Origin: a virus | Taxonomy: Duplodnaviria > Heunggongvirae > Uroviricota > Caudoviricetes | IMG/VR virus record: IMGVR_UViG_2529292977_000006 | Direction: 5' to 3' (one strand) | Length of the DNA stretch: 4,250 nucleotides | Part shown: piece after piece, positions 1 through 4,250 of the stretch | How the letters are laid out: every line of letters begins with the position of its first letter | Position numbering within the stretch: position 1 is the first letter of the stretch | Position numbers and translations under genes: made by a program | The notes under the pieces: model-generated | What the model was told of the DNA's origin: nothing | Database searches by the model: none | The model's input: the letters and a program-made list of their open reading frames with translations, nothing else

Positions 1-582
1 TTATCAGCAACGGAAACGGCCTGGAAGCTGTGGGAACTTATGGGGGAGGTGTATTCGAACCGCTGGACCCAGAAGAACGGGGCTGCGCCGTCGAAGCTCT
101 GGATTGCTCAGATTGGCGCGATGACTGAACAGCAAATCCGGCAGGTCTGCCGTCAGTGCATGGACCGCTGCCGGGCGGGTGAAACGTGGCCTCCGGACCT
201 GGCTGAGTTTGTGGCGTTGATTTCGGAGAGCGGGGCAAATCCATTTGGCCTGACGGTGGATGCCGTGATGGAGGAGTACCGTCGCTGGAGGAATGAATCC
301 TGGCGGTACGACGGGAGTGATAAATACCCGTGGCCACAGCCGGTGCTGTACCACATTTGCCTCGAGATGCGTGACAGAGGGATTGAGCGGCAGATGACGG
401 AAGGTGAGTTAAAACGACTTGCAGAACGGCAACTGACGAAATGGGCAAAGCAAGTTGGTAACGGGATGAGTATTCCCCCGATCCGGAGACAACTCGCATC
501 GCCGAAGTGCCCGCAAGGGCCAACGCCAATTGAATTACTGAAACAGGAATACGAGCGCCGGAAGGCGGCTGGTTTTGTTTGA
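1..582 (+). CDS. Replication protein P-like (lambda P family helicase loader), 5'-truncated by the window edge
   Basis: The reading frame is open from base 1 (LSATETAWKLWEL precedes the first ATG at 40) and ends at TGA 580-582. The translation resembles the central and C-terminal part of lambda P as I recall it: PPDLAEFVALISE vs PSPGQFVAWCRE, a conserved YPW, and IPPIRRQLASP vs IPEPVKQLPV near the C-terminus. Minus-strand ORFs overlapping it are judged spurious. Confidence 0.7.
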   Translation, partial: LSATETAWKLWELMGEVYSNRWTQKNGAAPSKLWIAQIGAMTEQQIRQVCRQCMDRCRAGETWPPDLAEFVALISESGANPFGLTVDAVMEEYRRWRNESWRYDGSDKYPWPQPVLYHICLEMRDRGIERQMTEGELKRLAERQLTKWAKQVGNGMSIPPIRRQLASPKCPQGPTPIELLKQEYERRKAAGFV

Positions 583-615
583 ATCTGAGAAACGATTTTG
601 TCGGAGGAAATTTTA

Positions 616-1332
616 ATGGAAACCGTATCTGACGCACTGAAAGCACTGAAAAGAGCCTCTTCACATGTGGTGGCAGCTCGCCTTGGAATTAGTCGTGAAG
701 AGGCTGTCAACGAACTGTGGAAACTGAAACGCCGTGGAGAAGCGGATAACAAGGGGGCGATATGGTGGCTGACTCAGGCTGGTGAAAGTGAACCGGTGTC
801 ACCGGTACCGAAAGTGACGGCGCAAATGCTGACAGAGGCGATTGAACAACATGGCCCACAAACGGCGGATGAACTGGCATTGATGTTCGGAATTACCTCC
901 CGCCGGGCGAATTCATCGCTGGCAATGGCAATCAGCAAAGGGTGTCTGATTCGCGTGAATCAGGATGGTAAATTTCGTTACTGCATACCGGGCGTTGATT
1001 TACCGGCAGAGCCGAAAGCAGCATCCGTAGCTGAAACGGAGGGTAAAGCCCTTCCTCAGCCAGCTGGTGTTGCGTTACCAGTCCAGGAAACGGCTGCACA
1101 GGAAGAAATTAAAACAGAAGCGGTGGAGGACATTGTGAAGTTGCAGCAATCGTTCACTGAAGCGAAAGCAGATGACCTGATTCTACCATCGCTGCATGTG
1201 GCTAACCGCGAGCTGCGCCGGGCGAAAAGTAATGTTCAGAAGTGGGAGCGAGTCTGTGCTGCGCTACGGGAACTGAACAAACACAGGGATATTCTCCGGG
1301 ATATTACCGCCACCAGAGAGCAGCAGCGGTGA
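616..1332 (+). CDS. Hypothetical protein with two tandem winged-helix-like modules, a Pro/Ala-rich linker and a C-terminal coiled-coil-like tail; occupies the position of ren
   Basis: ATG at 616 is preceded by GGAGG (603-607) at 8 nt; the TTG at 598 used by the ORF track has no SD. Stop TGA at 1330-1332. Two segments have a similar HTH-then-basic-wing pattern (residues ~10-50 and ~75-125), followed by [26 protein letters not shown] and a charged helical tail. It sits immediately downstream of P, as ren does in lambda. Confidence 0.6.
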
Positions 1333-1646
1333 GTGGCTGGAAGAAGTGGCGCTGGGCTGAAATCCTGATACTCCGGCAGTGTGCGGGAACGATGAGAGTC
1401 GAAAGCATCGGTTATCTGATTGGCCGTAGTGAGTCAGCCGTCAGGACGAAAGCGCGGGAACTGGGTATCAGCATGATGTTACGGGGTGATTATCACCAGT
1501 CAGCCAAATGTTCACAGCGTGATATTGAGCTGGCGTGGCAACTGCATCAGCGTGGTGTACCCCGACGGGAAATTGCCGAAAAGTTTGGGATGAAGTTGGG
1601 CGCAGTGAATAACTACGTTTATTTCGACAGGAGGGTTCAGGAGTGA
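1329..1646 (+). CDS. Small helix-turn-helix DNA-binding protein (hypothetical)
   Basis: ORF in frame 0 ending at TGA 1644-1646. GTG at 1329 overlaps the upstream stop (GTGA), a typical coupling arrangement; the alternative start is ATG 1392. The ATG at 1242 would overlap the upstream gene by 90 nt and is rejected. Two HTH-like segments: [21 protein letters not shown] and [21 protein letters not shown]. Confidence 0.5.
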
Positions 1647-1945
1647 GGGTGAGGGTTTATATCGCCGGTCCGATGACGGGATATGAAAATTTTAACCGCG
1701 AGGCATTTCACAAAACGGAAGAGGTGCTGAAACGGGAAGGGCATACCGTTTTAAACCCGGCAGTACTTCCGGACGGGCTGACTCAGCCACACTACATGGA
1801 TATTTGCATGGCAATGCTCCGTTGCGTGGATGCGGTTTACATGCTGAAAGGCTGGCAGCAGTCGGCAGGTGCAGGGGCTGAGCTGGCACTGGAGGAGAAA
1901 CCGGGCCATGCGGTGATTTTTCAGGAGGTGGGCAGTGAATATTGA
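1643..1945 (+). CDS. DUF4406-like protein (nucleoside 2-deoxyribosyltransferase-like fold)
   Basis: GTG at 1643 overlaps the upstream TGA (GTGA) and is preceded by AGGAGG (1629-1634) at 8 nt; stop TGA 1943-1945. The ~100-aa product starts VYIAGPMTGYENFNREAF, which matches my memory of the N-terminal YIAG-x-(I/M)TG motif of DUF4406 / deoxyribosyltransferase-like proteins. This is recall, not a search. Confidence 0.6.
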   Translation: MRVRVYIAGPMTGYENFNREAFHKTEEVLKREGHTVLNPAVLPDGLTQPHYMDICMAMLRCVDAVYMLKGWQQSAGAGAELALEEKPGHAVIFQEVGSEY

Positions 1946-2252
1946 CCCGGCGATAACGATTGATATGGCCCTGAACGCCGGCCTGGCACTTCTTGGTTAT
2001 TTCTACATTATGTTCTGCAGCGGACGATGGCTGTCACTGTTGTTCATGAAAAAATGGAATAAACGCCGTAAGCAGGAGCAACGCCAGAAGGCAATGGATG
2101 CATTTTTCGAAGCCTTCGGAATTGACGGCATGGAACCAGGGGATCCAGCTCGCGCAATCAGCAGAGGGGGTGTAGTAATCCTTGTATATCGGAGTGAAGA
2201 GAAAAATGACGATCACAAAACAACGTGTAGAAGAAATCATATCCCGCATTGA
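1935..2252 (+). CDS. Small membrane protein (hypothetical), one predicted TM helix followed by a basic stretch
   Basis: GTG at 1935 with AGGAGG (1923-1928) at 6 nt; it overlaps the upstream gene by 11 nt. Hydrophobic segment ALNAGLALLGYFYIMFCSGRWLSLLF followed by KKWNKRRKQEQRQK. Stop at 2250-2252. The 3' end overlaps the next gene by 47 nt, so the true C-terminus is uncertain. Confidence 0.45.
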   Translation: MNIDPAITIDMALNAGLALLGYFYIMFCSGRWLSLLFMKKWNKRRKQEQRQKAMDAFFEAFGIDGMEPGDPARAISRGGVVILVYRSEEKNDDHKTTCRRNHIPH

Positions 2253-2523
2253 AATGTATGGACATGGTGCAGGGTATATCGCAGACGAGGTTAATGATCT
2301 GGCTATACTGGCGCTGAATTTATCAAATATCGCGAACCTGAAGCGATACGAGCTTGATATGGGAGGTTGCGACTCGTGCGGTCAGGATTGTGGCGCTGAT
2401 ATGACTGAAGATCCTGATGGTGATTATGTCCTGTTTGATGACGTGGTTAAGTTGTTTGAATTTGATACAACCACTCAAAAGTTAGAAATCCCGGCAAAGG
2501 AGGCAGCCAGTGGGCAAGATTGA
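2206..2523 (+). CDS. Hypothetical acidic protein with a Cys-rich knuckle (GGCDSCGQDCG); N-terminus paralogous to the 3143..3700 product
   Basis: ATG 2206 is chosen over the TTG at 2182 because the resulting N-terminus MTITKQRVEEIISRIEMYGHGAG aligns with MTTITKDRLLTIQHWRETYGPGS of the gene at 3143. Stop TGA 2521-2523. Weak SD (GGAG at 2191-2194). Confidence 0.55.
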   Translation: MTITKQRVEEIISRIEMYGHGAGYIADEVNDLAILALNLSNIANLKRYELDMGGCDSCGQDCGADMTEDPDGDYVLFDDVVKLFEFDTTTQKLEIPAKEAASGQD

Positions 2524-2947
2524 CTATCAGGCACTGCGTGAGGCAGCACAAAACTATCAATCGACGCTGGCGTGGTATCAGGCTACCCCGGACAGCCCAA
2601 ATGCTGAACGGGATTGTGATGCGGCTCTTGCTGCGTTTAAGCGTCACATCCGTCATCGGGAAGCGGATATTATCGCTGATTTGCTGGATGGACTGGAAGA
2701 AGCAAAATCACAACTCAACGAGCAGCGTGAGTATTACGAAGGCGTTATCTCTGATGGGAGCAAGCGTATTGCTGAACTGGAAGCGCGGGAAGTTCAATTA
2801 CCGACTCGCTACGACCTTCGATATGGACACCCGATAAATGCAGATGAGCGACATGTCATGATACCTAAAGAAAATGGCAGTTGGCTTTACCTGATTGACC
2901 TAGAACACGCATTACGCGTCGCTGGCATTCGCATCAAAGGAGAGTGA
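2510..2947 (+). CDS. Ead/Ea22-like family protein (coiled-coil phage early protein)
   Basis: GTG at 2510 with AAGGAGG (2497-2503) at 6 nt, overlapping the upstream gene by 14 nt; stop TGA 2945-2947. N-terminal DYQALREAAQ, central EEAKSQLNEQREYYEGVISDGSKRIAELEAREV and C-terminal AGIRIKGE match what I recall of lambda Ea22 / P22 Ead-like proteins. From memory only. Confidence 0.6.
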   Translation: MGKIDYQALREAAQNYQSTLAWYQATPDSPNAERDCDAALAAFKRHIRHREADIIADLLDGLEEAKSQLNEQREYYEGVISDGSKRIAELEAREVQLPTRYDLRYGHPINADERHVMIPKENGSWLYLIDLEHALRVAGIRIKGE

Positions 2948-2948
2948 G

Positions 2949-3140
2949 ATGAACGGACAAATATCAATTGTTCGACCAGGAGCATGTGACGATCGCGAAA
3001 TACGAATGATTATTCGTCTGGCGATGGGGAAAACAATAACTGCTCTCATTACTCCAGAAAATCTCGCATTAGCATTAACAGGAAAGTCAGACATGCCAGT
3101 AGAGCTAAAGCTGCGAAATGTTGAGATTAAGGTGAAATAG
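2949..3140 (+). CDS. Hypothetical small protein (63 aa)
   Basis: ATG 2949 lies 1 nt after the upstream stop, with AAAGGAGAG (2937-2945) upstream; stop TAG 3138-3140. No recognisable motif; it is called on operon context and the ribosome-binding site. Confidence 0.5.
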   Translation: MNGQISIVRPGACDDREIRMIIRLAMGKTITALITPENLALALTGKSDMPVELKLRNVEIKVK

Positions 3141-3142
3141 CT

Positions 3143-3700
3143 ATGACCACTATTACCAAAGATCGACTGCTGACAATCCAGCATTGGCGCGAAACATACG
3201 GACCGGGTAGCAACGTTGTGCTTCCAGCAGAAGAAGCGGAAGAGCTGGCACGGATTGCGCTGGCATCACTGGCAGCAGTATCGGATGAACGAGCAGCCTA
3301 TGAATTATTTATGGAGAAGCGTTTCGGAGAATCTGTAGATCGCCGCAGAGCAAAAAATGGCGATAGAGATTACATGGTATGGGATATGGCGCTTGGCTGG
3401 ATTATCTGGTGTCACCGCGCCGCCATGCTTCAGGCTGGAAACTTTCGGGAAAATAAGGGTTCGTCAACCAATAATTTTCGGATAATCTCGGAAACGTCAA
3501 CCAACTCTCCGGCAATCCCTGATGAGGTGTTGTCCGCAATCCTGAAGGTCGCCAGGCTTCGTGCAGATTTCGATGCTTCTGAAGTGGACAGGCGAGGTAT
3601 CGGTAGTTGTCTGGATGAGGCCGAGCAAGAACTTATCGTTACCATTAACGAATACGCCAGTCAGATCGCAGTAGAAGCGACACAGGGGGAGAACCAATGA
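3143..3700 (+). CDS. Hypothetical protein (185 aa); N-terminus paralogous to the 2206..2523 product
   Basis: ATG 3143 lies 2 nt after the upstream stop, with AAGGTGA (3129-3135) upstream; stop TGA 3698-3700. Shares the N-terminal pattern MT(T)ITK-x-R...YG-x-G...AL with the gene at 2206. Confidence 0.6.
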   Translation: MTTITKDRLLTIQHWRETYGPGSNVVLPAEEAEELARIALASLAAVSDERAAYELFMEKRFGESVDRRRAKNGDRDYMVWDMALGWIIWCHRAAMLQAGNFRENKGSSTNNFRIISETSTNSPAIPDEVLSAILKVARLRADFDASEVDRRGIGSCLDEAEQELIVTINEYASQIAVEATQGENQ

Positions 3701-3774
3701 GCCGGCCAGATGCATTTGCAGGCGTTGCTATAGCTATTGCTTTTCTAGTATATGTTATTTGTCGGTGGGGGTAA
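3697..3774 (+). CDS. Candidate 25-aa hydrophobic micropeptide (MSRPDAFAGVAIAIAFLVYVICRWG)
   Basis: ATG 3697 overlaps the upstream stop (ATGA), with GGGGGA (3685-3690) at 6 nt; stop TAA 3772-3774. One short hydrophobic helix. Too short for the ORF track; the call rests only on coupling geometry, the SD and hydrophobicity. Confidence 0.3.
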   Translation: MSRPDAFAGVAIAIAFLVYVICRWG

Positions 3775-3809
3775 AAACGTTCGCCGGGATTCACACCAAG
3801 GGAGGGAAT

Positions 3810-3914
3810 ATGTCGGATGATATTTCACTGGTAATGGAAGGCGCTCTGGCTGTTATTGCTGTTGTGGGTGTTTACTGCCTGGTTGTGTTTTTGATGGAGC
3901 GCCTGGGGAACTGA
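3810..3914 (+). CDS. Candidate 34-aa small membrane peptide (MSDDISLVMEGALAVIAVVGVYCLVVFLMERLGN)
   Basis: ATG 3810 is preceded by a strong SD, AAGGGAGGG (3798-3806); stop TGA 3912-3914. One TM-like helix flanked by acidic N-terminal and charged C-terminal residues. Not in the ORF track because of its length. Confidence 0.45.
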   Translation: MSDDISLVMEGALAVIAVVGVYCLVVFLMERLGN

Positions 3915-3924
3915 ATTCATTCCG

Positions 3925-3940
3925 TATGGGAATTCCCATA
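3925..3940. promoter_or_regulatory. 16-bp perfect palindrome TATGGGAATTCCCATA (candidate operator or weak hairpin)
   Basis: The sequence equals its own reverse complement. It lies 11 nt after the stop of the 34-aa ORF and about 15 nt upstream of the candidate hok promoter -35. There is no following T-tract, so a classical intrinsic terminator is unlikely. Confidence 0.3.
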
Positions 3941-3954
3941 TCGGGCAAAACGGT

Positions 3955-3982
3955 TTGCTGTAAAGCGAGAGTTAAGTAGAAT
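3955..3982 (+). promoter_or_regulatory. Candidate sigma70 promoter for the hok transcript
   Basis: -35 TTGCTG (3955-3960), 16-bp spacer, -10 TAGAAT (3977-3982). This would give a leader of about 170 nt before the hok ATG, in line with the long structured leaders of hok mRNAs. Confidence 0.3.
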
Positions 3983-4000
3983 TGCTGCGGGTGCTTGAGG

Positions 4001-4036
4001 CTGTCTGCCTCGGGCATGCCACCGTAAGGCAGACAG
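4001..4036 (+). other. Stable hairpin in the presumed hok mRNA leader (10-bp perfect stem, 16-nt loop)
   Basis: CTGTCTGCCT (4001-4010) is the exact reverse complement of AGGCAGACAG (4027-4036). It is not followed by a U-tract. Confidence 0.35.
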
Positions 4037-4157
4037 AGAAAAGCCCCAGTTAACATTACGCGTCCTGCAAGACGCTTAACATTAATCTGAGGCCCAATCT
4101 ATGCTTCACAAACGTAGGTTAGCCTCTTACGCGCCGAAAGGCAAGGAGAAGCAGGTT

Positions 4158-4250
4158 ATGAAGCAGCAAAAGGCGATGTTAATCGCCCTGATCGTCATCT
4201 GTTTAACCGTCATAGTGACGGCACTGGTAACGAGGAAAGACCTCTGCGAG
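4158..4250 (+). CDS. hok: Hok-family type I toxin (HokD/RelF-like), 3'-truncated by the window edge
   Basis: ATG 4158 is preceded by AAGGAGAAG (4142-4150). The translation MKQQKAMLIALIVICLTVIVTALVTRKDLCE matches the N-terminus of E. coli HokD/RelF as I remember it, including the TM helix and the conserved Cys. An in-frame ATG at 4101 with its own SD lies upstream. Confidence 0.75.
   Translation, partial: MKQQKAMLIALIVICLTVIVTALVTRKDLCE

Follow-up and report, generated by a model that had tools for sequence, protein, structure and literature searches.

The closest described counterparts of the gene analysed here are ren of bacteriophage lambda and ydaW (b1361) of the Rac prophage of E. coli K-12. 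Lambda ren is an early-operon gene that lies just downstream of the helicase-loader gene. Anti-Rex activity of Ren is said to have been described by Toothman and Herskowitz in 1980, and to our knowledge such activity is known for Ren only. We also know of no mechanism for Ren after some 45 years, and the term "Ren-like" therefore carries little mechanistic content. The 96-aa product of lambda ren, whose length had been given as about 96 aa in the initial annotation of the locus, matches phrog_142 ("Ren-like exclusion protein") at E 1.6e-41. A study on ren (Thomason & Court 2022) is cited in PMC11077077.

K-12 ydaW follows the loader gene of an early operon of the racR-ydaS-ydaT-ydaU-ydaV type. 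Its family is catalogued as DUF1627/YdaW, without an assigned function in those catalogues, and K-12 ydaW itself is elsewhere listed as encoding a putative transcription factor of the MarR type. A literature search for DUF1627/PF07789 retrieved incidental mentions only and no functional study. K-12 ydaW is listed among the prophage "blockers" that relieve the toxicity of RcaT (retron-Sen2) in a TIC overexpression screen in which 11 hits were re-validated (bioRxiv 10.1101/2020.06.22.160242), and this is restated in a review (PMC11951105); ydaW is referred to here as a screen hit.

We analysed a stretch of viral DNA of 4250 nucleotides (IMG/VR record IMGVR_UViG_2529292977_000006), hereafter the window. 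Its open reading frames are all on the plus strand and form a close-packed series with frequent overlaps. Since a promoter and terminator scan of the window yielded matches at chance level, the gene under study appears to lie inside an operon. As had been annotated initially, a 238-aa gene directly follows a P gene. Its reading frame is intact (238 codons, start ATG 616, TGA stop 1330-1332), and the upstream gene is lambda-P-like. Features of the locus are listed in Table 1.

Table 1. Coordinates of the DUF1627/YdaW-family gene, of its neighbours and of the predicted domains of its product.
Feature	Position	Strand	Basis
Lambda-P-like helicase-loader gene, directly upstream of the YdaW gene	40..582	+	PF06992 E 1e-16; phrog_109 "P-like helicase loader" E 7.7e-61; RefSeq "replication protein P"
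Shine-Dalgarno GGAGG	603..607	+	8 nt before ATG 616, read from sequence
CDS of 238-aa DUF1627/YdaW-family protein, stop included	616..1332	+	ORF list and sequence
wH1, constant N-terminal winged helix, aa 1-52	616..771	+	AF2 a1-b1-a2-a3-b2-b3, pLDDT >95
Linker 1, short Pro/Val-rich spacer, aa 53-68	772..819	+	pLDDT falls to 69-81; composition
wH2, basic Ren-type winged helix, aa 69-123	820..984	+	AF2, pLDDT >95; profile homology to wH1
Linker 2, acidic Ala/Glu/Pro-rich, predicted disordered, aa 124-172	985..1131	+	pLDDT 51-61; composition
Conserved linear motif, aa 173-192	1132..1191	+	Column counts, 48 members
C-terminal basic amphipathic helix, heptad pattern, aa 193-238	1192..1329	+	AF2; periodicity
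105-aa HTH protein gene, GTG start overlaps YdaW stop (GTGA)	1329..1646	+	RefSeq CDS; phrog_323 "transcriptional regulator, D5-like" E 2e-24

The product of the 616-1332 gene is, near certainly, a full-length member of the DUF1627/YdaW family. It matched Pfam DUF1627 (PF07789) with 271.5 bits against a gathering cut-off of 28.1 (E 2.3e-81), with aa 76-230 aligned to profile positions 1-155 of 155, and phrog_630 at E 1.1e-114 over aa 1-237, that is, over the full length. The initial annotation had not named this established family; the protein is already catalogued and does not represent a new kind of system. In a BLASTP comparison with K-12 YdaW, 57% identity was found across both winged-helix (wH) domains (aa 1-139, E 4e-53). 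K-12 YdaW, in contrast to the window protein, is truncated: the remnant is 186 aa long and has neither the conserved motif nor the C-terminal helix. The loader gene in front of K-12 ydaW encodes the DnaC-like YdaV, whereas the loader in the window is lambda-P-like.

The family is narrow yet abundant. Searching 1.84 billion 50%-identity representatives retrieved 143 matches, three of which (P0205, P0231 and P0256, each matched in many stretches) were rejected as spurious, being repetitive, low-complexity sequences without a DUF1627 match; P0205 is a cadherin/Ig-repeat protein. Related DNA is present in 2035 out of 5426 complete E. coli genomes, at up to seven places per genome, and the family comprises 2290 clusters at 90% identity, while 24 of 50,697 deposited phage genomes carry it. 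No family model matching YdaW was found in NCBIfam or PADLOC. It is near certain that YdaW is accessory in lambdoid prophages of Enterobacteriaceae, Rac-like ones among them, its gene being placed in the early rightward operon directly after the helicase-loader gene.

RefSeq calls an identical CDS in O157:H7 genomes: a CDS with 100% identity to the 717-bp gene is carried by many chromosomes of E. coli O157:H7 (WP_000451012.1, "DUF1627 domain-containing protein"). The O157:H7 copy resides in a Rac-like prophage adjoining potC, in the order integrase, excisionase, racR, HTH gene, ydaT, DnaT-like gene, P, DUF1627 and onward; several pseudogenes are found in the prophage that carries the WP_000451012.1 gene. 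The window is a close variant of this prophage: it is 99.9% identical to the prophage of O157:H7 TR01 at 1-3518 and 94.7% identical at 3711-4250. Positions 3519-3710, which have no match to the TR01 prophage, form a mosaic joint; the gap falls within gene 3143-3700, whose RefSeq counterpart is named DUF551. No exact match to the whole window was found among the complete E. coli genomes in our collection.

The gene that follows YdaW is probably translationally coupled to it, as judged from the GTG start overlapping the YdaW stop. The 105-aa HTH protein that it encodes is not a Ren homologue, as matches to the Ren HMM are absent across the whole window; its score with Sigma70_r4_2 was below threshold. 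The same arrangement is probably present in about 35 of the surveyed loci: the HTH gene was called as the neighbour in four, and in the other 31 a DUF4406 gene was called, the ORF picker having probably skipped an HTH gene whose presence is presumed. In the window, a small NDT-like DUF4406 protein is encoded in the same operon at 1643-1945 on the plus strand (PF14359 E 2e-33; phrog_355 "nucleoside 2-deoxyribosyltransferase" E 4e-43). At the far end of the window (3989-4250, plus strand) lies a type I toxin-antitoxin locus of the hok/sok type, with Rfam sok (RF01794) scoring 114.9 bits at 3989-4163. The Hok-family toxin ORF starts at 4159 (MKQQKAMLIALIVICLTVIVTALVTRKDLCE…) and continues beyond the window end; hokD is annotated in the related O157:H7 prophage.

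We built an AF2 model from 48 diverse family members (mean pLDDT 82.7). The model shows what is predicted to be a flexible "beads-on-a-string" chain, with wH1 followed by wH2, a disordered acidic linker, a short motif and a heptad helix. Structure prediction and profile comparison had been proposed as checks in the initial annotation; AF2 and hhalign both confirmed the winged-helix fold, and no unrelated fold was assigned. The predicted elements of wH1 are H4-11/E13-15/H16-23/H27-39/E43-46/E49-52, and those of wH2 are H69-79/H84-91/H95-107/E112-116/E119-123. L34 and W50 of wH1 are invariant across the 48 members. The two domains differ in charge: wH1 is acidic in most members (family mean net charge -1.9, with an acidic third helix), whereas wH2 has a net charge of +3.6 in the family, its third helix contributing +1.9. 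The two wHTH-like repeats that had been noticed in the sequence are thus recovered at high confidence in the model, and the family profiles of wH1 and wH2 aligned over 53 columns (hhalign prob 95.6%, E 1.1e-8), by which measure they are true homologous repeats. Pairwise BLASTP of the two protein halves against each other gave no match; the repeats are visible to profiles only.

Linker 1 varies between 11 and 41 aa in the family. Linker 2 is 23-67 aa long, variable in sequence and always acidic (mean net charge -5.1). The latter had been described as Pro/Ala-rich, which its composition bears out (residues 124-175 contain 19% A and 12% P), yet with 15% E it is Glu-rich as much as Pro-rich. The low-confidence stretch of the AF2 model (pLDDT 51-61) extends over aa ~130-190.

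As can be seen from the alignment of the 48 members, the linker is followed by a linear motif with the family consensus (E/D)(I/F)(V/L)x(S/D)(I/L)P(V/S)(F/L)T..R(P/A)DDL(I/V)(I/V)P(T/S). P191 is kept in 44 of 48 members. The window allele reads IVKLQQSF at 1132-1146 (aa 173-180), so that IP of the motif is replaced by QQ; where the window copy has LQQSF, 39 of the 48 relatives have a proline, …(S/D)(I/L)P(V/S)F. The QQ substitution, unusual for the best-conserved linear motif of the family, is common to the O157:H7 copies, which are 100% identical to the window allele. Since the conserved I-P is lost and the prophage contains several pseudogenes, the QQ allele may, as far as sequence comparison goes, be functionally altered or impaired. 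A mimic of the C-terminal tail of SSB, with an acidic linker followed by D/S-I-P-x-F, was considered for this region and rejected: the motif is internal rather than C-terminal, and the window copy has no I-P.

The C-terminal region, described initially as coiled-coil-like, is modelled as two helices (193-222 and 224-237) with pLDDT above 90. Across the 48 members (aa 193-230), hydrophobicity power at a period of 3.5 was 0.54, compared with at most 0.085 at other periods. The heptad pattern spans about five heptads within the predicted helix, at least four being the mark of a coiled coil, in agreement with the initial description. The helix has a net charge of +5.4 in the family, and R201 is nearly invariant. 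It is presumed from the model to be a self-association or partner-binding element.

The constant and variable parts of the family are apparent from a census of 140 representative clusters. The architecture wH1-wH2-Cterm was found in 51 clusters, wH1-Cterm in 14 and wH1-wH2-wH2-Cterm in two, the rest being fragments or chimeras. wH1 is present in every full-length architecture. Thus, wH1 and the C-terminal module are constant, with between zero and two copies of the Ren-type wH placed between them, and it follows that the Ren-type wH is an optional, repeatable cassette. The representative search also retrieved chimeric ORFs (P0147, P0124, P0126 and P0125) in which the DUF1627 C-terminal part is joined to other N-termini; that of P0147 is a YdaU-type DUF1376 domain. 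Many fragments consist of wH1 only or of the C-terminus only, which suggests frequent recombination or decay at the locus in prophages.

The relationship of the window protein to Ren was then considered at the level of domains. Lambda Ren has a single wH, with the same a1-b1-a2-a3-b2-b3 order; a Ren homologue modelled with AF2 (pLDDT 74) showed this order followed by a short helical tail. The window protein matched phrog_142 at E 1.4e-4 through wH2 (aa 71-120, 50 residues only). Three quarters of the family (36 of the 48 members) matched phrog_142 at E <= 0.01 (lowest E 5.3e-11), mostly via wH2 in the members examined. Phrog_142 is the top non-self PHROG, narrowly before a "MarR" PHROG that Ren also matches. 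When domain profiles were compared by hhalign, wH2 aligned with Ren residues 4-52 at E 6.6e-5 (prob 64%) and with the wH of 143-aa Ren-like/LygF proteins at E 1.1e-5 (prob 82%), the alignment of wH1 with Ren being far weaker. With whole-protein profiles, the alignment of wH2 and Ren was at E 0.0015 (prob 16%), and pairwise BLASTP of the window protein against lambda Ren gave no match. It is plausible from these profiles that wH2 and the Ren wH are distant homologues, remotely and at the domain level; the similarity is confined to a generic wH fold and is of modest significance (hhalign prob 16-64%). The initial annotation had limited the similarity to architecture and position. Both of these stand, and the word "only" was too cautious in view of the remote homology of wH2.

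Outside wH2, the window protein and Ren part ways. The Ren C-terminal signature N-[LI]-[IV]-[FC]-[KR]-E-C-R-x-S-x-x-M-x-R-V-L-A, found in LygF-type neighbours as well as in the lambda Ren alignment, is absent from the window protein; unlike Ren, the latter has no ECRxSxxMxRVLA, and its wH1, long linkers and heptad helix are additions that Ren does not have. The C-terminal profile of YdaW aligned with the Ren-like profile at E 0.43. With 238 aa, two wH and a heptad helix, the protein falls outside the Ren size class (single wH, about 96-145 aa). No match to the Ren HMM was found in any frame of the window or of an 18.7-kb prophage stretch (L001).

IMG/VR, GTDB genomes and annotated phages together yielded 173 loci with a family member, whose neighbours we classed with a simple greedy ORF picker; 167 loci had enough sequence. 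A scan of genome contigs gave 6 loci, and a viral scan with P0163 gave no match. Of the 118 loci in which the upstream neighbour could be called, 113 have a helicase-loader or replication gene there (DnaC-like loader in 99, lambda-P-like in 10, initiator-like in 4). Near-identical YdaW proteins (>=95%) were found behind both DnaC-like and P-like loaders, so YdaW is not matched to one loader family. Its downstream neighbours are mosaic. In 46 of these 167 loci (28%), the gene next downstream of YdaW encodes a true Ren homologue. Shigella phage 75/02 Stx is one carrier of both ydaW and a Ren-like gene. These homologues are of 143 aa and are annotated as "LygF" or "Ren-like exclusion protein"; their profile aligned with lambda Ren over residues 6-93 (hhalign prob 97%, E 6e-11). 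Since the LygF proteins are true Ren homologues, "LygF" is a misleading name for the long form of Ren. LygF/Ren-like proteins of 141-143 aa are encoded at L011 5786-6217, L012 5802-6233 and L013 5778-6200, their wH and the C-terminal motif of Ren being set apart by an insertion of ~30-45 residues. Where both genes occur, the order is loader - YdaW - Ren. The adjacency of YdaW and Ren in these 46 loci shows that they are separate, coexisting genes, YdaW being additional to Ren and not a replacement for it. In sequence terms, Ren is a neighbour of YdaW, and YdaW is not an enlarged Ren.

Fold comparisons placed YdaW among other winged-helix proteins. The best Foldseek matches in the PDB were the group of tandem-wH scaffolds ScpB, ESCRT-II subunits, UFL1/DDRGK1, the SelB C-terminus and AlkX/YcaQ (E 1e-4 to 1e-2), which likewise contain two consecutive wH. 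TM-scores were 0.2-0.3, low because the wH domains of YdaW sit on a flexible linker and are not packed, and, unlike these scaffolds, YdaW has no sequence relationship with them and no common partner-binding features. Foldseek against BFVD returned generic wH proteins, with Ren absent from the top matches, and a PDB sequence search stayed at noise level (designed repeat proteins and one archaeal wH at E 0.41). Z-alpha domains contact nucleic acid through residues such as Asn173 and Tyr177 of ADAR1; these Asn/Tyr contact residues are not conserved in the family columns, and YdaW has no combination of helix-3 Asn/Tyr with a wing Pro-Pro-x-Trp. Pfam scores for the MarR, ArsR and TrmB wH transcription factors were all under threshold. 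MarR_2 scored 15.0 bits against a cut-off of 27, which leaves the protein outside that family, and, unlike MarR, the AF2 model shows bare wH units of 52-55 residues without flanking dimerisation helices.

We tentatively put forward, as the likeliest of the readings considered here but one that has somewhat less than an even chance of being right, that YdaW is a Ren-like counter-defence adaptor acting in lytic growth. The C-terminal helix would self-associate or dock onto a partner. The target of the wH modules would be a nucleic acid or protein belonging to an abortive-infection system, of the host or of a resident prophage, that phage replication would otherwise trigger. By this binding the toxic effector of the system would be kept silent, a task of the sort that genetic work attributes to Ren against Rex; Rex-type exclusion and retron toxins (e.g., RcaT) are examples of such systems. 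Consistent with this proposal are the position of the Ren PHROG as the closest non-self PHROG of wH2, the true Ren homologue next downstream in more than a quarter of the loci, the independence of YdaW from loader type and the appearance of K-12 ydaW among the RcaT blockers. The latter is a screen hit, the relief came from a truncated allele with the two wH domains only, and an overexpressed DNA-binding protein can mitigate toxicity in an indirect way, e.g., through reduced expression of the toxin. Also against the proposal are the generic nature and modest significance of the similarity to Ren, the fold searches that gave generic wH and tandem-wH proteins only, the lack of a PADLOC or NCBIfam match, and the loss of the conserved I-P in a window allele whose prophage carries several pseudogenes.

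The initial annotation offered a "different DNA-binding regulator" as an alternative. In its specific form, in which YdaW would be a sequence-specific transcription regulator of the MarR/TrmB type, with wH2 and perhaps wH1 reading DNA, the C-terminal helix dimerising and phage or host promoters being tuned in lytic growth, we consider it doubtful. Every Pfam wH/MarR score was below its gathering threshold (about 15 bits vs 27), and MarR-type dimerisation helices around the wH are absent from the model. Between the wH and the sole candidate dimerisation helix lie 50-70 disordered residues, a poor geometry for operator recognition that argues against a rigid operator-binding dimer. Since the basic wH2 is wholly missing in natural variants (14 clusters), the core function cannot consist in the reading of DNA by wH2, and wH1 is acidic in most members. 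The free swapping of neighbours, in turn, means that there is no conserved cis target beside the YdaW gene. An accessory role in phage replication, in which YdaW would modulate initiation or helicase hand-over by binding to the loader, DnaB, the initiator or the origin, appears distinctly unlikely. The strict position behind a loader or replication gene fits such a role, as do the replication and chromosome-organising factors among tandem wH proteins, e.g., ScpB, and the recombinant ORFs in which YdaW is joined to a YdaU-type DUF1376 domain (P0147). However, one and the same allele (>=95%) follows AAA+ DnaC-like as well as lambda-P-like loaders, which are unrelated to each other, and this promiscuity speaks against any one component of the replication module being its specific physical partner; numerous lambdoid phages, lambda and P22 among them, replicate although they lack YdaW, which few phage records carry (24 of 50,697), and the fusions, found along with many fragments, resemble recombination scars. 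We regard it as very unlikely that YdaW is an enlarged Ren orthologue which took over the Ren slot and confers protection from Rex exclusion, a reading that follows the expanded Ren-like factor raised as a possibility in the initial annotation. The gene is the first after P, a Ren homologue is absent from the window and from L001, and wH2 is remotely Ren-like; but the conserved Ren C-terminal motif is missing, the family core of wH1 and C-terminal module has no counterpart in Ren, and the two genes stand side by side in so many loci.

The counter-defence proposal may be extended to the whole family, in a form that we hold to be rather unlikely as it stands: DUF1627/YdaW proteins would be modular anti-abortive-infection factors, with a constant chassis of wH1 and C-terminal motif/helix and between zero and two exchangeable Ren-type wH cassettes, each neutralising a particular suicide system, such as retron toxins of the RcaT type or Rex-type exclusion. 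What is added here to the catalogued family is a domain map, the recognition of the middle domain as a plausible distant relative of Ren, the finding that Ren genes are frequent and distinct neighbours, and the cassette census. The counter-defence hypothesis for YdaW is directly testable. EHEC genomes are crowded with lambdoid prophages, and YdaW genes reside in the early operons of these; if the modular reading is true, it would provide the first function for DUF1627, and lambda Ren would gain a mechanistic relative.

What the first reader, a model, noticed from the sequence alone, without database searches (positions are those of the whole stretch)
1643..1945. DUF4406 / deoxyribosyltransferase-like protein inside a phage accessory operon: candidate nucleotide-targeting anti-defence or DNA-modification function
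The ~100-aa product begins VYIAGPMTGYENFNREAF. I read this as the nucleotide-binding N-terminal motif of the nucleoside 2-deoxyribosyltransferase-like (DUF4406) fold, which is related to enzymes that cleave or exchange N-glycosidic bonds. It sits among translationally coupled small genes just downstream of the replication genes, where lambdoid phages keep anti-defence and host-takeover morons. Such an enzyme could process nucleotides or nucleotide-derived immune signals, or modify phage DNA precursors. No function is demonstrated.
Basis: partly seen in the sequence, partly recalled or inferred. Interest (0 to 1): 0.6.

Follow-up and report, generated by a model that had tools for sequence, protein, structure and literature searches.

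The report
Prophage DUF4406 deoxyribosyltransferase-like gene
This is a real, already annotated 100-residue prophage gene of E. coli O157:H7 from the DUF4406 branch of the nucleoside deoxyribosyltransferase fold; it is probably a small nucleotide-cleaving enzyme made alongside the phage replication genes, and nothing found here links it to anti-defence.

Summary
ORF 1643-1945 (+, GTG start, 100 aa) matches Pfam DUF4406 at E=2e-33 and PHROG 355 'nucleoside 2-deoxyribosyltransferase' at 4e-43. RefSeq annotates the identical gene as 'DUF4406 domain-containing protein' in O157:H7 prophages.

The gene is translationally coupled to its neighbours. Related phages carry it in replication and recombination regions, with varying neighbours.

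Close E. coli alleles evolve at dN/dS of about 0.07, so the family is functional. The O157 allele, however, carries four lineage-specific changes, all nonsynonymous. Three lie in or next to the catalytic helix, including A84E at a 92%-conserved Ala. The prophage also contains pseudogenes, so this copy may be weakened.

No evidence for anti-defence or DNA modification was found, and no paper reports a function. The family and gene are known, and interest is modest.

The parts
1643..1945 (+). DUF4406 coding sequence (100 aa, GTG start; an alternative in-frame GTG lies at 1649)
   Evidence: ORF list. Pfam PF14359 E=2e-33. PHROG 355 E=4e-43. The identical gene is annotated in RefSeq. AlphaFold model pLDDT 91.4.
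1629..1635 (+). Shine-Dalgarno sequence AGGAGGG, 7 nt upstream of GTG 1643
   Evidence: Read from the sequence.
1643..1646 (+). GTGA start/stop overlap with the upstream 105-aa HTH gene (1329-1646), indicating translational coupling
   Evidence: Sequence. PGAP gene coordinates 19687-20004 and 20001-20303.
1658..1681 (+). Codons 6-13, YIAGPMTG: strand beta-1 and the glycine-rich loop. It aligns with YFCGSIRGG of DNPH1 and YIAGPAVF of T. brucei NDT. Tyr6 is the equivalent of the Tyr that orients the catalytic Glu.
   Evidence: Alignments. Conservation: Y/F 96/99, G9 98/99, P10 91/99, G13 94/99.
1829..1831 (+). Codon 63, Asp63, just before strand beta-3. It is the equivalent of the catalytic-triad Asp of NDT/DNPH1.
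   Evidence: hhalign places CVDAVY against QADVVV of DNPH1. D/E in 83/99 homologues.
1862..1903 (+). Codons 74-87, SAGAGAELALEEKP: the catalytic helix, with Ser74 (candidate phosphate-pocket position) and Glu80 (predicted nucleophile). It also holds the O157-specific substitutions G78, E84 and P87.
   Evidence: Profile alignment to 2a0k, 6qai, 4jen and 1t1j and to DNPH1. S74 97/99, E80 96/99, A84 92/99 with no Glu. Lineage-specific changes.
1935..1945 (+). 11-nt overlap between the end of DUF4406 and the GTG start of the downstream DUF4752 gene (1935-2252)
   Evidence: ORF list. PGAP coordinates. DUF4752 Pfam E=7.5e-39.
1329..1646 (+). Upstream coupled gene: 105-aa helix-turn-helix protein (PHROG 323), the usual but not constant upstream partner
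   Evidence: Present upstream in most, but not all, of 80 related prophage loci.

Best explanation
The gene encodes a minimal, four-stranded member of the nucleoside 2-deoxyribosyltransferase (NDT) superfamily, Pfam family DUF4406. It is transcribed and translated as part of the early rightward operon, together with the phage replication genes.

I think it most likely breaks the N-glycosidic bond of free (deoxy)nucleoside 5'-monophosphates. It would either release the base (hydrolase, like DNPH1, MilB or BcmB) or pass the phosphodeoxyribosyl group to another base (like the phage enzyme DmtZ). Glu80 would form a covalent sugar-enzyme intermediate, Tyr6 would orient it and Asp63 would assist. 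Ser74 and the GPMTG loop would leave room for a 5'-phosphate. The biological effect would be to reshape or clean the nucleotide pool while the phage replicates.

What is shown: the gene, its coupling to neighbours, the family, the fold, conservation of the catalytic residues, and purifying selection across the family. What is inferred: the chemistry, the phosphate-bearing substrate and the biological role.

The O157:H7 allele in this window carries derived changes (R78G, A84E, L87P) in or next to the catalytic helix and may have reduced or altered activity.
For: Family and fold:
- Pfam DUF4406 E=2e-33 and PHROG 355 E=4e-43.
- The family profile hits T. brucei NDT 2a0k at E=5.8e-5, and more weakly 6qai, 1t1j and BcmB 4jen.
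- Foldseek's top hits are NDTs, 1t1j, DNPH1 and MilB, with TM about 0.7-0.78.

Catalytic residues:
- E80 aligns with the nucleophile Glu of 2a0k, 6qai, 4jen and DNPH1 and is kept in 96/99 diverse homologues.
- Y/F6 is kept in 96/99 and D/E63 in 83/99.
- S74 (97/99) aligns with Ser in BcmB, DNPH1 and 1t1j, but with Asp in the nucleoside transferases 2a0k and 6qai.
- PMC12884076 states that NMP hydrolases replace the 5'-OH-binding Asp/Asn of NDTs with uncharged, space-saving residues.

Precedent: that paper shows a phage NDT-like enzyme (DmtZ) acting on dAMP.

Selection: dN/dS is about 0.07 among 49 close E. coli nucleotide alleles.

Context:
- The gene sits in replication and recombination early regions in E. 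coli, Vibrio, Aeromonas, Pseudomonas, Arthrobacter and Mycobacterium phages.
- No internal promoter or terminator stands out above chance.
- Two BFVD proteins with this fold are named as dATP/dGTP diphosphohydrolase-domain proteins, which may be fusions to a dNMP-producing enzyme (names only).
Against: - No biochemical or genetic data exist for any DUF4406 protein in the literature searched.
- The domain lacks the C-terminal third of NDT/DNPH1. That missing part includes strand beta-5, the second phosphate-binding Ser of DNPH1, and the residues that a neighbouring subunit contributes to the active site in NDTs. Substrate and oligomeric state therefore cannot be transferred with confidence.
- The DNPH1 alignment is not significant on its own (hhalign E=0.25). 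The Ser74 argument is by analogy.
- NDT-fold and TIR-fold relatives also hydrolyse NAD+, so the substrate class is open.
- No nucleotide-metabolism gene is consistently adjacent.
- No informative fusion was found among 80 long homologues.
- The allele in this window may be impaired.
Confidence: 0.45

Rival explanations
1. Anti-defence enzyme. The protein would destroy a nucleotide-derived immune signal or an NAD-derived molecule (Thoeris, CBASS, Pycsar and similar systems), or would counter nucleotide-depleting defences.
Against: No known anti-defence gene or defence-related profile matches it or its neighbours. Literature searches combining deoxyribosyltransferase with anti-defence return only retron effectors and dZ-genome enzymes. 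The TIR similarity is generic to the fold. Conserved residues match the NDT/DNPH1 catalytic set, not TIR. The gene sits among core replication and recombination genes in very different phages, which suggests a housekeeping early function.
Confidence: 0.1
2. Classical nucleoside 2'-deoxyribosyltransferase. The enzyme would swap bases between free deoxynucleosides (salvage) rather than act on 5'-phosphorylated nucleotides.
For: PHROG 355 and many phage records carry this name. The best sequence-level PDB hit is a purine deoxyribosyltransferase, 2a0k, at E=5.8e-5. A few longer homologues also match Pfam Nuc_deoxyrib_tr weakly (6 of 70).
Against: The window protein does not reach PF05014 at E<=0.01. 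The 5'-OH-binding Asp of NDTs is replaced by a near-invariant Ser. The C-terminal elements that complete the NDT active site are absent, since the model ends after beta-4.
Confidence: 0.15
3. In this particular genome the gene is a decaying, functionally weakened copy in a defective prophage, whatever the family does elsewhere.
For: All four nucleotide changes specific to the O157 clade, compared with 71 other close alleles, are nonsynonymous: A25T, R78G, A84E and L87P. The probability of that is 0.0013 at the family's dN/dS of 0.07 and 0.35 under neutrality. Three of the four fall within codons 78-87, around the catalytic Glu. Ala84 is Ala in 92/99 diverse homologues and never Glu. The residue four positions after the catalytic Glu is also Ala in 2a0k, 6qai, 4jen and DNPH1. 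The host prophage has truncated exonuclease and RusA genes and a frameshifted portal gene.
Against: The reading frame is intact and identical in 277 complete genomes. All catalytic residues are kept. Only four changes are involved, and recombination among alleles could distort the count. Pro87 lies just past the modelled helix end (helix 75-85) and may be tolerated. The pattern also fits adaptive change.
Confidence: 0.3
4. Non-catalytic nucleotide- or DNA-binding protein: a sponge for a small nucleotide, or a SLOG/DprA-like DNA-associated factor helping recombination or replication.
Against: Near-invariance of the nucleophile Glu, the Ser and the Tyr/Phe is what is expected of an enzyme. DprA and SLOG hits score well below the NDT, MilB and 1t1j hits.
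Confidence: 0.07

Closest known systems
Pfam DUF4406 (PF14359) / PHROG 355; RefSeq WP_001310212.1
   Same: Full-length, high-scoring member (E=2e-33). The identical protein is already in RefSeq under this name. It has the same size and motifs (YIAGPMTG, LNPAxLPxGL, GWxxSxGAxxE) as thousands of phage and prophage homologues.
   Different: The O157 allele departs from the family at G78, E84 and P87. The family itself has no demonstrated function.
DNPH1/Rcl and MilB/BcmB (nucleoside 5'-monophosphate N-glycosidases of the NDT superfamily)
   Different: About 100 aa against 130-160 aa. It has four strands instead of five and lacks the segment carrying the second phosphate-binding Ser. Sequence similarity is not significant by itself (hhalign E=0.25; 4jen E=0.28). 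Activity is untested.
Nucleoside 2'-deoxyribosyltransferases (PF05014; e.g. T. brucei PDT 2a0k, L. leichmannii NDT 1f8x)
   Same: This is the best sequence-level structural relative (2a0k E=5.8e-5). It shares the fold and the catalytic Glu on the equivalent helix.
   Different: No PF05014 match for the window protein. It has Ser instead of the 5'-OH-binding Asp. It lacks the C-terminal part whose residues complete the neighbouring subunit's active site.
DmtZ of Gordonia phage Ghobes / Arthrobacter phage Wayne (PMC12884076)
   Same: A phage-encoded NDT-superfamily enzyme with a Tyr, Asn/Asp and Glu triad that acts on a dNMP (dAMP) to reshape the nucleotide pool. It is the only characterised phage precedent found.
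   Different: DmtZ is about 145 aa and five-stranded. It is linked to dZ-genome genes (PurZ0, DutZ) and is reported to have no sequence similarity to database families. A Ghobes protein appears only as a weak fold match (E=2.7e-3, 14% identity). The O157 prophage has no dZ pathway.
PA1492 (PDB 1t1j, a structural-genomics protein of unknown function)
   Different: 17% identity. Its function is also unknown, so it adds no mechanism.
NDT-like effector of retron Ec86/Eco1 and TIR-domain NADases
   Same: The same broad fold class, used in phage-bacterium conflict to cut N-glycosidic bonds.
   Different: Those are host defence effectors controlled by a reverse transcriptase/msDNA complex or by sensor domains. 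Here a stand-alone phage early gene has no partner of that kind.

Membership tests
Pfam DUF4406 (PF14359) | HMM score above the gathering threshold over the whole ~91-position domain | tested here: met
   115.1 bits against a cut-off of 22, E=2e-33, profile positions 2-90 of 91.
Pfam DUF4406 (PF14359) | Family-conserved residues (G9, P10, G13, N18, F22, P39, P43, G45, Y51, W71, S74, G76, A77, E80, A84) | tested here: inconclusive
   All are present except A84, which is Glu in the window and Ala in 92/99 homologues with no other Glu.
NDT superfamily (fold level) | Flavodoxin-like alpha/beta fold resembling solved NDT, DNPH1 and MilB structures | tested here: met
NDT superfamily (fold level) | Nucleophile Glu on the helix after strand beta-3, with Tyr after beta-1 and Asp before beta-3 | tested here: met
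   E80, Y6 and D63 align with the catalytic residues of 2a0k, 6qai, 4jen and DNPH1. Conservation is 96/99, 96/99 (Y/F) and 83/99 (D/E).
Nucleoside 2'-deoxyribosyltransferase proper (PF05014) | Match to the Nuc_deoxyrib_tr HMM | tested here: not met
   No PF05014 hit at E<=0.01 for the window protein. Only 6 of 70 longer homologues match it, and the one whose score is shown (23.9 bits, E=4.8e-5) is below the 28.8-bit cut-off.
Nucleoside 2'-deoxyribosyltransferase proper (PF05014) | Asp that binds the sugar 5'-OH, and C-terminal residues contributed to the neighbouring active site | tested here: not met
   The position is Ser74 (97/99 Ser), where 2a0k and 6qai have Asp. The protein ends 7 residues after beta-4.
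NMP/dNMP N-glycosidases (DNPH1, MilB, BcmB) | Uncharged small residue (Ser) at the 5'-phosphate pocket in place of the NDT Asp | tested here: met
   S74 aligns with the Ser of BcmB 4jen and of DNPH1. The rule is stated in PMC12884076.
NMP/dNMP N-glycosidases (DNPH1, MilB, BcmB) | Second phosphate-binding Ser after strand beta-4/beta-5, and hydrolysis of (d)NMP to base plus (deoxy)ribose 5-phosphate | not testable with these tools
   The region is absent from the 100-aa protein. Activity needs biochemistry.
LOG / SLOG (lysine-decarboxylase-like) | LOG HMM match or PGGxGTxxE motif; LOG structures among the top fold hits | tested here: not met
Known anti-phage defence components (PADLOC-DB) | Profile match to a catalogued defence-system protein | tested here: not met
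   No PADLOC hit for this protein or seven neighbours at E<=0.01.
Known anti-defence proteins | Homology to, or experimental inhibition of, a defence system | not testable with these tools
   No anti-defence profile library was available. Literature searches found no such report.

The most novel reading that the evidence does not exclude
DUF4406 proteins would be a distinct, minimal (four-stranded, ~95 aa) class of phage dNMP N-glycosidases used in conflict. They would either neutralise nucleotide-based host immunity or, like MilB and DNPH1 on 5-hydroxymethyl pyrimidine nucleotides, destroy the modified dNMP precursors of competing phages. The O157 allele changes near the catalytic helix would then reflect adaptation rather than decay.
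Probability: 0.1. Interest if true: 0.65.

Novelty: already known. Interest (0 to 1): 0.25.

Why it matters
DUF4406 is one of the commoner phage early-gene families with no demonstrated function. It occurs in 1114 of 5426 complete E. coli genomes, in 310 phage records from Proteobacteria to Actinobacteria and in about 9000 clusters at 50% identity.

If it is a dNMP N-glycosidase or transglycosylase, it would add a widespread and very small enzyme to the list of ways temperate phages manipulate nucleotide pools, and it would be an easy target for biochemistry. For this window, though, the gene is an ordinary, already annotated family member, and possibly a weakened copy. The finding mainly confirms existing annotation rather than revealing a new system.

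Tried and rejected
- Single-sequence AlphaFold gave an unusable model (pLDDT 42). The alignment-based run was needed.
- Single-sequence phmmer against the PDB gave only spurious SIRP-beta hits.
- The search for related loci with the diverse alignment A2 failed because it had no conserved stretch to search with. With A1 it returned only close E. coli prophage relatives. Those were useful for the allele and neighbour analysis but not for distant context.
- Domain fusions as a functional clue led nowhere. Pfam on 10 and then 70 long homologues found no informative second domain, only HTH, DUF4752, DUF551, VRR_NUC and RNA_pol_A_CTD, each in one or two proteins and probably read-through gene calls. 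PHROG scans of C-terminal extensions found only families of unknown function.
- Homologues labelled 'MazG-like pyrophosphatase' or 'deoxycytidylate deaminase' in actinophage and Pseudomonas phage records turned out to be single-domain DUF4406 proteins or mis-called fragments, not fusions. I rejected them as evidence.
- NCBIfam and PADLOC gave no hits.
- An obligate DUF4406-DUF4752 pair was rejected, because the downstream neighbour varies (DUF4752, Ead/Ea22 or others) among 80 loci.
- Promoter and terminator scans found nothing above shuffled expectation.
- Literature searches for DUF4406, PF14359, DUF1937, deoxyribosyltransferase with anti-defence or lambdoid, and DNPH1 with bacteriophage found no functional study of this family. 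The one relevant precedent was DmtZ.

Full report

Yes. The window has an ORF at 1643-1945 on the + strand with a GTG start, 100 aa, beginning [22 protein letters not shown]. It matches Pfam DUF4406 (PF14359) over essentially the whole model (E=2e-33, 115 bits against a cut-off of 22). It also matches PHROG 355 'nucleoside 2-deoxyribosyltransferase' (E=4e-43).

The same 303 nt occur at 100% identity in E. coli O157:H7 chromosomes. There RefSeq/PGAP annotates exactly this ORF as 'DUF4406 domain-containing protein', WP_001310212.1. Homologues at 80% nucleotide identity or more are present in 1114 of 5426 complete E. coli genomes.

A strong ribosome-binding site (AGGAGGG, 1629-1635) precedes the GTG. 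A second in-frame GTG at 1649 is an equally plausible start.

**2. Surroundings**

The window is about 99% identical to an O157:H7 lambdoid prophage that lies next to potC in strain TR01. That prophage has a RacR-type repressor, DnaT-like and lambda-P-like replication genes, and several pseudogenes: a truncated exonuclease, a truncated RusA and a frameshifted portal gene.

The order in the window is:
- P-like loader (40-582)
- DUF1627 (613-1332)
- a 105-aa HTH protein (1329-1646)
- DUF4406 (1643-1945)
- DUF4752 (1935-2252)
- an unknown gene (2206-2523)
- Ead/Ea22-like (2510-2947)
- a 63-aa ORF (2949-3140)
- DUF551 (3143-3700)
- a hok/sok locus

Consecutive genes overlap by GTGA or by 11-47 nt. 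No promoter-like or terminator-like site exceeds the shuffled expectation.

Among 80 related prophage loci the upstream HTH and DUF1627 genes are common. The downstream neighbour varies (DUF4752, Ead/Ea22 or others), so DUF4406 is an independent mosaic cassette and not half of a fixed pair.

**3. Fold and active site**

A single-sequence model failed. With a 100-sequence alignment, AlphaFold2 gave pLDDT 91.4 and pTM 0.85, with a beta-alpha-beta-alpha-beta-alpha-beta core of only four strands.

- Foldseek against the PDB puts T. brucei and bacterial deoxyribosyltransferases, 1t1j, DNPH1 and MilB at the top, with TM about 0.7-0.78.
- A family profile hits 2a0k at E=5.8e-5, and more weakly 6qai, 1t1j and BcmB.

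In those alignments, and in an hhalign alignment to human DNPH1, the key residues line up. I first checked my DNPH1 sequence against the PDB. The hhalign alignment itself is not significant (E=0.25).

- Glu80 falls on the catalytic nucleophile.
- Tyr6 falls on the Tyr that orients it.
- Asp63 falls on the triad Asp.

Across 99 diverse homologues, E80 is kept in 96, S74 in 97, Y/F6 in 96 and D/E63 in 83.

Ser74 aligns with Ser in the nucleotide hydrolases BcmB and DNPH1 (and in 1t1j), but with Asp in the nucleoside transferases 2a0k and 6qai. A 2026 study of the phage enzyme DmtZ states the rule explicitly. NMP-specific members lack the Asp/Asn that holds the 5'-OH in NDTs and carry uncharged, space-saving residues there (PMC12884076).

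The protein does not match PF05014. It also lacks the C-terminal third of NDT/DNPH1.

**4. Most likely mechanism**

I commit to the following. The protein is an N-glycosidase, or phosphodeoxyribosyl-transferase, acting on (deoxy)nucleoside 5'-monophosphates. It works through a covalent Glu80-sugar intermediate. It is made with the replication proteins and reshapes or cleans the nucleotide pool during lytic growth. My confidence is about 0.45.

Supporting points:
- The conserved catalytic set and the Ser74 signature.
- The precedent of DmtZ, a phage NDT-like enzyme that hydrolyses dAMP and transfers deoxyribose 5-phosphate to the Z base.
- Strong purifying selection among close E. coli alleles (median dN/dS 0.07 over 1162 pairs).
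- A recurrent position among replication and recombination genes in unrelated phages. Examples are dNMP kinase, exonuclease and primase in Arthrobacter phage Amyev; helicase and RusA in Chubster; Exo VIII, Erf and SSB in C130_2; a cytosine methyltransferase in Pseudomonas D14E; helicase, NinB and NinG in Orisa02; and DnaQ and helicase in Mufasa.

Weak points:
- No experiment exists for any family member.
- The missing C-terminal elements mean that substrate and oligomer cannot simply be copied from DNPH1 or NDT.
- Relatives of this fold also cut NAD+.
- No nucleotide-metabolism neighbour is constant.

**5. This particular allele**

Translating the gene in 80 related loci shows that all other E. 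coli alleles read SAGA[R/K]AELALAEKLG. The O157 clade reads SAGAGAELALEEKPG.

Compared with 71 other alleles, the O157 clade has four private nucleotide changes, and all four are nonsynonymous: A25T, R78G, A84E and L87P. At the family's dN/dS the chance of four out of four being nonsynonymous is 0.0013. Under neutrality it is 0.35.

Ala84 is Ala in 92 of 99 diverse homologues and never Glu. The residue four positions after the catalytic Glu is also Ala in 2a0k, 6qai, 4jen and DNPH1. Given the pseudogenes in the same prophage, relaxed constraint and reduced activity are plausible, at about 0.3. With only four changes, adaptive change or recombination cannot be excluded.

**6.

Anti-defence or DNA-precursor modification remains pure speculation.
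- PADLOC and NCBIfam give no hits for this gene or its neighbours.
- No modification cluster is nearby.
- Literature searches return only incidental annotations of DUF4406, retron NDT-like effectors, which are host defence proteins, and dZ-genome enzymes.
- LOG-like neighbours were not found.
- Leads from 'MazG' and 'dCMP deaminase' labels on homologues proved to be annotation drift on single-domain proteins.
- Two BFVD entries with this fold are named as dATP/dGTP diphosphohydrolase-domain proteins. They might be real fusions, but I could not retrieve the sequences.

**7. Verdict**

The feature is real, and both the family and the gene are already known and annotated. Its biochemical function is unknown but can be narrowed to N-glycosidic-bond chemistry, probably on 5'-phosphorylated nucleotides. 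The copy in this window may be impaired.

Interest is low to moderate (0.25). The most novel reading still open is a minimal phage dNMP glycosidase used in phage-host or phage-phage conflict. I give that about 0.1 probability.

Noticed in passing
window 3989-4250 (+): A complete hok/sok-type type I toxin-antitoxin locus. Rfam sok (RF01794) scores 114.9 bits at 3989-4163. A Hok-family toxin ORF starts at 4158 (MKQQKAMLIALIVICLTVIVTALVTRKDLCE…) and is cut by the window end. PGAP names it hokD in O157 TR01.
   Followed up: partly
window 1874-1903 (codons 78-87 of the DUF4406 gene) and 1715-1717 (codon 25): The O157 clade allele has four private substitutions, all nonsynonymous (A25T, R78G, A84E, L87P). 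Three lie in or next to the catalytic helix. The family's dN/dS is about 0.07, so this suggests either relaxed constraint in a defective prophage or adaptive change.
   Followed up: yes
window 1329-1332, 1643-1646, 1935-1945, 2206-2252, 2510-2523: Successive genes overlap: two GTGA start/stop overlaps, then overlaps of 11, 47 and 14 nt. These link six genes downstream of the replication module.
   Followed up: partly
L002 4004-4372 (Arthrobacter phage Amyev gp28); L003 3992-4321 (Shambre1 gp62); L093 2657-2785 (Pseudomonas phage Orisa02): Single-domain DUF4406 homologues are deposited as 'MazG-like pyrophosphatase', 'deoxycytidylate deaminase' or 'MazG-like protein'. In Orisa02 only a 42-aa fragment is called. 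These are probably propagated misannotations.
   Followed up: partly
BFVD entries A0A6J5LQ71 (216 aa) and A0A6J5S4N9 (462 aa), outside the window: Viral proteins named 'dATP/dGTP diphosphohydrolase N-terminal domain-containing protein' contain a DUF4406-like fold (39% and 32% identity to the query). They may be genuine fusions with a dNMP-producing enzyme. The sequences could not be retrieved.
   Followed up: no
window 3143-3700 (+), DUF551 gene: This gene differs from the O157 genomes that otherwise match the window at about 99%. The whole-window match is split in two pieces covering 95-96%. PGAP's DUF551 gene in strain TR01 is 588 nt, against 558 nt here.
   Followed up: no
window 1935-2252 (+), DUF4752: The downstream coupled gene encodes a small protein with a hydrophobic N-terminal segment (ITIDMALNAGLALLGYFYIMF…). 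It is probably membrane-anchored and its function is unknown. It neighbours DUF4406 in only some prophages.
   Followed up: partly
window 1643-1654: The DUF4406 gene starts with a tandem hexamer, GTGAGG GTGAGG, encoding V-R-V-R. This gives two equivalent in-frame GTG starts, each with its own Shine-Dalgarno-like sequence. The VRVR N-terminus is kept in nearly all close E. coli alleles.
   Followed up: partly
L001 14427-14828, 24219-25749, 35262-37846 (O157:H7 TR01 prophage): The prophage carrying this gene has a truncated exonuclease, a truncated RusA joined to a DUF6645 fragment, and a frameshifted portal gene. It is therefore probably defective.
   Followed up: no

Follow-up and report, generated by a model that had tools for sequence, protein, structure and literature searches.

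Two genes of one E. coli prophage operon, here called A and B, both begin with diverged copies of a helical head of about 45 residues, and sequence comparisons confirm that the two copies represent one homologous, discrete N-terminal module. The genes lie in a stretch of 4,250 nucleotides from a Caudoviricetes record of IMG/VR (IMGVR_UViG_2529292977_000006), which we call the window. Both open reading frames are as originally described, each starting with ATG on the + strand (Table 1). From A to B the genes form a packed same-strand block, with an overlap of 14 nt followed by gaps of 1 nt and 2 nt, and gene A also overlaps the DUF4752 gene upstream of it by 47 nt. A consensus scan between A and B found no + strand promoter-like or terminator-like site, which together with the tight packing makes their co-transcription plausible.

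Table 1. Coordinates of genes A and B, their modules and the genes between them (positions in the window)
Feature	Position	Strand	Evidence
Gene A, 105 aa: A-type head, Cys-rich module and variable tail	2206..2523	+	ORF list, phrog_3126
A-type head, residues 1-45	2206..2340	+	homology to B head, AF2 secondary structure
Cys-rich module of gene A, residues 46-85	2341..2460	+	tblastn, AF2 prediction
Ead/Ea22-like gene between A and B, 145 aa	2510..2947	+	PF13935, lambda Ea22 identity
63-aa ORF	2949..3140	+	phrog_1222, E=1e-40
Gene B, 185 aa: B-type head, conserved helical core, X module and short tail	3143..3700	+	
B-type head, residues 1-46, MTTITKDRLLTIQHWRETYGPGSNVVLPAEEAEELARIALASLAAV	3143..3280	+	profile search, pN/pS, AF2
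Conserved core of B, residues 47-123	3281..3511	+	alignment A2, predicted all-helical
X module of B, residues 124-178, two long predicted helices	3512..3676	+	alignment A2, L083 alignment
3' joint of gene B	3673..3700	+	alignment to L083

A shared N-terminal module in A and B had been proposed from a comparison of the two translations, and the peptides quoted for it are exact. BLASTP aligns the two proteins with 32% identity over 81 aa (E=3e-6 as a single comparison). Smith-Waterman alignment of residues 1-45 of A with residues 1-48 of B gives a score of 55, which is reached by none of 5000 shuffles (19.0 +/- 3.7, maximum 42), so the pairwise check suggested at the outset returns a significant similarity. 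Profiles built from one head type alone recover the other type: the B-type profile finds A (E=3.2e-6, residues 2-37) and the A-type profile finds B (E=6e-8, residues 1-41), with observed scores of 13-18 bits against 6-7 bits for the best of 2000 shuffles. BLASTP, the shuffle test and the reciprocal profile searches thus agree on the shared module. Gene B also has a partial match (residues 3-81, E=0.0037) to phrog_3126, the PHROG of gene A, to which the head relates it distantly without making it a member.

Two other accounts of this similarity concern its reality and its length. That it results from chance or composition, or from a recent duplication within one prophage, is barely credible; the shortness of the segment and the common opening MT(T)ITK, which start-codon constraints could explain, speak for it, but the shuffle and profile tests refute chance, and a recent duplication is refuted by heads that are only 40% identical, by the failure to find a DNA-level repeat between them, and by A-type and B-type heads each being widespread on its own. 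The recurrence of the module on many unrelated C-terminal sequences also rules out the scenario, named in the original prediction as one that would overturn it, in which only these two genes share the similarity through a recent duplication. It is improbable that the homology covers some 80 residues, which would make gene A a miniature of the N-terminal half (head and core) of B. The BLASTP alignment does extend to residue 81, with YEL and DGDY/DRDY matches, the phrog_3126 match on B reaches equally far, and hhalign of the two families gives E=1e-4 over 78 columns. The family alignments used by hhalign are shallow, with Neff of only 1.4, and the extent of homology was therefore judged by shuffles, single-type profiles, secondary structure and a match to a Klebsiella phage protein, all of which argue for the shorter unit. 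The segments that follow the heads, taken alone, show no significant similarity (in 137-754 of 5000 shuffles the score is at least as high as observed, p about 0.03-0.15), and neither does the Cys-rich module of A compared with residues 49-95 of B. Both single-type profiles align only within residues 1-41. Past the head, beta strands and a short helix are predicted for A versus an all-helical structure for B. Residues 46-84 of A match the C-terminal end of MVRL009, a 170-aa protein from Klebsiella phage KLB22 (tblastn, 54% identity), where an unrelated 125 aa precede them. The Cys-rich module (RYELDMGGCDSCGQDCGADM...DGDYVLFDDV), for which the beta strands and short helix are predicted, is a separate unit outside the shared head, and the two proteins diverge after about residue 45, as had been noted.

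Gene A is a full-length member of phrog_3126 (positions 1-105 of 105, E=2.5e-66) and has no family in Pfam or NCBIfam. Its 248 homologues all start with MTITKQ, the RefSeq hypothetical protein WP_000156547.1 has the same gene model with the same start, in-frame stops lie 27 nt upstream of the ATG at 2206, and in Salmonella phage ST65 the N-terminus is preceded by unrelated upstream sequence; the assignment of this ATG as the start codon, made earlier from the shared N-terminus, is upheld by all four. In almost all cases the A-type head is joined to its own Cys-rich module, and it is mainly the tail that varies. This head is also found on an unrelated 311-aa protein of the P1-like phage SJ46 (gp087), where an unrelated 260 aa come after it.

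Gene B has more than 7369 homologues, most of which carry PF04448 (DUF551), as do its closest relatives (P0001, P0004, P0012 and others). Gene B itself matches no Pfam family in hmmscan at E<=0.1, PF04448 included, and has no family in NCBIfam. PHROGs match it by region, phrog_3323 at residues 1-49, phrog_660 at 45-96 and phrog_14306 at 91-179, with phrog_60 matching the whole length; the annotation of all four is “unknown function”. Its core (SDERAAYELFMEKRFGES...GWIIWCHRAAMLQ), followed by the linker NFRENK..STNSP, is nearly invariant in alignment A2, and the head and C-terminus are swapped around it. DUF551 proteins such as WP_032167855.1, encoded at the equivalent position of E. coli O157:H7 SS52, have 195-200 aa, and gene B is 92-95% identical to them over the first ~131 residues, which comprise head, core and linker. 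Its slot is also theirs, flanked by the 63-aa ORF and by a small ORF with hokD, and its neighbours are those seen in O157:H7 SS52 and in IMG/VR loci. Unlike the DUF551 proteins, it has the X module in place of DUF551, followed by a short tail whose homologue is found in the closing codons of DUF551 genes. The X module (AF2 pLDDT 70-79) is present in P0001, P0003 and P0053 and absent from the 195-aa DUF551 forms in alignment A2; in relatives it is an optional insert ahead of DUF551. The window at 3484-3680 is 88% identical to positions 2612-2808 of L083, a longer relative, and at 3673-3830 it is 87% identical to L083 at 3374-3537; the two alignments overlap by 8 nt, and their positions indicate that about 565 nt of L083 are missing in gene B. 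The last codons of B (..ATQGENQ and stop) correspond to the ..PPQEVRQ end of DUF551 genes, and the DUF551 block before them is absent. Within the pool of “DUF551 domain-containing proteins”, gene B is a member that lacks DUF551.

For searches beyond the window, the head was defined by alignment A4, a 48-column profile in which A and B are both seed sequences, and both match it significantly at their N-termini. The profile retrieves 1307 protein clusters (50% identity) at E<=1e-3, of which 307 remain at E<=1e-10; the proteins are 52-418 aa long. Inspection covered the best 150 of the 1307 hits; the module stands at residue 1 in about 146 of these, and in the four exceptions a Met is found exactly at the start of the module. 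When 185 proteins are compared over the 60 residues that follow the head, these sequences form at least 41 clusters. A Pfam scan of the bodies of 142 representatives assigns 39 to DUF551, 6 to dATP/dGTP pyrophosphohydrolase and 1 to Ead_Ea22, and finds no domain on most; DUF4752 was also found in the scan of these head-bearing proteins. One of the proteins found, P0330, continues from its B-type head into a coiled coil and then a C-terminal domain of the lambda Ea22 type, and is 57% identical to lambda Ea22 over 124 aa (E=2e-51), with the N-terminus of Ea22 itself replaced by the head. The proposal of a modular family is in this way substantiated, since the head recurs on many unrelated C-terminal sequences, with very uneven promiscuity: B-type heads occur on dozens of different bodies, and A-type heads are far less promiscuous. 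The representative set is derived from metagenomes, and some of its “different bodies” clearly stem from ORFs that are frameshifted or truncated, so that real architectures are fewer than the raw counts.

A-type heads are found in Jersey-like and P1-like phages, and B-type heads in Stx phages, P1/P7, Enterobacter and Mixta. Of 80 loci, 30 have two head-bearing genes within +/-4 kb. A scan of a genome collection, which with its unspecific patterns samples the species range poorly, confirmed at least two loci, in Enterobacter soli and Mixta tenebrionis. In tblastn searches of phages with the B head, the matches end at residue 26 through the low-complexity filter, and these searches serve for counts and contexts only. 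No curated family in Pfam or NCBIfam describes the shared head, PHROGs divide the proteins by body, and we found no paper in the literature describing it.

The head is under purifying selection, and the amino-acid sequence is the level at which it is conserved. Over 33 distinct DNA versions of the B-type head pN/pS is 0.18 and codon position 3 accounts for 21 of 36 variable sites, and A and B keep their common pattern where DNA similarity is no longer found; both observations point to selection on the protein. A helix-loop-helix shape is predicted at low confidence for both heads. For the A-type, AF2 places helices at residues 5-18 and 26-40 around a YGHGAG loop (pLDDT about 65-70), and for B at residues 6-18 and 29-45, with pLDDT <50 over residues 1-27. 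The full models of A and B are weak (mean pLDDT 60.5 and 60.8), and the fold is accordingly a prediction at the level of secondary structure. Sequence searches of solved structures with A and B gave nothing at E<=1, and Foldseek searches from the weak models gave no match at E<=0.001 (B against the PDB, A against BFVD) and carry no information on the fold; no relative of known function was found by these structure and fold searches.

The two genes between A and B also belong to this setting. The product of 2510-2947 matches PF13935 at 51.4 bits (cut-off 27) and is 41% identical to lambda Ea22 over 118 aa (E=3e-17), sharing its N-terminal and coiled-coil part and having a different C-terminus. 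This Ea22 homologue and genes A and B come from one mosaic pool. The 63-aa ORF, at 90-100% identity, stands immediately upstream of a B-type head gene in many loci, whatever the body of that gene. Its family is absent from Pfam and NCBIfam, and no similarity was found between the copy in the window and lambda orf63.

Lambda Ea22 is a tetramer with a decoupled C-terminal domain, its gene is a mosaic, and DUF551 is a portable C-terminal domain (Sci Rep 2024, PMC10834534). Like the Ead/Ea22 family, the head is a constant N-terminal part with exchangeable C-terminal domains. Unlike Ead/Ea22 genes, A and B lie downstream of replication genes and not in the exo-xis region, and neither of their products matches PF13935. 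The possibility that the head is a diverged Ea22 N-terminus was rejected, as hhalign shows no similarity of the head profile to the Ea22-like protein of the window or to lambda Ea22 (probability 0.2%). With no detectable similarity between the two N-termini, the analogy with Ea22 extends to architecture alone. An effector role of the C-termini in anti-defence or host interaction, as suggested at the outset, is putative; for anti-defence the literature offers contextual hints only, in that Oad2, an anti-OLD protein, has a relationship to EaE and in some phages forms a fusion with Ead/Ea22 (bioRxiv 10.64898/2026.07.10.737580). PADLOC, searched for defence systems, returned no matches. Polymorphic toxins such as Rhs and CdiA also combine a conserved N-terminal part with swappable C-terminal modules. 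The head family resembles them in its conserved N-terminal region, a possible recombination handle, and in variable C-terminal cassettes with many copies per genome. It differs in that Pfam finds no toxin domains on the 142 head-bearing representatives, and in having no evident immunity gene or secretion-related region, the head proteins being small, cytoplasmic-looking phage early proteins.

The main explanation that we propose joins an account of anatomy and evolution with a mechanism, and as a whole we give it a probability of about 60%. Its anatomical and evolutionary part is very probable, and the results above show the homology of the heads, their portability and strictly N-terminal place, selection on the protein and the mosaic anatomy: A and B each start with a diverged copy of one portable module of ~45 residues, made up of a predicted helix, a YG-x-G loop and a second helix that ends in (I/L)AL-x-x-L, and placed always at the start of the protein. 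The module probably belongs to a pool from which early accessory genes of enterobacterial lambdoid, some P1-like and some Jersey-like phages are built, and which includes the Ea22, DUF551 and DUF550 proteins. After the head come Pro/Glu-rich linkers (..EAEPVA.., ..AAPPxPVVPEE.., ..NSPVTPDGW..) and then interchangeable small domains. Gene A accordingly consists of head, small Cys-rich module and tail, and gene B as head, conserved helical core and X module without the usual terminal DUF551. The mechanistic part is much more tentative, and takes the head to be a constant handle for protein-protein interaction. It may self-associate or dock onto a shared partner, presenting the variable bodies, much as the N-terminal and coiled-coil part of lambda Ea22 oligomerises and carries exchangeable C-terminal domains. 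Near-identical head DNA in many genes could at the same time serve as a recombination anchor for body swaps.

This last role could also be made the main one, the head being kept chiefly as a DNA-level anchor, with little protein function of its own, for homologous recombination that exchanges downstream cassettes between co-resident prophages. Several observations fit: identity between B-type heads is 91-100% even where the bodies of the genes are unrelated, the variable part is bracketed by the conserved 63-aa ORF upstream and a conserved 3' tail and downstream sequence, module joints coincide with short conserved linker sequences, and E. coli genomes contain up to 13 places matching the region, which would offer ample recombination partners. 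The low pN/pS and third-position changes, which indicate conservation of the amino-acid sequence, and the persistence of the protein pattern in A and B after DNA similarity has gone, make it unlikely that anchoring is the principal reason for keeping the head; as a contribution it is compatible with the main explanation and does not exclude it. A role as an N-terminal targeting or leader segment, in localisation, complex loading or regulated turnover, would explain why the head is always at residue 1, with the initiator Met included in essentially all inspected cases, and why a flexible linker and diverse cargo follow. We regard such a role as very unlikely, given that the head sequence has no hydrophobic signal-peptide or transmembrane character, that the genes lie in early accessory operons and not in structural ones, and that there is no known precedent.

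A broader extension of the handle mechanism is more speculative still and, in our judgement, unlikely: the head would be the docking or oligomerisation handle of combinatorial, fast-recombining early proteins, the bodies would be specificity modules against host targets or defence systems, and operons with two heads would assemble mixed complexes through head-head contacts. Candidate specificity modules under such a reading are DUF551, the MazZ-like pyrophosphohydrolase, the Ea22 C-terminal domain and dozens of unnamed small domains.

The mosaicism of Ea22 and DUF551 genes is already published, and the head is a new, unnamed building block in a mosaic family and not a new kind of system. It marks the start of a very large unannotated group of prophage proteins in enterobacteria, which comprises at least 1307 clusters when grouped at 50% identity. 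Since neither Pfam nor NCBIfam has a model for it, defining the head would improve annotation of the accessory regions of Stx phages and other lambdoid phages, and would make gene starts such as ATG 2206 unambiguous. Only vague phenotypes are associated with members of the family such as Ea22 and DUF551 proteins like YfdS; if the head is indeed a common handle, one peptide of 45 residues would be a single experimental entry into the whole family.

Genes A and B begin with a common head, an N-terminal module of about 45 residues (residues 1-45 of A and 1-46 of B), after which the proteins carry different bodies. BLASTP aligns them at 32% identity over 81 aa (E=3e-6), and the signal is confined to the first ~45 residues, where the Smith-Waterman score of 55 compares with 19.0 +/- 3.7 for shuffled sequences and was reached by 0 of 5000 shuffles. 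A head profile built from B-type sequences only finds gene A (E=3.2e-6, residues 2-37), and one built from A-type sequences only finds gene B (E=6e-8, residues 1-41), at 13-18 bits as compared with a maximum of 6-7 bits in shuffled controls. Gene B also has a partial match to the PHROG family of gene A, phrog_3126. The N-terminal homology proposed in the original prediction is therefore borne out. As there is no DNA similarity between the two heads, the homology is old and at the protein level, and recent duplication is ruled out as its source; nor is the likeness confined to these two genes, the head being widespread.

The BLAST alignment, like a shallow hhalign comparison (Neff 1.4), extends to about residue 80, as would be expected if the homology itself ran on that far beyond the head. 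This appears improbable, however, since the parts beyond the head are not significantly similar when compared alone (their scores are equalled or exceeded by 137-754 of 5000 shuffles), both single-type profiles end at about residue 41, and AF2 predicts, at low confidence, beta strands in A46-75 as against continuous helices in B49-97. Moreover, residues 46-84 of A recur as a free-standing C-terminal module in a Klebsiella phage KLB22 protein of 170 aa that is otherwise unrelated. Thus, the earlier description of about 40 shared residues followed by complete divergence is the better one. The start assigned to gene A, ATG 2206, is also supported: in-frame stops lie 5' of it at 2173-2178, with TTG 2182 the sole candidate codon in between; all 248 gene A homologues and the RefSeq model start with MTITKQ; this N-terminus also occurs in Salmonella phage ST65, behind unrelated upstream sequence and with GGAG at the same spacing; and the B-type head begins at a Met aligned with this start.

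Head variants were aligned (A4) into a 48-column profile, which, among 1.84 billion cluster representatives, matches 1307 proteins at a threshold of E<=1e-3 and 307 of them at E<=1e-10. Among the best 150 of the 1307, which are 52-418 aa in length, the head begins at residue 1 in about 146, and the four exceptions have a Met located exactly where the module begins. Pfam annotation of 142 of these 150 gives DUF551 in 39, dATP/dGTP pyrophosphohydrolase (DUF550, MazZ-like) in six and Ead_Ea22 in one, most carrying no domain. In 185 proteins, the 60 residues following the head form 41 or more clusters, a count that leans high since it includes singletons that are obviously frameshifted ORFs. The head thus precedes many different bodies, in agreement with the modular family originally suggested. 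For example, in cluster representative P0330 a B-type head is followed by a coiled coil and an Ea22 C-terminal domain of the lambda type (E=2e-51 and 57% identity against lambda Ea22), and in SJ46 gp087, from a P1-like phage, 260 aa of unrelated sequence follow an A-type head. Another representative, P0363 (186 aa), has two different heads in tandem, of the MTITRERIELFIKNPL.. type and then the MTTLTRHRLLRIRQWRKMYG.. type; the second begins with Met, and the protein could represent a fusion of two genes or a genuine case of a double head. B-type heads occur in 190 phage records, mostly Stx phages (where they sit within exo-xis) and also P1/P7, with a range extending to Enterobacter and Mixta. 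A-type genes are found in lambdoid prophages and Jersey-like Salmonella phages. The A-type head is far less promiscuous: across 80 loci its own Cys-rich module comes next in nearly every case, and the proteins vary mainly past residue ~88.

In gene A this module carries a CDSCGQDC motif (residues 55-62, window 2368-2391), also present in the KLB22 protein. C55 and C62 are invariant or nearly so in the family and C58 is often replaced by F; the motif may perhaps be a disulfide or a metal site. Two related loci (L097 and L099, from 1501 on) encode a 205-aa form with an extra domain of ~110 aa (..SAEGWTPEHDDQYSKSQLLWASSCYVLN..WPWTPEWWKP..) after the head and Cys module.

Alignment of gene B relatives (A2) divides the protein into a swappable head (residues 1-46; P0002, P0003 and P0053 bear other heads), a helical core and linker that hardly vary (47-123) and a variable C-terminal part. 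In most relatives the linker leads directly to DUF551, and in some an X module lies in between. Gene B of the window has the X module and, although a relative of annotated DUF551 proteins, is itself without DUF551. Window 3484-3680 corresponds to 2612-2808 of the long form in locus L083, and 3673-3830 to 3374-3537, about 565 nt being missing from the window. The last codons of gene B (ATQGENQ and stop) correspond to the DUF551-gene end, PPQEVRQ and stop. The 187-aa form with this tail recurs, cluster P0002 having 131 members. Loci L006 (4001-4387) and L014 have a TGG-to-TAG nonsense change in the B homologue at the ..PDGW|ISCSERMP junction, just 5' of DUF551, giving a 128-aa product with an untranslated DUF551 remnant 3' of it.

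The early-right accessory region of an E. coli prophage, lambdoid and Rac/PPompW-like, makes up the window, and IMG/VR contig IMGVR_UViG_2541047166_000009 is identical to it. Gene order is the same in the annotation of E. coli O157:H7 SS52, where gene A is a "hypothetical protein" with an identical start and the gene B slot holds a "DUF551 domain-containing protein".

Features of the window in strand order
Feature	Position	Strand
Replication protein P	40-582	+
DUF1627	613-1332	+
HTH protein	1323-1646	+
DUF4406	1643-1945	+
DUF4752	1935-2252	+
Gene A	2206-2523	+
Ead/Ea22-like gene	2510-2947	+
63-aa ORF	2949-3140	+
Gene B	3143-3700	+
34-aa ORF	3810-3914	+
sok/hokD	3' of 34-aa ORF, last in + strand order	

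The 47-nt overlap of the DUF4752 gene and gene A, in different frames, is annotated likewise in SS52 and conserved in related loci. The Ea22 homologue has a lambda-like N-terminal and coiled-coil part and a different C-terminus that ends, as lambda's does, in AGIRIKGE. Such genes lie within the exo-xis region of lambda and Stx phages, whereas here the gene is 3' of the replication genes, and the block from gene A to gene B looks like an accessory cassette that can move. The 63-aa ORF (phrog_1222) is unrelated to lambda orf63; its residues 26-60 weakly match (E=5.9e-6) the C-terminal end of phrog_11564, annotated as a DNA methyltransferase. The 34-aa ORF (MSDDISLVMEGALAVIAVVGVYCLVVFLMERLGN; RefSeq hypothetical protein WP_001278450.1) is strongly hydrophobic, conserved (85-100% identity) 3' of head-bearing genes in many loci, and probably encodes a small membrane peptide. 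Immediately 3' of the accessory block is a type I toxin-antitoxin module, comprising a complete sok antitoxin RNA (3989-4163, Rfam RF01794, 114.9 bits) and the first part of a hokD/gef toxin ORF (MKQQKAMLIALIVICLTVIVTALVTRKDLCE...) that continues past the window end at 4250.

Across 33 distinct DNA versions of the B-type head, pN/pS is 0.18, and third codon positions account for 21 of the 36 variable sites. Although all DNA similarity between them has been lost, the A and B types have retained the hydrophobic pattern, the YG-x-G loop and the A-(D/E)-E...LA..AL pattern. Selection therefore acts on the amino-acid sequence. Near-identical heads also precede unrelated bodies, the flanks are conserved, and an E. 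coli genome can have as many as 13 places that match, all of which would suit the head to anchoring recombination. The one role is compatible with the other.

Of the functions considered, the most likely is that the head would be a constant interaction handle presenting variable bodies, through self-association or docking onto a shared partner, to which we give a probability of roughly 0.35. This is suggested by the helix-loop-helix predicted at the secondary-structure level, the invariably N-terminal place of the head before Pro/Glu-rich linkers, its replacement of the Ea22 N-terminus in P0330, and the pairs of head genes within 4 kb in 30 of 80 loci. The architecture also mirrors the published Ea22 mosaic: lambda Ea22 is described as a tetramer whose C-terminal domain is decoupled and exchangeable, and DUF551 as portable (PMC10834534). 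Judging by context, the anti-defence role originally proposed is no more than a possibility. The anti-OLD protein Oad2, related to EaE, is reported from the modular recombination locus, and fusions to Ead/Ea22 are noted (bioRxiv 10.64898/2026.07.10.737580); no link between Oad2 and the head itself emerged. None of the curated families in Pfam and NCBIfam describes the head, and we found no paper describing it. It is a previously unnamed module inside a known mosaic family, unsurprising to a phage genomicist, and of use in annotation and as a handle for experiments.

Follow-up and report, generated by a model that had tools for sequence, protein, structure and literature searches.

A chimeric Ead/Ea22-family gene in the P-to-Q slot of a Rac-like prophage of Escherichia coli O157:H7 type

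The 4,250-nucleotide stretch of viral DNA analyzed here (IMG/VR record IMGVR_UViG_2529292977_000006; hereafter, the window) carries an ead gene that we read, with a probability of about 0.8, as encoding an Ead/Ea22 protein in the P-to-Q slot of a Rac-like, O157:H7-type prophage at potC, the gene being chimeric, recombined through short linkers at its ends, and favoring lysogeny through its product. The features of the window are collected in Table 1.

Table 1. Features of the window, in window coordinates
Feature	Position	Strand	Remarks
Replication protein P (lambda P family)	40..582	+	PF06992 Phage_lambda_P, 61.5 bits; PHROG 109 P-like helicase loader
DUF1627 protein, backbone gene of this prophage type	598..1332	+	PF07789, 273 bits
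Small helix-turn-helix protein	1329..1646	+	PHROG 323
DUF4406 protein, nucleoside 2-deoxyribosyltransferase-like	1643..1945	+	PF14359, 115 bits; PHROG 355
DUF4752 protein, first gene of left insert	1935..2252	+	PF15944, 132 bits
Hypothetical protein, second gene of left insert	2206..2523	+	PHROG 3126, E 3.3e-66
Shine-Dalgarno AGGAGG	2498..2503	+	6 nt 5' of ead GTG; read from sequence
ead/Ea22-like CDS	2510..2947	+	145 aa, GTG start, ends ...AGIRIKGE*; RefSeq WP_000515959.1
5' conserved linker, codons 1-11 MGKIDYQALRE, exo-xis type	2510..2543	+	Left crossover inside
Nin-slot-lineage ead body: LAWYQ cassette, coiled-coil LNEQREYYEGVISDGSKRIAELE, short C-terminal segment	2544..2914	+	
3' conserved linker, ...AGIRIKGE + stop	2915..2947	+	Right crossover inside
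63-aa protein	2949..3140	+	PHROG 1222, E 1e-40
185-aa hybrid gene, DUF551-like N-terminal two-thirds	3143..3700	+	No Pfam match
hok/sok regulatory RNA region	3989..4163	+	Rfam RF01794 sok, 114.9 bits, cut-off 59
hokD toxin gene, cut by window end	4158..4250	+	RefSeq hokD at matching position; Pfam HOK_GEF

Family assignment and genomic position of ead

The sequence-only reading had assigned the gene to the Ead/Ea22 family, and database searches uphold this. Its product matches Pfam PF13935 (Ead_Ea22; InterPro IPR025153) above the gathering score, at 51.4 bits (E 2.2e-13; cut-off 27), in two stretches, the better of which aligns residues 3-65 with profile positions 2-79, and BLASTP pairs it with lambda Ea22 at E 3e-17 (41% identity over 118 aa). 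It also matches PHROG 250 (E 2.5e-44) and has 4,748 database homologues; of the best 120, nearly all of those with a source name are called ead/Ea22-like, and PF13935 is precomputed for almost all homologues among the matches listed. The family name is already in RefSeq, where the identical protein, WP_000515959.1, is called “ead/Ea22-like family protein”. The N-terminal tag, MGKIDYQALREAAQ, fits the family segment MSxI[DN]YQALREAA, within which L9, R10, and E11 are invariant, and I4, Y6, and Q7 nearly so, across a 16-sequence alignment that includes lambda. At the opposite end, the protein closes on ...AGIRIKGE and thus carries the terminal basic-Gly-Glu (+GE) tripeptide that is a family trait of Ea22 proteins (PMC7093339), with I140, R141, I142, and G144 invariant across family alignments. 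Between the tags, a central coiled coil is predicted as a helix over residues 51-95, with a core close to that of the lambda Ea22 coiled coil. At the level of sequence comparison, membership in the Ead/Ea22 family is confirmed as authentic.

The gene is tightly coupled to both neighbors in an operon-like array: its start overlaps the stop of the preceding ORF (2206-2523) by 14 nt, a single nucleotide separates its TGA from the ATG (2949) of the following ORF, and no gaps separate the genes of the array. The AGGAGG before ead is also kept in PhiR49_2 and in nin-slot loci. Differences among 14 close ead DNA variants are distributed 6/15/33 over codon positions 1/2/3, mostly at position 3, and the exact protein is indexed in 7,190 blocks of an assembly collection. 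Alternative ORFs over the region (frame-2 2520-2837; minus-strand 2447-2656, 2912-3184, and 2323-2478) had no phage family match and were set aside as spurious. On the plus strand, no promoter-like site was found from position 1 to ~4075, and sites resembling promoters or terminators occurred in the window at no higher frequency than in shuffled sequence. A search of NCBIfam gave no meaningful match.

Placement downstream of P and away from int-xis, which the sequence-only reading had also proposed, is equally borne out, as the Phage_lambda_P match lies at 40-582 and, in full genomes, P is upstream and RusA and Q are downstream; a synteny comparison across prophages found the same P-to-Q position in O157 genomes. 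The prophage, which is of E. coli O157:H7 type, Rac-like, and integrated at potC, reads int-xis-...-racR / ydaS-ydaT-dnaT-like-P-DUF1627-HTH-DUF4406-DUF4752-hyp-EAD and continues hyp-DUF551-like-hok-DUF968-RusA-Q; the RefSeq start of P corresponds to window position 121. Rather than lying between exo and xis and being read leftward from pL, ead is transcribed in the same sense as P and sits between it and hok-DUF968-RusA-Q, and this P-to-Q position is the nin-equivalent slot, with the hok/sok region as the right border of the variable slot. The counterparts in lambda and P22 are indeed early-left genes, as had been stated: lambda ea22 lies between xis/ea8.5 and exo, and P22 eaD lies between xis and abc/erf. 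In most nin-slot loci, the DUF1627 gene is upstream of ead, and in the backbone arrangement (e.g., loci L041 and L024) ead directly follows the DUF4406 gene. The O157 potC prophage has a truncated exonuclease gene and only a few genes left between xis and racR; this prophage looks defective, and ead may therefore be rarely expressed.

Chimeric structure of the gene

The sequence-only reading had further proposed modular shuffling into a nin-like slot, and the crossover points of such shuffling are directly visible in blastn breakpoints and base-level alignments. These alignments show the window ead to be a three-part chimera, composed of an exo-xis-type end, a nin-slot body, and a second exo-xis-type end. 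On the left, the window tracks the exo-xis ead of PhiR49_2 and of a Stx1a phage to ~2543 and then switches to the nin-slot L041 type; nin-slot and exo-xis ead genes share 64-76% nucleotide identity at +0..+39, with about 20-40% in the sequence to each side. Overall, window 2498-2944 is 96.4-96.7% identical to L041/L024 (blastn). On the right, the L041 type extends up to GGAGAG and gives way, from 2915 on, to the type of the Stx1a-phage exo-xis module, the last ~30 nt of ead and the downstream genes being of exo-xis type. In this 3' linker, CTGGCATTCGCATCAAAGGAG is invariant across all four aligned ead genes. Many nin-slot copies carry an 8-aa extension at the Ead end (...KGEEHGNKTRG), which blurs anchoring on the stop codon, and the 3' linker was read from direct alignment. 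In these alignments, both switches thus lie inside the short terminal sequences that all ead genes conserve.

The flanking genes carry the same exo-xis signature. The left insert, 1932-2497, is of exo-xis type and comprises the DUF4752 gene and the PHROG 3126 gene; the DUF4752 region has 92% and 91.6% nucleotide identity to the exo-xis regions of the Stx1a phage and PhiR49_2, respectively, and the gene is absent from backbone loci, while the PHROG 3126 gene lies directly upstream of Ea22 in PhiR49_2. To the right, the 63-aa PHROG 1222 gene has 97% nucleotide identity to the exo-xis region of the Stx1a phage, is found 3' of ead in exo-xis regions as well, and forms a trio with ead and a DUF551 gene upstream of xis-int in three loci (L019-L021). 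The 185-aa hybrid gene resembles, over its N-terminal two-thirds, the DUF551-protein gene of exo-xis modules, with its C-terminal part swapped and DUF551 itself missing; inside it, at about 3515-3523, the window ceases to be homologous to O157 SS52 and the Stx1a phage. The outer left junction (about 1925-1935) has only a GAGGTG-type ribosome-binding-site microhomology common to both sides, and long homologies are absent from the outer junctions of the inserts. In principle, the direct DUF4406-ead form could have arisen by deletion.

A likely explanation for this structure is that the conserved ead ends serve as homology linkers: a resident nin-slot ead would have undergone homologous recombination with the exo-xis region of another phage, either co-resident or infecting, and early-left accessory genes would thereby have entered the early-right operon. 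That recombination in lambdoid mosaics takes place at conserved sequences on gene boundaries is an established concept, from comparisons of HK97 and HK022 and of nin regions by the Hendrix/Hatfull and Clark groups. The window resembles those sites in that short conserved gene ends surround non-homologous interiors, with crossovers inside the ends, but its linkers differ in being located inside the coding ends of one gene and in joining the pL and pR arms rather than equivalent genome positions.

The body between the linkers belongs to a nin-slot lineage with an N-terminal cassette of its own (NYQSTLAWYQATPDSPNAERDC...), normally directly after the DUF4406 gene, and without the first coiled-coil segment (ERNQQYIKRRDQENEDIALTVGKLRVELE) found in most exo-xis copies. 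The LAWYQ cassette occurs in 25/29 distinct nin-slot ORFs versus 0/24 exo-xis ORFs, and none of 50,697 deposited phage genomes covers the ead body (2544-2914) to >=80%. A tentative extension, which we consider possible but would not yet favor, is that ead comprises two position-specific lineages whose ends are portable linkers, making the gene a hub between the arms, with a right-arm function possibly distinct from a bias toward lysogeny. If so, DUF4752, PHROG 3126, PHROG 1222, and DUF551 genes would pass between early-left and early-right regions, in both directions, via the ead ends.

Protein architecture, function, and competing readings

The published plan of Ea22 has three parts, with a C-terminal domain that is variable, often acidic, and dimeric in a full-length protein that is tetrameric (PMC10834534). 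The predicted architecture of the window Ead matches this three-part plan: in an AlphaFold2 model, helices span residues 6-25, 32-47, and 51-95, the long last helix having a pLDDT of about 80-90, followed by a flexible stretch (residues 94-115, pLDDT <50) and a small terminal element modeled, at low confidence, as a beta-hairpin and helix (117-137). The coiled coil is shorter than in most members, lacking the ERNQQYIK...VELE segment. Foldseek searches of the model, mostly one long helix, against PDB and BFVD returned no match below E 0.2, and a PDB sequence search returned only chance coiled-coil matches (E >=0.2); the structure of the lambda Ea22 C-terminal domain, which was solved by NMR (PMC10834534), was not recovered because the C-terminus of the window Ead is different.

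Relative to lambda Ea22 (NP_040612; 182 aa, pL operon), the window Ead has in common the Pfam Ead_Ea22 match, the terminal AGIRIKGE, the N-terminal tag M-x-x-I-[DN]-x-Q-A-L-R-E-A-A, and a nearly identical coiled-coil core (LNEQREYYEGVISDGSKRIA), and neither protein has the N-terminal segment of 63 aa that marks the Stx-phage variants. Unlike lambda Ea22, however, it has another N-terminal cassette, lacks the first coiled-coil segment, and lacks the lambda C-terminal domain, with similarity stopping near residue 108/118; in place of the lambda-type beta1-beta2-alpha1-beta3-beta4-alpha fold with its HRYYGVGG loop, there is a shorter, different segment. The gene, too, differs in position, between P and Q in a rightward operon rather than between exo and xis. 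With the Ea22 variants of Stx phages and EHEC (V1-V3; Goddard et al. 2024, PMC10834534), it shares the family, the mosaic principle, and the end tags; over its last ~60 residues it shares 85% identity with the 233-aa protein of the 933W-like phage Ss-VASD, and the DUF4752, 63-aa, and DUF551-type genes that usually neighbor Stx-phage Ea22 genes also flank the window ead. Stx-type genes differ in being longer (e.g., the 256-aa protein of Stx1a phage Stx1_9793), in having the Stx-type N-terminal and/or other C-terminal domains, and in lying in the exo-xis region upstream of xis-int. P22 EaD (YP_063721; 197 aa), from the early-left ea region, is the protein after which the shared Pfam family is named; its pairwise similarity to the window Ead is negligible, covering the C-terminal AGI(K/R)(V/I)KGE tail (E 0.04) and otherwise insignificant (E 0.04-0.09).

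Ea22 is pro-lysogenic in that it raises lysogenization and lowers burst (PMC7093339), and two-hybrid screens with it found no partner (PMC10834534). Of the two roles that the sequence-only reading named as proposed for the family, the pro-lysogenic one is documented (PMC7093339, PMC10834534), whereas for anti-defense we found no paper linking it to Ea22, and PADLOC defense models matched none of the ten window proteins. By analogy, the window Ead is probably an early coiled-coil protein that favors lysogeny, as lambda Ea22 does. [quoted passage not shown] Its gene would be co-transcribed with the replication genes from a pR-like promoter, which would keep the delayed-early timing that exo-xis genes obtain from pL. 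[quoted passage not shown]

These differences bear on a competing reading, in which nin-slot Ead, having its own N-terminal cassette and a shorter coiled coil, may have ceased to behave like lambda Ea22 and diverged toward a right-arm task (replication, recombination, or hok/sok maintenance) or has become a lysogen-benefit “moron”. In our sample, only nin-slot copies carry the LAWYQ cassette, in the proportions given above; it is absent from cultured phage genomes yet present in ~15% of E. coli genomes, which fits retention in (cryptic) prophages; and the Paa/AdfO adhesin occupies the same slot of a related prophage, so the slot accepts host-benefit cargo. Residues 3-65 nevertheless still match the Ead_Ea22 profile, the coiled-coil core and C-terminal segment are common to exo-xis copies, and neither a promoter of its own nor a defense-family match was detected, which leaves divergence of function a doubtful but serious contender. 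It is extremely improbable that the protein is instead an RseB/MucB-like sigma-E regulatory domain protein. Pfam MucB_RseB (PF03888) does score 23.6 bits (cut-off 22.3) over residues 65-116, and in RefSeq some close relatives are called [quoted passage not shown], but the alignment covers 51/178 profile positions, and the matched residues are the coiled-coil helix and the low-confidence loop (pLDDT <50, 94-115). The N-terminal domain of RseB is a beta-rich periplasmic fold; in the window Ead, a fold over that whole domain is not seen, no signal peptide is apparent in the sequence, and Foldseek found no structural match to any solved structure.

The history of the locus could also be read differently. 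A decaying prophage might have moved a piece of its own left arm to the right arm with no exchange between phages, in line with the eroded left arm and truncated exonuclease gene of the O157 potC prophage. This is very unlikely, given that a relative whose left arm is intact and of Rac type (L013; full exonuclease, ydfE, DUF1482, dicB) has the same right-arm ead, that right-arm DUF4406-ead occurs with several integrases and replication modules and in 827 genomes, that the inserts on both sides of ead share 92-97% identity with the exo-xis regions of other phages, and that thousands of genomes contain no ancestor in which the ead module occupies the exo-xis region while the right slot is empty. 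A chimeric assembly with an artefactual gene order would account for the window being covered to at most 96% in any complete E. coli genome, for the break in potC-prophage homology at 3515-3673, and for the 100% identity of 3400-3960 to a second O157 prophage; natural recombination between two prophages is just as likely an origin, because both candidate parents share the P...hok layout. Since positions 1-3515, from P past ead, are collinear and 99.8% identical in closed O157 genomes, and 1640-2947 is 100% identical in closed genomes, we regard an artefact as highly improbable for the gene order around ead. The preferred reading remains that of a linker-recombined Ead/Ea22 gene in the P-to-Q slot.

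Prevalence and significance

The P-to-Q placement is usual for this Ead subtype and common, not rare, in E. coli prophages. The DUF4406-to-ead junction is present in 827 of 5,426 complete E. coli genomes (~15%), and the inserted O157 form, with the DUF4752 insert, in 286 complete genomes; the 100% identical copies of 1640-2947 already described come from closed genomes. Among 80 viral-contig relatives, 51 lie in the P-to-Q slot and 22 in the exo-xis region, a ratio biased by the retained loci being the closest relatives of the window Ead itself. At least three unrelated integrase types occur among the nin-slot ead loci. We found no paper that places ea22 in a nin-type region, and surveys of Ea22 variants covered the exo-xis region only (PMC10834534).

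The window ead is a neat case of phage gene shuffling and no surprise, and it leaves the understanding of lambdoid mosaicism unchanged. Its clear crossover points offer a concrete, testable case of gene ends shifting accessory genes between early operons. Few exo-xis proteins have been measured to affect whether Stx phages take the lytic or the lysogenic course, and Ea22 is one of them. Given the abundance of a separate P-to-Q lineage, present also in O157:H7, EHEC may hold more Ea22-family genes than surveys have counted, and these extra genes could influence co-resident Stx prophages in trans.

Family membership and position of ead

Our results support the sequence-only reading that a genuine Ead/Ea22-like gene, ead, lies at 2510-2947. 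Its product matched the Pfam profile PF13935 (Ead_Ea22) at 51.4 bits (E 2.2e-13; gathering score, 27), PHROG 250 (E 2.5e-44) and, in BLASTP, lambda Ea22 (E 3e-17; 41% identity over 118 residues), with LNEQREYYEGVISDGSKRIA nearly the same in this protein and the ead product. The expected similarity was therefore found to lambda Ea22, while pairwise similarity to P22 EaD, the other protein proposed for comparison, is confined to the tail. The protein has the profile score, N-terminal tag, coiled coil and +GE tail of the family. A search of a 5.8-billion-protein collection returned 4748 homologues, and nearly all of the best 120 of these with a source name are labelled ead/Ea22-like; the exact protein occurs in 7190 indexed blocks of an assembly collection, and RefSeq has already assigned the family name to the identical protein (WP_000515959.1, 'ead/Ea22-like family protein'). 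A comparison of 14 distinct close DNA variants gave 6/15/33 differences at codon positions 1/2/3, most of them at position 3, and no alternative-frame or antisense ORF overlapping ead matched a phage family. The packing is operon-like: the start of ead and the stop of the upstream ORF overlap by 14 nt, and the ATG of the next ORF is at 2949, 1 nt past the ead TGA.

The Pfam profile MucB_RseB also matched residues 65-116 (window 2702-2857), with a borderline 23.6 bits (cut-off, 22.3); we regard this match as spurious, given that it falls on a predicted helix and a disordered loop. Four relatives (P0010, H89, H90 and H103) are named 'sigma-E factor regulatory protein RseB domain-containing protein' in RefSeq, apparently because of this borderline match on the coiled-coil part, and the name looks like a mis-annotation.

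Window 1-3515 is 99.8% identical to an Escherichia coli O157:H7 prophage adjoining potC. Left of the divide, this prophage is ordered int - xis - (truncated exonuclease) - DUF1391 - racR, and right of it, ydaS-like - ydaT - DnaT-like - P - DUF1627 - small HTH - DUF4406 - DUF4752 - hypothetical - Ead - hypothetical - DUF551 - hokD - DUF968 - RusA - Q-type antiterminator - lysis genes. This order places ead between P and Q, in the same direction as both, a position that corresponds to the lambda nin region. In lambda, by contrast, ea22 is on the opposite arm, between ea8.5/xis and orf61/exo, and P22 eaD lies between xis/eaC and abc/erf. Hence, ead does not hold the exo-xis position of ea22, and the gene orders of O157, lambda and P22 agree with its proposed placement downstream of P. 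The exonuclease beside xis is a truncated pseudogene in the O157 SS52 potC prophage (L001, 16069-16470), whereas a relative (L013) has kept a full 632-aa exonuclease gene, plus ydfE, DUF1482 and dicB; thus, the O157 potC copy looks defective.

A consensus scan revealed no promoter-like site on the + strand from position 1 to ~4075, and promoter-like and terminator-like sites in the window showed no excess over shuffled sequence, compatible with a single early-right transcript carrying ead and the replication genes.

Features of the window and segments of the Ead protein
Feature	Position	Strand	Details
Lambda-P-family replication ORF	40-582		61.5 bits
DUF1627 gene	598-1332		downstream of P
DUF4406 gene	1643-1945		PHROG 355, E 4e-43
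PHROG-3126 ORF	2206-2523		upstream ORF overlapping ead
AGGAGG	2498-2503	+	6 nt before ead start
ead ORF	2510-2947	+	145 codons, GTG start
Hybrid ORF	3143-3700		185 aa, break ~3515-3673
Hydrophobic ORF MSDDISLVMEGALAVIAVVGVYCLVVFLMERLGN	3810-3914		34 aa, just upstream of hok/sok
hok/sok type I toxin-antitoxin	3989-4250		Rfam sok RF01794, 114.9 bits at 3989-4163
hokD ORF	from 4158		extends past window end
N-terminal tag	Ead residues 1-14		invariant
N-terminal cassette NYQSTLAWYQATPDSPNAERDC...	Ead residues 15-60		variable; 25/29 right-arm genes, 0/24 exo-xis genes
Second coiled-coil segment	Ead residues ~62-95		
Short C-terminal segment	Ead residues ~96-137		common to copies in both arms
AGIRIKGE tail	Ead residues 138-145		invariant

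Protein anatomy and possible function

Mosaicism is already well known for the Ea22 family and lambdoid phages, and the ead protein alignments show the family's mosaic plan, which is already in print (PMC7093339, PMC10834534). Surveys of Ea22 variants (V1-V3) were restricted to the exo-xis region (PMC10834534), and our literature search returned no paper mentioning right-arm ead copies. The first coiled-coil segment (ERNQQYIK...VELE), which 15 of 24 exo-xis copies have, is missing from the window's Ead, as is the C-terminal domain of lambda Ea22; the Ea22-like protein of Shigella phage Ss-VASD (933W-like) shares 85% identity with Ead residues 85-144. An AlphaFold2 model (41-sequence alignment; mean pLDDT, 73) predicted helices at residues 6-25, 32-47 and 51-95, disorder at 96-115, and a low-confidence beta-hairpin and helix at 117-137. 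Foldseek comparison of this model with the PDB and with viral models detected no significant structural neighbour, and a sequence search of the PDB gave no match, which fits the absence of a lambda-type C-terminal domain.

Ead would act as a coiled-coil scaffold that oligomerises and carries a small, variable element at its C-terminus, and ead is presumably expressed as a delayed-early gene together with the replication genes. As this is the temporal class of the exo-xis genes transcribed from pL, a change of arm need not alter its timing. Deletion of ea22 from lambda and Phi24B results in fewer lysogens and more progeny (PMC7093339), in line with the pro-lysogenic role suggested earlier for the family, and lambda Ea22 forms tetramers, its C-terminal domain having no activity by itself (PMC10834534). 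By homology, we tentatively suggest that Ead would favour host survival and lysogeny via a partner. The anti-defence role also put forward earlier found no support, with no PADLOC match for ead and no paper tying ea22 to anti-defence in our literature search.

Right-arm ead genes and the chimeric origin of ead in the window

Placement of ead between P and Q is common rather than exceptional. Using tblastn with 31 marker proteins, we classified 80 viral-contig loci encoding ead relatives, a sample skewed to close relatives of the query: 51 belong to the P-to-Q slot (same-strand P, DnaT-like, DUF1627 or DUF4406 upstream and/or hok, DUF968, RusA or Q downstream), 22 to the classical exo-xis class (same-strand cI, exo or bet upstream; xis or int downstream), 6 were unclassified and 1 was mixed. 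In most right-arm loci, ead directly follows DUF4406, whose start lies 293 nt before it, and the integrases of these loci are of three or more unrelated types. The DUF4406-to-ead junction is present in 827 of 5426 complete E. coli genomes, 286 of them with the O157 form (two extra genes between DUF4406 and ead). None of 50,697 deposited phage genomes covered at least 80% of the ead body (2544-2914), the matches being confined to the coiled-coil and C-terminal parts. By these counts, this Ead subtype dwells in the right arm and is a frequent prophage resident, and many of the prophages involved are probably cryptic. DUF4406, the constant left neighbour of right-arm ead genes, encodes a protein matching a PHROG annotated as nucleoside 2-deoxyribosyltransferase.

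The blastn breakpoints revealed that ead is a chimera. Backbone loci such as L041 and L024 run from window 1640-1931 (DUF4406) directly into 2498-2944 (ead), at 96.4-96.7% identity in blastn, without 1932-2497 and 2945 to ~3946; the integrase of L041 is of the potC type, as in the window's prophage relative. Both absent blocks match exo-xis regions of other phages: that of Stx1a phage Stx1_9793 is 92% identical to window 1925-2209 and 97% to 2915-3523, and phage PhiR49_2, with the order DUF4752 - PHROG 3126 - Ea22 - 63-aa gene flanked by cI and xis-int, is 91.6% identical to 1954-2543. In base-level alignments of the ead 5' end, exo-xis identity continues through GTGGGCAAGATTGACTATCAGGCACTGCGTGAGG, and the right-arm type begins at CAGCACAAAACTATCAATCG; at the 3' end, where CTGGCATTCGCATCAAAGGAG is common to all four aligned genes, the right-arm type persists until GGAGAG and the exo-xis type resumes from TGAGATGAACGGACAA. 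When 29 distinct ead genes of the right arm are compared with 24 distinct ones of the exo-xis class, nucleotide identity between the groups is 64-76% in the first 40 nt and ~20-40% either side. The outer junctions of the exchanged blocks share just a few similar bases at a ribosome-binding site. The module shuffling proposed for this slot is thus visible in its breakpoints.

A further break in homology affects the right end of the window, and coverage of the window by any one complete genome reaches 96% at most. The match to the potC prophage is lost at 3515-3673, and the O157 strains concerned have a second Rac-like prophage to which 3400-3960 is 100% identical; the 3143-3700 gene is therefore a hybrid without the DUF551 domain. 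The first ~125 residues of its product correspond to the DUF551-protein gene after ead in O157 SS52 and the Stx1a-phage exo-xis region, and its C-terminal part is PHROG 14306-like, the DNA being 100% identical to a 187-aa gene of the second prophage in O157 and O26 (TR01, 2.6 Mb; L102, 8738-9301). Two prophages resident in one strain may have recombined naturally here, or the sequence may have been joined in assembly; either way, the ead finding is unaffected. In relatives, the variable slot ends on its right side at the hok/sok locus. The 34-aa ORF, which RefSeq lists as hypothetical, is conserved between the two O157 prophages and may encode a small membrane protein.

DUF1627 genes, too, are found on either arm, after P in the window and early-left in Ss-VASD (L006, 9466-9855), so Ead may not be the sole accessory family to move from one early operon to the other. 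The PHROG-3126 protein and the 185-aa protein start alike (MTITKQRVEEI... in 2206-2523 and MTTITKDRLLTI... in 3143-3290), the latter with a weak PHROG 3126 match (E 0.0037), which may represent another shared gene-start module. In a related prophage, Stx2a phage Stx2_14040/PPompW (L002, 8221-8967), a Paa/AdfO adherence-factor gene replaces the ead module between DUF1627 and hok/gef; thus, the slot accepts virulence cargo too.

The simplest explanation for the chimera is that a resident right-arm ead underwent homologous recombination, within its conserved ends, with another phage's exo-xis region, putatively importing the DUF4752, PHROG-3126, 63-aa and DUF551-like genes to the right arm. Some exo-xis regions (L019-L021, 7412-8495) contain two close genes with Ead_Ea22 matches (60 aa and 164 aa) and a 137-aa gene between them, an arrangement that fits repeated recombination at ead ends. 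More broadly, and with a probability of roughly 0.3, Ead may comprise two position-specific lineages, whose gene ends would bridge gene flow between both early operons.

Follow-up and report, generated by a model that had tools for sequence, protein, structure and literature searches.

Type I toxins are inner-membrane peptides that are often borne by prophages. The small regulatory inner-membrane proteins of E. coli, which include MgrB, AcrZ, MgtS, PmrR, KdpF, CydX and SgrT, are shorter than 50 aa and possess one helix. Here we compared these systems with two tandem hydrophobic ORFs of a lambdoid prophage, ORF1 (25 aa) and ORF2 (34 aa), which lie just upstream of the toxin gene hokD. In their small size, hydrophobicity and predicted single helix, both ORFs resemble type I toxins such as Hok/Gef, TisB, ZorO, DinQ, ShoB, Ibs and Ldr. 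Unlike these toxins, however, neither has a sequence match, a conserved antisense RNA or a closed ribosome-binding site, and ORF1 is coupled to the gene that precedes it. With the small regulatory membrane proteins they share a length of less than 50 aa, a predicted single helix, short conserved caps and small-residue spacing within the helix. In contrast to this general likeness, no homology was found (the KdpF model scored 14.7 bits against a cut-off of 26.85 bits), and whereas MgrB and similar regulators are chromosomal core genes, ORF1 and ORF2 are phage-borne. Holins are 60-150 aa long with a charged C-terminal tail, unlike these products of 25 and 34 aa, which match no PHROG or Pfam model. 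The two ORFs also lie 5' of hok, DUF968, rusA and Q, with Q starting ~2.3 kb 3' of ORF2, and a holin or antiholin function, as offered in the initial annotation of this DNA, does not fit a site so far from the lysis cassette.

Each ORF has a nearer counterpart. ORF2 corresponds to ECs_5710 of the Sakai prophage Sp6, which Hücker et al. (2017) listed as XECs145 and drew 57 nt longer, from an upstream ATA start (PMC5597208). Apart from that longer drawing there is no substantive difference, as ECs_5710 belongs to the same family, is 34 aa long with 2-3 substitutions (two residues differ from the ORF2 studied here) and occupies the same place between ORF1 and hok. The authors predicted that XECs145 is a one-helix protein of the inner membrane and gave it no function (PMC5597208). 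ORF1 resembles an unnamed 27-aa peptide encoded 3' of L0139 in 933W/Sp5. The two share the ATGA overlap, the position of the Shine-Dalgarno (SD) site, P4, an acidic residue 5, A6, a conserved glycine, a tyrosine, the C-terminal I-C-R-W-G followed by the stop, and a location at the end of an Ea22/DUF551-type block. ORF1 differs from the 27-aa family, which has neither a name nor a model, in having 25 aa and R in place of W3. Our analysis suggests, with moderate confidence, that both ORFs are genuine translated single-pass inner-membrane micropeptides which serve as accessory, moron-like modulators and are probably not membrane-killing toxins.

Genomic context of ORF1 and ORF2

The window, by which we mean the whole 4,250-nt stretch of DNA that was analysed, belongs to an E. 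coli O157:H7 prophage of the Qin-like lambdoid type. A stretch of 751 nt that contains both ORFs is 100% identical to many STEC chromosomes. The segment, with at least 80% of a 291-nt query covered, was found in ~660 of 5,426 complete E. coli genomes, mostly of Shiga-toxin-producing strains. By comparison with annotated relatives, the gene order in the window is replication protein P, DUF1627, several small genes, an Ea22-like gene, a 63-aa gene, a 185-aa gene (3143-3700), ORF1, ORF2 and then hokD with its sok/mok control region. Beyond the window, a rem-like gene, DUF968, rusA and Q follow 3' of hokD. The two ORFs had been placed at 3697-3914 and were present exactly there, among the following features.

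3143 to 3700, plus strand: upstream 185-aa gene; N-terminal and central parts like DUF551-family prophage proteins, C-terminal part different
3685 to 3691, plus strand: ORF1 SD site GGGGGAG, within the last codons of the 185-aa gene and 5 nt 5' of the ATG
3697 to 3774, plus strand: ORF1, 25 aa, MSRPDAFAGVAIAIAFLVYVICRWG; ATG at 3697, TAA at 3772-3774, ATGA start/stop overlap
3780 to 3952, plus strand: apparent insertion of ~173 nt (ORF2 and palindrome) relative to phage 933W; AAAACG at 3774-3779 and 3947-3952
3798 to 3806, plus strand: ORF2 SD site AAGGGAGGG, with GGAGG 4 nt 5' of the ATG, in an unstructured RNA stretch
3810 to 3914, plus strand: ORF2, 34 aa, MSDDISLVMEGALAVIAVVGVYCLVVFLMERLGN; ATG at 3810, TGA at 3912-3914; RefSeq WP_001278460.1
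3922 to 3944, no strand: near-perfect palindrome centred on GAATTC; 9-bp RNA hairpin without a U-tract; perfect 22-mer in most copies
3955 to 3982, plus strand: putative hok promoter TTGCTG, 16 nt, TAGAAT, from alignment; right-hand limit of the small-ORF region
3989 to 4163, plus strand: hok mRNA leader and sok region, Rfam RF01794, 114.9 bits
4158 to 4250, plus strand: hokD coding sequence, cut by the window end; a mok-like ORF starts at 4101

The TGA of the 185-aa gene (3698-3700) overlaps the ATG of ORF1 (3697-3699), giving ATGA at 3697-3700, and this overlap, the G-rich SD site of ORF1 and the near-consensus SD site of ORF2 were all as previously described. So was the single predicted transmembrane helix of each product, a single hydrophobic stretch of 17 aa with a mean Kyte-Doolittle value of 2.66 for ORF1 and 2.95 for ORF2, compared to 3.22 for Hok. 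A scan of the window for ORFs that start with ATG, are 20-60 aa long and combine an SD-like motif with a hydrophobic stretch returned exactly two, compared to a mean of 0.01 in 200 shuffles. The RNA around both ribosome-binding sites folds less than shuffled controls. None of the Pfam, NCBIfam, PHROG or PADLOC models matched either peptide. Over the window, sok was the sole significant Rfam family; ceN48, also listed, reached 20.9 bits (E = 0.99) where the gathering score is 70. Since the hok leader and sok region lies at 3989-4163, the small ORFs precede the hok transcript and belong to the early transcript of the phage. A promoter internal to ORF1 had been suggested to drive ORF2. The proposed hexamers, TTGCTA (3725) and TATATG (3749) separated by 18 nt, match the consensus at 8/12 positions without the T at the last -10 position and were not called by our scan, and are no better than chance.

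A 27-aa micropeptide family related to ORF1

Comparison of homologous loci indicates that ORF1 is a variant of 27-aa micropeptides which form a conserved, unnamed and almost never annotated family with the pattern M-x-W-P-E/D-A-F...Y-x-I-C-R-W-G. A fixed-gap pattern scan of IMG/VR, together with loci retrieved earlier, gave 204 copies, comprising 56 DNA haplotypes and 37 peptide variants, all of 27 aa. The scan pattern imposed neither the fourth base of ATGA nor the stop codon, and the ATGA overlap with the upstream stop was present in 204/204 copies and the stop straight after codon 27 (G27) in 203/204. A GGAGG-like site precedes the start in most of the 44 distinct upstream contexts, the commonest of which all have GGAGG, and lies 5-8 nt 5' of the start, as it does in the window. 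With its four-base overlap in all 204 copies and an SD site inside the upstream gene, ORF1 is like known ATGA termination-reinitiation pairs. Unlike in the usual pairs, one and the same tiny gene follows upstream C-termini of at least five unrelated kinds. At least 94 phage records, that of 933W among them, have it 3' of an Ea22, EaA, DUF551 or L0139-type gene.

Substitutions in the family are consistent with selection on the peptide. Over the 17 pattern-free codons pN/pS was 0.43 in frame, compared to 0.72 and 1.46 out of frame, and the most diverged pair had a pS of 0.74 and a pN of 0.29. Within the helix one hydrophobic residue is replaced by another, and W-P-E/D-A and C-R-W-G at the two ends are retained; W3 was fixed by the scan pattern and its apparent invariance in the 204-copy set is thus partly built in. 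The two tryptophans, W3 and W26, are 22 residues apart, a spacing that would suit interfacial anchors of a single membrane helix. More generally, retrieval by amino-acid-aware patterns or tblastn inflates the apparent purifying selection at fixed positions, which we lessened by scoring free codons only or by anchoring each ORF on the other, and the diversity sampled consists largely of recent, redundant relatives.

In 135 loci fetched through ORF2 alone, ORF1 was open in ~124, with 20 DNA haplotypes, and the ATGA overlap was retained behind three different upstream genes. The commonest haplotypes in this set encode 27 aa, for example MIWPEAFAITGVAIAIDFLVYVICRWG; an in-frame indel of 6 nt separates them from the window sequence. 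Diverged homologues were found directly 5' of hokW in 933W (MTWPEAFANVGTVMAVVLVVYSICRWR) and also in pPE4, and at the ends of Ea22-, EaA- or DUF551-type genes near xis/int in Stx2a_WGPS2, TH18, PhiR12_1, BP-4795 and POCJ13. Those of 933W, pPE4, BP-4795, Stx2a_WGPS2, PhiR12_1 and TH18 keep the 27 codons, the ATGA and the end motifs with synonymous sites nearly saturated. A variable-gap scan of contigs was too loose, with real ORF1, among the loci retained from it, only in one Shigella flexneri and one E. coli record, and the species range of the family is therefore poorly sampled. Collectively, the conserved frame, the ATGA coupling and the synonymous excess make ORF1 look like a real gene.

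Relative to the 27-aa family, the ORF1 of the window carries W3R and an in-frame deletion of two codons after A8, which leaves 25 codons. Its N-terminal cap, M-S-R-P-D-A, retains P, D and A, and it ends in Y-x-I-C-R-W-G with the stop directly after, as in the family. The 25-aa group comprises four DNA haplotypes in 26/135 copies, with a synonymous CCA->CCC change and rare replacements. The exact 25-aa peptide had no gene call among ~15 billion proteins. Because R3 replaces a W3 that is apparently invariant elsewhere and two residues are missing, the window ORF1 may be impaired. Elsewhere, copies of the ORF1/ORF2 region are broken by an IS5 in one locus (L005), a nonsense mutation at codon 3 in another (L026) and in POCJ13, and a frameshift in a third (L098), indicating that the genes are dispensable.

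Two other assignments of ORF1 were rejected. A -1 frameshift fusing it to the upstream protein was discarded as there is no slippery heptamer before the stop. A cluster look-up hinted that ORF1 is the C-terminal tail of DUF551 proteins, whose sequences have no such tail; protein clusters are unreliable for peptides as short as ORF1.

ORF2 and its relatives

From its sequence, ORF2 is an already known hypothetical small gene, another allele of the ECs_5710/XECs145 family. The initial annotation had called both ORFs unannotated, which was correct for ORF1 in every record inspected but not for ORF2, which is identical to RefSeq WP_001278460.1. Alleles of ORF2 (WP_001278460/450/454/459) are annotated by PGAP in every RefSeq locus that we opened. 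We defined the family by at least ~85% full-length identity to MSDDISL[AV]MEGALAV[IV]AVVGVYCLVVFLM[DE]RLGN, and the window ORF2 falls within it. ORF2 is located between the ORF1 stop and the hok promoter and has its own SD site.

In 127 loci anchored only on the 3' end of ORF1, ORF2 was intact in 122, had lost its last two residues in 4 and was out of frame in 1. Its pN/pS in these loci was 0.21 in frame compared to 0.79 and 1.53 in the other frames, and the variable sites at codon positions 1, 2 and 3 numbered 3, 4 and 10. Conservation of the reading frames across related prophages had been named as a check on whether the ORFs are genes, and for both ORFs the in-frame ratio is below those of the other frames.

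An exhaustive HMMER search of 1.84 billion representatives with ORF2 returned six relatives, all close, and a pattern scan of genome contigs gave 0 matches. A tblastn search revealed a diverged sister clade, which we call type B, in phages mEp460_ev081, Evi and Tritos, and a metagenome scan yielded many further copies. Type B ORF2 is 29 aa long (MLVLKCALAIAAVMAIYCLAVVLMDRLSD). Its start codon is invariably GTG and is preceded by an AGGAGG site, and 7-8 nt lie between its end and the hok -35. The identity between the 34-aa type A and the 29-aa type B is ~54% for protein and 64% for DNA. As judged from these comparisons, ORF1 and ORF2 each represent a narrow family of lambdoid phages, those of Escherichia and Shigella; traces of them occur in Salmonella. 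A 51-aa version of ORF2, extended to a TTG, was considered as K-12 YdaF and rejected, since YdaF is a DUF1391 protein in a different place.

Translation of the ORF2 paralogue

Published RIBOseq data on Sakai bear on ORF2. In LB, XECs145 had a transcriptome RPKM of 79.1 and a translatome RPKM of 346.1, giving an RCV of 4.35 with a coverage of 0.99; in BHI the values were 121.3 and 150.1, with an RCV of 1.14 (PMC5597208). The reads are possibly shared among the 2-3 ORF2 paralogues in each genome. The RCV of 4.35, from healthy LB cultures, places the ORF2 paralogue among the small ORFs that are better translated. The cut-off of that study, 30 aa, exceeds the length of ORF1 (PMC5597208). Neither peptide turned up when full texts and two other supplement sets were searched for its sequence. 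The marks of real genes that the ORFs were said to bear are thus borne out by conserved frames, in-frame indels, starts, stops, SD sites and synonymous excess, together with ribosome profiling of the ORF2 paralogue.

Arrangement of the small ORFs relative to hok

The downstream gene is hokD, as the initial annotation had it in placing the ORFs just upstream of a hok toxin, and Rfam detects sok at 3989-4163. A promoter homologous to that proposed for hok, TTGGCG-17-TAGAAT, was called by the promoter scan in one other locus (L145). In 933W and pPE4 the ORF1 stop (TAAAAACGGTTTGC...) passes straight into the hok promoter. Since ~173 nt bracketed by AAAACG splits the 933W-type sequence in the window, ORF2 looks like a small inserted cassette. 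In PPompW phages only the last ORF2 codons, the palindrome and hok are retained, and most plasmid copies of hok are without the small ORFs.

We counted how often the three genes occur together. Type A ORF2 is followed by hok in 119/123 loci and, in a second set, in 140/140 evaluable loci; for type B the figure is 50/61. ORF2 without hok was found in 4 type A and 11 type B loci, where the break is at the hok -35/-10. Downstream of 188 ORF1 copies we found ORF2 and hok in 87, hok directly in 41, hok further on in 8, ORF2 without hok in 4 and neither ORF2 nor hok in 48; overall, 136/188 lie within ~500 nt of hok. The linkage to hok is therefore frequent and not obligatory. The breakpoints of recombination lie precisely in the interval from ORF2 to the hok -35, from which it follows that ORF2 and hok behave as separate modules. 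ORF1, for its part, is associated with the end of the Ea22/DUF551-type block more than with hok. The suggestion that the ORFs form a membrane-targeting module with Hok has positional support in the frequent linkage, and is weakened by the occurrence of both peptides without hok.

Discussion

The preferred reading of both ORFs as accessory micropeptides is favoured because their features speak against the type I toxin and holin readings. A possible course of events is as follows. Ribosomes ending an Ea22/DUF551-type gene at its TGA would restart on the overlapping ATG of ORF1 by termination-reinitiation, helped by the SD site embedded in the last codons of the upstream gene. The product would be a membrane helix of ~19-22 residues, which in the standard family may be flanked by the interfacial W3/W26 and the WPEAF and CRWG caps. 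The coupled unit of ORF1 may move as a cassette with the last 15-20 nt of whichever gene precedes it. ORF2 would be translated from its own strong, unstructured ribosome-binding site, even in uninduced lysogens, and together with the palindrome would form a small cassette, with the early gene block ending on one side of it and hok/sok, which is transcribed separately, on the other. By analogy with small regulatory membrane proteins, each peptide may pack its helix against a larger membrane protein, of the host or of the phage, and so bind it and modulate its activity. We infer for both peptides that they insert into the membrane, have a partner protein and are not toxic. A narrower form, in which both are helix-binding modulators of a specific target, either Hok or an inner-membrane protein of the host with control over lysogeny, superinfection or the timing of lysis, seems to us very doubtful.

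Could one or both ORFs instead be new type I toxins, which form pores or depolarise the membrane and are checked by an unrecognised antisense or trans-acting RNA? Such toxins were among the roles first suggested for the two ORFs, and TisB, ZorO, DinQ, ShoB and Hok are indeed likewise small and hydrophobic, with one helix. The ORFs adjoin a genuine type I system, a promoter-like site on the minus strand matches at 9/12 positions inside ORF1 (3775->3747), and type B ORF2 has a long conserved leader where no gene is annotated. However, those minus-strand hexamers are not conserved in diverged ORF1 homologues, no Rfam RNA covers 3697-3914, a terminator-like site was not found there, and sok starts only at 3989. 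No toxin family model matches either peptide, and both ribosome-binding sites are open rather than sequestered. Coupling of ORF1 to an ordinary upstream gene in every copy of the family, combined with the strong translation of the ORF2 paralogue in healthy LB cultures, is the opposite of the type I toxin pattern. We regard a toxin function as decidedly unlikely. That the window copies are relics seems to us similarly unlikely: here the families may be real, with the 25-aa ORF1 an inactive derivative and the persistence of the ORFs due only to the youth of the prophage segment. The loss of W3, apparently invariant elsewhere, and of two helix residues would agree with decay, as would the existence of broken copies, the lack of any call of the exact 25-aa peptide and the finding that nearly all copies of the window haplotype are of the O157 lineage with at least 99% identity. 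Yet the deletion is in frame, the ATGA, SD site, CRWG and stop are intact, and the hydrophobic stretch (2.66) is if anything stronger; within the 25-aa group the change is synonymous and replacements are only rare. The relic reading is, moreover, inapplicable to ORF2.

A functional tie of the small ORFs to Hok is possible. It was reported that hokW-sokW aids the release of phage Sp5 (PMC8621323), and ORF2, perhaps with ORF1, could damp, potentiate or time Hok-assisted phage release, making ORF2-hok/sok a three-part module. The regular succession of type A ORF2 and hok speaks for such a partnership, as do the persistence of this order in type B, despite only ~54% identity between the clades, and the proximity of most ORF1 copies to hok. 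Against this stand the loci in which ORF1 or ORF2 occurs without hok, including 48 ORF1 copies with neither neighbour, and the PPompW and plasmid copies of hok that have no small ORFs. The breakpoints separate ORF2 from the hok -35, and hok possesses its own promoter and RNA control. A partnership with Hok thus appears quite unlikely, and the accessory-micropeptide reading is preferred over it.

If either peptide does tune Hok, lysis or a host membrane protein, this would bear on the release of Stx phages. Were Hok the target, a protein-level layer would be added to a type I toxin system, and if the modulator reading is true, an unannotated gene of 933W/Sp5 would genuinely contribute to the release of the phage or to the physiology of its host. 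If there is no such tuning, the annotation is corrected and the suggestion of a new toxin is removed. The ORF1 family occurs in the well-studied Stx phages 933W, VT2-Sakai and BP-4795, yet is missing from the annotation of every record inspected, among them all seven of the phages with diverged homologues (933W, pPE4, Stx2a_WGPS2, TH18, PhiR12_1, BP-4795 and POCJ13). It clearly exemplifies a conserved micropeptide gene, coupled in translation to its upstream neighbour, which standard pipelines overlook, and an ATGA followed by 27 codons and WPEAF...CRWG may serve as its annotation signature. Scattered members of the family carry GenBank labels, namely 'bacteriophage protein', 'Prophage protein' and a mis-transferred 'DUF551'.

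ORF1 and its upstream gene

Unrelated proteins encoded upstream of ORF1, which in the window is a 25-aa variant of the 27-aa micropeptide family, share a common ending, ...Q-E-V-N/R-Q/R, as read from the 30 nt that precede the gene in 204 ORF1 copies. This common ending arises because the ORF1 Shine-Dalgarno site (CAGGAGGTG) is embedded in the ends of the upstream genes. The mobile ORF1 unit thus appears to take in the final 15-20 nt of whichever gene stands before it. The 185-aa protein encoded upstream of ORF1 in the window (3143-3700) has a mosaic composition. A match to 185-aa DUF551 proteins, P0054 among them, covers the N-terminal and central part (...AMLQAGNFRENK.SSTNNFR.ISETST...); the C-terminal third differs from these proteins and had no Pfam match. 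In strain SS52, the slot of the 185-aa gene is occupied by a regular DUF551 gene.

Protein clustering at 90% identity puts both short peptides (27 and 34 aa) together with DUF551 proteins, and even with a 789-aa xanthine dehydrogenase; the peptides are contained in none of these co-clustered proteins. In some NCBI entries the 27-aa peptide is called 'DUF551 domain-containing protein', a name probably transferred from the neighbouring gene.

The ORF2 and palindrome segment

ORF2 (34 aa) and the palindrome that follows it form a segment with the following features:

3774-3779 and 3947-3952: AAAACG direct repeats, flanking the ORF2 and palindrome segment
3922-3944: palindrome centred on GAATTC, 3' of ORF2; also found at the related loci L002, L148 and L004

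The whole segment is missing in phages 933W and pPE4, where the hok promoter adjoins the ORF1 stop. The segment resembles a small insertion or a microhomology junction. The pPE4 record (PP818812.1, 'Actinobacillus phage vB_Apl-pPE4') has an ORF1-hok region with 94.8% DNA identity to the E. coli prophage. Since such an E. coli-like region is unexpected in a phage of Pasteurellaceae, this record may carry a wrong host label or derive from an impure source.

The palindrome is a perfect 22-mer (CGATATGGGAATTCCCATATCG) in most copies, and the window copy is one base short. It is retained in phage PPompW despite the deletion of most of ORF2, and also in copies without hok. As RNA, it folds into two consecutive hairpins, the first of 9 bp and the second small (-15.6 kcal/mol, z -2.2), with no U-tract. 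Lying just 5' of the hok -35, the palindrome could serve to bind a protein or, at the RNA level, act as an end or stability element.

In the 29-aa sister clade of ORF2 (type B), the next gene upstream lies on the opposite strand, and type B ORF2 must therefore be transcribed from a promoter of its own, with a long leader. A conserved stretch of ~200 nt without an annotated gene lies 5' of type B ORF2 (L145 ~2300-2495; L146, same span); it had no Rfam match.

Antisense site and broken copies

A promoter-like site was located antisense to ORF1:

3775->3747, minus strand: TTTACC, 17 nt, TATACT (9/12), within the ORF1 3' end

These minus-strand hexamers lack conservation in diverged ORF1 family members.

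Natural knock-outs of ORF1 arose by a codon-3 change, TGG->TAG, seen in two sequence backgrounds independent of each other (L026, and L155, Shigella phage POCJ13, 1501-1584), by a 1-nt deletion at one locus (L098) and by TGG->TGA at codon 26 in eight IMG/VR copies. Four copies of ORF2 are without the last two residues. At locus L005 (NZ_CP069707.1, ~1451-2500), the IS5-family element ISKpn26 is inserted inside ORF1 at its CTAG; the first two-thirds of ORF1 are lost, and hokD and ORF2 are intact.

What the first reader, a model, noticed from the sequence alone, without database searches (positions are those of the whole stretch)
3925..3940. 16-bp perfect palindrome TATGGGAATTCCCATA between the micropeptide ORF and the hok promoter
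A perfect 16-bp dyad is unlikely by chance in a 4-kb window. With no U-tract after it, it looks more like a dimeric protein-binding site than a terminator. It lies between the upstream operon and the candidate hok promoter -35 at 3955. It could be an operator that couples hok expression to a phage or host regulator, possibly one of the HTH proteins encoded upstream, or a recombination or insulation site at a module boundary.
Basis: seen in the sequence. Interest (0 to 1): 0.4.

Follow-up and report, generated by a model that had tools for sequence, protein, structure and literature searches.

The report
Fossil of a KilA-N gene palindrome
The 16-bp palindrome upstream of the hok toxin gene is real, but it is most likely not a hok operator: it is the surviving core of a broken KilA-N gene, and intact KilA-N genes across bacteria and phages keep a 22-26 bp perfect palindrome at this spot through compensatory mutations, for a reason not yet known.

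Summary
TATGGGAATTCCCATA lies at 3925-3940. In most sibling prophages it is a perfect 22-26 bp palindrome; the window allele has lost one base.

It is not part of the hok/sok cassette, because most hok loci lack it. It has no U-tract. No second copy or half-site occurs in 12.6 kb of the prophage early region.

The minus strand reads S-D-M-G-I-P-I-S-E-L-I-Q, the conserved motif of KilA-N domain proteins. In sibling prophages an intact KilA-N gene sits divergently about 530 nt upstream of hok and carries the same 22-mer as codons. A DNA profile of KilA-N genes matches window 3909-3950 on the minus strand. The side facing away from hok is homologous to KilA-N codons; the hok side is not.

The larger finding concerns KilA-N genes themselves. 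In genes sampled without reference to the motif, from many phyla, about half carry a perfect palindrome of at least 22 bp over the x-G-I-P-x codons. Synonymous sites are frozen there, and all 10 stem pairs show compensatory double changes that alter the protein. No Rfam family and no paper I found describes this.

Verdict: a gene fossil at a mosaic joint. The operator reading is unsupported. The force that keeps the palindrome (a selected hairpin or template-switch correction) is unresolved.

The parts
3925..3940 (.). Perfect 16-bp palindrome TATGGGAATTCCCATA, the reported feature. On the minus strand it reads (D)-M-G-I-P-I.
   Evidence: The codon reading follows from the KilA-N ORFs.
3922..3944 (.). 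Extended dyad CCG-TATGGGAATTCCCATA-T-CGG. This is the ancestral 22-26 bp perfect palindrome with a 1-nt deletion, which leaves one bulged T.
   Evidence: Alleles. Fold of -12.8 kcal/mol with a 6+4 bp stem and a bulge.
3909..3950 (-). Fossil of a KilA-N domain gene, with remnant codons S-D-M-G-I-P-I-S-E-L-I-Q. It is antisense to hok and truncated at the hok-proximal edge of the palindrome.
   Evidence: nhmmer with a DNA profile of 105 KilA-N genes scores 16.4 bits (E = 3.5e-6) in the minus orientation against 9.9 bits in the plus orientation. Sister contexts score 20.7-31.1 bits. The distal flank is 18-20 of 30 identical to the best KilA-N allele, p <= 0.002. An intact KilA-N gene occupies the same slot in L237.
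3912..3919 (.). Second small dyad TGAATTCA, which overlaps the stop codon of the 34-aa ORF. It derives from the KilA-N codons L-I-Q (TTAATTCA) by one substitution.
   Evidence: Read from the sequence; alignments.
3810..3914 (+). 34-aa hydrophobic ORF (RefSeq WP_001278460.1) with a strong Shine-Dalgarno sequence (GGGAGGG). Its last codons and stop are built from the antisense strand of the KilA-N fossil.
   Evidence: No Pfam or PHROG family matches.
3955..3982 (+). Candidate hok promoter: -35 TTGCTG at 3955-3960 and -10 TAGAAT at 3977-3982. It is conserved in hok loci with and without the palindrome.
   Evidence: Read from the sequence; conservation. The position is set relative to the 5' end of the Rfam sok/hok leader model at 3989. 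No promoter assay was done.
3989..4163 (+). hok mRNA leader and Sok target region. The hok ATG is at 4158 and the CDS runs off the window.
   Evidence: Rfam RF01794, 114.9 bits, E = 1.4e-26. Annotated hokD in RefSeq.

Best explanation
The palindrome is the core of a roughly 42-nt fossil of a KilA-N domain gene.

In sibling lambdoid prophages an intact KilA-N gene lies in this slot. It is transcribed away from hok. Its codons C-GAT-ATG-GGA-ATT-CCC-ATA-TCG (D-M-G-I-P-I-S) form the same perfect 22-bp palindrome.

In the lineage of this window the 5' half of that gene was lost right up to the hok-side edge of the palindrome. The 3' part was replaced by other cargo: a 34-aa ORF here, the paa adhesin gene or an ORF6N gene elsewhere.

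The dyad symmetry is therefore inherited, not built for hok. KilA-N genes from many bacterial phyla, phages and giant viruses keep a 22-26 bp perfect palindrome centred on GGAATTCC over their x-G-I-P-x codons, with frozen synonymous sites and compensatory double substitutions.

Shown here: the origin of the fossil, the conservation and covariation of the palindrome in KilA-N genes, and the fact that hok loci can lack it.

Inferred: in this window the element has no dedicated role in hok regulation. It is a hairpin-prone relic that marks a mosaic joint. Its near-perfect symmetry persists through the same force that keeps it in the gene. I think that force is most likely intra-strand template-switch correction of quasi-palindromes, possibly together with selection for a DNA-level hairpin or dyad.
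For: Origin
- The E. coli prophage gene WP_000200358.1 is a KilA-N protein (Pfam PF04383, E = 4.3e-27). It carries the 22-mer as codons. It lies divergently, with the palindrome 526-534 nt from the hok -10 region, in 7 loci.
- It occupies the same slot as the window element. A homologue of the 25-aa ORF (window 3697-3774) and a product WP_000137958.1, a close accession neighbour of the window's WP_000137954.1, lie upstream, although BLAST between the two DNA regions found only short matches.
- The flank distal to hok matches KilA-N codons after the motif. Against the L237 allele: context C 21-22 of 30 nt (Smith-Waterman p < 0.0005) and context B 10 of 12 and 16 of 30 (p about 0.007). Against the best allele: 18-20 of 30, p <= 0.002.
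- The KilA-N DNA profile scores higher in the antisense orientation in every context: 16.4-31.1 bits against 9.9-16.8.

Not part of hok
- Hok-only loci share homology only from about 3947 or 3960-3970.
- The Rfam hok/sok model starts at 3989.

Not an operator
-.

Palindrome maintained in KilA-N genes
- The sample was chosen with peptide patterns outside the motif.
- 48 of 74 genes have a perfect palindrome of at least 16 bp there, and 37 of 74 have at least 22 bp.
- Palindromes of at least 16 bp number 52 at the motif against 8 elsewhere in 244 kb.
- Codon entropy is 0.30-0.64 in the motif against 0.75-1.0 at other conserved residues.
- 91.5% of cells pair, against 77% in shuffles and 29-48% with slid partners. 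All 10 pairs show changes on both sides, in 98 cells, and 0 of 500 shuffles reach this.
- Variants such as GGTCCATGGGAATTCCCATGGACC (S-M-G-I-P-M-D) and CCGATGCGGGAATTCCCGCATCGG (D-A-G-I-P-A-S) change the protein to keep the palindrome.

Template switching
- Template-switch correction of imperfect inverted repeats is an established model in proteobacteria (PMC5941160).
Against: - The element survives, nearly perfect, in three different upstream contexts, with junctions within a few bases of its arms. About 20 short non-coding copies exist in unrelated phages, where only the palindrome plus or minus a few bases matches KilA-N. Random decay of a gene would seldom leave just this piece. That hints at retention for a function, or at autonomous spread.
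- All 123 loci that carry the 34-aa ORF also carry the palindrome, so no clean loss is documented in that context.
- The position, -49 to -64 from the hok start, is where activators or alpha-CTD contacts act.
- No transcript or binding data could be consulted.
- A neutral template-switch origin for the covariation is not demonstrated here. The centre (GGA ATT) is more fixed than pure pairing would require.
Confidence: 0.65

Rival explanations
1. It is an autonomous cis-acting DNA or RNA element. The palindrome would be a functional hairpin or dyad that KilA-N genes carry internally and that also works on its own in intergenic DNA. It could be a target of KilA-N-type DNA-binding proteins in trans, or a structure-specific recombination or regulatory site. 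On this reading it was kept upstream of hok because it still works.
For: - Strong constraint and covariation at the nucleotide level inside KilA-N genes.
- The core 16-mer gave more than 120 hits in IMG/VR, with a modal palindrome length of 22 bp. A composition-matched control palindrome gave 31 hits with near-chance extension.
- About 20 non-coding copies of 22-32 bp exist in unrelated phages, with only the palindrome matching KilA-N.
- One copy (L026) is followed by a T-run after a Bro-N-like gene. Another (L102) lies about 130-185 nt upstream of a KilA-N gene.
- Junctions cluster at the palindrome edges in the hok contexts.
Against: - Only 1 of 20 non-coding copies has a KilA-N gene within the fetched flanks.
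- The arms vary freely in sequence, which argues against a fixed sequence-specific binding protein.
- G.T mismatches (11) are not favoured over A.C (24) on the sense strand, so there is no sense-RNA wobble signature.
- No function is known for any copy.
- Template switching can mimic selection (PMC5941160).
Confidence: 0.17
2. It is an RNA hairpin at the 3' end of the upstream transcripts (the 34-aa ORF, paa or the ORF6N gene). It would act as a 3' stabiliser, or as a partial transcription barrier that insulates the hok promoter and the exact 5' end of hok mRNA from read-through.
For: - In all three contexts the upstream gene is co-oriented with hok and ends 10-130 nt before the palindrome.
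- Stable hairpins are predicted, at -12.8 to -21 kcal/mol with z-scores of -3.5 to -6.2.
- The two singleton arm variants among the alleles are C-to-T changes that keep G.U pairing on the plus strand, and the loop position varies (A, C or G).
- From established knowledge of hok/sok: hok regulation depends on pairing between the exact 5' and 3' ends of the mRNA.
Against: - There is no U-tract, and no terminator-like site was called.
- The paa context already has a canonical terminator about 100 nt upstream.
- Most hok loci do without the hairpin.
- The window allele has weakened the stem by a deletion.
- The sequence is explained by descent from KilA-N.
Confidence: 0.1
3. It is an operator for a dimeric regulator that controls the hok promoter. 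This is the first reader's main idea, with the upstream HTH proteins or a host factor as the binding protein.
For: - A perfect dyad centred 56.5 nt upstream of the hok mRNA start.
- The DUF1627 protein, which has weak winged-helix-like matches, is encoded upstream in 70 of 86 palindrome-bearing loci.
Against: - No second site or half-site in 12.6 kb of the early region.
- The HTH gene at 1329-1646 is present in only 20 of 86 loci. DUF1627 is also present in 3 of 4 loci without a proximal palindrome.
- The distance to the promoter shifts by 18 nt, which is not a whole number of helical turns, in the ORF6N context.
- hok loci generally lack it.
- The dyad and its flank are KilA-N coding sequence.
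Confidence: 0.07
4. It is a chance palindrome with no history or meaning.
For: A perfect palindrome of 16 bp or more is expected in 6.3% of random sequences of this length.
Against: - It is 22-26 bp and perfect in relatives.
- It matches KilA-N genes beyond the dyad.
- The control palindrome behaves differently.
Confidence: 0.01

Closest known systems
Gene remnants at mosaic joints of lambdoid prophages (moron replacement in the nin region)
   Same: A short piece of a former gene lies between modules that are swapped among related prophages. The upstream cargo differs (34-aa ORF, paa, ORF6N gene, intact KilA-N), while hok and the genes beyond it stay the same.
   Different: The surviving piece is centred on a perfect palindrome, and the junctions lie within a few bases of its arms. 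This was not described in any paper I could find.
Perfect inverted repeats kept by template-switch correction (Lavi et al. 2018, PMC5941160); coding palindromes in Nematomorpha mitochondria (Mikhailov et al. 2019, PMC6649704)
   Same: A perfect inverted repeat lies inside coding sequence or at conserved orthologous positions. Both arms are constrained together, and a change in one arm is matched in the other.
   Different: Here a single 22-26 bp palindrome sits on the most conserved motif of one DNA-binding domain family and is kept across bacterial phyla, phages and giant viruses. It also persists after the gene is gone. Template switching was not tested here.
parS inside parB/spo0J: a palindromic cis site embedded in the gene of a DNA-binding protein (from my own knowledge)
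   Same: A perfect palindrome of about 16 bp or more is conserved within the coding sequence of a DNA-binding protein's own gene.
   Different: parS is conserved in sequence and is bound by ParB. The KilA-N palindrome keeps complementarity while its arms change, and no binding protein is known.
Operators of dimeric HTH regulators
   Same: A perfect dyad just upstream of a -35 hexamer.
   Different: There are no repeated sites, no consistently linked regulator gene, the spacing varies, and the element is absent from most hok promoters.
Intrinsic terminators and REP-type 3' stabiliser hairpins
   Same: A stable stem-loop shortly after a stop codon.
   Different: There is no U-tract. It is not a dispersed multi-copy family in the host genome; it is found upstream of hok or inside KilA-N genes only.

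Membership tests
hok/sok type I toxin-antitoxin locus (as a cis element of the cassette) | The element lies within the conserved cassette, that is the hok mRNA with its tac/fbi, mok and Sok target elements, and is present in hok loci generally. | tested here: not met
   The Rfam RF01794 match starts at 3989. Hok-only loci share homology only from about 3947 or 3960-3970. There are 10,926 hok places against 2,340 palindrome places in E. coli.
Intrinsic (Rho-independent) terminator | A G+C-rich stem-loop followed directly by a U-rich tract. | tested here: not met
   No terminator-like site in 3600-4250 on either strand. The tails are TCGGGCAAAAC on the plus strand and CGGAATGAATTC on the minus strand.
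Operator of a dimeric transcription factor | The dyad recurs, or has half-sites, at other regulated promoters of the same element. | tested here: not met
   One match with up to 3 mismatches in 12.6 kb. Half-sites number 2, both within the palindrome itself, against 2.95 expected by chance.
Operator of a dimeric transcription factor | Fixed phasing relative to the promoter, and a co-inherited regulator gene. | tested here: not met
   The distance from the palindrome centre to the -10 hexamer is 44-47 nt in 127 loci but 63-64 nt in the ORF6N context. The HTH gene at 1329-1646 occurs in 20 of 86 loci.
Operator of a dimeric transcription factor | A protein binds the site and changes transcription. 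| not testable with these tools
   This needs EMSA or footprinting and reporter fusions.
KilA-N gene-internal palindrome (defined here) | A perfect or near-perfect dyad centred on GGAATTCC that reads x-G-I-P-x in one frame. | tested here: met
   The minus strand of 3922-3944 reads D-M-G-I-P-I. It is identical to the 22-mer in WP_000200358.1 apart from a 1-nt deletion.
KilA-N gene-internal palindrome (defined here) | Sequence outside the dyad is homologous to KilA-N coding sequence. | tested here: met
   nhmmer match to 3909-3950 on the minus strand, E = 3.5e-6, with orientation asymmetry. Sister alleles are 18-20 of 30 identical to the best KilA-N allele, p <= 0.002. This holds on the distal side only; the hok side shows no similarity.
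KilA-N gene-internal palindrome (defined here) | It lies within an intact KilA-N open reading frame. | tested here: not met
   No ORF spans it, and stop codons follow in the KilA-N frame. It is a fossil, not a gene.
Dispersed extragenic palindromes (REP/BIME, ERIC) | Many copies in unrelated intergenic regions of the host chromosome. | tested here: not met
   In E. coli the matches lie upstream of hok or inside KilA-N genes, with a median of 2 places per genome that has any. In IMG/VR, 130 of 132 enterobacterial-type non-coding copies are next to hok.

The most novel reading that the evidence does not exclude
The window's palindrome may be a stranded copy of an undescribed, deeply conserved nucleic-acid element. 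This would be a 22-26 bp hairpin or dyad embedded in the x-G-I-P-x codons of KilA-N domain genes, selected in its own right strongly enough to override the protein motif. It would also function or spread autonomously in the intergenic DNA of many phages, for example as a target of KilA-N-type proteins or as a structure-specific recombination site that creates mosaic joints such as the one next to hok.
Probability: 0.3. Interest if true: 0.85.

Novelty: new variant of a known kind. Interest (0 to 1): 0.55.

Why it matters
For hok/sok biology the result is mostly a correction. The dyad upstream of prophage hokD should not be read as a hok operator, because it is debris from a neighbouring gene.

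The wider point is about KilA-N, a very common but poorly understood DNA-binding domain of phages and large DNA viruses. It turns out to carry a perfect palindrome on its most conserved motif. Part of what looks like protein conservation (G-I-P and the covarying M/I, T/V, A/A and V/T neighbours) is dictated by DNA or RNA symmetry.

If the palindrome is selected, it points to an unknown cis function shared from enterobacterial prophages to giant viruses. If it is kept by template switching, it is one of the clearest natural cases of a mutational process shaping a conserved protein motif and leaving self-maintaining fossils at recombination joints. Either reading can be tested directly with recoded genes.

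Tried and rejected
- Phage repressor or Cro operator: no similar site anywhere between cI/cro and Q.
- Known host transcription-factor sites (CRP, FNR, LexA, Fis, DeoR, RcsB, IclR/AllR, HipB and others): compared from memory only, with no convincing match. None was tested with a tool.
- Known RNA family: Rfam finds only the hok/sok leader in the window. Nothing covers the hairpin in the intact KilA-N gene.
- PasA or other prophage sRNAs: PasA lies beyond Q, next to the esterase and holin genes, not here.
- The hokW-sokW paper says nothing about an upstream dyad.
- Literature search for the sequence itself gave only unrelated oligonucleotides. Searches combining KilA-N with palindrome or hairpin terms gave nothing relevant.
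- The 34-aa ORF as an antisense overprint of a longer KilA-N remnant: the KilA-N DNA profile finds nothing left of 3909, so only its last codons and its stop derive from the fossil.
- Non-coding copies as operators next to KilA-N genes: only 1 of 20 has a KilA-N gene within the fetched flanks.
- Sense-strand RNA structure in KilA-N mRNA: G.U-compatible mismatches (11) are not favoured over A.C (24), so this is not supported.
- Translated comparison of the hok leader with the KilA-N N-terminal half gave weak alignments driven by the DMGIPIS core. I judged them to be chance.
- A first attempt to scan genome contigs with the broader alignment failed because it had no sufficiently conserved stretch. 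It succeeded with a closer alignment.

Full report
**Observation**

The sequence TATGGGAATTCCCATA lies at 3925-3940, exactly as reported. It is the only perfect palindrome of 10 bp or more in the window.

Length alone is a weak argument. In 5,000 first-order-Markov random sequences of the same length, 6.3% contained a perfect palindrome of 16 bp or more.

The window is 100% identical to a lambdoid prophage of E. coli O157:H7. It covers the region between replication gene P and antiterminator Q.

The hok mRNA leader (Rfam RF01794, 114.9 bits) starts at 3989. The palindrome therefore spans -64 to -49 relative to that start. It ends 14 nt before the -35 hexamer (TTGCTG at 3955) and begins 10 nt after the stop of an annotated 34-aa ORF (3810-3914).

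**What relatives show**

I collected loci from IMG/VR by the end of the 34-aa ORF. The dominant allele (67 of 123 loci, plus minor variants) carries a perfect 22-bp palindrome, CGATATGGGAATTCCCATATCG. The window's allele (14+9+1 loci) has lost one A, which leaves 16 perfect bp plus CCG/CGG across a bulged T.

Variation is concentrated at one central position (A, C or G). The rest is two singleton C-to-T changes in the 3' arm.

The non-coding palindrome occurs upstream of hok in three different contexts:
- Context A: after the 34-aa ORF, as in the window.
- Context B: after the paa adhesin gene and its terminator. The palindrome is 24-26 bp.
- Context C: after an ORF6N-domain gene. The palindrome is 20-26 bp, with 18-19 extra nt between it and the hok promoter.

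Contexts A and B differ from C by an indel bounded by CGGG direct repeats (sequences).

Most hok loci have no palindrome. Their homology to the window starts at about 3947 or at 3960-3970. In complete E. coli genomes, hok-like matches occupy 10,926 places in 4,715 genomes. The palindrome region occupies 2,340 places in 909 genomes. So the element is not part of the hok/sok cassette. Conversely, 130 of 132 enterobacterial-type non-coding copies in IMG/VR are next to hok.

**Tests of the operator and terminator ideas**

- No terminator-like site is called, and neither strand has a U-tract.
- In 12.6 kb from the cI/cro region to beyond Q there is no second copy with up to 3 mismatches. Half-sites are not enriched: 2 were found, both within the palindrome itself, against 2.95 expected.
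- The distance from the palindrome centre to the -10 region is 44-47 nt in 127 loci and 63-64 nt in context C. The difference is not a whole number of helical turns.
- The HTH gene at 1329-1646 is found within 5 kb upstream in only 20 of 86 palindrome-plus-hok loci. DUF1627 is found in 70 of 86, but also in 3 of the 4 loci without a proximal palindrome that could be scored.
- No paper contains the sequence in a relevant context. The hokW-sokW study does not mention an upstream dyad.

**Where the sequence comes from**

Across 59 distinct contexts the palindrome was usually longer than 16 bp, with a mode of 22 bp and a maximum of 32 bp. A composition-matched control palindrome, TGGATGAATTCATCCA, gave only 31 hits, and its extension was close to chance.

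The reason for the excess is that ATG GGA ATT CCC ATA encodes M-G-I-P-I, the most conserved motif of KilA-N domain proteins.

An E. coli prophage KilA-N gene (WP_000200358.1) contains C-GAT-ATG-GGA-ATT-CCC-ATA-TCG. It lies divergently, with the palindrome 526-534 nt from the hok -10 region, in 7 loci. It occupies the same slot as the window's element.

The flank of the non-coding palindrome that faces away from hok is homologous to the KilA-N codons after the motif (S-E-L-I-Q-S-F-K-G-G):
- Against the L237 allele, context C is 21-22 of 30 nt identical (Smith-Waterman p < 0.0005). Context B is 10 of 12 and 16 of 30 identical (p about 0.007).
- Against the best of 91 alleles, identity is 18-20 of 30, p <= 0.002, in contexts A (the L002 allele), B and C. 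The ungapped test fails for the window allele itself, because its 1-nt deletion shifts the register.
- A DNA profile of 105 KilA-N genes matches window 3909-3950 on the minus strand at 16.4 bits (E = 3.5e-6), against 9.9 bits in the plus orientation. Contexts A, B and C score 20.7, 28.4 and 31.1 bits, always better in the antisense orientation.

The hok-side flank shows no KilA-N similarity. The gene's 5' half is therefore missing right up to the palindrome edge. Nothing left of 3909 matches KilA-N. The last codons and the stop of the 34-aa ORF are built on the antisense strand of the fossil.

**The unexpected part: the palindrome is maintained inside KilA-N genes**

I first looked at 33 distinct KilA-N genes from IMG/VR, 60-100% identical in protein to the E. 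coli one. Synonymous codon choice is free at conserved residues, with normalised entropy of 0.6-1.0. In the motif it is not: D is GAT in 30 of 30, P is CCC in 33 of 33, the second I is ATA in 29 of 29, the first I is ATT in 32 of 33, and G is only GGA or GGG.

Variants keep the dyad by changing both arms, and the protein with them:
- GGTCCATGGGAATTCCCATGGACC encodes S-M-G-I-P-M-D.
- CCGATGCGGGAATTCCCGCATCGG encodes D-A-G-I-P-A-S.

To avoid any selection on the motif, I then sampled one genome per species using peptide patterns outside it (DGY[IV]NAT.. and [QR]GTWVHP..). The genes come from Enterobacterales, Alpha- and Betaproteobacteria, Verrucomicrobiota, Bacillota, Bacteroidota, Chloroflexota and Spirochaetia, with local G+C content of 30-65%.
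- 48 of 74 genes have a perfect palindrome of at least 16 bp over the x-G-I-P-x codons, and 37 of 74 have at least 22 bp.
- Arm sequences differ widely (ATATGGG, AAACGGG, ATACCGG, ATATCGG, ACATGGG, TGGTCGG, ATGCCGG and others) and are always matched in the other arm.
- The neighbouring residues therefore covary: M..I, T..V, I..I, V..T, A..A.
- Perfect palindromes of at least 16 bp number 52 at the motif against 8 elsewhere in 244 kb of the same loci.
- Codon entropy is 0.30-0.64 in the motif against 0.75-1.0 elsewhere.

On 91 distinct 40-nt segments:
- 91.5% of cells form standard pairs, against 77.3% after shuffling partners and 29-48% after sliding them.
- All 10 stem pairs show changes on both sides, in 98 cells.
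- 0 of 500 shuffles reach any of these values.

Watson-Crick pairing holds for pairs 1-12 from the centre and then drops to background. Rfam has no family for this element, and I found no description in the literature.

**Which force maintains it is not settled**

In the stem, G.T mismatches (11) are not favoured over A.C (24) on the sense strand. The innermost N-H pair (GGA/ATT) is also constrained, although a 2-nt loop cannot form in a hairpin. Both points argue against a simple sense-strand RNA hairpin. They fit a DNA-level dyad or a strand-neutral process.

Template-switch correction of imperfect inverted repeats is a documented model in proteobacteria (PMC5941160). Coding palindromes under joint constraint are known in Nematomorpha mitochondria (PMC6649704). 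Such a process would copy a change from one arm to the other and would also keep a fossil perfect without selection.

Against a purely neutral view:
- The element overrides an otherwise invariant protein motif.
- About 20 short non-coding copies exist in unrelated phages, where only the dyad matches KilA-N.
- One copy is followed by a T-run after a Bro-N-like gene, and one lies in an iteron-like repeat region.
- In the hok contexts the junctions sit within a few bases of the arms.

**Conclusion for the finding**

The palindrome at 3925-3940 is real and non-random, but it was not built for hok. It is the core of a fossil KilA-N gene fragment (3909-3950, minus strand) at a mosaic joint of the prophage.

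The reading as an operator for hok or for the upstream HTH proteins finds no support in any test I could run.

My best estimate is that it has no dedicated regulatory role here (confidence about 0.65 for the whole statement, higher for the origin alone). The main alternative is that the dyad is an autonomous functional element inherited from KilA-N genes (about 0.17). A 3' hairpin or insulator role (about 0.10) and an operator role (about 0.07) come next. The experiments listed under next steps would separate these readings.

Noticed in passing
L240-L399 (KilA-N genes from IMG/VR and GTDB genomes); alignment A3: KilA-N domain genes from many bacterial phyla and phages carry a 22-26 bp perfect palindrome centred on GGAATTCC over their x-G-I-P-x codons. 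Synonymous sites are frozen there, and compensatory double changes alter the protein motif. Copies found earlier by the 16-mer scan (L013, L064) show it in giant-virus contigs too. It is not in Rfam, and I found no paper describing it.
   Followed up: yes
L006, L011, L018, L025, L026, L028, L043, L044, L046, L055, L060, L094, L095, L100, L102, L103 (IMG/VR): Short non-coding copies of the same palindrome (22-32 bp) occur in unrelated viral contigs with G+C content of 26-66%. They often lie just after a terminator or between genes. In L026 the palindrome is followed by a T-run after a Bro-N-like gene. In L018 it sits between direct repeats of GGCAACCAATGCGCGCA, next to a 754-aa gene. In L103 two GIP-type palindromes lie about 17 nt apart inside one long ORF.
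   Followed up: partly
window 3697-3774 and 3810-3914: Two small hydrophobic ORFs of 25 and 34 aa lie ahead of hok. The 25-aa ORF overlaps the stop of the upstream gene (ATGA). It has a diverged protein-level homologue in L237 (MTWPEAFTTVGIAMAVALVVYSICRWG), so it is probably a real small membrane protein. The 34-aa ORF has a strong Shine-Dalgarno sequence and no Pfam or PHROG family. Its codon variants are 7 synonymous against 8 non-synonymous, which is inconclusive.
   Followed up: partly
L047, L082, L135 (IMG/VR), equivalent to window about 4150: In three prophage loci a roughly 1.27-kb insertion, which by its size and position looks like an insertion sequence, interrupts the hok leader just upstream of the hok start codon. 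This recalls the IS-inactivated chromosomal hok loci of E. coli K-12 (the K-12 comparison is from my own knowledge). I did not identify the inserted element.
   Followed up: no
L359, L367, L368 (one Thalassobaculaceae MAG); L364, L366 (one Dehalococcoidia MAG): The same KilA-N gene occurs in two or three copies far apart in a single genome. This suggests that it travels on a multi-copy mobile element or on repeated prophages.
   Followed up: no
window 3989-4163: The Rfam 'sok' model matches on the plus strand and covers the hok mRNA leader. The hit therefore marks the hok 5' untranslated region and Sok target, not the orientation of the Sok RNA gene.
   Followed up: no
window 3747-3775, minus strand: A promoter-like site (TTTACC, 17-nt spacer, TATACT) points leftwards, antisense to the 25-aa ORF. 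It is a consensus match only.
   Followed up: no

What the first reader, a model, noticed from the sequence alone, without database searches (positions are those of the whole stretch)
4001..4085. Structured elements in the hok leader: 10-bp perfect hairpin, then a short hairpin flanked by 9-bp direct repeats
CTGTCTGCCT/AGGCAGACAG (4001-4036) forms a 10-bp stem. Immediately downstream, TTAACATTA occurs twice (4050-4058 and 4076-4084), flanking a 5-bp inverted repeat GCGTC-CTGCAA-GACGC (4060-4075). hok mRNAs are known to rely on long-range folds (fbi, tac, ucb/dcb elements) to keep the full-length transcript translationally inert. These elements may be the local equivalents, or the terminator of the antisense RNA read on the minus strand.
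Basis: seen in the sequence. Interest (0 to 1): 0.4.

Follow-up and report, generated by a model that had tools for sequence, protein, structure and literature searches.

The report
Known hok/sok leader hairpins, prophage variant
The two structures are the standard, already-described hairpins of a prophage hok/sok toxin-antitoxin locus: one is the fixed hairpin at the 5' end of the toxin mRNA, and the other is the stem-loop and terminator of the Sok antisense RNA, which folds more weakly on the toxin mRNA strand.

Summary
They belong to a well-known system.

**Identity of the locus**
- Window 3989-4163 (+) matches Rfam RF01794 at 114.9 bits (gathering score 59).
- The locus is 100% identical to prophage hok loci in E. 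coli O157:H7.
- It is about 93% identical to the hokW/mokW/sokW locus of phage 933W/Sp5, which has been validated experimentally.

**The 10-bp hairpin (4001-4036)**
- It is the conserved hairpin between tac (3989-4000) and ucb, the anti-Shine-Dalgarno box (4041-4049).
- It forms in both the predicted full-length and truncated mRNA folds.
- It is 93% paired across 62 distinct leaders, with compensatory changes.
- Its 5' arm also supplies the partner of tac in the metastable co-transcriptional hairpin (3993-4015).

**The repeat-flanked hairpin (4050-4084)**
- It is the inner part of a larger hairpin (4043-4093). In the full-length mRNA that hairpin is closed by pairing of ucb with the mok Shine-Dalgarno sequence.
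- On the minus strand the same hairpin is the stem-loop and terminator of Sok (about 4109 to 4039).
- The "direct repeat" TTAACATTA reads UAAUGUUAA in Sok. That sequence pairs with itself through G·U wobbles.
- The stem is therefore continuous in Sok but interrupted by C·A mismatches in the mRNA. This strand asymmetry holds in 62 of 62 loci examined.
- The apical GCGTC/GACGC stem is a lineage-specific extension found in 15 of the 62 leaders.

**Verdict:** already known, low interest.

The parts
3977..3982 (+). Putative -10 hexamer (TAGAAT) of the hok mRNA promoter. The start site is placed at about 3989.
   Evidence: Read from the sequence. It lies 7 nt upstream of GGGTGCTTGAGG, which aligns with the 5' end of the Rfam model and with the 5' ends of all 62 aligned leaders. 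Inferred; not mapped experimentally.
3989..4000 (+). tac, the 5' end of the hok mRNA. It pairs with the 3' fbi element in the full-length mRNA and with ucb in the truncated mRNA.
   Evidence: In the full-length minimum-free-energy fold, 3989-4000 pairs with window-equivalent 4363-4375 (L001 1964-1976). In the truncated fold, 3989-3996 pairs with 4041-4047. A complementary fbi lies 340-387 nt downstream in most loci, and it covaries with tac: GGGUGC/GCACCC versus GGGCGC/GCGCCC.
3993..4015 (+). Metastable co-transcriptional hairpin (GCUUGAGGC-UGUCU-GCCUCGGGC). It sequesters tac in the nascent transcript.
   Evidence: It is the minimum-free-energy structure of transcripts ending at 4015 and at 4040. 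It is 91.9% paired in 62 leaders. Column 12/20 shows GC 30, GU 19, AU 13.
4001..4036 (+). H1, the first element of the finding: a 10-bp perfect stem plus 3 inner pairs. It is the conserved hairpin between tac and ucb.
   Evidence: It folds at -21.2 kcal/mol, z = -5.3. It is present in both the full-length and truncated folds. It is 93% paired across 62 leaders, and 3 pairs show double changes; column 15/64 shows AU 32, UA 20, GU 7, GC 2. It is more stable on the + strand in 49 of 62 loci.
4041..4049 (+). ucb, the anti-Shine-Dalgarno box (AAGCCCCAG). It is the switching element that pairs either with the mok Shine-Dalgarno sequence or with tac.
   Evidence: Searches show both alternative pairings. 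The tac-ucb helix is 95% paired but invariant. The flank of the ucb-SD helix covaries: AU 30, GC 24. The definition of ucb as the anti-SD comes from PMC9841398.
4043..4093 (+). H2 on the mRNA strand. The hairpin is closed by ucb pairing with the mok Shine-Dalgarno sequence. It contains the second element of the finding: repeats 4050-4058 and 4076-4084, and the apex 4060-4075.
   Evidence: It folds at -17.8 kcal/mol, z = -5.2, with 18 pairs and C·A mismatches at 4046/4090, 4054/4081, 4055/4080 and 4065/4070. The apex 4060-4075 is an insertion relative to the Rfam consensus.
4039..4109 (-). Predicted Sok antisense RNA. It has a single-stranded 5' tail (4109 to 4096), a stem of about 24 bp (4095 to 4041) and a UUUU tract (4042 to 4039).
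   Evidence: The ends are transferred from the sokW misc_RNA annotated in phage 933W (L002 1093-1163, minus strand). The fold gives -30.7 kcal/mol, z = -4.7. Antitoxin activity of sokW was shown experimentally in PMC8621323.
4116..4144 (-). Putative Sok promoter: -35 TTGCCT (4144 to 4139), a 17-nt spacer, and -10 TAACCT (4121 to 4116).
   Evidence: Read from the sequence. The hexamers are identical in 933W. Comparing primer YO-421 of PMC8621323 with the wild-type sequence suggests that AGGTTA was the -10 mutated there; this reading of the primer is my inference. The consensus scan did not call this promoter.
4089..4126 (+). Sok-target hairpin of the truncated mRNA. The mok Shine-Dalgarno region GAGGC (4089-4093) pairs with dcb GCCUC (4122-4126). 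The inner stem is 4096-4103 / 4113-4120 and the loop is 4104-4112.
   Evidence: Truncated and nascent folds. It corresponds to the third hairpin of the Rfam structure. The SD-dcb helix is 93.5% paired. The first six nucleotides of Sok are complementary to loop positions 4104-4109.
4101..4250 (+). mok-like reading frame. It starts at ATG 4101, is in frame with hok, and runs off the window.
   Evidence: Translation of L001 1702-1914 gives a 70-aa product that ends with the Hok sequence. Database proteins of 70 aa have the same architecture.
4158..4250 (+). The hok toxin gene. Its Shine-Dalgarno sequence AAGGAG lies at 4143-4148. The window holds the first 31 codons.
   Evidence: The complete 51-aa ORF is in L001 1759-1914 and is annotated HokD. 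The homologues carry Pfam PF01848.

Best explanation
The region is the 5' leader of a prophage-borne hok/mok/sok type I toxin-antitoxin locus, a paralogue of hokW-sokW from phage 933W/Sp5. It is predicted to work as the plasmid R1 paradigm does.

**Hairpin H1 (4001-4036)**
- H1 is a static, mRNA-strand hairpin between tac (3989-4000) and ucb (4041-4049).
- During transcription, tac is first trapped in a metastable hairpin (3993-4015). That hairpin borrows the 5' arm of H1.
- Once the 3' arm of H1 and ucb have been made, H1 forms.
- In the full-length RNA, tac pairs with the 3' fbi element, and this helix abuts H1. This leaves ucb free to pair with the mok Shine-Dalgarno sequence (4087-4093).
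- The ucb-SD pairing closes hairpin H2 (4043-4093) and keeps the mRNA untranslatable and blind to Sok.

**Activation**
- After 3' trimming, tac captures ucb and so closes H1.
- The Shine-Dalgarno sequence then moves to dcb (4122-4126), forming the Sok-target hairpin.

**Hairpin H2 and the direct repeat**
- It is mainly the template for Sok's own long stem-loop and intrinsic terminator on the minus strand.
- The repeat TTAACATTA reads UAAUGUUAA in Sok. It pairs with its second copy through two G·U wobbles, giving a continuous 9-bp helix.
- On the mRNA strand those wobbles become C·A mismatches.
- The same DNA therefore encodes a strong hairpin for Sok (about -27 to -31 kcal/mol) and a weak, openable one for hok mRNA (about -17 to -18 kcal/mol).

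**What is shown and what is inferred**
- Shown here: sequence homology, predicted folds, covariation and strand asymmetry.
- Inferred from R1 and hokW work: transcript ends, 3' processing, the order of folding events, and Sok action.
For: **Family assignment**
- Rfam RF01794 scores 114.9 bits against a gathering score of 59, over the full model length.
- The locus is 100% identical to O157:H7 prophage loci annotated hokD.
- It is 93.4% identical to phage 933W, where mokW, hokW and sokW are annotated.
- hokW-sokW is an experimentally shown type I toxin-antitoxin system (PMC8621323).

**Predicted folds**
- The minimum-free-energy folds reproduce the R1 model described in PMC9841398.
- Full-length RNA: tac-fbi, ucb-SD and H1 all form.
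- Truncated RNA: tac-ucb, SD-dcb and H1 all form.
- Nascent RNA: the metastable hairpin forms.

**Comparative support from 62 distinct leaders (A3)**
- H1 is 93% paired, with pair types AU, UA, GU and GC at one position.
- The metastable hairpin is 91.9% paired, with GC, GU and AU at one position.
- The flank of the ucb-SD helix shows AU 30 and GC 24.
- tac and fbi covary across lineages.

**Sok and strand asymmetry**
- The Sok-strand fold is -30.7 kcal/mol (z = -4.7), with a 14-nt 5' tail, a long stem and a UUUU tract.
- H2 is more stable on the minus strand in 62 of 62 loci and in 32 of 32 unique sequences.
- The mean difference is -8.1 kcal/mol, against -2.0 kcal/mol from base composition alone.
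- In this window the Sok stem has 22 pairs, 4 of them G·U. The mRNA stem has 18 pairs and no G·U.
- H1 shows the opposite bias: it is more stable on the + strand in 49 of 62 loci.
Against: - No transcript ends, processing sites or RNA structures were measured for this locus. All folds are thermodynamic predictions.
- The Sok promoter and terminator were not called by the consensus scanner. They rest on homology to the 933W annotation.
- The tac-ucb helix is invariant, so covariation neither supports nor contradicts it.
- The apical stem occurs in only 15 closely related leaders. It has just one fully compensatory change and a few one-sided changes.
- The 62 leaders are phylogenetically related, so the shuffle controls overstate significance.
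- Earlier work suggested that some chromosomal hok loci are inactive (cited in bioRxiv 10.1101/2025.08.07.668861). Activity of this particular copy is therefore not guaranteed.
Confidence: 0.9

Rival explanations
1. The 9-bp direct repeats mark a small insertion or duplication event. On this view they are a target-site duplication around a 17-nt insert, or a slipped duplication, and the apical hairpin has no selected RNA function.
For: - The apex 4060-4075 is an insertion relative to the Rfam consensus hairpin.
- It is present in only 15 of 62 leaders, all from Escherichia, Shigella, Kluyvera or close relatives. Other hok lineages have H2 hairpins of 29-38 nt rather than 51 nt.
- A 9-nt repeat within 30 nt is not rare by chance: 0.74 are expected per window.
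Against: - The repeat unit is self-complementary through G·U wobble. It forms a continuous 9-bp helix on the Sok strand. Helix formation on the Sok strand therefore accounts for the two copies without any insertion event.
- The extended form is strongly conserved. It occurs in 4273 of 5426 complete E. coli genomes at 90% identity or more.
- Divergent versions keep the stem through changes on both sides. L031 has AACGTC/GACGTT and L032 has TTGAGCGTC/GACGCTCAA.
- The loop-closing position changes from C..A to U..G.
- An ancient duplication as the origin of the extension cannot be excluded. It would not conflict with the present function.
Confidence: 0.07
2. The two hairpins act at the DNA or protein level. 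On this view they are operator or iteron-like sites, or a promoter, rather than RNA structures. For example, the second repeat copy would supply the -35 hexamer of a plus-strand promoter.
For: - The consensus scan finds a promoter-like match on the + strand at 4076-4105: TTAACA, an 18-nt spacer, then TATGCT.
- The repeats are spaced 26 bp apart.
Against: - Both elements lie inside a transcribed leader that matches a structured-RNA covariance model at 115 bits.
- Variation preserves base pairing rather than sequence.
- G·U wobbles fall on the + strand in H1 and on the - strand in H2. This is a signature of RNA-level selection, not DNA-level selection.
- Other hok lineages lack the TTAACA motif altogether.
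Confidence: 0.03
3. The locus is a decayed, non-functional hok relic. The hairpins are conserved only because of recent common ancestry among prophages.
For: - Earlier work proposed that chromosomal hok loci are inactive (summarised in bioRxiv 10.1101/2025.08.07.668861).
- Degenerate copies do exist, for example L006, which carries deletions in tac, ucb and H2.
- K-12-type hokD loci have no leader at all (L007, L029, L033, L048).
Against: - Every element of the R1 architecture is intact here: promoter-like hexamers, tac, fbi, ucb, dcb, a mok frame of 70 codons, a full hok ORF, and the Sok promoter and stem.
- The difference from hokW within H1 is a clean compensatory change, G-C versus A-U.
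- The close paralogue hokW-sokW is active (PMC8621323).
Confidence: 0.08

Closest known systems
hokW-mokW-sokW of Stx2 phage 933W / Sakai prophage Sp5
   Same: - About 93% nucleotide identity over the leader and the gene.
- The same order of elements.
- The same extended H2 and Sok stem, with TTAACATTA on both sides of GCGTC...GACGC.
- The same Sok promoter hexamers.
- sokW is annotated as a 71-nt minus-strand RNA.
- Toxin-antitoxin function has been shown experimentally (PMC8621323).
   Different: - It is a different prophage copy.
- H1 has G-C where hokW has A-U, a compensatory change, and the H1 loop differs.
- The apical loop is CUGCAA rather than CGGCAA.
- The mok N-terminal codons differ.
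- A rho-independent terminator follows fbi here but not in 933W.
- The Hok C-terminus differs.
hok/sok of plasmid R1 (the paradigm; Rfam RF01794)
   Same: - The same set of elements is present: tac, fbi, ucb, dcb and the metastable hairpin.
- H1 lies between tac and ucb.
- H2 is closed by ucb-SD pairing.
- Sok has a 5' tail and a long stem.
- The stem is more stable on the Sok strand: -18.8 versus -6.7 kcal/mol for the R1-like loci L065 and L067.
- The folding model is taken from PMC9841398 and PMC1635323.
   Different: - Hok protein identity is only about 43%.
- H1 is shorter here: 36 nt against about 53 nt with a larger loop in R1-like loci.
- H2 is longer here: 51 nt against 38 nt.
- It carries an extra apical stem.
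- The locus is prophage-borne rather than plasmid-borne.
Chromosomal hokC (gef) and other prophage hok loci such as PPompW
   Same: tac, H1, ucb, the Shine-Dalgarno sequence and dcb are nearly identical in sequence.
   Different: - Their H2 and Sok stems are short (30-34 nt) and unrelated in sequence.
- Examples are GAGTGATATTTTACCATCAACCC and ACCCGACTATAAATCGAAGT.
- This implies different Sok bodies and no TTAACATTA repeat.

Membership tests
[quoted passage not shown] | The covariance-model score exceeds the curated gathering threshold. | tested here: met
   114.9 bits against a threshold of 59, E = 1.4e-26, model positions 1-157 of 157, window 3989-4163 on the + strand.
[quoted passage not shown] | A downstream ORF encodes a Hok/Gef-family toxin of about 50 aa (Pfam PF01848). 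| tested here: met
   The window encodes the first 31 residues. The identical locus L001 gives the full 51-aa HokD-annotated protein. All close homologues carry PF01848.
[quoted passage not shown] | An overlapping mok reading frame has a translation start that lies inside the Sok-complementary region. | tested here: met
   ATG 4101 opens a 70-codon frame ending at the hok stop. Positions 4096-4109 are complementary to the predicted Sok 5' tail.
[quoted passage not shown] | The 5' end (tac) pairs with the 3' end (fbi) in the full-length mRNA. | tested here: met
   A 12-bp pairing is predicted between 3989-4000 and L001 1964-1976. A complementary fbi is found 340-387 nt downstream in most loci, and it covaries with tac. 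This is a computational result only.
[quoted passage not shown] | ucb (the anti-SD) pairs alternately with the mok Shine-Dalgarno sequence (closed form) or with tac (open form). The Shine-Dalgarno sequence then moves to dcb. | tested here: met
   Both states are recovered as minimum-free-energy structures of the full-length and truncated RNAs. Pair conservation is 93-95%. Covariation is seen in the flank of the ucb-SD helix but not in tac-ucb.
[quoted passage not shown] | A metastable 5' hairpin sequesters tac in the nascent transcript. | tested here: met
   It is the minimum-free-energy structure of the 27-nt and 52-nt nascent RNAs. It is 91.9% paired, and three pairs change on both sides. 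The refolding kinetics were not tested.
[quoted passage not shown] | A cis-encoded antisense Sok RNA has its own promoter, a single-stranded 5' tail and a stable stem-loop. | tested here: inconclusive
   The predicted fold fits: a 14-nt tail, a stem of about 24 bp and a U tract. The promoter hexamers are identical to those of sokW. No expression data exist for this copy, and the consensus scanner called neither the promoter nor the terminator.
[quoted passage not shown] | Slow 3' processing activates the mRNA, and Sok blocks mok translation with RNase III cleavage of the duplex. Loss of Sok leads to killing. | not testable with these tools
   Known for R1 (PMC1635323, PMC9841398). Shown in part for hokW-sokW (PMC8621323). 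Not measurable here.

The most novel reading that the evidence does not exclude
The most novel reading concerns strand-asymmetric helix coding. G·U wobbles in Sok become C·A mismatches in hok mRNA. On this reading, that asymmetry is a selected, family-wide design rule. It would let one DNA segment encode a strong terminator and stability hairpin for the antitoxin, and a deliberately weak, switchable anti-Shine-Dalgarno hairpin for the toxin mRNA.

In the prophage hokW/hokD-type lineage, the rule would have been elaborated by a 16-17-nt apical extension with wobble-palindromic arms. That extension might change Sok half-life, or its dependence on Hfq or RNase III, in a way tuned to prophage induction.
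Probability: 0.3. Interest if true: 0.35.

Novelty: already known. Interest (0 to 1): 0.12.

Why it matters
The finding adds little that is new. Its main value is to show that the leader can be annotated confidently as a complete hok/mok/sok module. RefSeq currently leaves the Sok region unannotated.

Two modest points may interest RNA specialists.
- The apparent direct repeat is a wobble palindrome. It gives a tight stem in the antitoxin RNA and a mismatched stem in the toxin mRNA.
- This strand asymmetry was seen in all 62 leaders examined. It fits the published observation that extra base pairs in the SD/anti-SD stem lock hok mRNA in its closed form.

The extended Sok stem is extremely common. 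It occurs in 79% of complete E. coli genomes, with a median of two copies per genome that has it.

Tried and rejected
- **Promoter and terminator scan.** The consensus scan found no terminator and no Sok promoter. Its rules are too strict for the imperfect long stem and for the TAACCT -10 hexamer. Its only + strand hit (4076-4105) is not conserved in other hok lineages and was set aside.
- **Weak Rfam hit.** The match to the snoRNA family ceN48 (20.9 bits, E = 0.99) is chance.
- **First truncated fold.** Cutting the mRNA immediately before fbi gave a non-canonical 5'-3' pairing. Cutting 4-8 nt after the GGCGGGGGAGAAAUCCCUCGCC "road-block" hairpin gave the canonical open form. Cuts 0-2 nt after that hairpin gave tac-ucb but a different pairing for the Shine-Dalgarno sequence.
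- **Locus search with eight Hok sequences.** The search for related loci failed because no conserved stretch was found. A three-sequence alignment worked.
- **Viral-contig pattern scan.** The pattern fixed AACATT...AACAT. It therefore says nothing about conservation of the wobble positions, and I used it only for variation in the apex and loop.
- **Literature.** Gultyaev et al. 2000 (PMC1370018) is not held. The classical covariation paper could not be compared directly.
- **Target-site-duplication reading of the repeats.** I considered this and judged it unnecessary; see the rival explanations.

Full report
**Observation**

The sequence features are exactly as described.
- There is a perfect 10-bp inverted repeat, CTGTCTGCCT (4001-4010) / AGGCAGACAG (4027-4036).
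- TTAACATTA occurs at 4050-4058 and at 4076-4084.
- The repeats flank GCGTC (4060-4064), CTGCAA and GACGC (4071-4075).

I estimated chance expectation from 500 dinucleotide-preserving shuffles of the window.
- A perfect hairpin of at least 10 bp is expected 0.08 times per window.
- A 9-nt repeat within 30 nt is expected 0.74 times, so the repeat alone is unremarkable.

Both segments fold much better than shuffled controls, with z = -5.3 and z = -5.2.

**What the locus is**

- A scan against Rfam gives one strong hit. RF01794 ("sok antitoxin") matches the + strand at 3989-4163, over the full model, at 114.9 bits against a gathering score of 59.
- The model is on the hok-mRNA strand. Its consensus begins GGGUGCUUGA and ends at the hok AUG.
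- Positions 3900-4250 are 100% identical to loci in many E. coli O157:H7 chromosomes, where the downstream gene is annotated hokD.
- The region is 93.4% identical to phage 933W and related Stx phages. In 933W, mokW, hokW and a 71-nt minus-strand sokW RNA are annotated.
- The upstream genes place the locus in a lambdoid prophage. They include a lambda P-like replication protein, DUF1627, DUF4406, DUF4752 and an Ead/Ea22-like protein.
- The window holds the mok-like start (ATG 4101, a 70-codon frame) and the first 31 codons of hok (ATG 4158).

**Mapping the elements**

I used an identical chromosomal copy to supply the missing 3' part (L001; window coordinate = L001 coordinate + 2399). I then folded the predicted transcripts.

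*Full-length RNA (387 nt, ending at fbi)*
- 3989-4000 pairs with window-equivalent 4363-4375. This is the tac/fbi end-pairing.
- H1 (4001-4036) forms directly next to that helix.
- 4043-4049 (ucb, the anti-Shine-Dalgarno box) pairs with 4087-4093, which contains the mok Shine-Dalgarno GAGG.

*RNA truncated 4-8 nt after the GC-rich hairpin at window-equivalent 4321-4342*
- 3989-3996 pairs with 4041-4047 (tac/ucb).
- H1 is unchanged.
- GAGGC (4089-4093) pairs with GCCUC (4122-4126, dcb). This forms a hairpin with loop 4104-4112.

*Nascent RNAs ending at 4015 or 4040*
- These fold into GCUUGAGGC-UGUCU-GCCUCGGGC (3993-4015). This is the metastable hairpin that sequesters tac, and it uses the 5' arm of H1.

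These three states are the ones described for plasmid R1 (PMC9841398; PMC1635323).

**Comparative test**

- I fetched 80 hok loci from one-genome-per-species contigs, using Hok protein patterns.
- I extracted 62 distinct leaders and aligned them as A3.

| Helix | Cells paired | Variation |
|---|---|---|
| H1 | 93% | Three pairs change on both sides; one position shows AU 32, UA 20, GU 7, GC 2 |
| Metastable hairpin | 91.9% | One position shows GC 30, GU 19, AU 13 |
| Flank of ucb-SD | 72% | One position shows AU 30, GC 24 |
| tac-ucb | 95% | Invariant, so uninformative |
| SD-dcb | 93.5% | One-sided changes only |

- At the four-pair-type position of H1, the window has G-C, hokW has A-U and the hokC type has G·U.
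- The column in the 5' arm of H1 that pairs in the metastable hairpin also pairs within H1. This is the coupled-covariation pattern expected for a dual-use strand.
- A sequence complementary to the first 12 nt lies 340-387 nt downstream in most loci. It covaries with tac: GGGUGC/GCACCC versus GGGCGC/GCGCCC.
- The sequences are related by descent, so the shuffle controls overstate significance. The slid-partner controls also favour the tested register.

**The second element and the direct repeat**

- I transferred the 933W sokW ends to the window. This gives a minus-strand RNA from about 4109 to about 4039.
- It folds at -30.7 kcal/mol (z = -4.7). It has a 14-nt single-stranded 5' tail, a long stem and a UUUUCUCU tail.
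- The tail is complementary to 4096-4109, which includes the mok AUG.
- In this fold UUAAUGUUA pairs with UAAUGUUAA. There are seven Watson-Crick pairs and two G·U pairs.
- The plus-strand direct repeat TTAACATTA is therefore the image of a sequence that is self-complementary once wobble pairs are allowed.
- On the mRNA strand the same positions are C·A mismatches (4054/4081 and 4055/4080). Further C·A mismatches lie at 4046/4090 and 4065/4070.
- The mRNA hairpin has 18 pairs and folds at about -17 to -18 kcal/mol. The Sok hairpin has 22 pairs and folds at about -27 kcal/mol for the same 51 nt.

This asymmetry is general across the family.
- The ucb-to-SD segment is more stable on the minus strand in 62 of 62 loci, and in 32 of 32 unique sequences.
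- These include sequence-unrelated hairpin types from Escherichia, Photorhabdus, Pantoea, Erwinia and R1-like plasmids.
- The mean difference is -8.1 kcal/mol, against -2.0 kcal/mol expected from base composition.
- H1 shows the opposite bias. It is more stable on the + strand in 49 of 62 loci.

My inference is that H2 is selected mainly as Sok's stem-loop and terminator. Its mRNA image is kept weak enough to let tac displace the Shine-Dalgarno sequence from ucb. This agrees with the R1 result that substitutions adding base pairs to the SD/anti-SD stem-loop abolish toxicity (PMC9841398).

**The apical stem**

- GCGTC/GACGC (4060-4075) is an insertion relative to the Rfam consensus.
- It occurs in 15 of the 62 leaders, all from Escherichia, Shigella, Kluyvera or close relatives.
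- Divergent members keep it through changes on both sides. L031 has AACGTC/GACGTT and L032 has TTGAGCGTC/GACGCTCAA.
- Phage contigs show GACGC changed to GACGT, which keeps a wobble pair. They also show the loop-closing C..A changed to U..G.
- The 60-nt segment 4037-4096 is present at 90% identity or more in 4273 of 5426 complete E. coli genomes. The median is two copies per genome that has it. No feature is annotated under it.
- The segment also occurs on 572 plasmid records.

**Promoters (inferred)**

- The hok promoter has a -10 hexamer TAGAAT at 3977-3982, placing +1 at about 3989.
- The Sok promoter has -35 TTGCCT (4144 to 4139), a 17-nt spacer and -10 TAACCT (4121 to 4116), placing +1 at about 4109.
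- The Sok hexamers are identical in 933W.
- Primer YO-421 of PMC8621323 differs from the wild type at AGGTTA. I read this as the -10 mutation used there.

**Verdict**

- Both structures are real, conserved parts of a known regulatory RNA system.
- The first hairpin is not one of the named boxes. It is the static hairpin between tac and ucb, and its 5' arm doubles as the anti-tac strand.
- The second is the Sok stem-loop and terminator, seen from the mRNA strand.
- Novelty: already known.
- The wobble-palindrome explanation of the repeat and the 62-of-62 strand asymmetry are small additions to what is known.

Noticed in passing
window 3925-3940: There is a perfect 16-bp palindrome, TATGGGAATTCCCATA, 65 nt upstream of the predicted hok +1. 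It lies between a small ORF and the hok promoter. It is found 64-65 nt upstream at 13 of 128 tac sites in the fetched loci. It could be a protein-binding site or the end of the upstream transcript.
   Followed up: partly
window 3697-3774 and 3810-3914: Two very small hydrophobic ORFs (25 aa and 34 aa) lie immediately upstream of hok. The second is annotated as a hypothetical protein in RefSeq and has no Pfam match. 933W has a relative of the first ORF just upstream of hokW.
   Followed up: no
window 655-664 / 695-704; 634-651; 3462-3471 / 3495-3504: A second perfect 10-bp inverted repeat (GCCTCTTCAC/GTGAAGAGGC, 30-nt loop) lies inside the DUF1627 ORF. There is also a tandem GCACTGAAA x2, and a 10-nt direct repeat CGTCAACCAA inside the ORF at 3143-3700.
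   Followed up: no
window 3989-4163 (Rfam RF01794): The Rfam family is named 'sok antitoxin', but its model lies on the hok-mRNA strand. The consensus starts with the mRNA 5' end GGGUGCUUGA and ends at the hok AUG. A hit therefore marks the leader, not the strand of the Sok RNA.
   Followed up: yes
E. coli genomes, region equivalent to window 4037-4096; L007, L029, L033, L048: RefSeq annotates no feature over the Sok region in any listed genome. It names the toxin HokD, although K-12-type hokD loci next to relE have no tac, H1 or H2 leader at all. The name hides a real difference in regulation.
   Followed up: partly
L013, L023, L030, L065, L066, L067: Hok contigs resembling those of E. coli or R1 plasmids occur in assemblies labelled Veillonella, Acinetobacter, Xanthomonas, Ferruginibacter, Streptomyces and Oscillibacter. 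These are most likely contamination or mis-binning.
   Followed up: no
L006 (E. coli ECMA0423), leader region: This is a degenerate copy of the extended-type leader. It has single-base deletions in ucb (GCCC-AG) and in the second repeat (GCTGACATTAA), and an altered tac/H1. It appears to be a decaying paralogue.
   Followed up: no
window 4076-4105, + strand: A promoter-like match, TTAACA-18-TATGCT, overlaps the second repeat copy and the mok start. It is not conserved in other hok lineages and was not tested.
   Followed up: no

What the first reader, a model, noticed from the sequence alone, without database searches (positions are those of the whole stretch)
4101..4160. Candidate antisense (sok-like) promoter on the minus strand and an in-frame upstream start in the hok leader
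On the minus strand, TTGCCT (complement of 4139-4144) and TAACCT (complement of 4116-4121) are separated by 17 bp. This would start a transcript near 4108 running leftwards across the upstream ATG at 4101 and its SD (GAGG 4088-4091). That is the geometry expected for a Sok-type antisense RNA targeting the translation-initiation region of a leader ORF coupled to hok. Unusually, the upstream ATG at 4101 is in the same frame as hok, so it may give an N-extended Hok or a functional mok analogue, unlike the out-of-frame mok of plasmid R1.
Basis: inference. Interest (0 to 1): 0.5.

Follow-up and report, generated by a model that had tools for sequence, protein, structure and literature searches.

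The report
Sok antitoxin promoter of prophage hokD
The flagged hexamers are the promoter of the Sok antisense antitoxin RNA of an intact hok/mok/sok toxin-antitoxin locus in an E. coli O157-type lambdoid prophage, and the "unusual" in-frame upstream start is the ordinary mok leader of this branch of the family, so the finding is correct but already known.

Summary
TTGCCT (rc 4139-4144), 17 bp, TAACCT (rc 4116-4121) and an ATG at 4101 in frame with hok (4158) are all present. The hexamers alone are at chance level: 12 sites of that quality in the window against 12.4 in shuffles.

Homology carries the case. The hexamers align base for base with the Sok promoters of R1/R100, K-12 sokC and Sp5 sokW. 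In sokW the same TAACCT was mutated and antitoxin activity was lost. Across 37 distinct leaders from several enterobacterial genera, TTG in the -35 is kept in 36 of 37. A2/C5/T6 of the -10 and a G seven bases downstream are invariant, and the spacer is 17-18 bp.

The predicted Sok runs 4109 to about 4033 on the minus strand. It has a 14-nt 5' tail covering the mok AUG, a long hairpin and a U-rich tail.

The in-frame start is not unusual. K-12 mokC has the same 19-codon in-frame extension. In-frame spacing (57 nt) is the majority state in the HokC/HokD clade, with 56- and 58-nt variants alongside.

Verdict: a standard member of a well-studied system, of low novelty.

The parts
3954..3982 (+). 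Probable weak hok promoter: TTTGCT (3954-3959), 17 bp, TAGAAT (3977-3982), then 6 bp to the mRNA 5' end at about 3989
   Evidence: Inference from the sequence. The -10 aligns with TATAAT of K-12 hokC and lies just upstream of the Rfam model start. The promoter scan did not list it. The literature describes hok promoters as weak (PMC1635323).
3989..4163 (+). hok mRNA 5' leader, running from the tac element (GGGUGCUUGAGG, 3989-4000) to the hok AUG. It matches Rfam RF01794 'sok', which in fact models the hok-sense strand.
   Evidence: cmscan 114.9 bits against a gathering score of 59, E 1.4e-26, full length 1-157. In K-12 the same model hits the hokC strand, opposite to the annotated sokC.
4033..4109 (-). 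Predicted Sok antitoxin RNA (about 75-77 nt): a 14-nt single-stranded 5' tail (GUGAAGCAUAGAUU) complementary to the mok AUG region, a long hairpin (4042-4095) and a GGGGCUUUUCUCU tail
   Evidence: The ends map from annotated K-12 sokC (16952..17010) through alignment A1. The 5' end also aligns with the R1 Sok 5' end GACUAGACAU (PMC1635323). Fold -33.7 kcal/mol, z -4.3. The basal stem is conserved, with 3 compensatory pairs in 21 homologues.
4089..4092 (+). mok Shine-Dalgarno GAGG. GAGGC 4089-4093 can pair with the downstream GCCUC 4123-4127 (dcb-like).
   Evidence: Sequence. Same GAGG motif as the R1 mok SD (PMC9841398). Rfam consensus structure.
4101..4250 (+). mok-type leader ORF, in frame with hok. 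It has 19 leader codons (4101-4157) and then reads through hok, giving 70 aa in full. It is cut by the window end; the stop lies at window-equivalent 4311-4313.
   Evidence: Translation. K-12 mokC has the identical geometry. Pfam HOK_GEF matches residues 25-66 of the 70-aa product, 81.6 bits.
4116..4121 (-). Sok promoter -10 hexamer TAACCT
   Evidence: Aligned with R1/R100 TATCCT and K-12 sokC CACTCT. A2, C5 and T6 are invariant in 37 of 37 distinct leaders. The same TAACCT was mutated to GAGCCG in sokW, with loss of antitoxin function (PMC8621323, primers YO-421/422).
4139..4144 (-). Sok promoter -35 hexamer TTGCCT, directly abutting the hok SD on the other strand
   Evidence: TTG is kept in 36 of 37 distinct leaders, with a spacer of 17 bp (29) or 18 bp (8). 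The sokW probe YO-597 carries TTGCCT-17-TAACC and differs from the window by one spacer base.
4143..4148 (+). hok Shine-Dalgarno AAGGAG
   Evidence: Sequence. Conserved in all aligned leaders.
4158..4250 (+). hokD toxin gene (51 aa in full; the window ends inside it)
   Evidence: PGAP annotation 'type I toxin-antitoxin system toxin HokD' in a record 100% identical over window 3900-4250. Pfam HOK_GEF.

Best explanation
Window 3954-4250, continuing about 170 nt beyond the window, is an intact hokD-type hok/mok/sok type I toxin-antitoxin locus. It sits in the region between the replication genes and Q of a lambdoid prophage of O157-type E. coli. The flagged hexamers are the promoter of its cis-antisense antitoxin RNA, Sok. 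Transcription most likely starts at the G complementary to 4109 and ends after the hairpin and U-run near 4033-4036. The single-stranded 5' tail of Sok is perfectly complementary to 4096-4109, which contains the mok AUG (4101). The rest of Sok covers the mok SD (4089-4092). By analogy with R1, Sok pairs with the 3'-processed, refolded hok mRNA. It blocks ribosome loading at mok, and the duplex is degraded, with RNase III contributing. Because hok translation depends on ribosomes reading from mok into the hok start region, HokD is not made while the unstable Sok is being replenished. The ATG at 4101 is the mok start. In this clade mok is in frame with hok, so its product is a 70-aa N-extended HokD. 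Shown here: sequence anatomy, homology, conservation and predicted folds. Inferred: that this copy is transcribed, the exact RNA ends, coupling, and whether the 70-aa product accumulates.
For: (1) The locus is a Hok family member. The Rfam hok-leader model scores 114.9 bits, Pfam HOK_GEF scores 81.6 bits, and PGAP annotates hokD. (2) The promoter aligns position by position with characterised Sok promoters: R1/R100 TTGCGC-17-TATCCT, then 6 nt, then G(+1)ACUAGACAU, and K-12 sokC TTGACC-17-CACTCT. The annotated sokC 5' end maps to window 4109 and its 3' end to 4033. (3) In 37 distinct leaders from Escherichia, Shigella, Kluyvera, Citrobacter, Pseudocitrobacter and Photorhabdus plus plasmids, TTG of the -35 is kept in 36 of 37. 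A2/C5/T6 of the -10 and G at +1 are kept in 37 of 37, and the spacer is always 17-18 bp. These bases stay fixed although the mok frame differs (56, 57 or 58 nt) and the base opposite A4116 in the mRNA stem varies. Neither coding nor pairing therefore explains the invariance (inference). (4) 77 of 80 phage loci with identical HokD keep the same promoter. (5) Experiments on close homologues. The sokW promoter is 29/30 identical to this one over the 30-nt probe YO-597. Mutating its TAACCT abolished protection, which was partly restored in trans, and sokW RNA was detected by Northern with a probe equivalent to window 4080-4109 (PMC8621323). mokC/sokC form dsRNA in vivo (PMC7373196). (6) The predicted Sok folds as a 5' tail, hairpin and U-tail, z -4.3, with compensatory changes in the stem. 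(7) The full-length mRNA of the 100%-identical locus folds with its 5' tac paired to a 3' fbi-like segment, z -7.2. (8) In-frame mok matches the K-12 mokC annotation and is the majority state.
Against: There are no transcript data for this particular copy. The hexamers are weak matches to consensus (7/12) and occur at chance frequency. The same nucleotides also carry the hok SD, the dcb stem and mok codons, so part of the conservation has other causes. Chromosomal hok loci tested in earlier work did not mediate post-segregational killing (bioRxiv 10.1101/2025.08.07.668861), so activity of any single copy cannot be assumed. The nearest full-length match to the window is 99% identical over 96% of it. 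The part of the locus beyond 4250 was read from a record identical only over 3900-4250.
Confidence: 0.9

Rival explanations
1. The hexamer pair is a chance match, and this copy makes no antisense RNA. The locus would be silent or decaying, as reported for several chromosomal hok loci.
For: Motif quality is at chance level and was not picked up by the promoter scan. Some relatives have clearly lost the region: the K-12-type hokD behind relE (L006, L027, L043) and 3 of 80 phage loci. L005 has a 1-nt insertion that breaks the TTG.
Against: Every element is intact here. The promoter is 29/30 identical to the functional sokW promoter over probe YO-597. The key promoter bases and the +1 G are invariant across genera. 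The hairpin and U-tail are preserved.
Confidence: 0.04
2. Conservation of 4116-4144 reflects only sense-strand functions: the hok SD, the dcb stem pairing with the mok SD, and mok codons. The antitoxin RNA would then be made from somewhere else.
For: The -35 abuts the hok SD, and the -10 lies next to GCCUC, which pairs with GAGGC.
Against: The invariant bases (A2, T6, TTG) stay fixed while the mok frame shifts among 56, 57 and 58 nt and while the mRNA pairing partner of A4116 varies among T, C and A. The spacer is held at 17-18 bp, in hokC-type loci by a compensating insertion and deletion. Mutating these bases in sokW removed antitoxin activity, which sokW in trans partly restored. The annotated sokC and the R1 Sok start exactly 7 nt downstream of the aligned -10.
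Confidence: 0.03
3. The ATG at 4101 is mainly the start of a second, N-extended toxin isoform (70 aa) with a role of its own, not just a coupling leader. This is not exclusive of the main explanation.
For: The frame is open into hok, and the in-frame state dominates in the HokC/HokD clade. The extension is basic and partly conserved (RLASY.PKGKE).
Against: Close relatives, some with identical HokD, use 56-nt or 58-nt spacing, where the leader ORF ends at the hok start or reads a different frame. This argues that translation matters rather than the product, as shown for R1 (PMC9841398). Conservation of the extension is confounded by the Sok promoter on the same bases. The text of the HokW-3FLAG Western work read here (results 2.1 and 2.4, discussion, legends) mentions no second species.
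Confidence: 0.1

Closest known systems
hokW-sokW of Sakai prophage 5 (Sp5), E. coli O157:H7 (Takada et al. 2021, PMC8621323)
   Same: A lambdoid-prophage hok/sok locus. Same Sok promoter, TTGCCT-17-TAACCT, 29/30 identical over the 30-nt probe YO-597. Same extended Sok hairpin and the same 57-nt in-frame mok (leader sequences L007/L022 contain the paper's primers). In that locus the -10 was mutated and the RNA was detected.
   Different: Different prophage copy. The Sok 5' tail and mok codons 2-5 differ (GUGAAGCAUAGAUU here, GUUCAGCAUGGAUU there). The toxin C-terminus differs (HokD ...FTAYEPEE here, HokW ...FVDYESEK there). This copy has not been tested.
hokC(gef)/mokC/sokC of E. coli K-12
   Same: mokC is annotated in frame with hokC and starts 57 nt upstream. 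The sokC 5' end lies 6 nt before the complement of the mok ATG, as predicted here. Same Rfam leader, 118 bits.
   Different: sokC is 59 nt and lacks the 18-nt apical insertion in the hairpin. Its -35 is TTGACC and its -10 is CACTCT. It is a chromosomal, non-prophage locus next to IS186.
hok/mok/sok (parB) of plasmid R1/R100
   Same: The same order of elements: tac, ucb, mok SD, mok ATG, Sok +1, Sok -10, dcb, Sok -35, hok SD, hok and fbi. Sok has a 5' tail plus a hairpin, and its promoter has a 17-bp spacer.
   Different: In R1 mok starts 58 nt upstream of hok and is out of frame, giving an unrelated 70-aa Mok. Sok is 64 nt. Hok shares only about 44% identity with the closely related HokW, per PMC8621323. 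It has a plasmid maintenance role.
hokD (relF) of the K-12 Qin prophage
   Same: Identical 51-aa HokD protein (L006).
   Different: The K-12 copy matches the window only from the hok SD onwards (H28/H29) and has relE sequence upstream. It therefore lacks mok, sok and the leader. The window holds the complete version of the locus.

Membership tests
[quoted passage not shown] | Small Hok/Gef membrane toxin ORF of about 50 aa | tested here: met
   Pfam PF01848 HOK_GEF at 81.6 bits, cutoff 22. The product is 51 aa and identical to HokD. The window itself holds only the first 31 codons.
[quoted passage not shown] | Structured hok mRNA 5' leader homologous to known hok leaders | tested here: met
   RF01794 at 114.9 bits against a gathering score of 59, full-length match at 3989-4163 on the + strand.
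[quoted passage not shown] | Leader ORF (mok) with its own SD, open at least up to the hok start | tested here: met
   GAGG at 4089-4092 and ATG at 4101, open through 4158. In all 36 distinct homologous leaders that have an ATG, the ORF reaches the hok start in whichever frame it lies.
[quoted passage not shown] | Antisense promoter inside mok whose transcript overlaps the mok translation-initiation region | tested here: met
   Met at the level of sequence homology and conservation. Activity of this copy was not measured.
[quoted passage not shown] | Sok RNA architecture: single-stranded 5' tail, stable stem-loop, U-rich 3' end | tested here: met
   Predicted fold with z -4.3. Conserved stem with compensatory pairs and a GGGGCUUUUCUC tail. 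The hairpin is 18 nt longer than in sokC.
[quoted passage not shown] | 5'-3' fold-back (tac/fbi) in the full-length mRNA | tested here: met
   The minimum-energy fold of L001:4590-5012 pairs GGGUGCUUGAGG with a 3' CCUCAACGCACCC segment, z -7.2. This lies outside the window and is prediction only.
[quoted passage not shown] | Sok RNA is actually expressed and represses hok; hok translation is coupled to mok | not testable with these tools
   Demonstrated only for homologues: sokW, R1 and mokC/sokC dsRNA.

The most novel reading that the evidence does not exclude
In the in-frame loci, including this one, ribosomes starting at mok make a 70-aa HokD with a basic 19-residue N-terminal extension. 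That product would itself be a membrane-active isoform, so Sok would control toxin synthesis directly and not only through translational coupling. Single-base indels inside the Sok promoter spacer and Sok 5' tail would toggle loci between the in-frame (57 nt) and coupled (56 or 58 nt) modes.
Probability: 0.12. Interest if true: 0.4.

Novelty: already known. Interest (0 to 1): 0.12.

Why it matters
It matters little as a discovery. The work shows that a reader can recover a real antisense antitoxin promoter from weak hexamers only because the surrounding locus is recognisable. It also corrects the idea that an in-frame mok is exceptional. For annotation it matters somewhat. RefSeq records of these prophages list only hokD and omit both the Sok RNA and mok. 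The Rfam 'sok' model hits the hok-sense strand, so an automatic ncRNA call from it would be placed on the wrong strand. O157 strains carry many such copies (14 Hok genes in Sakai, PMC2887945). One homologue influences Stx-phage release (PMC8621323), so correct maps of each copy's Sok are useful.

Tried and rejected
(1) The sigma-70 consensus scan did not list the minus-strand promoter, and a shuffle test showed the hexamer quality is at chance level. I therefore dropped motif strength as evidence. (2) I first took the Rfam 'sok' hit as support for an antisense RNA. I rejected this because the model matches the hok-sense strand here, in K-12 and in plasmids. (3) I tried to fetch plasmid R1 itself (KY749247), but it is not in the collection. 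(4) I assumed L001 was the source of the whole window. It is not: it is identical only over 3900-4250, and the best full-length match is 99% over 96% (SS52). (5) L059, fetched as 'Sp5 hokW', turned out to be another recombinant copy, so I used the paper's primers and L007/L022 instead. (6) Supplementary sequences of the R1 Sok-promoter mutants are not held. (7) Literature searches for orf69/gef and for TSS maps of O157 Sok RNAs found nothing usable. (8) I considered protein-level selection on the Mok extension but did not pursue it, because the same bases carry the Sok promoter and RNA stems.

Full report
**What is in the sequence**

On the minus strand, TTGCCT is the complement of 4139-4144 and TAACCT is the complement of 4116-4121, separated by 17 bp. 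On the plus strand there is an ATG at 4101 and the hok ATG at 4158. They are 57 nt apart, in the same frame, with no stop between them.

The hexamers match the sigma-70 consensus at only 4/6 and 3/6. The promoter scan did not list them. Sites of equal quality occur 12 times in the window, against 12.4 +/- 3.4 in shuffles. As a motif, then, the pair is not above chance, and any claim of function has to rest on context.

**Context**

Window 3900-4250 is 100% identical to lambdoid prophages of E. coli O157:H7, where the ORF starting at 4158 is annotated hokD. The whole window matches an O157:H7 SS52 prophage at 99% over 96% of its length. There it lies downstream of the DnaT-like and replication-protein-P genes and of several small DUF genes. 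Downstream come DUF968, and in the 100%-identical record also RusA and Q.

Rfam RF01794 ('sok') matches 3989-4163 at 114.9 bits against a gathering score of 59. That match is on the plus strand. In K-12 the same model hits the hokC strand, opposite to the annotated sokC. The model therefore describes the hok mRNA leader and is not in itself evidence for an antisense RNA.

Pfam HOK_GEF matches the toxin at 81.6 bits.

**The promoter, by homology**

- *K-12 sokC.* I aligned the window with K-12 hokC and transferred the RefSeq coordinates of sokC (16952..17010). This puts the Sok 5' end at window 4109 and the 3' end at 4033.
- *R1/R100.* The minus strand reads TTGCGC, 17 bp, TATCCT, GATGTG, then GACTAGACAT. 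The R1 Sok used for in vitro work begins GACUAGACAU, and Sok is 64 nt (PMC1635323). The R100 segment between the two published Sok primers is exactly 64 nt.
- *This window.* The minus strand reads TTGCCT, 17 bp, TAACCT, ACGTTT, then G (4109).

**Conservation**

I collected 53 loci from a one-genome-per-species collection using the HokD protein as bait, so selection was independent of the promoter. With K-12 hokC and two plasmid loci added, these gave 38 distinct leaders, of which 37 could be scored:

- -35: TTG in 36 of 37.
- -10: A2, C5 and T6 in 37 of 37.
- Spacer: 17 bp in 29 and 18 bp in 8.
- Seventh base after the -10: G in 37 of 37.

The sources are Escherichia, Shigella, Kluyvera, Citrobacter, Pseudocitrobacter, Photorhabdus and IncF plasmids.

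These bases stay fixed although the mok reading frame across them differs between loci. They also stay fixed although the base that pairs with A4116 in the mRNA stem varies among T, C and A. Coding and pairing therefore do not account for the invariance; this step is inference.

In hokC-type loci, an extra base in the -35 (TTGACC) is offset by a deleted base next to the -10, which keeps the spacer at 17 bp.

Among 80 IMG/VR phage loci encoding an identical HokD there are 25 distinct leaders, and 77 loci keep the promoter. One of them (L126) has a 72-nt leader identical to the window's.

**Experimental support from homologues**

For hokW-sokW of Sakai prophage 5, the authors mutated the sokW -10. 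Their primers show TAACCT changed to GAGCCG. Protection against HokW was lost and was partly restored by sokW supplied in trans (PMC8621323).

Their hokW mRNA probe YO-597 (CCTTGCCTTTCGGCACGTAAGAGGCTAACC) spans the promoter and differs from the window by one spacer base. Their sokW probe YO-592 corresponds to window 4080-4109 and detected a labile RNA.

In K-12, mokC/sokC form RNase III-processed dsRNA in vivo (PMC7373196).

**The RNA**

The minus-strand segment 4109-4025 folds at -33.7 kcal/mol, z -4.3. It has about 14 unpaired 5' nucleotides (GUGAAGCAUAGAUU), a long hairpin and a GGGGCUUUUCUCU tail.

The 5' tail is the complement of 4096-4109 and therefore covers the mok AUG. The hairpin's 5' arm covers the mok SD.

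In an alignment of 21 homologous Sok sequences the basal stem is conserved. Three of its pairs keep pairing through changes on both sides.

Compared with sokC (59 nt) and R1 Sok (64 nt), this Sok and the sokW type carry an 18-nt insertion that forms an extra GC-rich apical stem.

The full-length mRNA of the 100%-identical locus (L001:4590-5012) folds at z -7.2. Its 5' GGGUGCUUGAGG pairs with a 3' CCUCAACGCACCC segment, which is the tac/fbi fold-back described for R1 (PMC9841398). All the architectural elements of the family are therefore present.

**The in-frame start**

In R1 numbering the mok ATG is at 116-118 and the hok ATG at 174-176, 58 nt apart (PMC9841398). R100 gives 58 nt as well.

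The in-frame state, however, is not unusual:

- K-12 mokC (16751..16960) and hokC (16751..16903) share a stop codon, and mokC starts 57 nt upstream, exactly as here. K-12 mokB/hokB are 58 nt apart and out of frame.
- Among the 36 distinct leaders with an ATG, 25 have 57 nt, 9 have 58 nt and 2 have 56 nt.
- Among the 77 phage loci that keep the promoter, 66 have 57 nt and 11 have 56 nt.
- An IncFII plasmid whose Hok is identical to the R1-type Hok of R100 has 57 nt.
- In the two genome-derived 56-nt leaders the leader ORF stops at ...AATGA, overlapping the hok ATG.

In every case the leader ORF stays open up to the hok start, while its frame is free to vary. This fits the R1 finding that translation of mok up to the hok initiation region matters, and not the Mok product.

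Whether the 70-aa in-frame product accumulates or is toxic is not settled by anything I found. The parts of the HokW-3FLAG paper I read describe no second species.

**Mechanism**

Part of the account is shown by the analysis and part is inferred by homology.

- *Shown by sequence analysis and prediction:* the anatomy, the homology, the conservation and the predicted folds.
- *Inferred from R1, sokC and sokW:*
  - The promoter fires at 4109.
  - Sok binds the processed hok mRNA through its 5' tail.
  - Binding blocks mok initiation and so blocks HokD synthesis.
  - The duplex is degraded, with RNase III contributing.
  - Loss of the short-lived Sok, as seen for sokW on prophage induction, releases toxin synthesis.

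**Verdict**

This is a correct identification of a known element in a known system. The claimed peculiarity is the normal state for this clade. Novelty: already known. Interest: low.

Noticed in passing
window 4104-4115 (plus strand), compared with L003-L140: The stretch between the mok ATG and the Sok -10 is by far the most variable part of the leader. It encodes the Sok 5' recognition tail and discriminator. Loci with identical HokD differ here, and so do copies within one genome: E. coli ECMA0423 (L004, L005, L012) and Photorhabdus temperata (L036-L038). This would fit diversification of Sok specificity to limit cross-talk between co-resident copies.
   Followed up: partly
window 4122-4144, and homologues: In the genome set, 7 of the 9 leaders with 58-nt mok-hok spacing have an 18-bp Sok promoter spacer. 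The same single-base indel changes both the promoter spacing and the mok frame. hokC-type loci carry a compensating insertion and deletion that restores both 17 bp and 57 nt.
   Followed up: partly
window 3989-4163 (+); L002 602-754 (-): Rfam RF01794, named 'sok antitoxin', matches the hok-sense strand, opposite to the annotated sokC in K-12. Automatic ncRNA calls from this model would be on the wrong strand and about twice the length of Sok.
   Followed up: yes
window 4076-4105 (+): There is a plus-strand promoter-like site, TTAACA-18-TATGCT (9/12), the better of only two sites the scan reported in 3700-4250. It overlaps the Sok hairpin and the mok ATG. A similar TTACCA-18-TATGCT is present in K-12 hokC. 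It may be a by-product of the conserved (T)ATGC at the mok start.
   Followed up: no
window 3810-3914 (+): A 34-aa hydrophobic ORF (MSDDISLVMEGALAVIAVVGVYCLVVFLMERLGN) lies just upstream of the hok promoter. It is annotated as a hypothetical protein in related prophages and has no Pfam match.
   Followed up: partly
L001 4923-5004 (+), beyond the window end: The 3' end of the hok mRNA (fbi region plus terminator) gives a weak Rfam hit to isrK, a Salmonella prophage Hfq-binding sRNA. The score is 27.2 bits, below the gathering score of 50.
   Followed up: no
window 4144-4250, compared with K-12-type genomes (H28/H29; L006, L027, L043): K-12 hokD (relF) matches the window only from the hok SD onward and has relE sequence upstream. 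K-12 therefore keeps only the toxin ORF of a locus that is complete in this prophage.
   Followed up: partly
window 1-3100, compared with L001 and L060: The region upstream of about 3100 differs between records that are identical over the hok locus (PV15-279 against SS52-type prophages). This shows the usual mosaicism of lambdoid prophages, with the hok/sok module acting as a shared cassette.
   Followed up: partly

What the first reader, a model, noticed from the sequence alone, without database searches (positions are those of the whole stretch)
4158..4250. Hok-family type I toxin gene (HokD/RelF-like N-terminus) on a lambdoid prophage, apparently without a relBE partner upstream
The first 31 residues match my recollection of HokD/RelF. 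In E. coli K-12 that gene follows relB-relE in the Qin prophage. Here the upstream neighbours are instead two micropeptide ORFs and a palindrome, so this copy would be a stand-alone hok-type locus with its own leader. Such loci can stabilise the prophage or act in abortive infection. The gene is cut by the window edge, so its intactness is unknown.
Basis: partly seen in the sequence, partly recalled or inferred. Interest (0 to 1): 0.45.

Follow-up and report, generated by a model that had tools for sequence, protein, structure and literature searches.

The report
Intact hokD/sok toxin–antitoxin locus in prophage
The window ends in the first 31 codons of a well-known small membrane toxin gene (hokD), preceded by its complete, already-described RNA control region (hok promoter, mok leader frame, antisense sok antitoxin gene); about 73% of complete E. 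coli genomes carry a locus of this type, so it is ordinary.

Summary
Window 4158-4250 encodes MKQQKAMLIALIVICLTVIVTALVTRKDLCE. This matches Pfam Hok/Gef (E 5.6e-11). It is identical to residues 1-31 of E. coli K-12 HokD/RelF, and the full ORF in a 100%-identical locus matches K-12 HokD 51/51.

This is a stand-alone hok locus with its own leader, in the early region of a lambdoid (Rac/Qin-like) prophage, and there is no relBE upstream.

The roughly 200 nt before the gene (3955-4157) hold the canonical hok/sok regulatory module:
- a weak hok promoter;
- the mRNA 5' end (tac);
- the anti-SD box (ucb);
- an antisense Sok gene (4109→4039, minus strand) with its own promoter;
- the mok SD and ATG (4101, in frame with hok).

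Rfam RF01794 scores 114.9 bits here. In identical loci the 3' fbi element and the terminator are present. Predicted folds reproduce the closed-to-open mRNA switch described for plasmid R1.

None of this is new. RefSeq already annotates the gene as hokD. Loci with at least 80% coverage of promoter, leader, hok and 3' UTR occur in 3947 of 5426 complete E. coli genomes. The 93%-identical hokW-sokW of phage 933W/Sp5 has been characterised experimentally. K-12 relBE-hokD is the rearranged exception. Interest is low.

The parts
3955..3982 (+). Putative hok promoter: -35 TTGCTG (3955-3960), 16-nt spacer, -10 TAGAAT (3977-3982), 6 nt before the predicted mRNA 5' end at 3989
   Evidence: Regex positions. 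Conserved in 933W hokW, and the -10 region also in K-12 hokC. It matches only 8 of 12 consensus positions, so the consensus scan did not list it. A weak hok promoter is the R1 paradigm (my own knowledge). The start site is inferred from the Rfam model start, not mapped.
3989..4000 (+). tac element (5' end of hok mRNA, GGGTGCTTGAGG). It pairs with the 3' fbi in the full-length mRNA and with ucb in the 3'-processed mRNA
   Evidence: Full-length fold: nt 1-12 pair with nt 375-387 (CCUCAACGCACCC, L001 6664-6676); dG -174.9, z -6.8. Truncated folds: nt 1-8 pair with nt 53-59. Invariant in 7 aligned loci.
3989..4047 (+). 5' stem-loop of the hok leader (tac-stem / metastable hairpin; inverted repeat 3990-4010 / 4027-4047)
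   Evidence: the repeat finder I1. Fold -32.5 kcal/mol, z -4.6. Part of the Rfam RF01794 match.
4042..4049 (+). ucb (anti-Shine-Dalgarno box AGCCCCAG), which sequesters the mok SD in the full-length mRNA
   Evidence: In the full-length MFE fold, SD bases G101, G103 and G104 pair with C59, C57 and C56 (window 4047, 4045, 4044). Invariant in the alignment.
4039..4109 (-). Sok antisense RNA gene (about 71 nt): a 14-nt single-stranded 5' tail complementary to the mok start region, a long hairpin, and a U tract
   Evidence: Coordinates transferred from the sokW misc_RNA annotated in 933W (L002 1593-1663, offset 2446). Fold: 5' tail free, hairpin -29.2 kcal/mol, z -5.2, ending in UUUU. Lies within the Rfam 'sok' RF01794 hit at 3989-4163, 114.9 bits against GA 59. 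K-12 sokC is annotated in the same relative position.
4116..4144 (-). Sok promoter: -35 TTGCCT (4144→4139), 17-nt spacer, -10 TAACCT (4121→4116); start about 7 nt downstream at 4109
   Evidence: Regex positions. Comparing mutagenic primers YO-421/YO-422 of PMC8621323 with the wild-type hokW sequence, I infer that their 'pro-less' sokW mutant changes TAGGTTA to CCGGCTC. That is the same heptamer as window 4115-4121, which is identical here. Not listed by the consensus scan, which requires 9 of 12 matches.
4089..4092 (+). mok Shine-Dalgarno GAGG, 8 nt before the mok ATG
   Evidence: Read from the sequence. The same GAGG motif is named as the mok SD in R1 (PMC9841398). Paired to ucb in the full-length fold and to dcb in the truncated fold.
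4101..4250 (+). mok reading frame: ATG 4101, then 19 codons (MLHKRRLASYAPKGKEKQV) running in frame into hok. It gives a 70-aa product in the complete locus and is cut by the window end
   Evidence: Translation. 933W mokW and K-12 mokC are annotated the same way, sharing the stop with hok. The ATG is conserved in 7 loci.
4123..4126 (+). dcb (downstream complementary box, CCUC), which pairs with the mok SD in the 3'-truncated mRNA
   Evidence: Truncated folds: SD 101-104 pairs with 135-138. This is in silico only.
4144..4148 (+). hok Shine-Dalgarno AGGAG, 9 nt before the hok ATG. K-12 Qin hokD homology begins here
   Evidence: Sequence. Alignment with K-12 shows identity starting at AGGAGAAGCAGG.
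4158..4250 (+). hok (hokD) toxin ORF, codons 1-31 of 51: N-terminal basic residues plus a transmembrane helix (AMLIALIVICLTVIVTALV). Cut by the window end
   Evidence: Pfam PF01848 E 5.6e-11 for the fragment and 1.2e-23 for the full protein. PHROG 251 'MokW-like host killing' E 2.8e-33. 51/51 identity to K-12 HokD in the identical locus L001. Mean Kyte-Doolittle hydropathy 3.07 over 19 aa.

Best explanation
Window 3955-4250 is the 5' two-thirds of an intact hok/sok-type type I toxin-antitoxin locus of the hokD/hokW subtype. It sits in the early-right (nin-like) region of a lambdoid prophage, between the replication genes and the DUF968-RusA-Q genes.

Proposed mechanism, by homology with plasmid R1 hok/sok and phage 933W/Sp5 hokW-sokW:

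1. A weak promoter (3955-3982) makes a stable hok mRNA of about 420 nt starting near 3989.
2. In the full-length RNA the 5' tac element pairs with the 3' fbi element, and the mok SD (4089-4092) is sequestered by ucb (4042-4049). The RNA is therefore neither translated nor bound by Sok.
3. Slow 3' trimming removes fbi. tac then pairs with ucb, and the mok SD moves to the dcb stem.
4. Ribosomes can now translate mok (ATG 4101). That translation is required to open the hok start site (4158).
5. A constitutively made, unstable antisense Sok RNA of about 71 nt (4109→4039, with its own promoter at 4144→4116) pairs through its free 5' tail with the mok start region. This blocks mok and hence hok translation and triggers RNase III cleavage.
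6. When Sok synthesis stops, the long-lived hok mRNA is translated. Sok synthesis could stop through loss of the element, a general transcription shut-off, or prophage induction. The 51-aa Hok peptide then inserts in the inner membrane and collapses the membrane potential.

Shown here: sequence identity, family membership, presence, position and conservation of every element, and predicted folds that switch as the model requires. Inferred: transcription start sites, RNA half-lives, toxicity in this host, and the biological role.
For: - Hok fragment: Pfam PF01848 E 5.6e-11. Full ORF in a 100%-identical locus: E 1.2e-23, and 51/51 identical to K-12 HokD.
- PHROG 251 'MokW-like host killing', E 2.8e-33.
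- Rfam RF01794 (sok) covers the full model, positions 1-157, at 3989-4163: 114.9 bits against gathering score 59, E 1.4e-26.
- 93.4% nucleotide identity over 3947-4250 to 933W, where mokW, hokW and sokW are annotated. hokW-sokW was shown experimentally to be a type I TA system whose antitoxin activity is lost when the sokW -10 element is mutated (PMC8621323). By my reading of their primers, that element is identical here.
- The predicted Sok RNA has a 14-nt free 5' tail, a hairpin and a U tract; z -5.2.
- Full-length mRNA fold: 5' nt 1-12 pair with nt 375-387, and the mok SD pairs with ucb; z -6.8. Removing about 45 or more nt from the 3' end switches the fold to tac/ucb and SD/dcb, exactly as described for R1 (model in PMC9841398).
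- Terminator hairpin plus T-run after hok in the identical locus.
- tac, ucb, mok SD/ATG, hok SD and fbi are conserved in 6 to 7 of 7 diverged loci.
- Overexpression of the HokD coding sequence is toxic (bioRxiv 10.1101/2025.08.07.668861).
Against: - The last 20 codons, fbi and the terminator are outside the window. They are taken from loci identical over 3700-4250, not from the source genome.
- Neither promoter reaches the 9-of-12 consensus threshold of the scan tool.
- tac and fbi are invariant among the loci compared, so there is conservation but no compensatory covariation.
- NCBIfam Hok models score below their curated cutoffs (48.5 against 73), although Pfam passes.
[quoted passage not shown] An intact sequence therefore does not prove activity.
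- hokD mRNA encodes Tyr where other Hok proteins have a conserved Cys. It is only about 6% A-to-I edited to Cys in K-12 (PMC12214031), which may limit potency.
Confidence: 0.9

Rival explanations
1. Same locus, specific role: a phage-benefit module. On prophage induction Sok disappears, Hok is made, and membrane damage advances lysis and raises phage release, as reported for hokW-sokW of Sp5.
For: hokW-sokW is 93.4% identical in leader and N-terminus. In Sp5 lysogens, sokW RNA vanished after mitomycin C, HokW appeared in a RecA-dependent way, and phage yield halved without the locus (PMC8621323). This locus lies co-oriented inside the early-right operon, so read-through early transcription would run head-on into the sok promoter (my inference).
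Against: hokW sits in a different part of its phage genome (near the right end of 933W), so the context differs. The effect reported was only two-fold. Many O157 prophages of this type are defective; the SS52 copy has truncated RusA and no intact Q nearby. Nothing was tested for this locus.
Confidence: 0.3
2. Same locus, specific role: an addiction (post-segregational killing) or abortive-infection module. It would stabilise the prophage or kill cells whose transcription is shut off by an infecting lytic phage, as R1 hok/sok does against T4.
For: This is the R1 paradigm, with all regulatory elements present. hok genes are about four-fold enriched in prophages (bioRxiv 10.1101/2025.08.07.668861). 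R1 hok/sok reduced T4 plating efficiency (cited in PMC8621323).
Against: Chromosomal hok loci tested earlier did not mediate PSK. These genomes carry up to 10 places matching the locus query (6 to 8 in the O157 genomes listed). Sok from other copies would probably cross-protect after loss of one prophage (inference). No enrichment of hok near defence systems was found.
Confidence: 0.25
3. The locus is intact in sequence but functionally silent: a selfish or hitch-hiking remnant carried along by mosaic prophage recombination, never producing toxic levels of Hok.
For: [quoted passage not shown] The Tyr47 codon needs editing to give the conserved Cys, and editing of hokD is low at 6%. The window is clearly mosaic: 1-3525 resembles one prophage and 3254-4250 another.
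Against: UTR elements (tac, ucb, SDs, fbi, sok promoter) are conserved as strongly as the coding sequence across loci 87-100% identical. This argues for selection on regulation. The HokD CDS is toxic when expressed, and the close relative hokW-sokW is active.
Confidence: 0.2
4. The 31-codon match is fortuitous and there is no hok gene.
For: None found.
Against: Pfam E 5.6e-11 on the fragment, 31/31 identity to K-12 HokD, an Rfam leader hit of 114.9 bits immediately upstream, and RefSeq annotation in hundreds of identical loci.
Confidence: 0.01

Closest known systems
hokW-sokW (with mokW) of Stx2 phage 933W / Sakai prophage Sp5
   Same: 93.4% nucleotide identity over window 3947-4250. Same promoter region, tac, ucb, sok gene and its -10 element, mok ATG in frame (70 aa), and hok SD. 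Hok residues 1-44 are identical. Experimentally a type I TA system (PMC8621323).
   Different: The Hok C-terminus differs (…VFVDYESEK against …VFTAYEPEE). The 3' end after fbi differs. The genomic position in the phage also differs: hokW lies near the right end of the 933W record among L0135-L0141, whereas this locus lies between the early-region accessory (nin-like) genes and DUF968-RusA-Q.
E. coli K-12 hokD (relF) in the relBE-hokD operon of cryptic prophage Qin
   Same: The protein is 51/51 identical. The DNA is near-identical from about 15 nt upstream of the hok ATG through fbi and the terminator. The downstream synteny is the same (small ORF, DUF968/ydfU, Q/ydfT).
   Different: K-12 lacks the hok promoter, tac, ucb, sok gene and promoter, and mok start. 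All of these are replaced by relB-relE, and hokD is co-transcribed with them (PMC3598666). The literature calls it inactivated by genomic rearrangement (PMC12214031). The window carries the unrearranged form.
hok/sok (parB) of plasmid R1
   Same: Same architecture and the same predicted RNA logic: tac/fbi, ucb/SD(mok), dcb, a mok leader of 19 codons before hok, an antisense Sok with a free 5' tail, and a GAGG mok SD. Same Pfam family.
   Different: Low protein identity: HokW and R1 Hok are 44% identical according to PMC8621323. In R1, mok is out of frame with hok (mok ATG at 116-118, hok ATG at 174-176, a distance of 58 nt). Here the distance is 57 nt and mok is in frame. R1 is plasmid-borne and has proven PSK.
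hokC (gef)/mokC/sokC of E. coli K-12
   Same: The leader aligns (tac identical; ucb, mok SD/ATG and hok SD conserved). mokC is in frame with hokC, and sokC is annotated antisense over the mok start.
   Different: The Sok hairpin region is shorter by 18 nt. The K-12 copy has IS186 inserted about 20 bp beyond the hokC stop. It is a core-chromosome locus, not a prophage locus.

Membership tests
Hok/Gef toxin family (Pfam PF01848) | Sequence match to the family HMM above the curated gathering score | tested here: met
   Fragment 42.3 bits and full ORF (identical locus) 82.9 bits, against a cutoff of 22. Full model coverage, positions 1-42 of 42. PHROG 251 E 2.8e-33. NCBIfam Hok subfamily model scores only 48.5 against a cutoff of 73.
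Hok/Gef toxin family (Pfam PF01848) | Peptide of about 50 aa with basic N-terminus, one transmembrane helix, and conserved Cys residues | tested here: met
   51 aa in the identical locus. KQQK N-terminus. TM segment AMLIALIVICLTVIVTALV with mean hydropathy 3.07. Cys15 and Cys30 present. The third conserved Cys position is Tyr47 (UAC), reported to be recoded by A-to-I editing in hokD.
Hok/Gef toxin family (Pfam PF01848) | Toxic to the cell when expressed (membrane depolarisation) | not testable with these tools
   Literature only. The HokD CDS was toxic in the bioRxiv survey, and HokW is toxic and located in the inner membrane (PMC8621323).
[quoted passage not shown] | Cis-encoded antisense Sok RNA gene with its own promoter, overlapping the mok translation initiation region | tested here: met
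   Rfam RF01794 114.9 bits. Positional homology to the annotated sokW and sokC. TTGCCT-17-TAACCT promoter. Free 5' tail, hairpin and U tract. Expression was not tested.
[quoted passage not shown] | mok leader frame with its own SD, starting about 19 codons upstream of hok and overlapping it | tested here: met
   GAGG 4089-4092 and ATG 4101, 57 nt before the hok ATG. Conserved in 7 loci.
[quoted passage not shown] | Long-range 5' tac / 3' fbi pairing that locks the full-length mRNA | tested here: met
   Tested on the identical locus L001, because fbi lies outside the window. Nt 1-12 pair with nt 375-387 in both the MFE and the centroid structure. Both elements are present in 6 of 7 loci. There is no covariation, because both are invariant.
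[quoted passage not shown] | Refolding after 3' processing (tac/ucb and SD(mok)/dcb), which permits Sok binding and mok translation | tested here: met
   In silico only. Truncation to L001 6660 or shorter switches the MFE fold as in the model. The processing itself was not tested.
[quoted passage not shown] | Stable toxin mRNA and unstable antitoxin RNA, with killing after transcription stops or the element is lost | not testable with these tools
   Needs rifampicin chase, Northern blots and PSK assays. Earlier tests on other chromosomal hok loci were negative.
relBE-hokD (relBEF) operon arrangement of K-12 Qin | hokD immediately preceded by, and co-transcribed with, relB-relE, without a sok/mok leader | tested here: not met
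   Upstream of the hok SD the window has no similarity to K-12. No RelB or RelE ORF was seen in the window.

The most novel reading that the evidence does not exclude
The locus lies co-oriented inside the prophage early-right operon, with the sok promoter firing head-on against it. Antiterminated early transcription after induction could therefore both silence Sok by transcriptional interference and produce hok transcripts that lack the native tac 5' end. This would escape the fold-back lock and give an induction-coupled, holin-like helper. The K-12 relBE-hokD fusion, in which hokD is likewise expressed only as a read-through 3' cistron, would be a fossil of the same logic. Related to this, the free variation of the mok register among near-identical loci (in frame, +1, or a stop overlapping the hok ATG) would make this family a natural experiment on translational coupling.
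Probability: 0.12. Interest if true: 0.4.

Novelty: already known. Interest (0 to 1): 0.08.

Why it matters
It matters little as a discovery. hok/sok loci in lambdoid prophages of pathogenic E. coli were annotated in the 933W genome record AF125520. One has been characterised experimentally (hokW-sokW). hok enrichment in prophages has been surveyed. This exact sequence is already named hokD in RefSeq.

The result is useful for annotation. It shows that the common hokD locus is a complete type I TA module and that the textbook K-12 relBE-hokD arrangement is the rearranged exception. It also places the sok, mok and promoter features, which genome annotations omit.

Tried and rejected
- The consensus promoter/terminator scan found the hok terminator but neither the hok nor the sok promoter. 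Both fall below its 9-of-12 threshold. I placed them by regex, by conservation, and by the published sokW -10 mutation instead.
- I looked for compensatory covariation in tac/fbi and ucb/SD by fetching five more loci, including P1/IncY-type plasmid copies at about 88% identity. The paired elements are invariant except for one bulged C/T in fbi. This shows conservation but gives no covariation evidence.
- The NCBIfam Hok models scored below their cutoffs, so I used Pfam and PHROGs for membership.
- The two upstream micro-ORFs gave no hit in Pfam, NCBIfam or PHROGs. I did not pursue them further.
- The Rfam hit to snoRNA ceN48 (E 0.99, 20.9 bits against 70) was rejected as chance.
- Minus-strand ORFs overlapping the locus (3853-4056, 67 aa; 4127-4213, 28 aa) were rejected as antisense shadows of the hok leader and CDS.
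- The review PMC2593563 was not held. The Pedersen & Gerdes 1999 paper on multiple chromosomal hok genes could only be cited second-hand through.
- The large protein databases, structure prediction and metagenome scans were not used. The identity was settled without them.

Full report
**Observation**

The window ends with an open frame that starts at ATG 4158 and runs off the edge. It translates to MKQQKAMLIALIVICLTVIVTALVTRKDLCE.

- The 31-residue fragment matches Pfam PF01848 (Hok/Gef) at E 5.6e-11, 42.3 bits against a gathering score of 22.
- Window 3700-4250 is 100% identical to many E. coli O157:H7, O26 and other chromosomes. RefSeq annotates the gene there as 'type I toxin-antitoxin system toxin HokD'.
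- In one such locus (L001, strain PV15-279; L001 coordinate = window + 2301) the ORF is complete at 51 aa.
- That ORF is 51/51 identical to K-12 MG1655 HokD b1562, which does lie directly downstream of relB-relE in cryptic prophage Qin.

The last 20 codons are outside the window, so intactness in the source genome is inferred from identical loci.

**Surroundings**

The window is the early-right region of a Rac/Qin-like lambdoid prophage. The best full-length match is O157:H7 SS52. The gene order there is:

- RacR-type repressor, YdaS/YdaT-like, DnaT-like, replication protein P;
- DUF1627, DUF4406, DUF4752, Ea22-like, DUF551;
- a 34-aa hydrophobic ORF;
- hokD;
- a small ORF, DUF968, RusA, Q.

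The window is mosaic. Positions 1-3525 are 99.7% identical to the SS52 prophage. Positions 3254-4250 are 99.4% identical to the PV15-279 prophage, whose earlier genes differ. No relB or relE ORF is present.

**What lies between the micro-ORFs and hok**

The roughly 200 nt before the gene are the canonical hok/sok regulatory region, not spacer. Rfam RF01794 ('sok antitoxin') matches 3989-4163 on the + strand over its whole length: 114.9 bits, gathering score 59, E 1.4e-26. The model is written in the sense of the hok mRNA leader. The Sok RNA itself is antisense, as annotated for sokW in 933W and sokC in K-12.

Element by element:

- **hok promoter.** TTGCTG (3955-3960), 16-nt spacer, TAGAAT (3977-3982), 6 nt before the predicted 5' end at 3989. 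It is weak by consensus and was not listed by the scan tool.
- **tac.** GGGTGCTTGAGG, 3989-4000.
- **5' stem-loop.** 3989-4047; -32.5 kcal/mol, z -4.6.
- **ucb (anti-SD).** AGCCCCAG, 4042-4049.
- **mok SD and start.** GAGG at 4089-4092 and ATG at 4101.
- **dcb.** CCTC, 4123-4126.
- **hok SD.** AGGAG, 4144-4148.
- **Sok promoter (minus strand).** TTGCCT (4144→4139), 17-nt spacer, TAACCT (4121→4116).
- **Sok RNA.** 4109→4039, by transfer of the 933W sokW coordinates. It folds into a 14-nt free 5' tail (GUGAAGCAUAGAUU, complementary to the mok start codon region), a long hairpin and UUUU; -29.2 kcal/mol, z -5.2.

I compared mutagenic primers YO-421 and YO-422 in PMC8621323 with the wild-type hokW sequence. 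From this I infer that their promoter-less sokW mutant changes TAGGTTA to CCGGCTC. That is the heptamer identical to window 4115-4121. The -10 element I assign therefore appears to be the one shown experimentally to be needed for antitoxin activity in the 93%-identical relative.

**mok**

The mok ATG at 4101 is 57 nt before the hok ATG, so it is in frame. The product would be a 70-aa N-terminally extended Hok. 933W mokW and K-12 mokC are annotated the same way.

In R1 the distance is 58 nt, from the positions given in PMC9841398, so mok is out of frame there.

**The 3' part and the RNA switch**

In the identical locus L001, hok is followed by CCTCAACGCACCC (fbi, L001 6664-6676) and an intrinsic terminator at 6683-6700 plus a T-run.

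- Folding the 419-nt full-length RNA gives -174.9 kcal/mol, z -6.8.
- In that fold nt 1-12 pair with nt 375-387 (tac/fbi), and the mok SD pairs with ucb.
- Truncating the 3' end to L001 6660 or shorter switches the MFE fold. tac now pairs with ucb (nt 53-59), and the mok SD pairs with dcb (nt 135-138).

This is the closed-to-open rearrangement described for R1 hok mRNA (PMC9841398). These are predictions, not measurements.

**Comparison with relatives**

- **933W hokW-mokW-sokW.** 93.4% identical over window 3947-4250. Hok differs only in the last 8 residues.
- **K-12 Qin hokD.** Identity starts only at AGGAGAAGCAGG, about 15 nt before the hok ATG, and continues through fbi and the terminator. 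Everything upstream (promoter, tac, ucb, sok, sok promoter, mok start) is replaced by relBE. This agrees with the literature statement that hokD was inactivated by genomic rearrangement (PMC12214031) and is co-transcribed with relBE (PMC3598666). Downstream synteny (small ORF, DUF968/ydfU, Q/ydfT) is shared. The K-12 gene is therefore a positional orthologue, and the window shows the unrearranged state.
- **K-12 hokC.** Its leader aligns with the same landmarks.
- **Seven-locus alignment.** Across loci 87-100% identical, including P1/IncY-like plasmids, tac, ucb, both SDs, the mok ATG and fbi are conserved as strongly as the coding sequence. Because they are invariant, there is no compensatory covariation to count.

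**How common it is**

A query covering promoter, leader, hok and 3' UTR (463 nt) finds a place with at least 80% coverage in 3947 of 5426 complete E. coli genomes. There are up to 10 matching places per genome. It also hits 606 plasmids, most of them typed non-mobilizable; the three I examined were 86-143 kb IncY or IncHI1B replicons. A 2026 bioRxiv survey reports Hok in about 80% of Enterobacteriaceae genomes and a four-fold enrichment in prophages. The stand-alone arrangement is thus the norm.

**Mechanism and role**

I commit to the R1/hokW mechanism: a stable, self-locked toxin mRNA, 3' processing, mok-coupled hok translation, and repression by an unstable antisense Sok. Confidence is 0.9 for the identity and architecture.

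The biological role is less certain. Candidates are:

- assistance to lysis and phage release on induction, as shown two-fold for hokW-sokW (PMC8621323);
- prophage addiction or abortive infection, as for R1 hok/sok against T4 (cited);
- silence, since chromosomal hokA, hokB and hokC loci failed PSK tests.

Two further points are inference only. The multiple near-identical sok copies per genome make cross-protection likely, which weakens a simple addiction role. The locus is co-oriented with the early operon, with sok firing against it, so induction-coupled relief by transcriptional interference is conceivable but untested.

**Verdict**

The feature is a textbook, already annotated hok/sok locus, so novelty is 'already known' and interest is low (0.08).

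- the leader with sok and mok, not the micro-ORFs and palindrome, is the immediate upstream neighbour;
- mok is visible in the window and is in frame with hok;
- the lack of relBE is the usual state, not a peculiarity.

Noticed in passing
window 4101-4160; loci L002, L006, L007, L008, L009, L010 (alignment A3): Among near-identical hokD-type loci the mok ATG and about 19 upstream codons are kept, but the mok register relative to hok takes all three values. It is in frame here, in 933W hokW and in K-12 hokC (70-aa Mok = extended Hok). It is +1 in the P1/IncY-like plasmid copies (68-aa out-of-frame Mok, 58 nt as in R1). It is +2 in two chromosomal copies, where a 19-codon Mok ends in a TGA overlapping the hok ATG (CTATGA). 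This fits the published view that only mok translation up to the hok start matters (PMC9841398).
   Followed up: partly
window 3697-3774 and 3810-3914 (+): Two small hydrophobic ORFs lie upstream of the hok promoter. One is 25 aa (MSRPDAFAGVAIAIAFLVYVICRWG); its ATG overlaps the stop of the DUF551 gene as ATGA. The other is 34 aa (MSDDISLVMEGALAVIAVVGVYCLVVFLMERLGN) and is annotated in RefSeq as hypothetical WP_001278460.1. Each has one TM-like segment, and neither has a hit in Pfam, NCBIfam or PHROGs.
   Followed up: partly
window 3925-3940: A perfect 16-bp palindrome TATGGGAATTCCCATA (with an EcoRI site at its centre) lies between the 34-aa ORF stop and the hok -35. The hairpin fold of 3905-3960 is -19.6 kcal/mol, z -2.8, with no T-run. 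It lies outside the conserved hok module, because 933W homology starts at 3947. It could be a protein-binding site or a module junction.
   Followed up: partly
L001 6597-6599 (46 codons downstream of the hok ATG; outside the window): The Tyr47 codon sits in GCUUACGAA. hokD mRNA is reported to be A-to-I edited (about 6% in K-12), with the conserved Cys near the C-terminus of HokC/D/E being editing-coded (PMC12214031). I infer that this UAC, in a UACG context, is that site; TadA is named as the editing enzyme for hokB. The codon is conserved in all 7 aligned loci.
   Followed up: no
window 1-4250 versus L004 and L001: The window is a recombinant mosaic. Positions 1-3525 are 99.7% identical to the O157:H7 SS52 prophage, while 3254-4250 are 99.4% identical to the PV15-279 prophage. 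SS52 is only 94.7% identical over 3711-4250 and encodes a HokD variant (L16I).
   Followed up: partly
L008 (plasmid pRHB30-C16_3), about 20 nt after the hok stop: This IncY plasmid copy keeps the promoter, leader, sok, mok and hok but loses homology before fbi. It would therefore lack the fold-back lock. It may be deregulated or dead.
   Followed up: no
phage record PP818812.1 (hit H32): A record labelled 'Actinobacillus phage vB_Apl-pPE4' carries a hok locus 94.8% identical to this E. coli prophage locus. The host label is surprising for such a close match.
   Followed up: no
L003 (K-12 Qin) versus window 4139-4148: The breakpoint of the K-12 relBE-hokD rearrangement falls inside the sok promoter -35 (AGGCAA on the + strand, 4139-4144), immediately before the hok SD. 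The hok SD, CDS, fbi and terminator are left intact.
   Followed up: yes
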